DNA from: Scyliorhinus canicula
Taxonomy: Eukaryota
NCBI RefSeq assembly: GCF_902713615.1
Contig: NC_052156.1
Location: forward strand, 21,603,287-21,667,286
Length of the DNA stretch: 64,000 nt
Direction: 5' to 3'
The stretch's first letter is position 1. Each line of letters opens with the position of its first letter. Under the pieces are notes generated by a model, which made no database searches, was not told where the DNA came from, and saw only the letters and a list, made by a program, of their open reading frames with translations. Both the position numbers and the translations under genes were made by a program. Below are positions 1 through 64,000 of this stretch, in pieces.

Positions 1-7
1 ATTTCAG

Positions 8-647
8 AGTCTGGAGCATCGTTTAGTTAAGACTGCATCAAGTAGCAGCCTGTATTATCCAAAGCAGCATAACACAACACTCACTAGCTGATCAGGAGCA
101 GGAACCTGATGTAAACTACAACAGGAACTTGCATTTGTCTCTTTGATGTCGCAAAACATGCCAAGGCAGTTATCAAAATTAATGTGACAGAGTCATCAAG
201 GAGATATTAGGACAGGTGACCAAATTTGCCCAACCAGGTAGGTTGTCAGGAGAGTTGGTAAGGAGAGAGGGGTGGAGAGGTTTATGGAGGGAATTCCAAA
301 GCTTTGAGCCTAATGCATGACTGTCAATGATGGAGTGATGAAGATCAAGAATGTGCAAGAGTGCAGGGCTGAGTGTGATGGGAAATCATTGCCAATCATT
401 TACCATCCTTCAAAATACATAATAATCTGAGCTGCAATTCAGGTAGGATCTGCATGGCCAATAGAATACATGCTTTGAGTTTCAAGGAAAATAGACTTCC
501 CTTACAGTGCCCCTGGATCAAACCAGACAGCCAAATTAGATTCACCATTTTCAGTTGTGAATTTACTTTTCAGTTATTAATAAAATCTGATTGTACAGTA
601 TGTACAATCAGATCCAGAGAACTGCCAAATTTCTCAACACGCATAAT

Positions 648-683
<36 letters not shown>

Positions 684-1017
684 AAAACTCACTTTTTTTG
701 ATTCTCACAACATGTGGTTTTGTGTGTCTTTTTCAGCTGTACACGGTGACGTTGTCCAATATGGGTGCAGCATTTTCGTTCATCTTCTTCTGGTATACTA
801 CCTACAAATACAAGATATTTATCTTACTTAAGTAAAGTCAGAAAACATGCAACTAATGAACACTCAGAATAGGAGAACTGTGTTTAATAGTTCAATAAAC
901 ACGTTGAACTCATTTTAAAGTCTGGAGCAGCCTTTAGTTAAGACTGCATCAAGTAGCAGCCTGTGTTATCCGAAGCAGCTTAACACAACACTCACTAGCT
1001 GATCAGGAGCAGGAACC
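8..1017. repeat. 99-bp direct repeat pair (8-106 and 919-1017)
   Basis: AGTCTGGAGCA...GATCAGGAGCAGGAACC occurs twice with about 5 substitutions and no indels. Confidence 0.92.
693..801 (-). other. Candidate internal exon of an unidentified minus-strand transcript
   Basis: tcttgtatttgtAG acceptor and |GTGAGT donor; one open frame (SIPEEDERKCCTHIGQRHRVQLKKTHKTTCCENQK) with no recognised homology. Confidence 0.3.
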
Positions 1018-4000
1018 ACATAAAAAAGTAAAACTCACATTTAAAAATTTAAACATAAAGAAAAGTGGAGAAAACGTTTTGTGATATGGGAATTAGTTTT
1101 TATTTGCATGTAATTTTTAAAAAAATGAAATATTGAAGATTCAAATAAAAAGAAACTGGAAATTAAGCAAACAATTGATGCAGCCAGGGTGAACGAGTTT
1201 CTTCAGTCCCATCGATGCCTTTTCGTCATTTCATTCTGTCTGCTAGTGTCATCAGCTCTTGGTAGCATTGGTAGAAAGCACATTTCACATTGGTGGAGTG
1301 TCTTAGATGAGGTCGGGGAAATCACTAACCGTACTGATTCACTCACCAAACTTTAGGTGAGACCACTTCTAGCTAATTCATGGCAGTTCTGAGATACTAA
1401 GCTGGAGCTGGAACTAATCTTTCCCCTTCCGGAAGGAACAAAAAGAAGAAATACTAAAGTCAACAACGTAAAAATAAATAATAAATTGTACCTGTGTTCA
1501 GAAATGGCTCAGAATGTTTATTCAGCAGGTAACCAGTACAAATATTGACTAGAAGATAGTCCCTCCAATCGCTGATCCCAACAGGTTCTCAGTCATTTTC
1601 ATTTTGTGTGTTGAATCCAGGAGGTATGGCTGCAGCTACTGTTTAACAAACAAGGATTGAACGTGCCAGTTTTGCTGTCTCTGATAATCTTGTGTGCTAT
1701 CTTGTTACAATATATCCTATATCGGTATGCCTTTTGTTACAGAGCTGTTGAACCTCCCGGATTGTCTTGGAATTACCAAGAATTGAAGACTAATCTGCAG
1801 AAGATTGATATCTTTCTGTTATCGCTCCATTCTTAGTTTCTCTCCTTATTGCTGTTGCTTGTTATTTTCAGTCTTATTTTTAATTTGCGTTGAACATTCT
1901 GTTTCCATTAGTTGCAACCTCAGTCTTTTGTTATTCTATTTCAATTTCACACTTTGAGGCCTCTACTCAAGACTACACCCATTTATTACCACTTGGAAAA
2001 AAGCAGTCTAGACATTTGCCTTACAGCCTTAGTACAATTTCACAAATGTTAATGTATGTTTCAGCAGTTCACTAACTCATCGAGAAAATGCAACGAGAAC
2101 AAGTTATACTACACAGAATCTACTTTTATTGTAAAGTTGTTTCATTCAAATTATCTGATTATTAAAACATTCAGATCTAAATTACCAGTCTGAAGTTTTC
2201 TTTATGCTTCTTAATTCAAATTGGTGGATAATTGCGGTCTTGCGCAAAAGAACAACTTTGAATTATCAACAATCAGCTGCATTTTAAATTACATTGCACA
2301 TTTCACCAGTGCTGGTCATACTTGGGCCAGGCCCCAAGAACAACAACGGATTATAACCAAAGCAGTTGCAGTCATCTTTTTAAAATGTGACACAGTTAGA
2401 AAATGAGTGTGCACAGAATCATGCATTTATATGATAATTTTCATTACTGCATTGTGCTGGAGTGTGGGCAACAAACAATAGGGCCTCATTCTAAATTTAC
2501 ATCCGAGATATGGTTGAATATACAAATTATGTGGAGCATTTTATTTCCCTGTTGTAACTAGTCAAGCCACCTCAGTCAATGTAGTAGATATACCCTCAGA
2601 TAAAAATAAGGTTGCTATGGTTTTCAAACCTACACACCAAATGGGAAATGAGAAAACTGCACGGAGACAGAAAAGATGACAGATTTATTTTTCTTACTTC
2701 CCCCTGTACTATTTACTTCAACTGACATTAAAAAAGATGCAAATCAAAGCAATGTTTCCGTAAAACCAATATACGAACTTCATTGTTTATAACAGCCTTA
2801 TATACAAAGCTTCGATAAGCAGTTTGAAATATATGCTTTTCTGTGCGATGTTGCAGCAATGATGACTTGAAAAGACCATAAAAGAGCTTTTAATAAAGGT
2901 ATACGGTCACCTACTACCATAATATGTTAAGTATGTCATAGCAAGAAGTACAGACTGCTGAGTTTTGAAGAGCAGCATTAACAACAACGACTTATATTTG
3001 ACAAAATGAAATGTCCAGAAACACTTTAGCAGAAGCATTGTAAAGCAAAGTGCAACACTGAGCCACAGTGGTTAGCACTGTTGCTTCACAGCGCCAGGTA
3101 CGCGGGTTTGATTCCCAGAATGTCTGTGCAGAGTCTGAAATTCCTCCCTGCACACCACACATAGACCATTAATGCATATCAGGAAAAGCAAGGGTCCCAA
3201 TACTGACCCTTCGGGGTTATAATTCGTTAGTTTATAAAAACAAAAATGACAAACTGTAATATATTTGAGTTTATTTCATATGTTTGTGGAATTTTCTGTA
3301 TTATTTAGAATAAAATATATTTTTACAAACTGGGAGCCAATGTAAGCCAGCAGGTAAAAGTGATAATGGAACAGAACCTGTTGCATCAACCAAAGAACCG
3401 GATTAGTGGATCGAAGCTTCTCTAGCCAAAGAGAACTGCATGCTGGACCACAGCCTGTTAAAAGGCTGAATTTTTAGGTCCCGTCAGGAGTGAACTCAGA
3501 GACCAGTATGGAATATTGCATGGCTGGTAAGAGTGCCAGGAGTTTCCCATCTCCATTCCACCCCTGGTCATTTTCCTGGGCTTATATTGTGAGATTTCTA
3601 GTAAGCCCCTACGATCCAGGAGGTGTGAGGGTACAGTCTGTCTCTGTCTGTCTCCTCCCCGCCCCCCCTCCCTTCCAAAGCTATTGATGCACAGTCGCAG
3701 CAATGGGTACACCTACAAGATGCACTGCAGGAATTCAGCAAGGCTCTTGAAACATCACCTTCAAAACCCATGACCAGTACCATTTAGAAGGACAAGGACA
3801 GTAGGTACAAGGGAACACCACCACCTGCAAGTTCCCCTCAAAACCACACACCATCCTGACTTGGGAATACATCGCTGTTCCTTCACTGGCGCTGGATCAC
3901 AATACTGAAGCTCCCTCCCTGACAGTACAGAGGGTGTACATACACCATATGGACTGCAGCGGTTCAGATGGCAACTTACTACCATCTTCTCAAGGGCAAT

Positions 4001-4986
4001 TTGGGCAATAAATGCTGGTCTAGTCAGTGATGCCCACATCCCATGAATGAATAAAAAGAGCCACACTATGTACAATTTCAGATTAGAAAGAATTAATCGG
4101 ACTGGTTTTCTGAGTTTAAATCAAATATCAAGATAAGTTTATTGACCCTACTTTTTGAACATTCGTACATCATACACATTCTTTGGGCCTCACACATATA
4201 CTGGTACAGACGATAGGATGTGAGGATAGACTCAAAGATTTATTACAGTTAATGAAGAAAATAAACAAAGAAATAGAACGTTAATTGTCCTTTGGCTGGT
4301 CTTGATGTAGTGATTGCATGTTGTTTCTGTTTTGTTCGATAATCTACCCAGCTTTATCTGTATGGAGCAGATTTCCACATTTTATCCCTAAAAGATCTTG
4401 GTTCGCAGTAGATTTCTCTTCTTAGATTGATTAGTCTGTAACATTCATGCACAATACTTTTGAGAGAGAGGCAGAGAGACACGGTTCATGGCAGCCTTTC
4501 AGCATATCCTTTTAACGTCTTGCTCGGTAAACAGGTTCAAAAAGTCTTGCTGGCTGTATATTCCAGAAGTGCGTTGTAGAGTAGATAATTGCGTTTTTGA
4601 TGTCTCATTTCAGAAACTTTTGTAGAATAGAAATATAAAAGTCAATAGGAGAACAGGAGATGGAATTTTTCACGCTCGCCAGAGGAGGATGGAGAATGCG
4701 CGTTGTGTAGTCAGCTGGCTAGCAGTCTTCAATTGTCTTAATGGGATTACAATTTAGTAAATATTCAGCCAGAAAAAAAGGCATGAGCAATTGTATATCT
4801 TTCTTTGTAAAAAAACCCACATACTCATAATACTGGTTATACATAAAAATACATAAACGTTACCGCATGAAAATGGGCATTTTAACCAATCTAGTCTATG
4901 CTGATACAAGCAAATAGTTCCAATTCTGGCGGTGTCCTCCAGCGCATCTTTGGGGTACTTCACAGATGCACTGTCCTGGAGCTTGG

Positions 4987-5310
4987 AAGTTATGGACCAG
5001 ACCTTTATCAAGTAAGGAGACCTAAACTGTACATGGTATTCTAGATGTGGTCTCACCAATGCCCTGTACAGCTGCATTAAAACATCCCCATTTTGCTATT
5101 CCATTCTCCTTCCAATAAAGAGCAACATTCCATTTATATCTCCATATCAACCTTTTGTGACTTGTCTACAAGGACACCCAGATCCCTCAATACCACCGAG
5201 TTCTGCAATCTCTCACCATTTGAACAGTACGCTGCTTTTCTATTCTTCCCACATTATACTCCATCTACAAATTTTAGCACATCCATTTAAGCTATCTATA
5301 TTCCTTTCAG
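4987..5310 (-). mobile_element. CR1 RT fragment
   Basis: MQLYRALVRPHLEY at the start of ORF 4754..5077. Confidence 0.75.
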
Positions 5311-5315
5311 GAAAA

Positions 5316-5710
5316 TGTATTGTTGGCGAGTGACTATGTCAAGAATGCGATCCCAACCAAGGAAACATGAGAACGACCACAGATGCGATTCAGCAGACTC
5401 AAGTTATAGTCTGGTTTTGGGCCCATTTGGCAGGAAGTTTCACGACGGCTGCGCTGACGAGACCGCTGCCTGTATTCAATGGCATTTAATGCCAAAAATT
5501 AGCCCCCAATAGATTCTCAACATTACTGGCTCCCTTGCCGTTTGATTTGCCCGACTCGTGCCTCAGCAGCGCACTGTGAACAAGGGGGAGCTGCTTTTAA
5601 ACGCTCCCTCACCACTCACTCCCTGTCACAACATAAACATGGCAGCACGCAGACCTGCTCTTCGCTTTGGGGAAGACGACCTCACAAGGCTTCTCGATGA
5701 TGTGGATGAT

Positions 5711-5743
<33 letters not shown>

Positions 5744-8700
5744 ACCATCTTCACCCGAGGGAGTCGGAGAACCAGCAGCAGGGTCAGCAATGTTACTTGG
5801 GAGGCTATGGCAGTGGCTCTCAGTATGGGCAGCATGATATGAGGATCGGTGTCCAATGTTGGAAGAGAGCACCCTCCAACGAACTGCAAGGGTAAGTTAC
5901 CACCTCTCTCCTGACATCGGTTTCACCTGCCAGCCCTCAAATTTCTAATACCCCCTCCCCCCACCTCCCAAATAGGCTGGCTGACACCTTGCACTCTCCC
6001 CACATCTGATCGTCGTGCTTGCTCTGCAAACTTCCTGGCACCCACCAGCACAACCCCTTCATGTCCAGGCGGTGCCCACACATACCACCTGCTACAGACC
6101 CCCCTGATCCATCAAACGTGTAGCTTCCAATGCTCTCCCCGCAGAAGATAGCCCATAATAAATGGGAAAGGGCTAAGATGGGGCGGGCGGGGATGGAGGA
6201 ATCCCAGAGATTTGAGTTCTCACCCCCTGAGAGAAACAGGCCAGAGGAAAGAGCAATCACCGACAGCGAGATCGGCCTGCACTAGAGAGATGAGGATCCA
6301 CTGCTTCCACCCGGATAACCTGCCTCAAGTGAGTTATTCATGTCAAAGAAAATGATCCTTCCCTCTGAGCCATTTAGCCGTGCTACTCCTGGAGCTCACT
6401 CTAGCTGTCCCTCCACCCAATGGAATCCACCAAAGTACCGTGAAGGAGGAGGAAGCGTTGGAGGCAAACTGGGGCTGCCACCTAGGAGACTGGGGTGGTC
6501 TCAGTTTCTTCCAAGTCCCTCTCTCCTGGCACCGGTGAATCTCAAAGGTAGCGGGCAGAACAGGGTGGCGCCAGCAACACCAGTAAGTCGGCTCTCGGGC
6601 ACAGTGTCCACGATCAAAATTCCTCAATGCAGACCCAATTCAGAGAATGTGTGTGAATGTGCTGTCAGCAGAAAGACAGGAGTCAGACTTTAGCGGAAAC
6701 TGAGGGACACCAGAGCTTTCCTCACAGTGAGTTATCATTACTCTCCTGCATTGTATGGTGACCTTCTGACAGTGCCGACTCAGGCCCATCACCCTAGAGT
6801 GGTAACACAGACCCTTGGAAGGGCGATCAGGGTGGTCGTGGAGGGGAGGGAGGGAAATGGTGGGGGTTGTTGAGCTGACAGTCACAGCATTGTCCAAGGG
6901 AAATCTGGAAACTATGAGGTTCTCCACCCTTGCCGCTGCCTATCCTCAATCCTCCGGCTCCAACTCAGACCCTTCCTCCAGCCCATCCTGGACCTTCTCA
7001 TCCTTCTCCTCAGATGAGGCTGCATGTCCTCCCGCCTCCTCTTGCTCCTTCTCCACCTCCAGCATGTCGCTCTGCTGCTGTGCCAGATTGTGGAGGGCAC
7101 AGCAGACCACCACAAAGCGGGAGACCTTGGGGGGAGGGTACTGCAATGCACCACCAGAGTCCTGGACCGATCCGATGCCATAGAGGTTTAGGACAGTAAC
7201 CTTCATGGCTACTGGGAGCAGGTGTCCTCCCCCTCCACGGGTTATCATGTCTGCAAGGACGTGCAGGTGCTGCACTCTCTTCCTCTGAGATGCAGTCTTC
7301 TGTGGCATAGGGTGTCCATCAGTTCATTGAATAACCAATAATGCCTACACAATTTGGGCAGTTGCTGGCATCCCCTTTTGGATCGCTCCTCAGTTTAATG
7401 AGTGGTTGGGTCTTCAAGGTGTGGGGAGGCTCCCTGCACATGGAGTGCCGCATCCAGCCTGTGTTGTTGTTGTTGCCTTCTATGGTGTCTGTCCGTCTCG
7501 GCTGCCACAAGCAAGGCGAGGGCAGCCTCCATGGGATCAACTCCAGCAAACATAGTTATATCTGCAAGGAATTCGAGAAGGAGAGAGACCGACAATCAGT
7601 GAAGGCTTCCACCCCCAGGCCCCTCAACTTCCACTATTCCCCACCATCCTTACCATGACTGTCCTGCCTTATCTCAGAGTGCCATCCAGCGAGACAGTTG
7701 TACTGGCAAACTTCACTCTGCACACTCACCTCGGCCAATTCGGAACTCCTGGACCCCAGACCTCTTGCCGGGAGCATTAGGGAGGACGTGATCAGCTACC
7801 CTCTGCTCATCCACACACTTACCCTTTGGTCACAAGAAGGTCCTCAGTGTTGAAGTCCTGTTCTTTAATGTTTGATTGTTGGTAGCTTCCTCTATGGTAC
7901 TGACACTCCTAGAGTACAGGCACATTGTTCAGACATCAAAGGTTGCTGGGCATGCAATGCACTAATCATCCTCTGGCACATGGCACTTGTACCCTCGTGG
8001 AGGCAGTTGAGAGTTGAAGAGCGTGAAGTGCTGACACAATTACCAAGGCTAATTGCTCATTTGAAATAGCCTCCAGCTGTGCAGCTAGAGGCTGCTCACA
8101 GTCAAAGGGAGTGAAATTGAATTTGTGGATAGAACCCACAGCAAGGCCGTGTCCTGGAAGAGCCTGGTAGGATAGACAGGCTGCAGCTGTGGTTGCCCTG
8201 TTATACATAGATAGAATTTACAGTGCAGAAGGAGGCCATTCAGCCCATCGAGTCTGCACTGGCTCTTGGAAAGAGCACCCATCCCAAGGTCAACACCTTC
8301 ACCCTATCCCCATAACCCAGTAGCCCCACCCAACACTAAGGGCAATTTTGGACTCTAAGGGCAATTTATCATGGCCAATCCACCTAACCTGCACATCTTT
8401 GGACTGTGGGAGGAAACCGGAGCACCCGGAGGAAACCCACGCACACACGGGGAGGATGTGCAGACTCCACACAGACAGTGACCCAAGCCGGAATCAAACC
8501 TGGGACCCTGGAGCTGTGAAGCGATTGTGCTATCCACAATGCTACCGTGCTGCCCACCGTGTTATGGATTTCCACAACATTTAAAGATGGCTTGCAAGCC
8601 TCACAGCCGCAAATCACTTCACCCGCCGGCCCAGGGACGACCCCTGACCTGAACACTTCAGCCCCTGACCAAACCGAACCCCCCTAATAGGGTTCACAAC

Positions 8701-9062
8701 CCCACCATTCTCCTTGAGCTGTATGCCGGAAAATAGAAATGCTATTCACCTCCTCTTTCTCCTCAGTAGCCACTGCGCCTGGTCCCCGTTTTTGAAAAGG
8801 AGTACTAAACAAAGCCCGCGTGACTTCCAGCTGGGGAGTCAGTAATTCCCAGGAGGCCATGCATTCGACTTCAATCTCGTTAATGAGATTGAATGAATGC
8901 AAATGAGGGTTAATGATATTCTCGTCATTTTTGGGTGTGAACTCGCTATCGGGAGTGGGCATGGTGAATCGCAAAATGGTTTGCGCTCGCCCCAAATCTT
9001 GATTTTGCCCTCTATTCACCCAGCGCGCCCCGATCTGCGCAACGCAGTCACTGAATCGCACC
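5316..9062. mobile_element. Degenerate PIF/Harbinger DNA transposon (Myb/SANT gene on +, DDE transposase remnant on -), with a SINE insertion
   Basis: MAARRPALRFGEDDLTRLLDDV from 5639 (Myb/SANT-like, donor GTAAGT at 5892); GGALQYPPPKVSRFVVVCCALHNLA (HARBI1-like C-terminus) in ORF 6946..7308; TIR-like end TGAATCGCACC at about 9062; left end uncertain. Confidence 0.8.
8206..8555 (-). mobile_element. HE1/V-type SINE, tail B (CR1-like GGCCTCCTTCTGCACTGTAAATTCTA)
   Basis: Near-identical to 45965-46295. Confidence 0.92.
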
Positions 9063-9640
9063 TCACATGAAGGAAGCCATTCCCTTCCTGCTTCATCCAG
9101 ATCTTGTTTAATTTTTTTTTAGAAATTTAGAGTACCCAATTATGTTTTTTCCAATTAAGGGGCAATTTAGTGTGGCCAATCCACCTAACCTGCACATTTT
9201 TGGGTTGTGGAGATGAAACCCACACAGACACAGGGAGAATGTGCAAACTCCACACGGATAGTGATCCAGGGCCGGGATTCAAACCTGGGTCCTCAGCACC
9301 GCAGTCCCAGTGCTAACCACTGCGCCACATGCCGCCGCAGATCTTCTTTAATGCTGCCTGATCCTGAAATTATCTTCAACATAACTACCCAAGGCCACTG
9401 AGACAGCTTTTTGACCTCAATAAACTTCAAAGCTTGTGCCAATACTAAGTGCACATGGCCTTTTAAGGAGTTAGTGCAATATCGGCCTTTTTCTCTCATA
9501 AGGGTATGGCATTTTGGACATTGTTTTCTTTTTTTTCATGACTCTACATATTGTTTACATATTACATATATTGTAATACTGTACATATTATTCTAGGTAT
9601 GTTTTGTCTGGTATATATATATTTTTTAATTTGAAGAGAT

Positions 9641-10096
9641 GGGGCGGGATTCTGCAAGCTTTTCGGCGCCAAAATCCGGCACTACGCCGCTCCCGTGATT
9701 CTCCGGTCCCTGCGGTGATTCTCCAAGTGTAACTGGCCGAGTTCCCGCCGGCGTGGTTCTCTCATGGTCCTACCTGTTGGGGACTCGGCGTGGCAGCTGC
9801 GGACTCAGTCCACGGCCGCCCTGGTGGGGGGCGGGGAGATCCTTCACCAGGGGAGGGCCTCACAGACGATCTCAGGGGGGGGGCCTATCTTTTTGGTGCC
9901 GGTGCGCGGTGTGGGTCCCGACCAGAAGTGCAGGGCCCCATATCGGCAGCCAGAGCTGCGGGGACTACTCCGGGGCCCTGCCAGCCCCCTCCAGGTAGGG
10001 GAATCACTCTGGATTTCCTTCAGGAAAGTCCAGAGTGATTCGCCCGCGTTTCCACGCTGGAATGGGGACATAGCCCCATTATTGGCGAACCCCCCC
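9641..10096. mobile_element. GC-rich Harbinger-type MITE (degenerate right TIR)
   Basis: Starts GGGGCGGGATTCT like the 14309 element; sharp GC/AT boundaries. Confidence 0.65.
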
Positions 10097-10309
10097 ATAT
10101 ACTAGAGTTCCATATGAGGCTAACAAACCCATGAAATTAAATATAAAATTTTAATAATGTGAAGTTAAAGAGTAATTTCCTGAAATTAAAGAAAAATAAT
10201 TACATTGTGTATTTTGTCCCAGTATAGGAACTGTGAAATTGTAGCTGGTATTTATAAAAACTGAACTGCTTGCTCGATCACTTCAATAGGACGTTCAGTC
10301 CACATTAAG

Positions 10310-10604
10310 AAAAGAACAAAGAGCAAAGAAAAGTACAGCACAGGAACAGGCCCTTCGGACACCCACTACCCACTGTGTAAAAAATGTGCTTCGTGCATCT
10401 CCTCTAAACCTTGCCCCTCGCACCTTAAACCTATATGCCCCTTAGTAATTGACCCCTCTACCCTGGGAAAAAGTCTCTGACTATCCACTCTGTCTATGCC
10501 CCTCATAATTTTGTAGACCTCTATCAAGTCGCCACTCAACCTCCATCGTTCCAGTGAGAACAAACCAAATTTAATCAACCTCTCTTCATAGCTATACATA
10601 TATG

Positions 10605-10636
<32 letters not shown>

Positions 10637-10835
10637 TATATATCTCTTCTATACAGCTGCAACATGACTTGCCAACTTTTATACTCAATGCCCCGGCCAA
10701 TGAAGGAAAGCATGCTGTATGCCTTCTTGACTACCTTCTCCATCTGTGTTGCCCCTTTCAGTGACCTGTGGACCTGTACACCTAGATCTCTCTGACTGTC
10801 AATACTCTTGAGGGTTCTACCATTCACTGTATATT
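10310..10835 (-). mobile_element. CR1 3' fragment with an internal (TA)n/(CA)n microsatellite at about 10593-10645
   Basis: ORF 10366..10827 QRDLGVQVHRSLK...GRGIEYKS...LFSLERWRLSGDLIEVYK. Confidence 0.88.
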
Positions 10836-12003
10836 AGTGTAGAAACGGATGGACCAGTCCAGGTAAGAAGAGTTGGATTACTTCCGTGAGGATATTAGTA
10901 AACCCATAGTTTCAACATGTATTTTACTGGTACCAGCTTTTCTCTCCCCTCCCCTCCCTCCCCCCCCCCCCCCCCCCCCCCCCCCAAAACTGCATTTTGT
11001 GTAATGAATTCAATTTTGGAAACTTTCTATCTTTGCAGAATTATGGTCCTAGCTTTTGTTTTGTATTTTTGGCATTGGGAGAAAGTATTTTCGAATTAAA
11101 AAGGCACATTTGCATTTGAGGGCCAGTCTGACTAGAAGAGACTGAAAAATATGCTCATCTTTACCCTTTTAGCTGTTACTGCCACCAACACATTGTATCA
11201 AATTAATTGGTTTCAGGAACATTATCTTATTTTTAATCATTAAAGTGGTAAATGTGACTAATCTTAACTAGCCCAATAATTCTTAATCACCGCTACAACA
11301 ATGTATACTCACATAGCACTTTTAGAAGAGCAAGAAGTGTCTTGATTGAAACATCTAGGATACTGAGGGTCTTAACAGGGTTAATGTGGAGTGAATGTTT
11401 TATCTTGTGGGAGAATCTAGGGATCACTATTGAAAAATAAGGGGTTGTCCATTTAAAACAGAGATTAGAAGAATTTTTTTTCCCCTCAGAGAATAGTGAG
11501 TGTTTGGAACTCCCTTCCTCAAAAGGCAATGGAAGCAGAGTCTTTGGGCAGGATTCTCTCATTTTGAAACTAAGTGCGGTGGCGGGCTCCAGTGGTGCCT
11601 GACCCACCAATCACAATGGCGGGAACCCACGGCAGATTTTGCACTTGGAACCTCATTAATTATACACAGGTGAGTTCCCTTCTGATTCTCCTGGTGGGCC
11701 GGCAACTGATTTGTCCACCCGCCCTTAGCTGATGGGTTTGAAGGTCCCAGCGCCATATTTAAATACCAGACCAGGACACTCTCTTCAGCCCACCTGTCTT
11801 CACCAGACCATGCAGGATGTCAGCAATCCAGAGGAAAAGGCTAGCAGCCTTAAGAAGAAACTTGTTTCTCGATTCCACCACCTTCCCCCCAAGCCCATTA
11901 CCTGCCCCCTTTGGACCTCTACCCACTGCCTTCACCCATCCCCTTGTGGTATTCCTTTACCCCCCCCACTCCCCCCATGTCCTTGAGATTTTCATGCAGG
12001 CTT

Positions 12004-12337
12004 ATAGAACAGTACAGCACAGAACAGGCCCTTCGGCCCTCGATGTTGTGCCGAACAATGATCAAATCCACCCTATACCCGTAACCCAACAACCCCCCCC
12101 TAACCTTACTTTTTAGGACACTACGGGCAATTTAGCATGGCCAATCCACCTAATCCAATCCAATCCAATCCACCCAACATCTTTGGACTGTGGGAGGAAA
12201 CCGGAGCACCCGGAGGAAACCCACGCACACACGGGGAGGACATGCAGACTCCGCACAGACAGTGACCCAGCCGGGAACCGAACCTGGGACCCTGGAGCTG
12301 TGAAGCATTGATGCTAACCACCATGCTACCGTGCTGC
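12004..12337 (-). mobile_element. HE1/V-type SINE, tail A
   Basis: Near-identical to 23706-24052, with an internal (CCAAT)n expansion. Confidence 0.9.
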
Positions 12338-12858
12338 TTGTTGGGGTCCATCTTCCCTCGACCTTCTGTTGTTTGTCTTCTTCAACACCTTGCCCGCCAT
12401 CATGAGCCCTCCCTCTACTGTCTCTCCTCCTTGCACAGTCCTCCTTCCACAATGCCCCCTTTGTCTTGTCAGGCCATGCCCATTCCTCCTCACCTTGCAC
12501 TCCACCCCCAGTTGAACTTTGGACTTTTGTTTGTTGTGGTGGTTGCAAGAGTCCCACAATACAATGCTGTCCAGATAGACAATGATGTGTGGCACTGTAC
12601 TCCCCAACCCAGGTGCAGTACTGAACTGAGATGGTGACACAGGAGGGTCCATAGGTCCAGCAGCATGGTGTTTTCCATGAAGATCAGCTTGGCATGGAGA
12701 TTGAGTCTGCCCCAGCAGAGTGGTGTACTGCACAGCACTGGGGCAGATTGCTTTGTGCCACTCACCTCAAAGCCTCTTGCCACACTGAGGACTGTCTTGT
12801 GCATGGCAATTTTTAGTAATCAGATTTGATGCAGACATGATTTTCCACTGCCATGACA

Positions 12859-13046
12859 GGGGCTGGTTTAGCTCACTGGGCTAATTCGCTGGCTTTTAAA
12901 GCAGACCAAGCAGGCCAGCAGCACGGTTCGATTCCCGTACCAGCCTCCCCGGACAGGCACCGGAATGTGGCGACTAGGGCTTTTCACAGTAACTTCATTG
13001 AAGCCTACTCGTGGCAATAAGCGATTTTCATTTCATTTCATTTCAT
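12859..13046 (+). mobile_element. Second tRNA-derived SINE family (GGGGCTGGTTTAGC head, (CATTT)n end)
   Basis: Further copies at 32766-32943 and partial 57724-57813; shares the tail-C motif. Confidence 0.88.
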
Positions 13047-13649
13047 AAGGTTGGAAGGCCTGATGTGACACTGACAGGCAGCTGCTTCAATGAGCATTCA
13101 TGCTACCTGCCAGCGGGATGACCGACCCATCATTGGGAAAATTGCTATGTAATTTTACGCCACTGGATTTCCAACTTTTGGCCATTGCCAGATTCTCTGT
13201 GCCTGCCCTGTCCACCACTAAACCTGCTACAGGCAGACTCGGAGAATTCCGCCCTTTGAATGTTTTTAAGGTAGAGGTAGATAGATTTGTGCTAAACAAG
13301 GGGGGGGGGGGGGGAGGTGAAAGGTTACCGAGGTAGGCGGGAAATTATAGTCAGATCAGCCATGATCTTATTGAATGGCGGAGCAGGCTCAAAGGGCTGA
13401 GTAGCCGACTCCTTCCTCTTCCTTGTTCGTATGTTCATTTTTAAAAAATAAATTAAGAATACCTGCTTTTTTTTTCAATTGGGAGGCAATTTAGCATGAC
13501 CAATTCACCTACCCTGCATACCTTTTTGGGTTGTGGGGGTGAGACCCTCACACACACAGGGAGAAAGTGCAAACTCCACACATACAGTGATCTGGGGCCG
13601 GGATCGAACCCAGGTCCTCGGAGGTGTGAGACTTTGTTCATATCTACTA

Positions 13650-24312: not shown

Positions 24313-27216
24313 CTACACTATGCCCTTATCATCCATATGCTTATCCAATAAAATTTTAAATGCCCTCAATGTTGGCGAGTTCACTACTGCTGCAGGTAGG
24401 GCATTCCAGGGCCTCACCACTCTTTGCGTAAAAAACCCACCTCTGACCTCTGTCCTATATCTATTACCCCTCAATTTAAGGCTATGTCCCCTCGTGCTAG
24501 CCACCTCCATCCGCGGGAGAAGGCTCTCACTGTCCACCCTATCTAACCCTCTGATCATTTTGTATGCCTCTATTAAGTCACCTCTTAACCTTCTTCTCTC
24601 TAACGAAAACAACCTCAAGTCCATCAGCCTTTCCTCATAAGATTTTCCCGCCATACCAGGCAACATCCTGGTAAATCTCCTCTGCACCCGTTCCAAAGCT
24701 TCCACGTCCTTCCTATAATGAGGCGACCAGAACTGTACGCAATACTCCAAATGTGGCCGTACTAGAGTTTTGTACAACTGCAACATGACCTCATGGCTCC
24801 GGAACTCAATCCCTCTACCAATAAAGGCCAACACACCATAGGCCTTCTTCACAACCCTATCAACCTGGGTGGCAACTTTCAGGGATCTATGTACATGGAC
24901 ACCGAGATCCCTCTGCTCATCCACACTACCAAGAATTTTACCATTAGCCAAATATTCCGCATTCCTGTTATTCTTTCCAAAGTGAATCACCTCACACTTC
25001 TCCACATTAAACTCCATTTGCCACCTCTCAGCCCAGCTCTGCAGCTTATCTATGTCCCTCTGTAACCTGCAACATCCTTCCGCACTGTCTACAACTCCAC
25101 CGACTTTAGTGTCGTCTGCAAATTTACTCACCCATCCTTCTGCGCCCTCCTCTAGGTCATTTATAAAAATGACAAACAGCAACGGCCCCAGAACAGATCC
25201 TTGTGGTACGCCACTCGTAACTGAACTCCATTCTGAACATTTCCCATCAACTACCACTCTCTGTCTTCTTTCAACTAGCCAATTTCTGATCCACATCTCT
25301 AAATCACCCTCAATCCCCAGCCTCCGTATTTTCTGCAATAGCCGACCGTGGGGAACCTTATCAAACGCTTTACTGAAATCCATATACACCACATCAACTG
25401 CTCTACCCTCGTCTACCTGTTCAGTCACCTTCTCAAAGAACTCGATAAGGTTTGTGAGGCATGACCTACCCTTCACAAAACCATGCTGACTATCCCTAAT
25501 CATATTATTCCTATCTAGATGATTATAAATTGTATCTTTTATAATCCTCTCCAAGACTTTACCCACCACAGACGTTAGGCTCACCGGCCTATAGTTACCG
25601 GGGTTATCTCTAATTCCCTTCTTGAACAAAGGGACCACATTTGCTATCCTCCAGTCCTCTGGCACTATTCCTGTAGCCAATGATGACCTAAAAATCAAAG
25701 CCAAAGGCTCAGCAATCTCTTCCCTGGCTTCCCAGAGAATCCTAGGATAAATCCCATCAGGCCCCGGGGACTTATCTATTTTCACCTTGTCCAGAATTGC
25801 CAACACTTCTTCCCTACGCACCTCAATGCCATTTATTCTAATATCCTGGGTCTCAGCATTCTCCTCCACAATATTATCTTTTTCTTGAGTGAATACTGAC
25901 GAAAAGTATTCATTTAGTATCTCGCTTATCTCCTCAGCCTCCACACACAACTTCCCACCACTGTCCTTGACTGGCCCTACTCTTACCCTAGTCATTCTTT
26001 TATTTCTGACATACCTATAGAAAGCTTTTGGGTTTTCCTTGATCCTACCTGCCAAAGACTTCTCATGTCTCCTCCTTGCTCGTCTCAGCTCTCTCTTTAG
26101 ATCCTTCCTCACTTCCTTGTAACTATCAAGCGCCCCAACTGAAACTTCACGCCTCATCTTCACATAGGCCTCCTTCTTCCTCTTAACAAGAGATTCCACT
26201 TCTTTGGTAAACCACGGTTCCCTCGCTCGACCCTTTCCTCCCTGCCTGACTGGTACGTACTTATCAAGAACATGCAATAGCTGTTCCTTGAACAAGCTCC
26301 ACATATCCAGTGTGCCCAACCCTTGCAGCCTACTTCTCCAACCTACACATCCTAAGTCATGTCTAATGGCATCATAATTGCCCTTCCCCCAGCTATAACT
26401 CTTGCCCTGCGGGGTATACTTCTCCCTTTCCATCACTAACGTAAAGGTCACTGAATTGTGGTCACTGTTTCCAAAGTGCTCACCTACCTCCAGATCTAAC
26501 ACCTGGCCTGGTTCATTACCCAAAACCAAATCCAATGTGGCCTCGCCTCTTGTTGGCCTGTCAACATATTGTGTCAGGAAACCCTCCTGCACACATTGTA
26601 CAAAGAACGACCCATCTAATGTACTCGAACTATATCTTTTCCAGTCAATATTTGGAAAGTTAAAGTCTCCCATCACAACTACCCTGTTACTTTCGCTCTT
26701 TTCCAGAATCATCTTCGCCATCCTTTCCTCTACATCCCTAGAACTGTTAGGTGGCCTATAGAAAACTCCCAACAGGGTGACCTCTCCTTTTCTGTTTCTA
26801 ACCTCAGCCCATACTATCTCGGAAGAAGAGTCCCCATCTAGCATCCTTTCCGCCACCGTAATACTGTCCTTGACTAGCAGCGCCACACCTCCCCCTCTTT
26901 TGCCCCCTTCTCTGACCTTACTAAAACACCTAAACCCCGGAACCTGCAACAACCATTCCTGTCCCTGCTCTATCCATGTCTCTGAAATGGCCACAACATC
27001 GAAGTCCCAGGTACCAACCCATGCTGCCAGTTCCCCAACCTTATTTCGTATACTCCTGGCATTGAAGTAGACACACTTCAAACCACCTACCTGAACACTG
27101 GCACCCTCCTGCGAAGTCAAATTTGTGCTCCTGACCTCTATACTCTCAATCTCCCGTACCCCAAAATTACAATCCAGGTTCCCATGCCCCTGCTGAATTA
27201 GTTTAAACCCCCCCAA
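24313..27216 (-). CDS. CR1 ORF2p: APE endonuclease plus reverse transcriptase (no AUG at its 5' end)
   Basis: 967 open codons; APE motifs FNARS, SETW, YRPP, GDFN, LDL, SDH; RT motifs NYRPVSL, QHGF, DFSKAFD, GVPQGSVLGP, FADD. Confidence 0.97.
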   Translation of the reverse strand: MGGFKLIQQGHGNLDCNFGVREIESIEVRSTNLTSQEGASVQVGGLKCVYFNARSIRNKVGELAAWVGTWDFDVVAISETWIEQGQEWLLQVPGFRCFSKVREGGKRGGGVALLVKDSITVAERMLDGDSSSEIVWAEVRNRKGEVTLLGVFYRPPNSSRDVEERMAKMILEKSESNRVVVMGDFNFPNIDWKRYSSSTLDGSFFVQCVQEGFLTQYVDRPTRGEATLDLVLGNEPGQVLDLEVGEHFGNSDHNSVTFTLVMEREKYTPQGKSYSWGKGNYDAIRHDLGCVGWRSRLQGLGTLDMWSLFKEQLLHVLDKYVPVRQGGKGRAREPWFTKEVESLVKRKKEAYVKMRREVSVGALDSYKEVRKDLKRELRRARRRHEKSLAGRIKENPKAFYRYVRNKRMTRVRVGPVKDSGGKLCVEAEEISEILNEYFSSVFTQEKDNIVEENAETQDIRINGIEVRREEVLAILDKVKIDKSPGPDGIYPRILWEAREEIAEPLALIFRSSLATGIVPEDWRIANVVPLFKKGIRDNPGNYRPVSLTSVVGKVLERIIKDTIYNHLDRNNMIRDSQHGFVKGRSCLTNLIEFFEKVTEQVDEGRAVDVVYMDFSKAFDKVPHGRLLQKIRRLGIEGDLEMWIRNWLVERRQRVVVDGKCSEWSSVTSGVPQGSVLGPLLFVIFINDLEEGAEGWVSKFADDTKVGGVVDSAEGCCRLQRDIDKLQSWAERWQMEFNVEKCEVIHFGKNNRNAEYLANGKILGSVDEQRDLGVHVHRSLKVATQVDRVVKKAYGVLAFIGRGIEFRSHEVMLQLYKTLVRPHLEYCVQFWSPHYRKDVEALERVQRRFTRMLPGMAGKSYEERLMDLRLFSLERRRLRGDLIEAYKMIRGLDRVDSESLLPRMEVASTRGHSLKLRGNRYRTEVRGGFFTQRVVRPWNALPAAVVNSPTLRAFKILLDKHMDDKGIV

Positions 27217-28124
27217 AGAGCACTAACAAATCTCCCCCCCAGGATATTGGTGCCCCTCAGGTTCAGATGTAGACCATCCTGTCTATAGAGGTCCCACCTT
27301 CCCCAGAAGGAGCCCCAGTTATCCAGAAATCTGAATCCCTCCCGCCAGCACCATCCCTGTAGCCACGTGTTTAATTGCTCTCTCTCCCTATTCCTCATCT
27401 CACTATCACGTGGCACGGGCAACAACCCAGAGATAACAACTCTGTTTGTTCTCGCTCTGAGCTTCCATCCTAGCTCCCTAAAGGCCTGCCTGACATCCTT
27501 GTCCCCTTTCCTACCTATGTCGTTAGTGCCAATGTGGACTACGACTTGGGGCTGCTCCCCCTCCCCCTTAAGGACCCGGAAAACACGATCCGAGACATCA
27601 CGTACCCTTGCACCTGGGAGGCAACATACCAAACGTGAGTCCCTTTCGCTCCCACAAAATCTCCTATCTGTGCCCCTGACTATTGAGTCCCCAATTACTA
27701 ATGTTCTACTCCTTTCCCCCCTTCCCTTCTGAGCAACAGGGACAGACTCCGTGCCAGAGACCCGTACCCCATGGCTTACCCCTGGTAAGTCGTCCCCCCC
27801 ACAAGTATCCAAAACGGTATACTTGTTACTCAGGGGAACAACCGCAGGGGGTCCCTGCACTGACTGCTTCTTCCCAGTCCCTCTTACAGTTACCCATCTA
27901 TCTCCAGTCTTTGGTGTAACTACTTCCCTGAAGCTCCTATCTATGACCCCCTCTGCCTCCCGAATGATCCGAAGTTCATCCAGCTCAAGCTCCAGGTCCC
28001 TAACACGGTTTTTGAGGAGCTGGAGTTGGGTGCACTTCCCACAGATGAAATTGGCAGGGACACTGACGGCGTCCCTCACCTCAAACATTCTGCAGGAGGA
28101 GCATTGCACTGCCTTCCCTGACAT
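27198..28124 (-). CDS. CR1 ORF1p: CxxC..CxxC zinc finger, coiled coil, SGNH/GDSL esterase
   Basis: CSSC...CGKC, heptad leucines, then LVIGDS / LPGA / HIGTND / DGLHLN blocks with the catalytic S, G, N, D, H all present. Confidence 0.95.
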   Translation of the reverse strand: MSGKAVQCSSCRMFEVRDAVSVPANFICGKCTQLQLLKNRVRDLELELDELRIIREAEGVIDRSFREVVTPKTGDRWVTVRGTGKKQSVQGPPAVVPLSNKYTVLDTCGGDDLPGVSHGVRVSGTESVPVAQKGRGERSRTLVIGDSIVRGTDRRFCGSERDSRLVCCLPGARVRDVSDRVFRVLKGEGEQPQVVVHIGTNDIGRKGDKDVRQAFRELGWKLRARTNRVVISGLLPVPRDSEMRNREREQLNTWLQGWCWREGFRFLDNWGSFWGRWDLYRQDGLHLNLRGTNILGGRFVSALWGGLN

Positions 28125-31044
28125 CACCTCTAGATTTAAAAAAACACAAGAAAAAGAAAAAGGAAGAGCTTACCTGATATTACCACAAACCCTGCTCCCG
28201 CTGAAAGGTAAGCAAATTTAAAGGCACTCACTCACCTTCACGACAGGCCCCTGCTCCCGCTTCCCAACCACCGTGGGGTGGGGGGGTTGGTTAGAGGAGG
28301 AGGTAGGGTGGGAAACACTCACAATTTGAGAGGAATGGATATAATAGGGCTAGAGCATCCATGTGACAGTTAGTTTGTTTCTGGTGGTATTATGAGGAAT
28401 TTTGACAAGAACCCGAGTTACATTGTCCTCTTTGATAAAATGTAATTAGACCTTTAATACACACTTGAACCATTGACACTCAAGGCTGGGAACAATGCAG
28501 CACTAGTCAACCTATGTTACTAATTTTCCCAAGTAATAAACCCCTCTAATGGTCTAACATTAATTGCATTATACTGATTTGTATAGTCTGTAGAATTTCC
28601 TAAAGTCATAGAATTTACAGGGCAGAAGGAGGCTATTCGGCCCATTGAGTCCGCACCAGCCCTTAGAAAGAGCACCCCACCCAAGCCCACCTTTTTGGAC
28701 ACTAAGGGCAATTTAGCATGGCCAATCCACCTACCCACACAACTTTGGACTGTGGGAGAAAACCGGAGCTCCCGGAGGAAACCCAGGCACAGGGAGAACG
28801 TATAGATTCTGCACAGACAGTGACCCAAGCTGAACCGCAGTTGATCTTAGAATGAGTTGAAATGTTGCCGCAGTGACCTCGAGTTGAGAGAAAAATCCAG
28901 AGCTTCTTCTCAAGGCACAGCCTTCTGACTCAGATGCAGTTTAATAGGCATCAGTACCTCAAGCAAGAGGCCATTATCCATGTGATCCTGGACCGGTGTT
29001 AGTAGGCTATTTGATGCCATGAGAATGGAATCTAATTCTGTGCCCAGTCATTGACTATATGTTCAACAGGGGTCACCAGAGTAGGGAAATCCCTACTTAG
29101 TTTCTTCGTTCCTAAAGTAGGAGCATGGGAAATAAGAGTTGGCCATTCGACCCCTGCTCCACCATTCAACTGGATGGCTGATTTTCTGCCCATTTGTAGT
29201 GGCTATATAGCTGCTATGGCTGCGATCAGTTTGCTCAGTAGAAATAGCAAGTTTTTAATGGTATGGAACGTTTGGGGAATGATTAGATTTGTGGTGTAAT
29301 TTGACTAATAGTAAATTAATTGCAAACAGATTTGGTATAGATGCCACATCGTTACCATCTTCTCCACTCCAGTAATTACTACAGCTGTTTGCTCATCTTC
29401 CATTTCGCTCGTTTTATACATCCTTGCCTTATCTCGTCTTTCTCAGTTTAGACCTTTCATGACAATGTAATTACCTATCTTTATTAGTTTATTAATGGTC
29501 AAAAACTGGAATACTTAAATGTTCATTCGATATGGACAGGGCAGCACAGTAGCACAAGTGGACAGCACTGGCTTCACAGCGCCAGGGTCTTAGGTTTGAT
29601 TCCCTGCTGGGTCACTGTCTGTGTGGAGTCTGCACGTTCTCCCAGTGTCTGCGTGGGTTTCCTCCGGTTTCCGCCCACAGTCCAAATACGTGCAGGTTAG
29701 GTGGATTGGCCATGATAAATTGCCCTTAGTGTCCAAAAAGGTTAGGAGGGGTTATTGGGTTACGGGGATAGGGTGAAAATGAGGGCTTAATGTGGGTGCA
29801 GACTCGACAGGCCGAATGGCCTCCTTCTGCAATGTATGTTCTATTGGATATGACTAAATGCTGCACGCATAACAGTTTGAAGGAAACCCAAAAAAATGAC
29901 TGAAATCTTTCACAACTTATTCATTTAAAGTTAGCAAAAAAATTCAAAATAAGCCATTGTTCTAATTTTAAACAAAGCTCAACAGCATGCAATTTGACTT
30001 ATTAACTTAACATTTACACTGAAAATCTCTGAAGGATATTAAAGTGAAGCAGTAGAAGCACATAACAAGTGACTCGTGCCAAAATGAAGATGTTTGAGTT
30101 GGAAAGCAAATGGATAATTGATTCAATAACAGGAAATAAAACATAACATTCAAAAGCTAAATTCTAACCAGGCAACAGTGGGCAGTAGAGTACTCCAGGG
30201 AATCAGTGCTGGGTCTTCTGCTGTTCGCAATCTATAATAACTTGTATTCATAAAGCACCTTCAAAGTAGTAAAACATTCCAAGAACTTCACAGAAGCAAG
30301 AGTCAAACAAAACTAACAATGTTGTTAAAACTCATGTGCGTGTTTGTTGATGATATAAAGTTGTAATGTTCAGAGCAAAGAGGTAAAATTTAGTACAATC
30401 CACAGATGATGACAACCGGGCAGATGAACTGCAAAAGATTTTTAATATTGAAAAGCATAAGGCATTACATATTAGTGGCAATAACAGCAATAAGATTAAC
30501 ATATCTAGAATTAATTATTCCCATTCAATTAATTTTTTAACGGTTTAGTTGAAACTGGGAACTCATGCGAGAGTCTCCAGCTTACTTTGATGTGCTGCCC
30601 TAGTACATGTGTGTGTTTAAAAGCACCCTGTTGACCAATGTAAAGAGCAGTAGTACAGATGGCAACCTGACCATTCAATGCCAAAGTGTCCTAGATCAGT
30701 AGAAATGACACCTTTTCACAATTAGTGAAACTCATGCCAGTGGTCGTCTATCATTTGCTGCCATAAAAAGTCACAGAAGCGACAAAATCTCCATCCACTC
30801 ACAGTATAACAAAATTCATAATGTGATTCCAAACACAGTTACAATATGGTCTATTTTTACCTCAATTAAAACATTAATATACAAGTAATGGAATAAAAAC
30901 AGAATAACTAAAATAATGACTAAGAATGTGGACTTTCCTGCCTAATTGACACTATGGTGGAAATATACAAATGATGAATTAATTAGAGACTGTTGTTTCA
31001 AACTGGAGTGTAATTTGGGAAAGACAAAGCAAGCACCAGTAGAA

Positions 31045-31258
31045 TCCAAAAATGCTGGAAACACTTAGCTGCTCAGGCAATTGGTGTAAAGACAGTGGCA
31101 GTGTAACCGATTCAGGTCAATGACCTATCGTCAGTTCTGACAGAAGGTCATCATCCTGATATGTTAATCATACCTTCCTCTCTGCAGATACTGTCTGACC
31201 GACTGAGTTTCCAACATTTGCTATTTCAGATTGCCAGCATCTGCAATATTTTGCTTTA
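31045..31258. repeat. Degenerate palindromic Penelope-like terminal repeat (related pieces about 46830-47030 and 48990-49130)
   Basis: Imperfect inverted arms AAATGCTGGAAACACTTAG / CTGAGTTTCCAACATTT centred near 31135, with eroded hammerhead-like cores. Confidence 0.6.
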
Positions 31259-31421
31259 GGTTTCACTCTTTCCATTATTCAGGAATTCTGGATGGTCATT
31301 ATTGACAGGTTTTATTGCATGCATTTACTGCCTTAAACGTTAAAGTGTACTGTCTTTTAAAGATGTGGATTAAGGAGTAAAGTCAGAGAGGCTATAACAC
31401 AAACTACGAATGAAATTTTGT

Positions 31422-31427
31422 TTTATT
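31422..31427 (-). terminator. ARPC4: ARPC4 polyadenylation signal AATAAA (second candidate at 31311-31316)
   Basis: Plus-strand TTTATT about 300 nt after the stop, with a downstream GU/U-rich stretch (gtagtttgtgtt). Confidence 0.6.
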
Positions 31428-31724
31428 TTTCAAAATACAAATGCATTAACTCGGTCCCTTCGATTTGTGAAAGACCTCATGACAGCAGGAATTATGCTGT
31501 TGTAAATACAGTATCAGTTGAAAAATGATCTGATAATACTAAAGCCAGCAGTCTGGTTGGGTTATTTTACAAGCCCCTTCCAGCAGGCTGGTCAGGTTAT
31601 TGTATGTGTCCCCTTTCAGCAGACGATTACACCCACCCCCGCCCCAAGCTTCCTTCCAGCAGTGCAGTTTCACGTAGTTCCTCGTAACCTTGGTCTCGTT
31701 CGATAACAGCAAATGCAACCAGTA

Positions 31725-31730
31725 TCAGAA
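31725..31730 (-). CDS. ARPC4: ARPC4 final coding exon (TTC TGA = F-stop)
   Basis: Strong polypyrimidine tract ctgtttttttcttttttcAG followed by TTC TGA gives the conserved C-terminus ...EFLKNF*; followed by unique 3'UTR-like sequence. Confidence 0.85.
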   Translation of the reverse strand, partial: F

Positions 31731-32399
31731 CTGAAAAAAGAAAAAAACAGTATTGTTATCACATTCAGTATGCTTCGAGTTACAGAGGAAGAATGCTTGG
31801 TGGGGAAAGTATTTTTAGTACCAGGTACTGCCCTCTTATCTGCCACACATCTGGTTTAGAACAACTATCCTATGAACTTAACATTTGAAATCAGGTACAG
31901 GGAACAAACTATTGACTTTGCAAATGACTCTTTGGTGAGTCATTAAAAGTGGCACAATATAGCTATCCCTCCTGGTTTTCCTCTAGAGAGGCACAGCTGA
32001 GAACAGGACTTAGCAGTGACTTGGAAGGCACAAGCTCCATACCCTTGAGTATCTTTCCCCCTTCAAACAATTTCAACTCCAATTCCATTGGGCAGCATAG
32101 TAGCACAGTGGTTAGCACGGTTGCTTCACAGCTCCAGGGTCCGGGGTCTACACATTCTCCCTGTGTCTGTGTGGGTTTCCTCCGGTTGCCTCCCATAGTC
32201 CAAAGATGTGCATTAGGTGGACTGGCCATGCTAAATTGTCCTTAGTGTCCAAAAAAGGTGAGGTGGAGTTACTGCGTTACAGGGATAGGATGGAGGTGTG
32301 GAAATTAAGTTGGGTGCTCTTTCCAAGAGCCAGTGCAGACTTGATGGGCCCAATGGGGTCCTTCTGCACTGTAAATTCTATGTTCCATATGGAATTGTA

Positions 32400-33460
32400 A
32401 ATATAGAACAAGCAAGAAGTAAATTGAGAAGGAAAAATGGGGAACACCATGCGTGGAGGAAAGGACAGCAAATAAGCAGGGGGTAAATAATGGGAATAGA
32501 GGCTTCAATATATGGAGGAAAAAAAGGAAGCGAAACAGAAAAGGGTGGTCAGGGGTAAGAGAAGCCAAAGTGGAAGGCTTGAGAGAGTAAAAGAGAGAGG
32601 CTTAAGGGAGAGAAAGACTTGCGGGAGATAATGAGAAAGATAGAGAGAAAGATAGGGACAGAGAAGAGCATCATAAAAAGACAGGAGGGGAGTGAAGGGA
32701 AAGAAAGACTGTAAGAACTTGAAGGAGACTGACAGGTGATGGGCAAGGGAAGTACCAGTGGTAAAGGGGCTGTTTAGCACAGAGCTAAATCGCTGGCTTT
32801 GAAAGCAGACCAAGCAGGCCAGCAGCACGGTTCGATTCCCGTAACAGCCTCCCCGAACAGGCGCCGGAATGTGGCGACTAGGGGCTTTTCACAGTAACTT
32901 CATTGAAGCCTACTCGTGACAAGCGATTTTCATTTCATTTTTCAAAATGTGAATCAGGGAATATGCAGCATTGAAAAGGATACCACAGACTGATGAGATG
33001 CAATGAAGGGGCAACAAATAACAGCATTGCTGAGAATGGAGATGAATCAAGGAAGAGCAGCCATGTAGAGCAGGTGGCCTGATGAAAAATTAAGGGTATG
33101 AATAAACTACGATTGTAGAGCAAAATGGAACAAATCTGTTGGGACCGCGACACACTAATGTTACTTGAATTCCTGGCCACATCCAACCATATAGGGCTAG
33201 TGACCCAAAATGTCCCTGCAGCCCGATTTGGATCCCTCTCCAGCCGCTATACATTCCACCAACAACTTCAAACAAAAAAAAACTGCAGATCGTATGGAGA
33301 CAAAATATAAATGAAAAGAAAACATAAGAAATAAAAGCAAAACAAAACTCAGCGACACAAAGGCAAAAATATATAAAGACACCAGAAATAACAGACCAAG
33401 AAAAAGACACAGGACAAACTAAAGATAAGAGGAAGCAAGATTTTGTATGACTTAAAAGCA
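32400..33460 (+). repeat. Purine (A/G)-rich low-complexity tract in ARPC4 intron 5
   Basis: Strong A/G skew on the + strand, interrupted by a SINE. Confidence 0.6.
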
Positions 33461-35567
33461 ATGTATTAGAATATTTGCTAATAGCAAGTCTTGCTTAATG
33501 TATTTCACCTTTGTCATACTTAATTCCTGTCTCAGTATTTGCCATGCTTTTTTACTGTGCCTTGGTATTAGATCTGTTCAAAATTCACTTTCTCCCCTTT
33601 TCTCCATTGCTGAACTGCTCAGCATGCCAATACTAAAGAGATTTATGCTGTTCTTAAATGAGTGGCATTACTAGTCACAAGTTCATTCTAATCTTATTAA
33701 CTACCGAGGAGTCATCCTTGACCAGAAGCTGGAACTGGACCAACCACTTAAAGCCCGTGGCTACAAGAGCCAGTAAAAGGCTGGCAATTCTGCAGCAAGT
33801 AACTCACCTCCCGACTCCCCAAAGCCCGTCTACCATCGACAACGCATAAGCCAGGAAATTTCTCCACTTGCCTGGGTGAATGTAACTCCAACAATACTAA
33901 AGAAGCCCAACACCATCCAGAACAAAGTTGACTGGCACCTCATCCACCACCTTAAATATTCGCTTCTTCCACCACCGACGCATGGTGGCAGTAGTATCAT
34001 CTACAAGATGCACTTTTGAACAGTGGTTAGCACTGCTGTCTCATAGCACTAGGGACGCGAGTTCAATTCCAGCCTTTGGTCACTTTCTGTGTGGAGTTTG
34101 GTCGTTCTCACAGTGTCAATGTGGGTTTCCTCCCACAGTCCATAGATGTATTGGTTAGGTGGATTGGCAGTGCTAAATTTCTCCTTAGTACCCAGGGATG
34201 CCCAGGTTACGGTGATAGGGTAGGGCGGACGGGGGAATGGACATGGGTAGAGAGCGCTTTTGAAGGGTCAGTGAGTCGATGCCGAATGGCTTCCTTCTGC
34301 ACTATAGGGATTCTATGAACTCAGCAAGACTCCATCAATTGCACTCACTAAGGTTCCAACAATTGCACATCCTGAATCTGGGATCTCTACCACATTGAAG
34401 CACAAGGGTAGCAGATACCTGGGGCACCACCACCTGCAAGGGCAGCACAGTGGCACGGTGGTTAGCACTGCTGCCTCACTGCGCCAGAGACTCGGGTTCT
34501 AATGTGACCTCGAGCGTTAAGGAGTTGAAGGAATAGGATAGGAGACTGGTCCTAGGTAGAGTGCCCATTTGGAGGGTCAGTATGGACACGATAGGCCAAA
34601 TGGTCTCCTGTACAGTAGGTATTCTATGATGTCACACATCACCCTCATTTGGAAATATATCGCTGTTCTTTCACAGTTGCTGGGTCAAAATCCTGGAACT
34701 GCCTCCCCAAAAAGCACTATGGGTGTACCATGGTGCACCACATGGACTGCCGCAGTTCAAGAAGGAAGCTTGTCATCTCCTTCAAACACAATAAGAGGTG
34801 GTCAACAAATGCTGGCCTAGCCAGCGAAGCGCACATTCTGTGGAAGAATATTAAAAAACCCAGCAACTTTTGTACACCATTATTAAGGGTAACTGGACCC
34901 ATAGCTACAAGAGCAGAGAGGCTGGCTGTTCGACAACAGATGATATCTTCTGACACATCTATGTCTCACGACCATCGACAATGTCAGGAGCATAATGAAG
35001 CATACACAAACTGTTTGGAAGGGTTGATTTGCAACAATCATGCCACTCGGATTTCCGGTGGCAGCTATGAAGGAGTAAGTCGCACATTTGGTGGCTCACG
35101 TTCGGGTCGGACTTTTGGACCTTTTCCCCCGATTTTCTACCGGACTTGAATTGTAAAACTGATGACAGAGGCAATTGTGTACTGAATTCCCACATCGGTG
35201 CATGGAGAGAAGGACTAGAAGTGCTCGTAAAGGCAGAAACAGAAAGACAGAGAAGGCTTGGGCTGAAGCTGTAGCAGGAGACAGCATGGCAGAGGACTGG
35301 ACCTCTGGTTTGTCGACCCAGCGGTCAACGGAGCAGCTGATACAAGTCATTCAGGAAGGCTTTGCTAAGCAGAAACAGAACTGCTTGGACCCGATAAAAG
35401 AGTCAATTGAGAGGCTGGAGCTTAGATTGGACGCCCAAGATCGGGTGATCCAGAAGGTTGAGACGGTGCTGGCTGAGCAGGAGGAACATCAAACTGCGGT
35501 GGAGTTGGAGATAGGGATGCTGAGAGACCAGCAGAAGAAGCTCCTGGAGAAGGTGGAGGACCTAGAG

Positions 35568-36272
35568 CAGGGGTGGGCAAACTTTTCTGTGCAAGGGCCA
35601 CATTCAGAAATTCACAATTTTAAAGGGCCGCATAGTATATTAAGTAAAATAATTAATATTTTAAATAGCCAAAATAAAAGGTCTTTAAAGAAAAAGCACA
35701 TTTATTTGAAAAACAAAGTAACTCAGTAAGTAACAGAACAATGTCAATGAGAATGATGCATCTGACTGCAGTCATTTACCAGTTTGTTGAAATCAGGTGT
35801 CAAGTTGCTTGTGCTGATCCTTAACACTGACAGAAGCACAGCCTAGCCGAGTCAACGATAAAAACGCGCGTAGTGGGGTGGATGAGTGGGGCTGCCTTAT
35901 TGGTCGGTTTAGTTGGGTGTGCGACCAATAGGAGTCCAGGTTACAAACAATAATAAGGCTTATTGTTTGTAACCTGGACTCCTATTGGTCTCACACCCAA
36001 CTAAACCGACCAATGAGACAGCCCCACTCATCCACCCCACTACGCGCGTTTTTATGTGGCCCGCCAATGAGGTGCCCGGAATCATAACCGGCATTTTTGA
36101 AAAGCCGCTGAAGTAAATGCGCTTATTCAATAAGCGCATTTACTTCAGCGGCTTTTCCCCGGTGGCTTTTCAAAAATGCCGGTTATGATTCCGCGCACCT
36201 CATTGGCGGGCCGCATAAAAACCTTTGTCGGGCCACATGCAGCCCGCGCGGGCCGTAGTTTGCCCACCCCTG
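35568..36272 (-). mobile_element. Internally deleted hAT (Charlie/Buster-type) transposon, 705 bp
   Basis: Perfect 16-bp TIR CAGGGGTGGGCAAACT; 8-bp TSD ACCTAGAG (35560-35567, 36273-36280); transposase C-terminus LSVLRISTSNLTPDFNKLVNDCSQMHHSH* at 35833-35744 (-) followed by AATAAA. Confidence 0.93.
35858..36221. repeat. Two adjoining long inverted repeats inside the hAT element
   Basis: Arms 35858-35953 / 35960-36055 (96 bp, 6-nt loop) and 36049-36127 / 36129-36221 (1-nt loop, 14-nt bulge). Confidence 0.95.
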
Positions 36273-37908
36273 ACCTAGAGAATAGGTCCCGCCGGCAGAA
36301 CTCTTAAGAATCGTTGGGCTCCCGGAGGGATCCGAAGGAGCGGACGCTGGGACATACATCGCAGACATGTTTGAGAAGCTGCCGGGGGATGGGGCATTCT
36401 CCCAGCCCTTGGAGGTGGACAGGGCTCACAGAGCATTCGCGAGGAAGCTGTGAATGGGGAAACCACCCCCCCCCCCCCCCCCCCGAGGGCAATAGTGGTG
36501 AGATTCCACAGGCACTTGGATAAGGAGCACATTCTACAGTGGGCCAAGCAGACACGGAGCTGTAAGTAGGACAACAGTATCCTGCAGGTTTACCAAGACC
36601 CAAGTGTGGAGGTGGCCAGGAGAAGAGCAGGCTTCAACCAGATTAGGTCAATCCTTTTTAAGAAAAAGGTGAAGTTCGGACTGTTGTATCTGTCCCATCT
36701 CTGAGTCACGCATGAGGAATAGCACTTTTATTTCGAGTCACCCGAGGACGCGCTGGACTTCGTGAAAAGGAAAGGACTGGTGGTGGACTGAGCACTTCTG
36801 AACTTTGCTGCAACGTTCATTTTGTTTTTGTTTTTGTGTTCTTTTAAAAAATAGTTCCTCGTTTTTGTTTTGTTTTGTGGAAGCTGTTTGTAATGCCTTT
36901 TGCATTGATTTGGGACCAGCGACAGAGCTGAGCAAGTTAAGGTTTTCAATTGCACTGTTCGGGGATGGAGGTGTGCTTGTTTAGATCTTGTTGTCTTTCT
37001 GTCGTGCAATTATGTGGGGATTGTTTGATGTTGGAGTATGTTTGTATGAGCGGGGTGGGGAAACAATGATTATCCAATGCCAGGGATGGGTGCCACCAAG
37101 CTAGCTGGGCGGGCTAGCTCACAGAAGCGCAGTGGGGGGTGTGCATATGTTAGGTTTATTAAAGGGCCTGGGCAGAGCATTGTTACTTGGGGGGGGGGGG
37201 GGGGGGGGGGGTAAATGCTGACGAGGGAGAGATTTGGGCTGAGGGACAGAGAGTAGGTTGGGGACGGAGGCTGCCTGGGGGCGGGCCGGTGGAGGTGCGG
37301 CGTATGGGCTGGAGGAGGGCCCAAAAAAAGGGATGGCTGATCGGCGAAGGGGGGGGGGGGGGGGGGGGGGGAGGAGAGGCGGGGCGCAATGAGCCCCCTA
37401 ACTAGGCTGATCACCTGGGATGTTCGAGGGTTACATGGGCCGGTCAAGAGGGCATGCGTGTTCGCGCATCTTAGGGGACTGAAGGCGGACGTGGTAATGT
37501 TGCAGGAGACGCACCTTAGAGTAACTGACCAGACTAGATTGAGGAAAAAGCTGGGTCAGTCAGTTCTTTCACTCGGGACTAGATTCAAAGACTCGAAGGG
37601 TCGCGATCCTGATCAATAAGCGGGTGGTGTTTGAGATGGGTTGAATAGTCTCAGATGTGAGAGGTCGGTACATTATGGTCAGTGGAAAACTGGAGGGGCT
37701 GCAGGTGGTACTAGTAATTGTGTATGCGCCAAATTGGGATGATCTGGAGTTTATAAAGAGGATGTTGGGGAAGATACCAGACCTGGACTCGCACAGTTTG
37801 GTCATGGGAGGGGACTTTAACACAGTTATTGACCCTGGCTTAGACCGGTCAAGCTCAAAAAGAGGCAGGGTGCCAGCAATGGCAAAGGAACTAAAAGGGT
37901 TCATGGAG

Positions 37909-39495
37909 CATGATTCATCTTGGCCTCCTCCGGGGATCCCCAGGATTACAGATGCCAATCTTGAGCCAATTCGATTCACTCCATGTGATATCAAGAAATT
38001 GAAGGCACTGGATACTGCAAAGGCTATGGACCCTGACGATATTCTGATAATAATGCTGAAGACTTGTGCTCCAGAATTTGCTGCGTCTCTAGCCAAGCTA
38101 TTCCAACACTGGTATCTACCTAGTGATGTGTAAATTTGCCCATGTTTGTCCTGTACATAAAAAGCAGGACAAATCCAACCCGGCCAATTACCACCCCATC
38201 AGCCTACACCCGACCATCATTAAAGTAATGAACGAGATCAACAGTGCAATCTCTTGGTACTTACGTGGCAATAATGTGCTCACTGACGCTCTGTTTCGGT
38301 TCTGTCATCGCCTCTTAGTCCCTGACCTCATTACAGCCTTGGTTCAAACAAGGAAAAGAAGAGCTGTTTTCCAAAGGCGAGGTGCTAGTGACTGCCCTTG
38401 ACATTAAGGCAGCATTTGACCTAGTGCGGTATCCAGGAGCCCTGTCAAACTAGAGTCAGTGGGGAAATCGCTCCACTAGTTGGAGTCGCACCTAACACAC
38501 AGGAACATGGTTGTGGTAATTGGAGACCAATCATCTCATTTCCAGGACATCGTTGCATAGTTTCTCAGGGTTGCATCCTGGGCCCAACTTCAGCTGTTTC
38601 ATCAATGATCTTTCTCACATCTTAAGGCCGGAAGTGTGAATGTTCATTGATGAATGCAGTGGTCAGCAACATTCACAACTCCTCAGATACTGAAGCAGTC
38701 CATGCCCAAATGCAGCAGGACCTGGACAATATCCGGGCTTAGACTGACAAGTATCAAGTAACATTGGTGCGGCGCAAGTGGCAGACAATAACCATTGCCA
38801 ACAATAGGAAACATAACCCCCTCCCCGTGACATTCAATGGCATAATTGCTGAATCCCCCACTGTCAACATTCTGGGGGGGGGGGGGGGGGGAGAAGAGGG
38901 GGGTTTACCATTGACCAGAAACTGAACTGGACTAGCCATATAAATACTGTGGCGACAAGAACAGATCAGAAAAGAGAGTAATCCTGCAGTGAGTAACTCA
39001 TCTTCTGACTCCCCAGTACTTGACACAATCCAAAAGACACAATTGAGGAGTGCAGTGGAATACTCTCTCCTTGACTGGATGAGTGCAGCTCCAACACTCC
39101 AGCTCCACACCATCAGGACAAAGCAGCCTACTTTATTGGCACCGTATCCCTCTGCCACTGATGCACAGTAACAAGTCTGTGCACCTCAGGAACTCACCAA
39201 GGCTCATTAGACGGCACCTTCCAAGCCTACAATCACTACCATCTAGAAGGACAAGAGCAACACATACATGGGAACACCACCACCTGGTAATTCCCCTCCA
39301 AGTCACTCACCATCTTGATTTGGAAATATATCACCGTTCCTTCACTGTCACTGGATCAAAACCCTGGAACTCCTCCCCTAACAGCACCATGCAGATTGCA
39401 GCAATTCAAGAAGCAGCTCACTATCACCTTCCCAATGGCAGTTAGAGATGGGCAATAAATGCCAACCTAGGCCCACATCCCTTGAATTAAAAAAA
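37909..39495 (+). mobile_element. Degenerate CR1-group LINE family B (RT plus 3' tail GGGCAATAAATGC...CCCACATCC)
   Basis: LDTAKAMDPDDI..LKTCAPE, VHKKQDKSNPANYHPISL RT fragments. Other pieces of this family: about 3688-4058 (+), 33700-34858 (+), 42240-43595 (+), 39735-40700 (-), 46297-46775 (-). Confidence 0.8.
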
Positions 39496-40388
39496 TGTCT
39501 GCTTTGGCTCTGCATCTCTTAATACATTTGCCTAACAAAAATCTATCATTAAGTTTTTAAATATTCTACATTCCTAGCCTGAACAGCCTTTTGAGGAAGA
39601 GGTTTTAAAATTTTTGTAGATACTCTATGATAAGTGCTTCCTAACATTGGCCCAACTTTAATTGTAAGGTTTTGTTCCCTTTTGTCTTAGACTTCCCCTC
39701 CAGAGGAAACGGATTTGTTCTAACATGTTTAAAATTCATTTACAGGATGTGGGCGTCGCTGGTTAGGCCAGCATTTATTGTCCATCCCTAGTGGCCCTTC
39801 AGAAGATGGTGGTGAGTTGCATTCTTGAATCGTTGCAGTGCTTGAGATGTAGGTATCCCCACAGTGCTGTTAGGGAGGGAGTTCCAGGATTTTGCCCCCA
39901 GCGTCAGTGAAGAAACGGCAATATATTTCCAAGTGAGTGACTTGGAGGGGAGCCTCCAGGTGGTGGGGTTCCCAGATATCTGCTGCTCTTGTCCTTCTAG
40001 ATGGTAGAGGTTGTGGGTTTGAAGGTGCTAAGGAACCTTGGTTGAGTTAATGCAGTGCATTTTGTAGATGACACACATGGCTGCCACTGTTCGTCTGTGG
40101 TGGTGGAGGGTATGAATATTTGTGGAAGGAGGAGCAATCAAGCGGGCTGCTTTGTCTTGGATGGTAACCCCCAGCATGTTGATTTTGGGGAATTCAGCGA
40201 TGGTAATGCCATTGAATGTCAAGGGCCGATCTTTAAATCCTTTCTTCTAGGAGATGGTCATTGCCTGGCACTTGTGTGGCGCGAATGTGACTTGCCATTT
40301 GTCAGCCCAAGCCTGGATATTGTCCAGGTCTTGCTGCATTTGGACATGGACTGCTTCATTATCTAAGGAGTTGCTAATGATGCTGAAT

Positions 40389-40528
40389 GATATGGAGATG
40401 CCGGCGTTGGACTGGGGTGAGAACACTAGCTTTCGGAGCACTGCTCCTTCCTCAGGTGAATGGAAGGAGGAAGCTAGTGTTTAAAACAAACATGTTGGAC
40501 TTTAACCTGGTGTTGTAAGACTTCTTAC
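40389..40528. mobile_element. Short Penelope-like terminal-repeat insertion carrying a hammerhead motif
   Basis: 13-bp TSD with one mismatch (AATGATGCTGAAT 40376-40388 / AATAATGCTGAAT 40529-40541); partially inverted AAGCTAGTGTT repeats. Confidence 0.7.
40424..40458 (-). ncRNA. Minimal type I hammerhead ribozyme motif
   Basis: Minus strand CAC-CUGAGGA-A-GGAGC-AGU-GCUCC-GAAA-GC-UA-GUG: intact CUGANGA and GAAA boxes, 5-bp stem II, 3-bp stem I, palindromic AGCU stem III, CUA cleavage triplet. Confidence 0.75.
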
Positions 40529-41594
40529 AATAATGCTGAATACAGTAGCTCAATTGCAGTGTTGATGTGAGCCTACTTCTGACACTAATAAAGATTATTA
40601 TTACATTGTGCAGTCATGACAAACATCCCCACTTCCGATCTTATGATGAAAGAAAGGTCACTGATAAAGCAGCTGAAGGTGGTTGGGCCTTGGACACTAA
40701 CTAACCTGTCAAATCTGTCAACCAACGTAAATACCTCAATTATTTCACCCTTTAATCTTCTAAGCTCAAGGGGAAACAAGCCTAGTCTACGCAATCTATC
40801 CTCAATTCAACACCGTTAGCCCCGAGATCGTTCTGGCGAATCTGCGCTTGCATCCTCTACACAGTCACTGTATACTTCCTAAGACGTAGTGCCCAGAACT
40901 GAATAGATGGTGGAGTTGAATCATAGTTTTGTGCATCTGTAGCGTTACTTCGATCTTTTGGTTTTCCAGTCCTCTTGAGTTGTAAGATAACATTCCATCA
41001 ACCTTTTTCATAATTCTTTGTTCCTGTCCACTAGTTTTTAGTAGATGATATACCATCATTGATTTGATGTTGCTGGCTCAGTGTCTTGGAATTAATTCCC
41101 TGCCTAACATTGTTGTGAGAACACTTTCATCACAAGAACTGGAATAACACAAGAAGGTCCACCATCTCTGCATAGCTAGAGATGAGCCATAAATGTGGCC
41201 CGTGACATCCACGTCGAGAACACAAATAATGGAAAGCAGGGAGTCAGCGAGCTGGTTCAACACACTTCCCGTTTAATGAAGTCACTGCACTATATAAAAG
41301 CAACGATGCTCGAAAAAAAACCAGCCCCATTTAAAGAAGTCAAACACATTTGAGGAACTCATCTACCGAGAAGCAAAAACCACCAACTGCAAAATAAGAC
41401 TTGCACAGAAAATACTGAATCAAGATAAATTACGCAATGCTGACAGACCCAACAATTTCACACCGTCGTACAATTGGGCTGCAATTTTCTCCTTCCCTGA
41501 TAATTTGAGTAAAGCATTAGCATAGAGAACAGTTGAGCACCATACTCTGAATCTGCTGATTTTGGTGGTGGGGAAAGAACAAGGAAAGACTCAC

Positions 41595-41765
41595 ATTTTT
41601 GAGGAACTCTTCTGCGACGATGCGAGCTCTGGCGTTCAGCGACAGCTTCATTTCACTGACTTCCTTGTCAATCTCCTCCATGAAGTGAATGACAAAGTCA
41701 ACCAGTTTGTGTTTGTACATTTGTTCAGTATGGAAGTTGGTGATCAGGAAACTGATGTCATAGCC
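41595..41765 (-). CDS. ARPC4: ARPC4 coding exon 5 ([57 protein letters not shown])
   Basis: Overlaps ORF 41517..41720; ggcAG acceptor, AAT|GTGAGT donor, 171 nt. Confidence 0.97.
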
Positions 41766-43599
41766 CTGCCAGGAAAAGGAATCAAGGGGGCAGCAGTCAA
41801 TCTCATTTATCAGTTACAGACTGGCAATTCATAGGGGACAGGAATAATACCTTATCACAAACCAATATGAAAGAATTGGTGACTTCCCTTCATAGATATT
41901 TTCATAGTAACCAAATATAAAATTTGAGCTGAGTTCTGGAAATTTCCTATGAAATATTTCTGGCATTAACCTTTGTAAAAGTCTTTAGTGAATATTATTC
42001 TGATCAAGATGATACGTTATCCAATTGGGTCTGGGTTCAGATCCATTACACAGCGTTAAGACCGTAGTAATACTTACTCACTTCACAATCCAGTCGCTTC
42101 AACCATATTTAAGAAAATCTAAAAGTCTAAATGCTAAAATAAAACAAACTAACATTCAGTATTTATCTCTTATGCATATGGAGTACATAAAGACCACATT
42201 CTGAATTCTCACTCAGATAGGGCAGCCCTTAAAGCTCGACATTTGACTCTGGGCCCCACAAGGTTCTATGGCACCAAGACAAAAAAGGACAAGGAAATCT
42301 CCTGCCATCCTCCATCAGCTGGTGAATCAGTGTTCCTCCATGTTGAACACCACTTGGAAAAAGCGCAGAAGGTAGCAAGAGTACAGAATATATTCGGGGT
42401 GGGAGACTTCAATGCTCATCACCATGAGTGGCTCAGGATCACCACGACTGACTAAGCTGGCCCTTTCAAGGATACAACTGGGTCTAGAGAAGGCTCCCCG
42501 AAGCAATCTATCTATCATAGATGTGTCTGACCATGACAGTATTGGTAGGAGTGACCATTGCATAATTTTTAGGGAGACAATTCCAGTCTTTAAATTTAGA
42601 GTACACAATTATTTTTTTCCAATTAAGGAACAATTTAGCGTGGCCAATCCACCTAACCTGCACATCTTTCGGTTGTGTGGTGAGACCCATGCAGACATGG
42701 GGAGAATGTACAAACTCCACACAGACAAGTGACCCAGGACCGGGATCGAACCCTGGTCCTCGGCGCTGTGAGGCTGCAGTGCTAACCACTGCCCCACCGT
42801 GCCGCCCTACAATTCTGGTCTTCACACAGAGAATATCGTGCCAACACAAGAAATTTAGAACAGATCTGGAAACTTAAATCGAGTATCCATGAGGTGCTGT
42901 GGGCCATCCGTAGCAGCAGAATTACATTCCACCAAAATCAATAACCTCAAAACATTGCATATCCTTAGGGATATGGCTTTGAGGGACTAGCCTGGACGTT
43001 CAATAAGGAGTGGAGCAGAACATCCCAGGAGCATCAGGTGTGCCTAGAAATGATGAAGCTACAACATAGAACCACATGAATGTTAAAATAAAATGGCTAT
43101 GCTATAGTTAGAGCCAAATGATTCCACAACCAATGGATCAATTAAAGCTCTGCAGTCCTGCCACATTCCGTGGTGAGTAACTCCCGACTTCCCAAAGCCT
43201 GACCGCCATCTACAAGGCTCAAGTTAGAAATGTGATGAAACACTCTCCACCCGCCTGGATCAGTGCAGCTGCAAAAACACTCAGAAGCTCAAAACATTCC
43301 AGAGCAAAGCAGCCTGTTTGATTGACAGACCACCCACCCACACACCACCGTAAACATTCATTCCTTCCACCACTGAGCCACATTCGCTGCAGTGTGTACT
43401 ATCTGTGAGATTCACTACTGCATGTTGCCAAAGCTCCCAAAGGGCCCTCTCAAACACGTGAGCCCTACTCCCTGGAAAGAAAAGGCAACAGGCACATGGA
43501 CACAATACCAACTGCCTCTAAGTCACACACCATCCGGACTTGGAAATATATCGTCATCCCTTCATTGTTACTGGCTTAAAATCTTGCAAATTCTTACAT

Positions 43600-44785
43600 A
43601 ATTATTTAGATTTCCAGAAGGCCTTTGACAAGGTGCCACATAGGATACTGTTAAATAAGTTAAGAGCCCATGGTGTTAAGGGTCAGATCCTGGCATGGAT
43701 AGAGGATTGGCTGACTGGCAGCAGGCAGAGAGTGGGGATAAAGGGGTCTTTTTCAGGATGGCAGCTGGTGACTAGTGGTGTACCTCAAGAGGTCAGTGCT
43801 GGGATCACAGTTTTTCACAAAATACATTAATGATTTGGAAGAAAGAACTGAAGGCACTGTTGCTAAGTTTGCAGGTGATACAAAGATCAGTAGAGGGACA
43901 GGTAATATTGTGAAAGCAGGGGGGGCTGCAGAAGGACGTGGACAGGCTAGGAGAGTGGGCAATGAAGTGGCAACTGAAATACAATGTGGAAAAGTGTGAG
44001 GATATGCATTTTTGAAGGAGAAATGGAGGCATTGGCTATTTTCTAAATGGGGAGATGCTCAGGAAATCAGAAGCACAAAGGGACACCTTGTTCACAATTC
44101 TCTTAAGGTTAGCGTGCAGGTTCAGTTGGCAGTTAGGAAGGCAAATACAATGTTAGCGTTCATGACGAGAGGGCTAGAATACAAGACCAGGGGTGTGCTT
44201 CTGAGGCTGTATAAGGCTCTGGCCAGACCCCATTTGGAGCATTGTGAGCAGTTTTGGGCCCCGTATCTAAGGAAAGATGTGCTGGCCTTGGAAAGGATCC
44301 AGAGGAGGTTCACAAGAATGATCCCGGGAATGAAGAATTTGTCGTATGAGGAATGGTCGAGGACTCTGGGTCTGTACTCGTTGGAGTTTATAAGGATGAG
44401 GGGGGGTCTTATTGAAACTTACAGGATACTGCGAGGCCTGGATAGAGTGGACGTTGAGAGGATGTTTCTTTCCAATTGTAGGAAAAAGTAGAAGCAGAGG
44501 ACACAATCTCAGACTAAAGGGACAATCCTTTAAAACAGAGATGAGAGGGAATTTCTTCAGCCAGAGGGTGGTGAATCTGTGGAACATGCCACAGAAGGCT
44601 GTGAAGGCCAAATCACTGAGTGTCTTTAAGACAGAGATAGATAGGTTCTTGATTAATAAGGGGATCAGGGGTTATGGTGAGAAGGCAGGAGAATGGGGAT
44701 GAGAGAAATATCAGCCATGATTGAATGGTGGAGCAGACTCGAAGGGCTGAGTGGCCTAATTCTGCTCCTATGCCTTATGGTCTTA
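43600..44785 (+). mobile_element. CR1 3' fragment in ARPC4 intron 4
   Basis: YLDFQKAFDKVPH, GVPQ, LYKALARPHLE, FFSQRVVNLWN; ends in CTCCTATGCCTTATGGTCTTA. Confidence 0.92.
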
Positions 44786-45435
44786 ATAGCACAATAAGAG
44801 TAATTTCACTAGTATCAATGCAGCGGTTCGAGAAAATGTAGTTAAGGGTAGTTAAGGATGGGCCCTGCCAGCAACACCCACAGCAATGAATAAAAGTGTT
44901 TAAGTTTGAAATCTCAATGATAAACTTTCACAGTGTAACATCAAGGGGTTAGACATGGGCTATACCGAGGATGAGGCTCAAATCTCATGCAGACCACTGG
45001 ATACAGATTCTTGCCTGCCCACTTCCTCACTCAAAGCTGAGCATATCACCAATGGGCTCATGGAAGGTGCTCAACATTGAAGAAATAACTTTTTTTTTAA
45101 ACATTCAAAATGGGCTGGAAAAAGAGATCTGTAACTGATGGGATGTTCTGGTTAAATTGCTATTTACACTTTTGACTCGGTGAGTACATTCTAAAATGCA
45201 TACACCAGCACAGTGCGTGCTGCAACGGCTTGCATTCCCACATTCTGAAGCATACATAGACAGAGGTCACTGCCTCCAGCAGGACAGGAACGGAGAACAA
45301 TTGGGGAAAATGTCAAACATCGGGTATCTGCAGATCAAAAGTCTCCAAATGGCCTCAGGACCATAATACTGTCTTGGACTGACAGATACCACTGGAAAAT
45401 ACGTCTTAAACTGAAGTTCTGTGTATTAACATTAC

Positions 45436-45531
45436 CTCAACAGCTTTCCTCCGGAGGATGAAGAAATTCTCTGCTCGCATCATCATAAACCTCATGAATT
45501 TATGACACAGGATCTTTTCAATCTCATCTGC
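45436..45531 (-). CDS. ARPC4: ARPC4 coding exon 4 ([32 protein letters not shown])
   Basis: Manual translation; ttttAG acceptor, GAG|GTAAT donor, 96 nt. Confidence 0.97.
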
Positions 45532-45964
45532 CTAAAATTAAAAACACAAAACTTTTAACAGGTACAAACTCTAACCTGCCTATAGCTTATTACTGAAAGT
45601 ACAACAGGGCAGCGAATAAACAAGGGTACCACATCCAGAATTGTCAATATGCCACTGAAAACAGATTATGGGGAGTGACAGAAGGGAAGAAAGAGCCAAA
45701 CAATTAAAATCTGAAAACATTTATATTCTCCCACATTTATTTTTAAACAGATGTTGGCCGCTGTTCGGTGAAATTACTAATTGAAGAACCAACATTTAGT
45801 GGTATTGAGGATGCAGGTTCCAACTAAAACGGAGTTTCTAACATTAGCCACATACTCAGTCAACCCTATGTAGCAACAGAAGTAGGGAAGATCAGAGAGA
45901 ATCGTCACCCAGTTGTTACTACCAAACAGAGGTTGTACATTATTTAGTAGATTATTTATTAATT

Positions 45965-46295
45965 CATAGGATTATAGAATTTATAGTGCAGGAGGCCATT
46001 CGGCCCATCGAGTCTGCACTGGCTCTTGGAAAGAGCACCCTACCCAAGGTCAACACCTCCACCCTATCCCCATAACCCAGTAACCCACCCAACACTAAGG
46101 GCAATTTAGCATGGCCAATCCACCTAACCTGCACATCTTTGGACTGTGGGAGGAAACCGGAGCACCCGGAGGAAACCCACGCACACACGGGGAGGATGTG
46201 CAGACTCTGCACAGGCAGTGACCCAAGCCGGAATCGAACCTGGGACACTGGAGCTGTGAAGCAATTGTGCTATCCACAATGCTACCGTGCTGCCC
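45965..46295 (-). mobile_element. HE1/V-type SINE, tail B
   Basis: Diagnostic head GCATTGTGGATAGCACAAT. Other tail-B copies: 19117-19291 (-), 20531-20850 (+), 28607-28830 (-), 29539-29844 (+), 32090-32388 (+), 34020-34317 (+). Confidence 0.92.
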
Positions 46296-47585
46296 GTCAA
46301 GTGGCGTGGGCGACGTTGGCAAGGCCAACATTTATTGCCCATCCCTAATTGCCCTCGAGAAGGTGGTGGTGAGCTGCCTTCTTGAATCGCAGCAGTTCCT
46401 GTAGTGTAGGTACACCCAGAGTGCTGTTAGGGAGAGAGTTCCAGGACTTTGACCCAATGACAGTGAAGGAATGGCGATATATTTCCAAGTCAATATGGTG
46501 AGTGGCTTGGAATGGAACTTTCAGGTGGTGGCGTTCCCACGTATTTGCTTCCCTCGCCCTTCTAAATGGTTGTGGTCGTGGGTTTAAGATGCTAAGCAGC
46601 CTTGGCAAATTCCTACAGTGCACCTTGTAAATGCTACATGCTGCTGCTACTGTGTGCCGGTGGTGGAGGAAGTGAATGTTTGTGAATGGGGTGTCAATCA
46701 AGTGGGTTGCTTTGTCCTGGGGATGGTGTCAAGCCTGAGTGTTGTTGGAGGTACCCTCATTCAAGCTAGGGAATACTATAATTCCATCATTGGAATACTT
46801 TAATTCCATGTGGTCATGGAATTAAATAGTAAATATTGGAAATACACAGCAAGTAAGCCAACATCTCCAAAGAGACGAGGCAGTTAACATTTAGGCTAAG
46901 ACTTTAGAAAATGTCTGACTAGAGAGTTATATCAAAATATTAAAGTATATTTTTTCTTTATAGTGGCTGACTGATCTAATGTGCATTTCCACCAGATCTA
47001 TCGTTGGTTTCATAATTCTGGCATTTGCAGTCACCCCACCCTCCAAATTGACTTTGGTAAGTTCATGCTTTGTTGTACAAGGGGATCAGGACTGAAAGAA
47101 ATGACTAGATTCAATACTGAGACAAAGCAAGTCATTGACAGTGGTCTGGAGCAAGTTAAGCATCTTCCTTAATCATAGGTGATTATAGTTTGCTCCAGTA
47201 AAATAAAAGTGAAAGAGTGGGGGTCAATTTAGAGGAATTAGAAACCTTTAAGTGGGTTGGAATAAGAAGATAGATTATTTTCATTGCTTCCGGTATAACA
47301 TTGCACCATTAAAGGACCTCCATTTTAAATCTGAAAAGGATAAGACAAATTTCTCCCCAGCCCCTAAAAGGTAACCAAATAAAAAATTCCAGGACATCTA
47401 ATCGATCATCAAATATAGTTTTGTTGTCCATTTGACACGTGAACAACAAAGATTTTATTTCCTCCTTGCCCTCAGTAAGGAGGGGCAATCAATTGTCACT
47501 CACTATCTTAGCTTCCACTCCAAGAGATGATCATCCAGGCCTTACTAATTACAAGTATGGATTAAAAGCCAAACTAGATACTGAC

Positions 47586-47697
47586 CTGTTTGATTGCAAT
47601 GCTGACTCGTACAGAGTTTATTGAGCCCTCAATAAGGACTTTCTCCTTCTCATTCCTGCTGATGATCAAGGGCTGCAACAGCAGCTCTTTACTGCTC
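47586..47697 (-). CDS. ARPC4: ARPC4 coding exon 3 ([37 protein letters not shown])
   Basis: Manual translation; taacAG acceptor, CAG|GTCAG donor, 112 nt, phase-compatible with exon 2. Confidence 0.97.
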
Positions 47698-47904
47698 CTG
47701 TTATTGGCCAAGAAAAAGTTGTCCATCACTATCCAATAATAAAAATGTATCCTAGGATCTCCACCAACTGCTTAAACACATTTGTGTTTCAGGACGTTTG
47801 TGAAATAATATTCTTAAATGCTGCCCATAGATGATACAGCAGGCATTACCATTCCTGCAAGTACCATAATATCTATACTGAAAGTTGATCAGGTACAGGA
47901 AAGA

Positions 47905-49490
47905 GGGTGGAAACTGCAGAGGTACTAGTCGTAATATTTTAGTCTATCTTAAACTCAGGGGTGATGCCAGAGGACTTTAGAATTACAAATGTTACACCTT
48001 TGTTCAAAAAACAGTGTAAAGATAAGCCCAGCAAGTACAAACCAATCAATTTAAATTTGGACACACACACACTTCTAGAAACAATGGACAAATGCTGGTT
48101 AGCTGAGAAAAGCCAGCATGGATTGGTTGAGGGATATTCATATTTAACTAACGGGAGTTTTTTTGACAAGGAGGGTGGATGAGGACAATACTGTTACTTG
48201 GTGTACATGGACCTCCAAAATGAATTTGATACACTGCTGTATAGACTTGTGAGCAAAGATATAGCTCATGGAATAAAAGTAGCAACATTGATACAGAATT
48301 GGCTGACCACCAGGAAATAGAGAGTAGTGGTTAATGGATGTTTTTCCTGCTAAAGTTTATAGTGGAGTTCCTCAGGGCTCAGTGTTGGAACCCTTGCTTT
48401 TCCTGATTTATATTAATAACATAGACCTTGGTGTGCAGGACACAATTTCAAAGTTTGCAGACAATAAGAAACTTGGAAGCATTGTAAACTGTGAGGGGGA
48501 TAGCGTGGAACTTCAAAGGGACATAGACAAGTTGGTGGAATGGGCGGTCAGGTGGCAGCTGAGGTTCAATGTAGAGAAATACAAAATGATTCATTTTGAT
48601 AAGAACATGGAAAGGCAATATAAAATGGTTACAAATCCAAAGGGGGTGCAGGAGCAGAAGGACCCGAGTATATATGTGCATAAATAATTGAAGGTGGCAG
48701 GACAGGTTGCAAGAGCAATTAAAGCATACAATATCCTTGGCTTTATTAATAGAGGCATAGAGTACAAGAGCAAGGAGGTTATGTTGAATTTATACATGTC
48801 ACTAGTGTGGCCTCAGCTAGAGTATTGCTTCCAGTTCTGGGCGCCACACTTTTGGAAGGATGTGAAGGCATGAGAGGGGGATGCAAAAAAGATTCATGAG
48901 AATGGTTCCAGAGATGAGGAACTTCAGTTATGCAAGTAGACTGGAGAAGTTAGGACTGTTTTCCTTCGAGAAAAGGAGGTTGAGAGGAAATAAAAGCAAA
49001 TTACTGCAGATGCTGGAAACTAGAATCTGAAACAGAAACAGAAAATGCAAGAAAATCTCAGCAGGTTTGATAGCATCTGTGGAGAGAACACGGAGCTAAC
49101 CCTTCAAGTCTGAATGACTCTTCGTCAAAGGTGAAGAGTAGATTTGATAGTTATTCAAAATTATGAGCGGTCTGGGGCAGAGTAGGGCAAAACTGTTCCC
49201 ACTCCTGAAAGGATCGAGAATGAAAGGGCACAGATTAAAGTAATTAGTAGGAGAAGCAAATGTGACAGGAGGAGAAACTTATTTTAATGCAGCGAGGGTT
49301 TGGAATGCACTGCCTGAGTGTGTGGTGGGGACAGGTTCAATTGAAGCATTCAAAAGGGAATCAGGCAGTTATCTGCAATGGAAGAATGTGTAGGGTTATG
49401 GAGATAAGGCAGGTGAATGGAATGGGGCAAGTTGCCCATTCAGAAAGCTGGCCAAATGGCCTCCTTCTGCACCGTAACAATTCTACGATT
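47905..49490 (+). mobile_element. Degenerate CR1 RT/3' fragment in ARPC4 intron 2
   Basis: SGVPQGSVLEPLLFLIYINN, KFADN, RGIEYKSKEVMLNLY. Confidence 0.88.
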
Positions 49491-49817
49491 CAGAGTGTCA
49501 ACATTTTATTTTGAAAATTCTATGGATGTACATATGTATTATTCTCAAACAGAACATTCAGAAAATCTCGTTTCCAGTTCTCTACGAGAGAACTGAGCTT
49601 CTCACTTGTATAAATGTATTGCTGGCGAGCATCTCAAAGTCATATAGAGAGGCAATCTAAAAATAAACGTACACACATTTATTCCGAGAAGTAGACAGCC
49701 AACCGCACTGCAGATTCCTTGTTCCCCCCCCCCCCCCCCCCCCCCCCCCCAAGATGATGCTTTATCTGAGAAATCTGAAATCCAGCCCACCATATTTACA
49801 AGACAAATGTACCCTAC

Positions 49818-49933
49818 CTCACTTCCACCTCTGGTTTATTATGGCGCTCCACCACCTGTGATGAGAAATTTTCCAGGCAGAGTGCTGCTTGAAGTGTGGC
49901 ACGAACCGCGTTCAGGTACGGACGGAGTGTCGC
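49818..49933 (-). CDS. ARPC4: ARPC4 coding exon 2 ([39 protein letters not shown])
   Basis: Manual translation; tttcaatAG acceptor, AG|GTAGG donor, 116 nt; near-identical to Arp2/3 complex subunit 4. Confidence 0.97.
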
Positions 49934-50190
49934 CTATTGAAAGGAGAGATAAACAAAGTTCAAATAATGAAGCTTAGAAAATCCTTTAGATGCACCTCTC
50001 AGGGACTCTAGGTTGGAAACACCCCAGTTTAATCAGTATGTTAAAATCTATTACAAAACACCACTTTTCTTGTTAGCACAATTGCAGTGTCACTGTTGTC
50101 AGGGCAGTGGACTAGATCATTTCATCCCCTTCCTTTAACTAATGCGTAGGTACGTAGGTGAACAAAAATGAAAATAGGTAAACAAAATGA

Positions 50191-51300
50191 GACCATAAGA
50201 CAGAGGAGCAGAATTAGGCCACTTGGCCCATCGAGTCTGCTCCGCCATTCAATCACGGCTGATATTTTTCTCATCCCCAGTCTCCTGCCTTCTCCCCATA
50301 ACCCCTGACTTGATCCCCTTATTAATCAAGAACCTATCTACCTCTGCCTTAAAGACACTCAGTAAATTGGCCTCTACAACCTTCTGGGGCAAAGAGTTCC
50401 ACAGATTCACCACCCTCTGGCTGAAAAAATTCCTCATCTCGGTTTTAAAGAATCGTCCCTTTAATCTGAGATGGTGTCCTTTGGTTCCAGTTTTTCCTAC
50501 AAGTGGAAACATCCTCTCCACGTCCACTCTATCCAGGCCTCGCAGTATCTTGTACGTTTCAATAAGATCCCCTCCCATCCTTCTAAACTCCAATGAGTAC
50601 AGACCCAGAGTCCTCAAACGTTCCTCATACGACAAGTTCTTCATTCCATTCTTGTGAACCTCCTCTGGAACCTTTCCAAAGCCAGCACATCCTTCCTTAG
50701 ATTATGGGTCACAAAACTGATCACAATACTCCAAATGGGGTCTGACCAGAGCCTTATACAGCCTCAGAAGTACATCCCCATATCTTGTATTCTAGCCCTC
50801 TTGACATGAATGCTAACATTGCATTTGTCTTAACTGCCGACTGAACCTGCACATTAACCTTAAGAGAATCATGAACAAGGACTCCCAAGTCCCTTTGTGC
50901 TTCTGCTTTCCGAAGCATTTCCCCATTTAGAAAATAGTCTATGCCTAAATTCCTCCTTCCAAAGTGCATAACCTCACACTTTTCCACATTGTATTTCATT
51001 TGTCATTTCATTGCCCACTCTCCTAGCTTGTCCAAGTCCTTCTTCAGCTCCCGTGCTTCCTCAATACTACCTGTCCCTCTACAGATTTTTGTAACATCTG
51101 CAAACTTAGCAATAGTGCCTTCAGTACCTTCTTCCAGATCACTAATGTATATTGTAAAATGTTGTGGTCCCAGCACAGACCTCTGAGGCACACCGCTAGT
51201 CACCGGCTGTCACCCTGAAAAAGACCCCTTTATCCCCACTCTTTGCCTTTTGCCAGTCAGCCAATCCTCTATCCATGCCAGGATCTTACCCTTACAGCCA
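50191..51300 (-). mobile_element. CR1 3' fragment in ARPC4 intron 1 (same subfamily as 43600-44785, opposite orientation)
   Basis: ORFs 50249, 50754 and 51003 are RT/C-terminal fragments closely matching the 43.6-44.8 kb copy. Confidence 0.92.
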
Positions 51301-52636
51301 ACATGACACCCAAGAAACTGTAAATTATGTATAAAGCAACTTTCTAAATCACTTCACAATGAGAAATGATGTAAGAATTAGCTATAGCTAGTCTATAACG
51401 AAGTGTAATGGTGAGAACCTATTAGAAACCTAGATGCAGATATCCTAAATGCAAACTATCCAACACTCACTGTACATCTGTCACAAAATAGTAACCAGGT
51501 AGCAGTCAATATGCATACACAGGACACTAGGAAAATTTGGAATTTAATTGAACTTGAATACTGCCTATGGATTATCTATATTTTTTATTCCTTTATAATG
51601 CTAACTTTTCCAAAGGTCATGAATGAATTGAGTCACATTTACCAGTATCAGATTTTTCTCCAGTATTAAAAGAAAGCTGAATTCAAATTCTCAAACTGCG
51701 ATAATGAGATTTAAACATTCTCTGGAGTTTTCTTGCCCTTGATTCTAGGTCACTATGCCAGTAACATAATCAATCTGCTACCATACCTGTGAAGCGTGTA
51801 CTTCACGTTAGAAACCTATCTGGGCACTCAAAGTGGTTTTTCACCGAGAACTTGAGTTAAGGGTTAATTCACTATCATTGAACATTAATAAAGTATTTTG
51901 CCAAGTGCAACATCGATATCCTGCGTTATACTAATGAAGTGATAACTGAAACTAAATTGCAAACTATCAACTGAGCCTCAACCAAAAGATCACCCCCAGC
52001 GCAACTTCACAAACGGGAAATACAAACCCGACACCTATATTAGGCCCTGTGAAATTAGGTGTCAGATGCTAAACCACAAACAACCATGACAAAGCACACA
52101 GTCCCCCAAACACAGACATAAAGTGGAAGAGGGGGTCGCCAATCCTCAGGTGGAGGTGCACACATTGTAAATGGGGAACTAGGCGTTGCTAACTGTGCCC
52201 AAATACTAAAAATAAAACTAGGACGGGCCACATAATGACCCTCCTCCCGCCCCTCCACAGAGGAAGCTGCAGGGATGGGAGAGGTCACGGATTGCTGGCC
52301 CAAGGCCAGGCATCTCGGGCCGGCTGCACAGGTGGCGTGTGCTGCAGCGGTGTGACAGTGACCATTAAACAGTGAGAGGGTAACCCCGGCCCGGGGATCA
52401 GCCCCAGCCCCAGCCCAGTGACAGCCTTCAGACAGGAAGCGCTGGGTTCGGATCCATCCCTGCCCTCGGGGGACGGGCGGGGCCCGCCTCACGTTCCCTC
52501 CACCCGTTACTCCAGCTGACTCGAGTCCCCTCCCGGTGCTTCCCTCGCACCTCCCCCGCGGCGAGAAGGGGCCCTGCCGCCCTCACACTGACTCCCCAAC
52601 GCGGGACCCTCTCGGCGTCTCCCCCCAGCCGGTTAC

Positions 52637-52639
52637 CAT
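52637..52639 (-). CDS. ARPC4: ARPC4 coding exon 1 (start codon only)
   Basis: Minus strand reads GGAGACG-ATG|GTAACC inside a CpG-rich promoter. An ATG-only first coding exon matches the known vertebrate ARPC4 structure. Confidence 0.85.
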
Positions 52640-53129
52640 CGTCTCCCCGGAAGGCGGAAATGTTCGGCACGCATGCGCGACCGCCCTTCTCCCCCTCCCC
52701 GCGGGGGCTGTGGGATGTACCATTCCGCCTCTTACTAAAGGGGGGGGGGCGGCAACAATGAGCTAATATTTCTCTGTTTGTAATTTGCTATAATTTCAGT
52801 TAGGCGCTGTGGAGATGTGATAATAAATCTCACAGCTAAATAATGGCTTGTCTTTGGTTTTTCGTTCGAGAGAGTCTCCTCTTTATGAACATTGTAGATT
52901 CTTCCTCCCCCCGGGCTCACATGCACTTTACTCACACTGGAATGGGGTGAACCTATGAACGCAACCATGTAATGGACGTGGATTGTATGTTAATCCCACT
53001 TGTGGTCTGCTTCAGCAGATGCAATTACAATGTTTTCATTAGTTTTGATCTAAAATTTTAGCTTCTTGACATCTCAGGCTGATTTCGAGCACCGTTTTGT
53101 TTATTGTCCCTCCCTCCTCTGCCTGCGAC

Positions 53130-53178
53130 CCTTGGGTTGGTCCGAAGCGCCGGAAAAGGACGTGGGCTGTACCACCAG
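53130..53178 (+). other. TADA3: Probable non-coding first exon of TADA3 (5' end approximate)
   Basis: CAG|GTGGGA donor at 53178 in CpG-containing sequence; the ATG exon has an upstream acceptor (55381 or 55388), so an earlier exon is required. Confidence 0.4.
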
Positions 53179-54222
53179 GTGGGAGTGGGAGGGGGGTAAA
53201 TGAGGGTGCGCGACCAATAAATGCTGCGCCGTTGCGGGCGATTTTGCTCTCTGTTGGGTACGTTTGCTATATTGATATAAAAACAATTGGAAAAGGATGA
53301 GGGTGAAGGGGTGGATGGCTGCCTGTGTGCGGGGAAAGTGATTGACTGTGTGCCAGGCGCCCCTCCTTCTCCCTTAGCAGTGGTAAAGCTGCTGATGGAG
53401 CCTGTTCCCAGGTAAATGGAACAAAGTCTGGGTGAAAATGTGAGGGATACCAGGACCTGGCAACAAACTCCCTGACTGTCCCCTTAACTACCTCAATGCA
53501 ACCCATAGTTGCTGCTCCTCATTGCACTGCAGCTTGAAATCAGAGGTAGTTTTTTTGCCTCAGTCGGTGGGGGGCATTCTGGATTTTTCTTTTTAAAAAG
53601 GGCTTTATTTCAGATGTTGGAATCTAATGGTTAAGACCAGGGGAACAGCACTGTTACTCACCCCTGGCTAGCACAAGGCGTATTTGGGAGATGGAATTGT
53701 AAATTGGGTTTTTTGACACAAAACTAATCTTGTTGCTGCATTAATGCCCCATCCTTCCTGTATCTGATGGTGACTTATTCTGTAAGTTAGATAGATAGTA
53801 GGACAGGGGAAACGGTACTGCTCCTGTCATTAACAGCTGAGAAGTCTGGAATGGGTGTTATTCCTTGCTAGAAGATGAATACTGAATGTGATTTTACATC
53901 TCCACACGATTTTTATGCAACAAACTCATCATTATTTTTAAAAAACAGTCTAGTCTTGTTTCTGAATTATTTGCTGCTTTTTATTGTGCTTGCAATTTGT
54001 TTCTAACTTTAATCTGATGTTTACACTATTTTTCGTTCTGCTTTTGGTTTGATTAGAGTTCCTGACTTTTCATTTGTGCTGCTGATTTTTATATAATAGG
54101 TATTTTTGGGTGGTGGAACAGGCTAACACACTGTCCTTTAACCTGTCTTAAATCTAACCTAGTCTAATAGTTTGAAAGCTTACTGTAAGGAGCCGATGTG
54201 AAATGAGTTGACCAGTCACGTA

Positions 54223-54559
54223 GGGCAACACGGTAGCATGGTGGTTAGCATAAATGCTTCACAGCTCCAGGGTCCCAGGTTCGATTCTCGGCTGGGTCAC
54301 TGTCTGTGCGGAGTCTGCACGTCCTCCCCGTGTGTGCGTGGGTTTCCTCCGGGTGCTCCGGTTTCCTCCCACAGTCCAAAGATGTGCGGGTTAGGTGGAT
54401 TGGCCATGCTAAATTGCCCGTAGTGTCCTAAAAAAAGTAAGGTTAAGGGGGCTTGTTGGGTTACGGGTATAGGGTGGATACGTGGGCTTCAGTAGGGTGA
54501 TCATGGCTCGGCACATCGAGGGCCGAAGGGCCTGTTCTGTGCTGTACTGTTCTATGTTC
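54223..54559 (+). mobile_element. HE1/V-type SINE, tail A
   Basis: Same diagnostic head GCATGGTGGTTAGCATAAATGC and same tail as 23706-24052. Confidence 0.92.
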
Positions 54560-55411
54560 AGTCCAAATCCCATGCTTAATGGCAAAAATACAAAATTGTA
54601 TGTATTGGTCAGAGGTCACGAGGTGTGTATATTGTAACTAGAACACACTGTTGGAGTAAAGGGAACTTGGTTCTGCAATAGTCTGTGCTAAACGTGATCT
54701 GTGTATAAGAGGCTGACATTGCGTGCCTGCAATAGCAAAAAGTGCTCCAATCTCCATCCTTTGATGAGCACAAGAAATCACTAAAAACCAGAAATGGAAT
54801 TAATTGTTTCAATGTAAAAGATCCTGAAGGTAAAGTAATGGAATAGTTGGCTTGAAACAAAGGAATGATTGTTCTGAAACAGAAGGCAGATAAATCTGCA
54901 GCTACTGGCAACCTGAGATTGTAAGCACCTTAGAGCTAGCCCGCACATCTCGGGTCAATGAAAGAAAGTGGTAAACTGATTTAGCATATATAACTACTGA
55001 CAAGGAAGCCCAACTGAAGTAAGTGATAAAATACTCCACAAATAAGCAGGTTTACTCGAGTAAACTGAAAACAAAATTGGTGGCATTTCTAATGTATTTT
55101 TAATGGAACTTCACTTTAATGATGCTATCACTTAGCAAGACAGTGGCCTTGAGCCAAAGGATATTTGTTGACCCTCTGGTCTTTTTGAATTATTTTGAAG
55201 AGTTTATTTCAATTACTGCATTTTCAATTTGTTGGCAAGCCATCAGCTCCGCTGATAGGCTGGAGAATCTTTCACAATAGTGTTTATTTCTTGCATGTGT
55301 ATAACCAGTTTTTCACCTGCCATATGAGTTATTAATGAGAAATACTGTATTTAATTTGGGTCTGGTTGGTGTTCATGGCAGATTTTAGACAAAACCTTCC
55401 ACTGGCTCAAG

Positions 55412-55618
55412 ATGAGCGAACTAAAAGACTGCCCACTGCAATTCCATGACTTCAAGCCAGTAGACCACGTGAAGATGTGTCCCCGTTATGCAGCTGTGCT
55501 CTCGCGCTCTGAGGACGATGGAATTGGAATTGAGGAGCTGGACACATTGCAGCTGGAGCTGGAGACACTGTTATCCTCGGCGAGCCGGCGATTGCGTATC
55601 CTCGAGGCAGAAACACAG
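55412..55618 (+). CDS. TADA3: TADA3 first coding exon (MSELKDCPLQFHDFK...LEAETQ)
   Basis: ORF 55412 matches the transcriptional adaptor 3 N-terminus; CAG|GTAGG donor; 207 nt. Confidence 0.96.
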
Positions 55619-55798
55619 GTAGGAATGGTGCAGCAACCTGTTTGGCTGCACTGGATTGTGTGTTATCTGACCAGAGTTCTTCTGCCAGATTATGAATATT
55701 GCACAAAGAAAATTTGTTTGCAAAACAATGACTTGAATATTTGATTAATTTCATGCTCCCAGCAGAAAAAGAAACAAAGTTCTTAAAGGGATATTCTT

Positions 55799-56044
55799 TC
55801 TTTATTTTTGTATTTGTTTATTTTTATATATTTAGAATACCCAATTAATTTTTTCCAATTAAGGGGCAATTTAGCATGTTCAATCCACCGACCCTGCACA
55901 TCTTTGGGTTGTGGGGGTGAAACCCATGCAAACATGGGGAGAATGTGCAAACTCCACACGGACAGTGACCCAGAGCCAGGATCAAACCTGGGACCTCGGC
56001 GCCGTGAGGCTGCAGGGCTAACCCACTGCACCACCATGCTCCCC
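55799..56044 (-). mobile_element. HE1/V-type SINE, tail D (A-rich)
   Basis: Perfect 17-bp TSD CTTAAAGGGATATTCTT (55782-55798, 56045-56061). Other copies: 9113-9337 (-), 13438-13628 (-), 17848-18033 (-), 42591-42808 (-), 62221-62454 (+). Confidence 0.92.
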
Positions 56045-56170
56045 CTTAAAGGGATATTCTTACAGGGGAGATGGGGACCACAATTTTCACAAAGGGGAGA
56101 ACCTCTTGAAAGGGAAACCGAAGACAAGCCGTTATTTCGTTTCTATTAATAATGTAACATCTTATATATG

Positions 56171-56322
56171 CGGTGGCATAGTGGTGTTATCACTGGACTA
56201 GTAATACAGAGACCCTGGGTACTTTGGGGACCCAGTCTTGAATTCCACCACAGCAGGCGGTGAAATTTGAATTCGGTAACATTCTGGAATTAAAAGTCTA
56301 ATGATGACCACAAAACCATTGT
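56171..56322 (+). mobile_element. 5' part of a third, older tRNA-headed SINE
   Basis: GGTGGCATAGTGG A-box-like start and degenerate B-box; a possible related antisense remnant at about 51600-51790. Confidence 0.5.
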
Positions 56323-57550
56323 CTTTTTTTAAGAAAAAAATCTCTTTATTCTCCTCATTTTCAACATTTTCATCAAATAAACAACAAACAAAAACAAATA
56401 CAATAACAATCCCCCAAGCAAAAACAGCACCCCGCTCAATATACAGACCAAAACATCCACCCAGACATTCCAGGTAAAAAAACAAAAATGAACAGTCAAT
56501 CAGTAAACGGTGTAATCAAAGACAACAATAACCCCCCACCCCCAATGTTTGATGGCAACCAATTCTCAAAAGTGCATAATAAACAGTCCCCATGAATTCT
56601 AGAACCCCTCCTTCATCCCCTCAGCTCACATTTCACCTTCTCAAGGGTCAAAAATTCAAGTAGGTTCCCCCCTCGCCAAGCTGAGGCATAGGGCGGAGAA
56701 GCTGACTTCCACCCCAACAGGACCAGCCTCCAGGCAATCAGCGAGACAAAGGCGAAAACATCTGCCCCCGCACCCGCCTGCAGCCCAGGCAGGTCAGACA
56801 CCCCGAAAATGGCTTCTTGGGGCCCTAGCTCCAAGTTCATGTGCATTACCCCCGAGATACCATTGAAAACCTCCCTCCAATACTTCTCCAGCTTTGGGCA
56901 GGACCAAAACATAGTTTGCAGGGCTCCTCCCACAGTGCTCACATATGTCCTCAACTCCCTCACCCCTCGTGAGGTATGCCCTATAAACGACCTTCAACAG
57001 TATCAGCCCCAACCTTGCACATGAGGTTGAGGCGTTCACCCTCCGCAGCACCTCACACCACAAACAGTCTTCCATAGCCTCCCCAAAAATCAGCCCGTAG
57101 ATCGCTGACACCACCCCGTTCCCCCTTCCCCCTGCTGTCAATACCTCTTCCAACAATGAGGGAGTCGGCGATTTCGGGAAGCCCTGAACCTCCTTCCTAG
57201 CAAAGTCTCGACACTGCAGGTGCCTGAACCTTTGCCCTAGTCCATATTTCTCCCCCAACTCTTCCAACCGCGCAAAACGTCCCCCCAGGAGCAGATCTTT
57301 TAAAACACTGATTCCCCCCCCTCTCCTCCCAAATCCCAAAACCTCCCATCCAGCCTCCCTGGCTCAAACCTATGGTTCCCCTTAATCGGCATCTCCCCCG
57401 ATCCAGTCCCCATCTTAAAATGCTGCCTCAACTACCTCCAAATATTCATTGTTGCCACCACCACTGAACTCCCTGAGTACTTGCCCGGGGCCATCGAGAG
57501 CGGCGCTGTTACCAATGTCCTCAATCCTAACCCCCTACACAGACCATCTT
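56323..57550 (-). mobile_element. 3' fragment of an L1/Tx1 LINE (ORF2 C-terminal zinc knuckle, A-rich tail)
   Basis: CEHCGRSPANY...MFWSCPKLEKYW split over ORFs 56794 and 56613; AATAAA and A-run at the 3' end. Confidence 0.85.
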
Positions 57551-57588
57551 CCTAACAGAGGCTACCGTCTCTCATTTCTCTCTCTCTC

Positions 57589-57723
57589 NNNNNNNNNNNN
57601 NNNNNNNNNNNNNNNNNNNNNNNNNNNNNNNNNNNNNNNNNNNNNNNNNNNNNNNNNNNNNNNNNNNNNNNNNNNNNNNNNNNNNNNNNNNNNNNNNNNN
57701 NNNNNNNNNNNNNNNNNNNNNNN
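57589..57723. other. Assembly gap (135 N)
   Basis: Run of N between a (CT)n stretch and a truncated SINE. Confidence 1.
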
Positions 57724-58046
57724 GGACAGGCGCCGGAATGTGGCGACTAGGGGCTTTTCACAGTAACTTCATTGAAGCCTACACGTGACAATAAGCGATT
57801 TTCATTTCATTTTCACAAAAATAAACAAAGTGATCGACTTATTCATTTCTTTAAAAAATGCCTTCGGCAAAAAGACCGTCAGGCACTGAAATGGAAACAG
57901 AAATCGCAGCAACACATTCATTTCAATCGCCAGCAGCATGTCACACCACCTGCAATCCCAAATTCCTGGTGTGTGTTGCCACCCTGTGAAATGGCAGCCC
58001 TCCCACTCCAACCACACTCCCAGCCGGGACACCACAAAATTTTCCC

Positions 58047-60652
58047 AGATGGTGGCATACCTGTCACTGTGGGGTATTGAGGAGGATACCTGCTCCCAGT
58101 TGCTGTCAAGGTGATGGTCACCCTGAAGCTTTATGCCTTGTGGTCTTTCCAGGATCAAGCAGGGACCTGTCTGGGATCTCGCAAGCATCTGCACACAGAT
58201 GCATCCATGCTGTGGCAGTACCCTATGTGCGCGGGCAGCGGACTATATAAACTTCAGTCTGCACTAGGCACACCACGATGCCCGGGCAGCAAGATTTTCT
58301 GCCATCCCTGGCATGCCCCAACTCCAGGGGGTGATCGATGGCACTGGCTCGTCAGGGAATGCCCGTCATCAATCGGAGGGAGTTATACTCCCTCTGAATG
58401 GCACAGCCATCGTTTTCCGGTGCCTTCGAGGCTCTTCCTCGGATGAGGGGTTGGCTCTTGAGCAACAAGGGTTACCTGCTGAGTTCTTGGCGAATGACGC
58501 CGGCCCAGAGGCCCCAGACGGACACTGTTTCCTGTTATAATGACGCTCATGCAGCAACCAGGAGCACCATTGAGCGGTGCATTGGTGCTCTCAAAATGCA
58601 CTTCCGATACCTGGACCGCTTCGGTGGGGTGCTCCAATATAGCCCCAGGAGGGTCTCTGACATTGTGTTGGCCTGATGTGTCCTGCACAAATCGCAACAG
58701 AGGAGGGACATGTTAGAGGAGGAGAAAGAATGGCAGGCCTCATCTGACGAGGATAACTCCCCCCCCCCCCCCCCCCCCCCCTTCCCCATCCGCTTCCAAG
58801 TGTTGCCCCCTTCACATAGCTGCTCACATCCTCCCTGTCCCTCCTCCCTTTACTGCATCCCACTACCCCAGCTCCCCCTGCCCACTCTGAGGGTTCTACC
58901 AGCATCACTACAGGGTGTTGGCCCTGGGCAGGCAGTATCCACAGGACAGAGGATGATGAAGACTCGCTGTGAGATGAGCTCTGGTGGTCCTCATTGTTTG
59001 ACAAAGTCTGACTCCTGCCTTCAGGATCACATTCCACGGTCCGCTCGGGTGATCCATGCATGTGCACTGGTCATTCCATCTCACGGGGCCCAGCCATGAC
59101 CCTTTGTGACTGGGCCAAGCTCTGTAGCACGGCAGCAATGTCCATGTGGGCCAGGTACATGGCTGCCTGTGACTGGGCTTCCCTGTCTGGAGCCTCAGCT
59201 ATCGACCACACAGTGTACCCCAAGCCTTGGATGCATGACCCATTGCTGTGACTTTTTGACTCAACACTCCCACCGCAGAAGGCACCCATTCAGTGTTGGC
59301 CTGGGTACTACGCATTGTCGGCACAATCTCCTGAAGGCATTTGGACACCTCCAGCTGCACCTGCAGTGGCTGGAATGTTGCTGACTCCCCTCCTATAGAT
59401 CCTGGCTCTGTGTCTGTACCTCCACCAGTGACAGAATCAGGCGTTCCATATAGGCGACAGCTGTCTGGACTGCTGCTGCTTCCTGAGATCGGGTAGCCCT
59501 CCGACTGTGCACTCCCTTGGCTGTCCCTAGCTCCACCTGATGTCCTGCAGCATAAGAAGGTGACCCAAGAGCCTCTTCACTAAAATGACCTACCGTGGTG
59601 ATAGTAGCTCGTAGTTGGGATGGTGGAGGATTCAGGTGACAGCAGTGGCGAGAAGTCGATGTCTTCCTCGGACTGGTACTCGGGGGAGGGGGGATGCTGG
59701 GGGGTGGTGCTGGGGGTGAGGTACCCCAAACAGGCCGGCCTGTTCCTGCAAAACAAAAGACAAGACAAATGAGACCTTGGGAAGGGGTGGTCTGCGGGAG
59801 AGGGGTGACTCACTTGCTGTTGGGGCATCACTCTGCATTGACAGATGCTGACCTCGGGCTCGGAGATAGCCCTCTCCTGCACCTCCCTGGCTAACTCCTT
59901 CGCCCTCTGCTCCGTGGCGGTTAGAACCCTGAGGTGTGGGACACCCCCTCCGGTCTTCTCCTTCTCTCCTGTCTTTTCCTGGGGGACCCATAAAGGAGAT
60001 GGTGAGATGCATTGAGGTGAGTTACCCAGAGGGGCGAGGGGGTGGTCTCTAGCTGGTGGCATGTGTGTGCAAAGCACCTTGCCAAAGAAGACTATACAGG
60101 TTGGGGTTTGGTGCAGGTTGTGCTGTGAGGGAGAGGCAGGCAGGTGTATGTGCTGATTGGCTTCTACAGGAGTGAGGAGCGAGGGACAGGAGTGATGTCG
60201 GGGAACCGTGGTGGCTCACCTGAGCTGCCCTGAGGAGGTCATTCGTCTTTTTTTTGTCTCTGCTTGCCGGCCTGCCTGGTGAGGCTGGCAGTAATGATCG
60301 CCTTGGCTAGCTCCACCCGGGCTTGGTTGATGATGGTGGGCTGGAGCCTCCTGGCTGGATCCTCCTGTCCACCCTGGGGAACCCTGTTCCGCTGCTTCTA
60401 GCATCCTAAACAGATCAGTCTCAGTAAAACAGGGGGTGGCCTCTCGTCTGAGCCATCTTCTTGGTTGGACTGAGAGTGTGTGTTGAATCCGACGCCTGTG
60501 GGAATGAGAATTGCTCTAGATTGATTTGGGCAGAGTGCTGGCCCATTGGCAAGTTCTGAATTTCTCCATAAATAGTGCCTCAAGGAGAATGCAAACTGCA
60601 CGTAATTCAGTACCGGCGTCAACACTTGGTCTCGCAATGGAGAATTTCGCCC
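58047..60652. mobile_element. Degenerate PIF/Harbinger transposon in a TADA3 intron (transposase +, Myb/SANT -)
   Basis: LQGVIDGT and YNDAHAATRSTIERCIGALKMHFRYLDRFGGVLQYSP transposase motifs; EKTGGGVPHLRVLTATEQRA Myb-partner remnant; terminal GGAGAATTTCGCCC. Confidence 0.85.
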
Positions 60653-60904
60653 AATGTCTAAATTATTTAGCCCGGTGATGCCCACATGGAAGAATAATTT
60701 TTAAAATGTTTTTGAAATGCTCACTCTGAACCTTTAACCAGCTCAGAGAAGCACACCCAATTTCACCACTGTGAAAGCTCTAGCTCCTACACACGTGTTC
60801 TCTGATTGAGGGAACTCAGTTGGGAGTGTATTTGAACCCAAGTCATGAATGCCAGTTGATACATTTTCATTTTCTTTCAAGAGCCTTTAAACTGTTAATT
60901 TCAG

Positions 60905-61155
60905 ATCCTCACTGACTGGCAGGATAAAAAGGGAGATAAGAGGCTGTTAAAATTTGGGAAGGAGCAAGAACACGGAGCACCACAGAAACACGGAAAACCT
61001 AAGAAGCAGAAAATCGATGGGAAAGGCAGTCATGGAACTGGACCGGGCCCTGGACGCCCCAAATCGAAAAACCTGCAGCCCAAAATACAGGAATATGAAT
61101 TTACAGATGATCCCTTAGATGTTCCCAGAATTCCAAAGAATGATGCCCCTAACAG
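60905..61155 (+). CDS. TADA3: TADA3 coding exon 2 (ILTDWQDKKGDKRLLK...PRIPKNDAPN-R)
   Basis: Manual translation; tttcAG acceptor, AG|GTAGG donor, 251 nt. Confidence 0.96.
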
Positions 61156-61952
61156 GTAGGATCGCATTATACTCGTAGCACATGTTCCCTCTGTATCTTT
61201 GTCAGATTGGGACTGCAGGTTAGAAATGGTTTGACTCATTCTGATTTGGAAAATGTCGCAGGAGGAAAAACTGCTATATCTACACTCCATCAAGCTGTTT
61301 ACTGTTTATACAATCTCTCTCTCTCTCTCTCTGCCCAAATTATTTCATCTCCTGAGGGCGGTTAGCAAGCACAAGGAGTAATTGCAAGAAGTGAAAGTCT
61401 GAAATTGCTTCCGACCCCTCCAAGGTGTTGGTATTGATGGCCCGAGCATTGCATTTTATATTACAATCTAGTTGCTCAGATGTGGCCAGCAAGAGGAGAA
61501 TATGTGCTTGTACTCTGAACCCTTGTCTCCCTTAAGGCAATAGTGAAATCCTGCAACCATCTTTTCAGCTAAATGACTTGTGTCAACATTATTCAGGTCG
61601 TAACCATTATGAGATGTGGATTCTGTGCTCTTATCCTGTTTTACTTTCACGGAAATTAATTCAATTCCACGAGCCGTTGCTCACAATTTTCCTGCAGTCG
61701 TTCTTTTCACTGTTCTTTGGTGCCTTTAATCAGATGAACATGTAGTAGATAAATGGACGAGTGACACAACTCCACATGCCAGTTCAATTTGACTTTAGCA
61801 GTGATTGAAACAGAAGTTAAAATTATCCCTGTTTAGGATCTAAAGACCTTGAGATGCTGCGTGCCCATTTTTGAGTAACCTTTCTGACAACAGCTTCACA
61901 ATTACTGGATGACAGCAGTAAGTTATAAGTAATTTAGCCTCTTCCGCTGCAG

Positions 61953-62058
61953 GTTTTGGGCATCGGTAGAACCATACTGTGCCGACATCACCAACGAGGA
62001 GATCCGTGTGCTTGAGGACCTACTGAAACCCCCCGAAGATGAGGCAGAGTATTACAAG
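61953..62058 (+). CDS. TADA3: TADA3 coding exon 3 (FWASVEPYCADITNEEIRVLEDLLKPPEDEAEYYK)
   Basis: Manual translation; ctgcAG acceptor, AAG|GTGAAT donor, 106 nt; contains the Ada3 FW..VEPY motif. Confidence 0.96.
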
Positions 62059-63569
62059 GTGAATGATCAATGTAAATCAAGCAAAGAGGGTCTTTGGGCA
62101 AAAGAAGTATTGAAAGAGGCTTTTGACGAGATACATTTTGAGGGAAGGATGAGGAAGATTTATATATATGTGGTATGGGGGTAGACGTGTTTGTGAGGCA
62201 TAGCTATTATTGGGACGAGAGGGCAGCATGTTGGCGCAGTGGTTAGCACTGGGACTGCAGTGCTGAGGACCCGGGTTTGAATCCTGGCCCTGGGTCACTG
62301 TACGTGTTGAGTTTGGATCTTCTCCCCGTGTCTGCGTGGGTTTCGCCCCCACAACCCAAAAGGTGTGCTGGTTAGGTGGATTGGCCACGCTAAATTGCCC
62401 CTTAATTGGAAAAAAATAATAATTGGGTACTATAAATTTAAAAAATAAATAAAAATTATTGGGCAGAGGATCAGCAGCATTGTTAAGCACTCCAGAGTAG
62501 GAGTGTAGGCGGTCCAGATGTAAGGGGCCATTTGTAACTGGGTGGCAATCAAATTCACACTGTTGGTTTAAAAATGATTATAAATCGTTATTATTAATCT
62601 CCCTTTTACTTGCTTTTTTCTTTCTTCTTTCATTTTTGGTTGCTGATGATGGAACCAGCTCAACAAAAGGGAACTGGATTCAGCATCTATTAATGATCTG
62701 GTTATCCTCCGTTTCCACCCACTTCAAATGATGTCCCCAAAAACCAACCCCCCAAATTTTAAATAAGCATCAAAACAAAATAAAAGGGTGTGTCTCGCCT
62801 TTTGCCGCCATTTCCACCTGATGAAGGCAGGCTGGAATCCTGGTGACAGGCCCTGTTGAAAGCTAAAAGGTGAGGTAGAGCATGGAATAAGAAGTGCCCC
62901 ACCATTGTCGATTATAATTCTTCTTGAATCATATTTGGCAAGGGAGGAGAGAAAATGAGGCAACCGAGTAGTTATTAGAGAAGTAGTCAGAGTGAAACAG
63001 CATAGCTGAACACAAAACACATTGTAAGAGGTGTGAGGGCAGCACGGTAGCACAGTGGTTAGCACTGTTGCTTCACAGCGCTAGGGTCCCAGGTTCGAAT
63101 CCTGGCTTGGGTCACTGTGCAGTGTCTGAACGTTCTCCCCGTGTCTGCGTGGATTTGTCTGCATGGATTTCCTTCGGGTGCTCCGGTTTCCTCCCACAAG
63201 TCATGAAGGATGTGCTGTTTGGTAATTTGGACATTCTGAATTCTCCCCCCGTGTACCCGAACAGGCGCCGGAGTGTGGTGACTAGAGGCTTTTCACGGTA
63301 ACTTGATTGCAGTGTTAATGTAAGCCAAAATAAAGATTATTACTATTGAAGATTATTATTATTATCTTGAATGACAGAGCTATACAATAATCCATAGAAT
63401 CCCTACCTTGCAGAACCAGGCCATTTGGCCCATTAAGTCTGCCTGGGTCCACTCCCCCGCCCTGTCCCCATAACCCTGTGCATTGATCATGGCCAATCCA
63501 GCTAACCTGCACATTCGAGAACTTTTGTTTGTATCTCAATCATTTTTCATTGAATTCCTTTCTACACAG

Positions 63570-63711
63570 ATCCCTCCTCTCGGGAAGCATTATTCCCAGC
63601 GTTGGGCACAGGAGGATCTCCTTGAGGAACAGAAGGAAGGTGCCCGTGCTGCGGCTGCTGCAGAGAAGAAGAAAGGAATGCTGGGAGCTTTAACTGAACT
63701 TGACTCAAAAG
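63570..63711 (+). CDS. TADA3: TADA3 coding exon 4 (IPPLGKHYSQRWAQEDLLEEQKEG...ELDSK); gene continues beyond the window
   Basis: Within ORF 63483..63719; acacAG acceptor, G|GTGAAT donor, 142 nt. Confidence 0.95.
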
Positions 63712-64000
63712 GTGAATGAAGGGCTCTCCATTCAAATAAAATAACAGGATTGCATTTTGGACCTTTAATAGTAGCATGCTTCTCCAGTCCCTCTCCTTTC
63801 TCTGTTTATTGAATTCCTTGCTGGGAATTCATTTCATGTTTTGTTTTTAAATGGTCTCCTGGAAAATGACCTTGTCGGGCCTACCAACTCACCAAACTCT
63901 GCTTGATACATCTGACTGCGTCTGGCTGACTGCCACGAACTGAGCAGGGATTGACATAATTCCCAACCCAATTACTGGCAACCGGCGTCGCCCTTCAAAT

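Follow-up and report, generated by a model that had tools for sequence, protein, structure and literature searches.

CR1-type LINEs are likely to express their second open reading frame (ORF2) by programmed -1 frameshifting at the slippery heptamer U_UUA_AAC, with a probability that is put at roughly 0.8. This reading rests on comparison only, and it has no experimental support such as a transframe peptide, a reporter assay or a ribosome profile. What the comparison establishes is the anatomy of the ORF1/ORF2 junction, the conservation of the heptamer at synonymous sites, the maintenance of its phase, of the adjoining stop codon and of ORF2 in the -1 frame, the replacement of the heptamer in sister lineages, and the absence of a conserved AUG.

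The element was found on the minus strand of a 64,000-nt stretch of DNA from Scyliorhinus canicula, hereafter called the window. Its ORF1 encodes a GDSL/SGNH esterase (Pfam PF13472, E = 7e-14), and Pfam together with an AF2 model gave the ORF1 layout as Cys-rich N-terminal strands, a long helix, a disordered linker and the esterase. In ORF2, Pfam recognized an APE endonuclease (PF03372) at residues 50-253 and a reverse transcriptase (RT; PF00078) at residues 534-756. A Cys motif and a coiled coil before the SGNH/GDSL esterase in ORF1, with APE and RT in ORF2, satisfy the criteria for the CR1 type, and the 3' terminus is a short tandem repeat, not poly(A), as expected of a CR1-type LINE. The closest named proteins come from sharks and rays, and bird CR1 is among the relatives too. 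The element is likely to be an intact CR1-type LINE; this placement is drawn from the domains, the ORF1 relatives and the 3' repeat, with a tree built from ORF1 only and no RT phylogeny. The window contains no further full-length copies, only RT and 3' fragments, and sequencing reads mapped to the junction revealed a very high copy number of the family.

The features of the element are listed below by their positions in the window.

28124 (ATG) to 27198, minus strand: ORF1, 308 aa plus the stop codon TAA at 27200-27198
27225-27223, minus strand: TAG in the ORF2 (-1) frame, the upstream bound of the overlap
27207-27201, minus strand: slippery heptamer T_TTA_AAC, in the X_XXY_YYZ phase of ORF1
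27200-27198, minus strand: ORF1 stop codon TAA, abutting the 3' side of the heptamer
27197-27191, minus strand: spacer TTCAGCA, 7 nt, conserved among relatives in length, not in sequence
27190-27181, minus strand: twin G-tract GGGG-CAT-GGG, beginning 10 nt past the heptamer, conserved; candidate frameshift stimulator
27162-27153, minus strand: second G-run pair GGGG-TAC-GGG, specific to this copy or lineage, its position not conserved
24313-27201, minus strand: ORF2 as a shifted ribosome would read it, 962 codons and a stop, comprising a linker, the APE endonuclease, the RT and a C-terminal region
26844-26842, minus strand: first ORF2-frame ATG, codon 125 by the count of the original prediction
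24240-24225, minus strand: short tandem repeat (TTCTATG) x 2.3, the 3' end of the element

A base-by-base check confirmed that the final codons of ORF1 are GGT TTA AAC TAA. ORF2 is the -1 frame (TTT AAA CTA ATT CAG), which opens just 5 codons 5' of the heptamer and is open from 27222 to its stop at 24315-24313. Since the TAG at 27225-27223 bounds the overlap, entry into ORF2 must occur within the eight codons at 27222-27199. The chance of a canonical heptamer in phase within this overlap was estimated by us at about 1-2% (1/512 per codon), and the complete arrangement (heptamer, stop, 7 nt, GGGG) was found a single time in the window, where 0.13 occurrences would be expected. The first ORF2-frame ATG lies 3' of the codons for the catalytic Asn of FNARS (27063-27061) and the Glu of SETW (26982-26980). 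The first G-run pair consists of GGGG at 27190-27187 and GGG at 27183-27181, and the second pair of GGGG at 27162-27159 and GGG at 27155-27153.

The original prediction, made from sequence alone, had claimed the phased TTTAAAC before the ORF1 stop with ORF2 in the -1 frame, and a first ORF2 AUG at codon 125, past FNARS and SETW; both claims held. Its inference of programmed -1 frameshifting, drawn from this single copy, is now strongly supported by comparative data, without experimental demonstration. It had called for an alignment of CR1 junctions for TTTAAAC and the -1 phase, and both proved to be conserved across lineages.

Junction DNA for the comparison came from a bird genome (L001, Rissa tridactyla, the only named species represented by DNA), from contigs of shark, ray and frog type (L082-L087) and from 80 metagenome-derived loci. 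A few families from a single metagenome sample supplied many of the compared loci as copies, which are not independent. Other hosts contributed 68 related junctions, of which 54 have exact TTTAAAC, and a stop codon follows it directly in 53 of the 54 (TAG in 36, TGA in 13 and TAA in 4). The heptamer, its phase, the adjoining stop and the -1 position of ORF2 are kept among CR1 lineages whose ORF1 shares 19-75% identity with that of the window, and the ORF1 tree has path lengths above 2 changes per site. The terminal Leu is encoded by TTA and the terminal Asn by AAC in 17 of 17 lineages, with T in the wobble position just before; by comparison, five codons occur at the other invariant Leu columns of ORF1, and TTA accounts for 11% of ORF1 Leu codons. 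The comparison thus shows that the heptamer is conserved beyond coding need across diverged relatives. Among the proteins, an x-L-N terminus is shared by 54 ORF1 homologues, some of which are named proteins of sharks, rays, frogs and birds, and in 53 of the 54 the variable x can be encoded by a codon ending in T. A single chimaera homologue (P0059) ends in ALNY instead, and groups of proteins with x-K-N and x-G-F were seen as well.

Two sister lineages, each represented by an intact element, carry other canonical heptamers at the same place and in the same phase. L033 has an intact ORF1 of 348 aa, an ORF2 open for 930 codons and G_GGA_AAC followed by TAG, and L090 has an ORF2 open for 761 codons and A_AAA_AAC followed by TAG; in both, ORF2 is in the -1 frame and the twin G-tract is present. 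The -1 ORF2 is open across the shift site in seven relatives with a long intact ORF2, and in every intact lineage the ORF2 frame is open from the heptamer through to the endonuclease. The start of this open frame lies 1-5 codons 5' of the heptamer in most lineages and 16-37 codons 5' of it in some. The spacer is 7 nt in 39 of 53 relatives, with an information content below 0.6 bit per position. An outgroup LINE of teleost type with an esterase ORF1 has one frame across a single TGA and an ATG just before the endonuclease. No relatives with an invertebrate-type ORF1 were found in the viral-contig scan.

The first ORF2-frame AUG shows no positional conservation. It is at codon 3, 4, 14, 22, 38, 43, 48, 121 or 166 depending on the lineage, and in several lineages it falls past the catalytic Asn. 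An AUG lies 2 nt past the stop in L001, L048, L059 and L076, and the UAAUG stop-start overlap was observed at the junction of L082 only. The window, L086, L002, the L022-type family, L033 and L090 have no near AUG. The junction of the window reads UAAUUC and its first ORF2-frame AUG is 121 codons downstream, so the stop-start overlap of SART1 type is lacking there. The frameshifting inference would have been undermined by a family AUG upstream of the endonuclease that only the window copy had lost; this was not seen, as L086, the closest relative with DNA (75% ORF1 identity), likewise lacks an early AUG. In lineages with an AUG 2 nt after the stop or with UAAUG (L082), termination-reinitiation could make a contribution.

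In the proposed mechanism, the majority of ribosomes would stop at the adjoining UAA and release ORF1p. A minority would slip back by one base, with tRNA-Leu moving from UUA to UUU and tRNA-Asn from AAC to AAA, and would then read on through CUA AUU CAG. The predicted product is a fusion of 1270 aa and roughly 140 kDa containing ...WGGLN-LIQQGHG..., analogous to Gag-Pol, and a low ratio of ORF2 to ORF1 would be fixed in this way. The adjoining stop, slow to decode, may help because the A site stays empty in the meantime; the G-tract would then lie 7 nt past the stop. The transframe peptide would be expected to contain GGLN-LIQQ because Leu and Asn are decoded before the shift; the sequences ...WGGLKLIQQG or ...WGGFKLIQQG proposed in the original prediction failed on this point, being incompatible with tandem slippage. 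That slippage actually happens, and its frequency, are inferred from sequence comparison.

Each of the 19 lineages examined has the twin G-tract that starts 10 nt past the heptamer, even L033 and L090, which are AT-rich. The tract is further from the heptamer than classical structured stimulators. It is possible that this element is the stimulator, but the role is inferred and there are no functional data. No conserved pseudoknot or stem-loop was found at the usual 5-9 nt, and an Rfam scan of the junction gave no relevant match. Per-lineage ViennaRNA folds, with and without quadruplex energies, were inconsistent and revealed no shared hairpin or pseudoknot, and the RNAalifold consensus of 13 copies of one family reached -3.2 kcal/mol with almost no covariation. 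The L008-type family has a strong local hairpin that uses the G-tracts; the other families have no such hairpin.

The original prediction had named four G-runs (GGGG, GGG, GGGG, GGG) and a weak hairpin as possible stimulators. All four runs are present, but only the first pair is conserved in relatives, and the hairpin did not stand, since the 108 nt from the heptamer on (27207-27100) fold no better than shuffles (z = +0.51). Folded into a quadruplex, the four G-tracts of the window would leave a middle loop of 18 nt; relatives have no second pair at that place. Four tracts of at least three G with loops of at most 7 nt were seen in no lineage, and L033 and L090 have two tracts in 70 nt. An intramolecular quadruplex was rejected as the general stimulator because the AT-rich lineages carry only two G-tracts. 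Neither the four-run quadruplex nor the hairpin is supported as a family-wide stimulator.

The main alternative is that ORF2 is translated by termination-dependent reinitiation or by AUG-independent initiation, as in the UAAUG coupling of SART1 or in human L1, with ORF2p made separately and TTTAAAC with its stop serving another role such as a termination context or a tethering site. Routes of this kind operate in the LINEs that have been studied (PMC2881922, PMC3894237, PMC5009743), the L082 overlap and the four lineages with an AUG 2 nt past the stop fit them, and the conserved G-tract often holds a UGGGA-like sequence. Such a sequence is reminiscent of the calicivirus TURBS motif 1. However, TURBS elements sit upstream of the restart site, whereas the CR1 G-tract sits downstream, and the near AUG is sporadic among lineages and absent in the window. 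Reinitiation also leaves unexplained why synonymous sites are frozen in the exact 0-frame phase and why TTT, GGG and AAA all obey the XXX-identity rule. This alternative is considered unlikely.

Two other explanations are weaker still. The heptamer could be kept only for a C-terminal Leu-Asn of ORF1p, its slippery character being coincidental, and the terminal Asn is indeed invariant in both alignments. Against this, the TTA and AAC codons are frozen in 17 of 17 lineages, together with the preceding wobble T, while other invariant Leu columns vary, and Gly or Lys takes the place of Leu precisely in those elements whose heptamer begins with GGG or AAA. The ORF1 tail is also unstructured in the AF2 model, in which the last helix spans 289-304 and the terminal G-L-N has pLDDT below 50; a protein-level reason for the conservation of G-L-N is unlikely because the tail is of low confidence beyond that helix. 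Coincidence is thus very improbable. The frame change could instead arise at the nucleic-acid level by polymerase stutter on the run of seven G (27214-27208) that abuts the heptamer in the window copy. This run is not conserved, as L082 has GGGGAGGA, L083 has GGGGCAGAC and bird-type elements have AGGGC, and transcriptional slippage at the run was rejected for this reason. Contigs from four Scyliorhinus canicula runs, of which three are guessed to be RNA, span the junction and show no indel there. The RNA label of the runs is a guess, and transcription of the element is not shown by them. Stutter retains very little plausibility, and programmed -1 frameshifting remains the preferred reading.

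A bolder reading is that X_XXA_AAC with an adjoining stop, a spacer of about 7 nt and the twin G-tract is ancestral to LINEs with an esterase ORF1 (the CR1 group) across animals, and that the G-tract is a new kind of stimulator, either a linear element read by a protein or an intermolecular quadruplex. This reading is tentative, and the odds are judged to lean against it. In its protein variant, the reader of the G-tract would be a host G-tract binder or ORF1p itself, the latter giving feedback on the ratio of ORF1 to ORF2. If the bolder reading is true, this would be the first natural -1 frameshifting driven by a G-tract and the first LINE clade with a Gag-Pol-like ORF1-ORF2 fusion.

The translation of the second ORF in bicistronic LINE RNAs has long been an unsolved problem, and the studied cases, human L1 and SART1, are reinitiation-like. 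No description of -1 frameshifting in CR1 was found in the literature searched; the search missed older key papers (Haas 1997, 2001; Kajikawa 1997; Kapitonov and Jurka 2003; Kojima 2005; Alisch 2006), and an earlier mention cannot be excluded. A major recoding review lists no -1 frameshifting that joins ORF1 and ORF2 in a LINE; among non-LTR elements it lists only the HeT-A gag, and TART and L1 are discussed as non-frameshift (PMC5009743). Natural G-rich stimulators were anticipated by the field, and none had been found as of that 2016 review (PMC5009743). CR1 dominates the retrotransposon complement of birds, crocodilians, turtles, snakes and cartilaginous fishes. If frameshifting is confirmed, CR1 ORF2p would be synthesized as a fusion with the esterase ORF1p, with implications for cis-preference, RNP assembly and association with membranes or lipids, and the ORF1:ORF2 stoichiometry would be fixed by a measurable mechanism. 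It would also provide a simple sequence criterion for potentially active CR1 copies and, 10 nt from a shift site, a naturally occurring G-tract element.

Among known systems, the coronavirus ORF1a/1b junction has the same U_UUA_AAC heptamer in the same phase, with the polymerase ORF in the -1 frame and a fusion that sets stoichiometry. It differs in being viral, in its three-stem pseudoknot about 6 nt downstream and in a 0-frame stop that does not adjoin the heptamer, whereas the CR1 junction, in a cellular LINE, has no conserved Watson-Crick structure, a twin G-tract at 10 nt and a stop that abuts the heptamer. The Gag-Pol of retroviruses and LTR elements and the domesticated PEG10 share the logic of a structural or accessory ORF1, a catalytic -1 ORF2 and canonical heptamers, and pol is in the -1 frame in many animal LTR elements (PMC5009743). 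The G_GGA_AAC seen in L033 is the heptamer of PEG10. These systems are of LTR class and use pseudoknot or stem-loop stimulators, in which they differ from CR1.

SART1 and human L1 likewise have a bicistronic LINE RNA with abutting ORFs, their ORF2 translation needs ribosomes that have read ORF1, and UAAUG is shared with L082. Human L1 shows that translation of a LINE ORF2 need not involve either an AUG or frameshifting (PMC5009743, PMC2881922). In these elements a separate ORF2p is made by reinitiation, whereas CR1 conserves the phased heptamer and the AUG is dispensable. The arterivirus PRRSV, whose frameshifting is stimulated by protein, has CCCANCUCC 11 nt 3' of its shift site (PMC5009743), and resembles CR1 in that a short, linear, unstructured and homopolymer-rich motif at 10-11 nt replaces RNA structure (PMC5009743). 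The PRRSV motif is C-rich, is bound by nsp1beta with PCBP and directs both -2 and -1 shifts, whereas the CR1 motif is G-rich and has no known binding partner. Sites of the luteovirus and dianthovirus type, for example G_GGU_UUU UAG of BYDV, have a 0-frame stop directly after the heptamer. These plant RNA viruses differ from CR1 in their adjacent and long-distance RNA structures, but the stop immediately 3' of the heptamer is common to both.

The window contains one full-length, uninterrupted LINE on the minus strand and no second full-length copy. Its ORF1 encodes a GDSL/SGNH esterase (Pfam PF13472, E = 7e-14), and its ORF2 encodes an APE endonuclease (residues 50-253) and a reverse transcriptase (residues 534-756), as indicated by Pfam. 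The closest named ORF1 relatives in the protein search are shark and ray proteins, from Mustelus asterias (79%), Stegostoma, Hemitrygon, Mobula, and Leucoraja. The short tandem repeat at the 3' end is typical of CR1-type elements. In the presumed 5' UTR (28125-28330, minus strand), two copies of CGGGAGCAGGG lie about 50 nt apart, and they are followed by a T-rich stretch adjoining the ORF1 ATG.

Features of the LINE and its ORF1/ORF2 junction
28124 to 27200-27198, minus strand: ORF1 from ATG to TAA, 308 aa
27225-27223, minus strand: TAG closing the ORF2 (-1) frame upstream
27207-27201, minus strand: T_TTA_AAC heptamer in exact X_XXY_YYZ phase, abutting the stop; ORF1 ends GGT TTA AAC TAA
26844-26842, minus strand: first ORF2-frame ATG, downstream of the FNARS Asn (27063-27061) and the SETW Glu (26982-26980)
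24240-24225, minus strand: 3'-terminal short tandem repeat, (TTCTATG) x 2.3

ORF2 lies in the -1 frame, reading TTT AAA CTA ATT CAG. Because this frame is closed upstream by the TAG, the passage of a ribosome from ORF1 to ORF2 is possible only within 8 codons. The chance of an in-phase canonical heptamer in so short an overlap is, by our estimate, roughly 1-2%, and the window holds one occurrence of the extended motif versus 0.13 expected. The original prediction, made from sequence alone, described the heptamer, its phase, the stop, the -1 ORF2, and the late ATG; all of these statements held when the sequence was re-checked. Its interpretation, programmed -1 frameshifting, is supported by strong comparative evidence, and on that evidence it is likely (probability about 0.8) that CR1-type LINEs reach ORF2 in this way. 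A G7 run (27214-27208, minus strand) abuts the heptamer, with another at 27240-27234; relatives keep neither.

C-terminal x-Leu-Asn was found in 54 ORF1 homologues, including named proteins from sharks, rays, frogs (Hyla and Leptobrachium), and a bird (Rissa); the sole chimaera homologue, Callorhinchus P0059, terminates in ...ALNY. Position x is occupied by G, T, A, C, D, S, Y, L, F or I, or in a single homologue by E, and in 53 of the 54 it holds a residue with a codon able to end in T. Junction DNA was collected from the bird element L001 (Rissa tridactyla), six shark-, ray- and frog-type contigs (L082-L087), and 80 metagenome-scan loci, which are mostly host DNA from one sample. Among the 68 loci containing the ORF1 C-terminus, 54 have exact TTTAAAC and 10 have a single-base variant, in line with decayed copies. 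A stop directly follows the heptamer in 53 of the 54 exact loci (TAG 36, TGA 13, TAA 4), and the endonuclease is in the -1 frame in intact copies. In one decayed copy (L003:3776-3806), 15 nt of the junction are duplicated in tandem (TTTAAACTGAAGGAT twice).

The terminal Leu is encoded by TTA and the terminal Asn by AAC in 17/17 lineages each. As a control, five different codons are found at the remaining invariant Leu columns of this alignment, and just 11% of all Leu codons in ORF1 are TTA. In the ORF1 tree, the shark element and the bird-type elements are separated by more than 2 changes per site, and the codons flanking the heptamer differ freely between lineages. In the AlphaFold model of ORF1p, built on a 23-sequence alignment, the last helix spans residues 289-304 and the terminal G-L-N has pLDDT <50; this predicted low-confidence tail argues against a structural need for Leu-Asn.

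The sister clade of the TTTAAAC group in the ORF1 tree, represented by L033 and L090, shares the phase, the adjoining stop, and the -1 ORF2 with different heptamers. In L033, ORF1 is intact (348 aa), the junction is CAG GGA AAC TAG (G_GGA_AAC), and the ORF2 frame stays open over 930 codons, up to the contig end; in L090 the junction is TCA AAA AAC TAG (A_AAA_AAC), and the ORF2 frame stays open over 761 codons. The X_XX identity rule is thus satisfied at a single position by three triplets (UUU, GGG, and AAA), as expected from selection for tandem tRNA slippage; it is difficult to account for in another way. At the protein level only, further relatives end in x-G-N (x = Q, S or L) or x-K-N (x = S or G). 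Among other esterase-ORF1 lineages (proteins P0127-P0175), x-K-N lies 3-18 residues before the end in 19 proteins (x = T, A, S, Q or R, always able to end in A), and x-G-F lies within the last 6 residues in 12 (x = L, E, M, W, Q, S or R, always able to end in G). The required third base can be supplied by x in each of these groups. The internal x-K-N and x-G-F ends hint at A_AAA_AAC and G_GGU_UUU sites, respectively, although only protein sequences are at hand.

Downstream of the stop, the spacer is conserved in length (7 nt in 39/53) and not in sequence. After it, every lineage has G4-7, 1-4 nt, and G3-6, and in almost all lineages with TTTAAAC the second tract begins 14 nt past the stop. This twin G-tract, the candidate stimulator, is retained even in the AT-rich L033 and L090 (34-40% GC). 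It is not explained by coding, because GGG predominates in every tract although any Gly codon would serve, and the reading frame of the tract is different in L086, the closest DNA relative of the window element. The four G-runs noted in the original prediction all occur in the window element, but relatives do not keep the second pair. No Watson-Crick structure downstream of the heptamer was shared across lineages in the folding comparison, and the downstream 100 nt of the window fold no better than shuffles (z = +0.51). An intramolecular three-tetrad quadruplex was also considered as a general stimulator and is ruled out, since AT-rich lineages have only two G-tracts in 70 nt.

Reinitiation at an ORF2 AUG is a rival explanation. 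An AUG lies 2 nt past the stop in L001 and in the loci L048, L059, and L076, and a UAAUG overlap is seen in L082; either would allow reinitiation there. However, the first ORF2-frame ATG is scattered among lineages, at 3, 4, 14, 22, 38, 43, 48, 121 or 166 codons after the heptamer, and it comes after the catalytic Asn in the window, L086, L002, and the abundant L022-type family. Reinitiation is therefore excluded as the general route, while a contribution in the few lineages with a near AUG or UAAUG remains possible. An outgroup teleost-type esterase-ORF1 LINE (L089:1200-1754) has ORF1 and ORF2 in the same frame with a single TGA between, the frame open across, and an ATG directly before the endonuclease. 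It may represent a readthrough or reinitiation design, unlike CR1.

Under programmed -1 frameshifting, the majority of ribosomes would terminate at the ORF1 stop and yield ORF1p, and a fraction would slip -1 on U_UUA_AAC, giving an ORF1-endonuclease-RT fusion of 1270 aa. The predicted fusion junction is ...WGGLN-LIQQGHG. The transframe peptides ...GGLKL and ...GGFKL proposed originally presuppose that the slipped codons are read a second time, which is not expected under the standard model. We infer that, when the A site is occupied by the stop codon, the G-tract would lie 7 nt beyond, at the usual stimulator distance, so the adjoining slow-to-decode stop may help the tRNAs in the P and E sites to slip. 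By the same inference, this and the standard route would give an identical peptide.

Contigs from four runs of Scyliorhinus canicula (three guessed to be RNA) span the junction with at most 3 differences and no indel at the heptamer, which is not evidence of transcription or translation; the copy number of the CR1 family in this species is very high. One contig in each of the runs X2 and X3 (guessed RNA) has a joint going back 33 with 6 inserted letters at 27174-27206, probably a variant copy with a small duplication. Several database entries containing CR1 ORF1 (P0008, P0034, P0070, P0072, P0109, and P0039) are likely to be artefacts. An entry named Pseudomonas aeruginosa SGNH hydrolase corresponds to a CR1 ORF1 of shark type located on a contig of 4 kb, which points to contamination. 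CR1 ORF1 pieces lie inside ray gene models named as RPS24, TMEM204, and GPR139 isoforms, and one Hypanus model passes from ...LN straight into the endonuclease.

Frameshifting in CR1 is undescribed in the full-text literature searched, which included a recoding review (PMC5009743), reviews of LINE protein biogenesis (PMC3894237 and PMC2881922), the esterase structure (PMC3905857), and CR1 surveys of 2014 and 2026 (PMC4316615 and PMC13343379). The search did not extend to Kapitonov and Jurka 2003 or to the first papers on chicken and turtle CR1, and an earlier remark on the overlap is possible. The -1 mechanism itself is already known; what would be new, as far as can be determined, is its use by a LINE clade with an adjoining stop and with a conserved twin G-tract replacing the pseudoknot. 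G-quadruplexes stimulate frameshifting in synthetic constructs, and the 2016 recoding review gives their use in nature as "not currently known" (PMC5009743). The geometry of the CR1 G-tract, 10 nt from the shift site, is similar to that of PRRSV, in which a protein-bound CCCANCUCC element lies at 11 nt.
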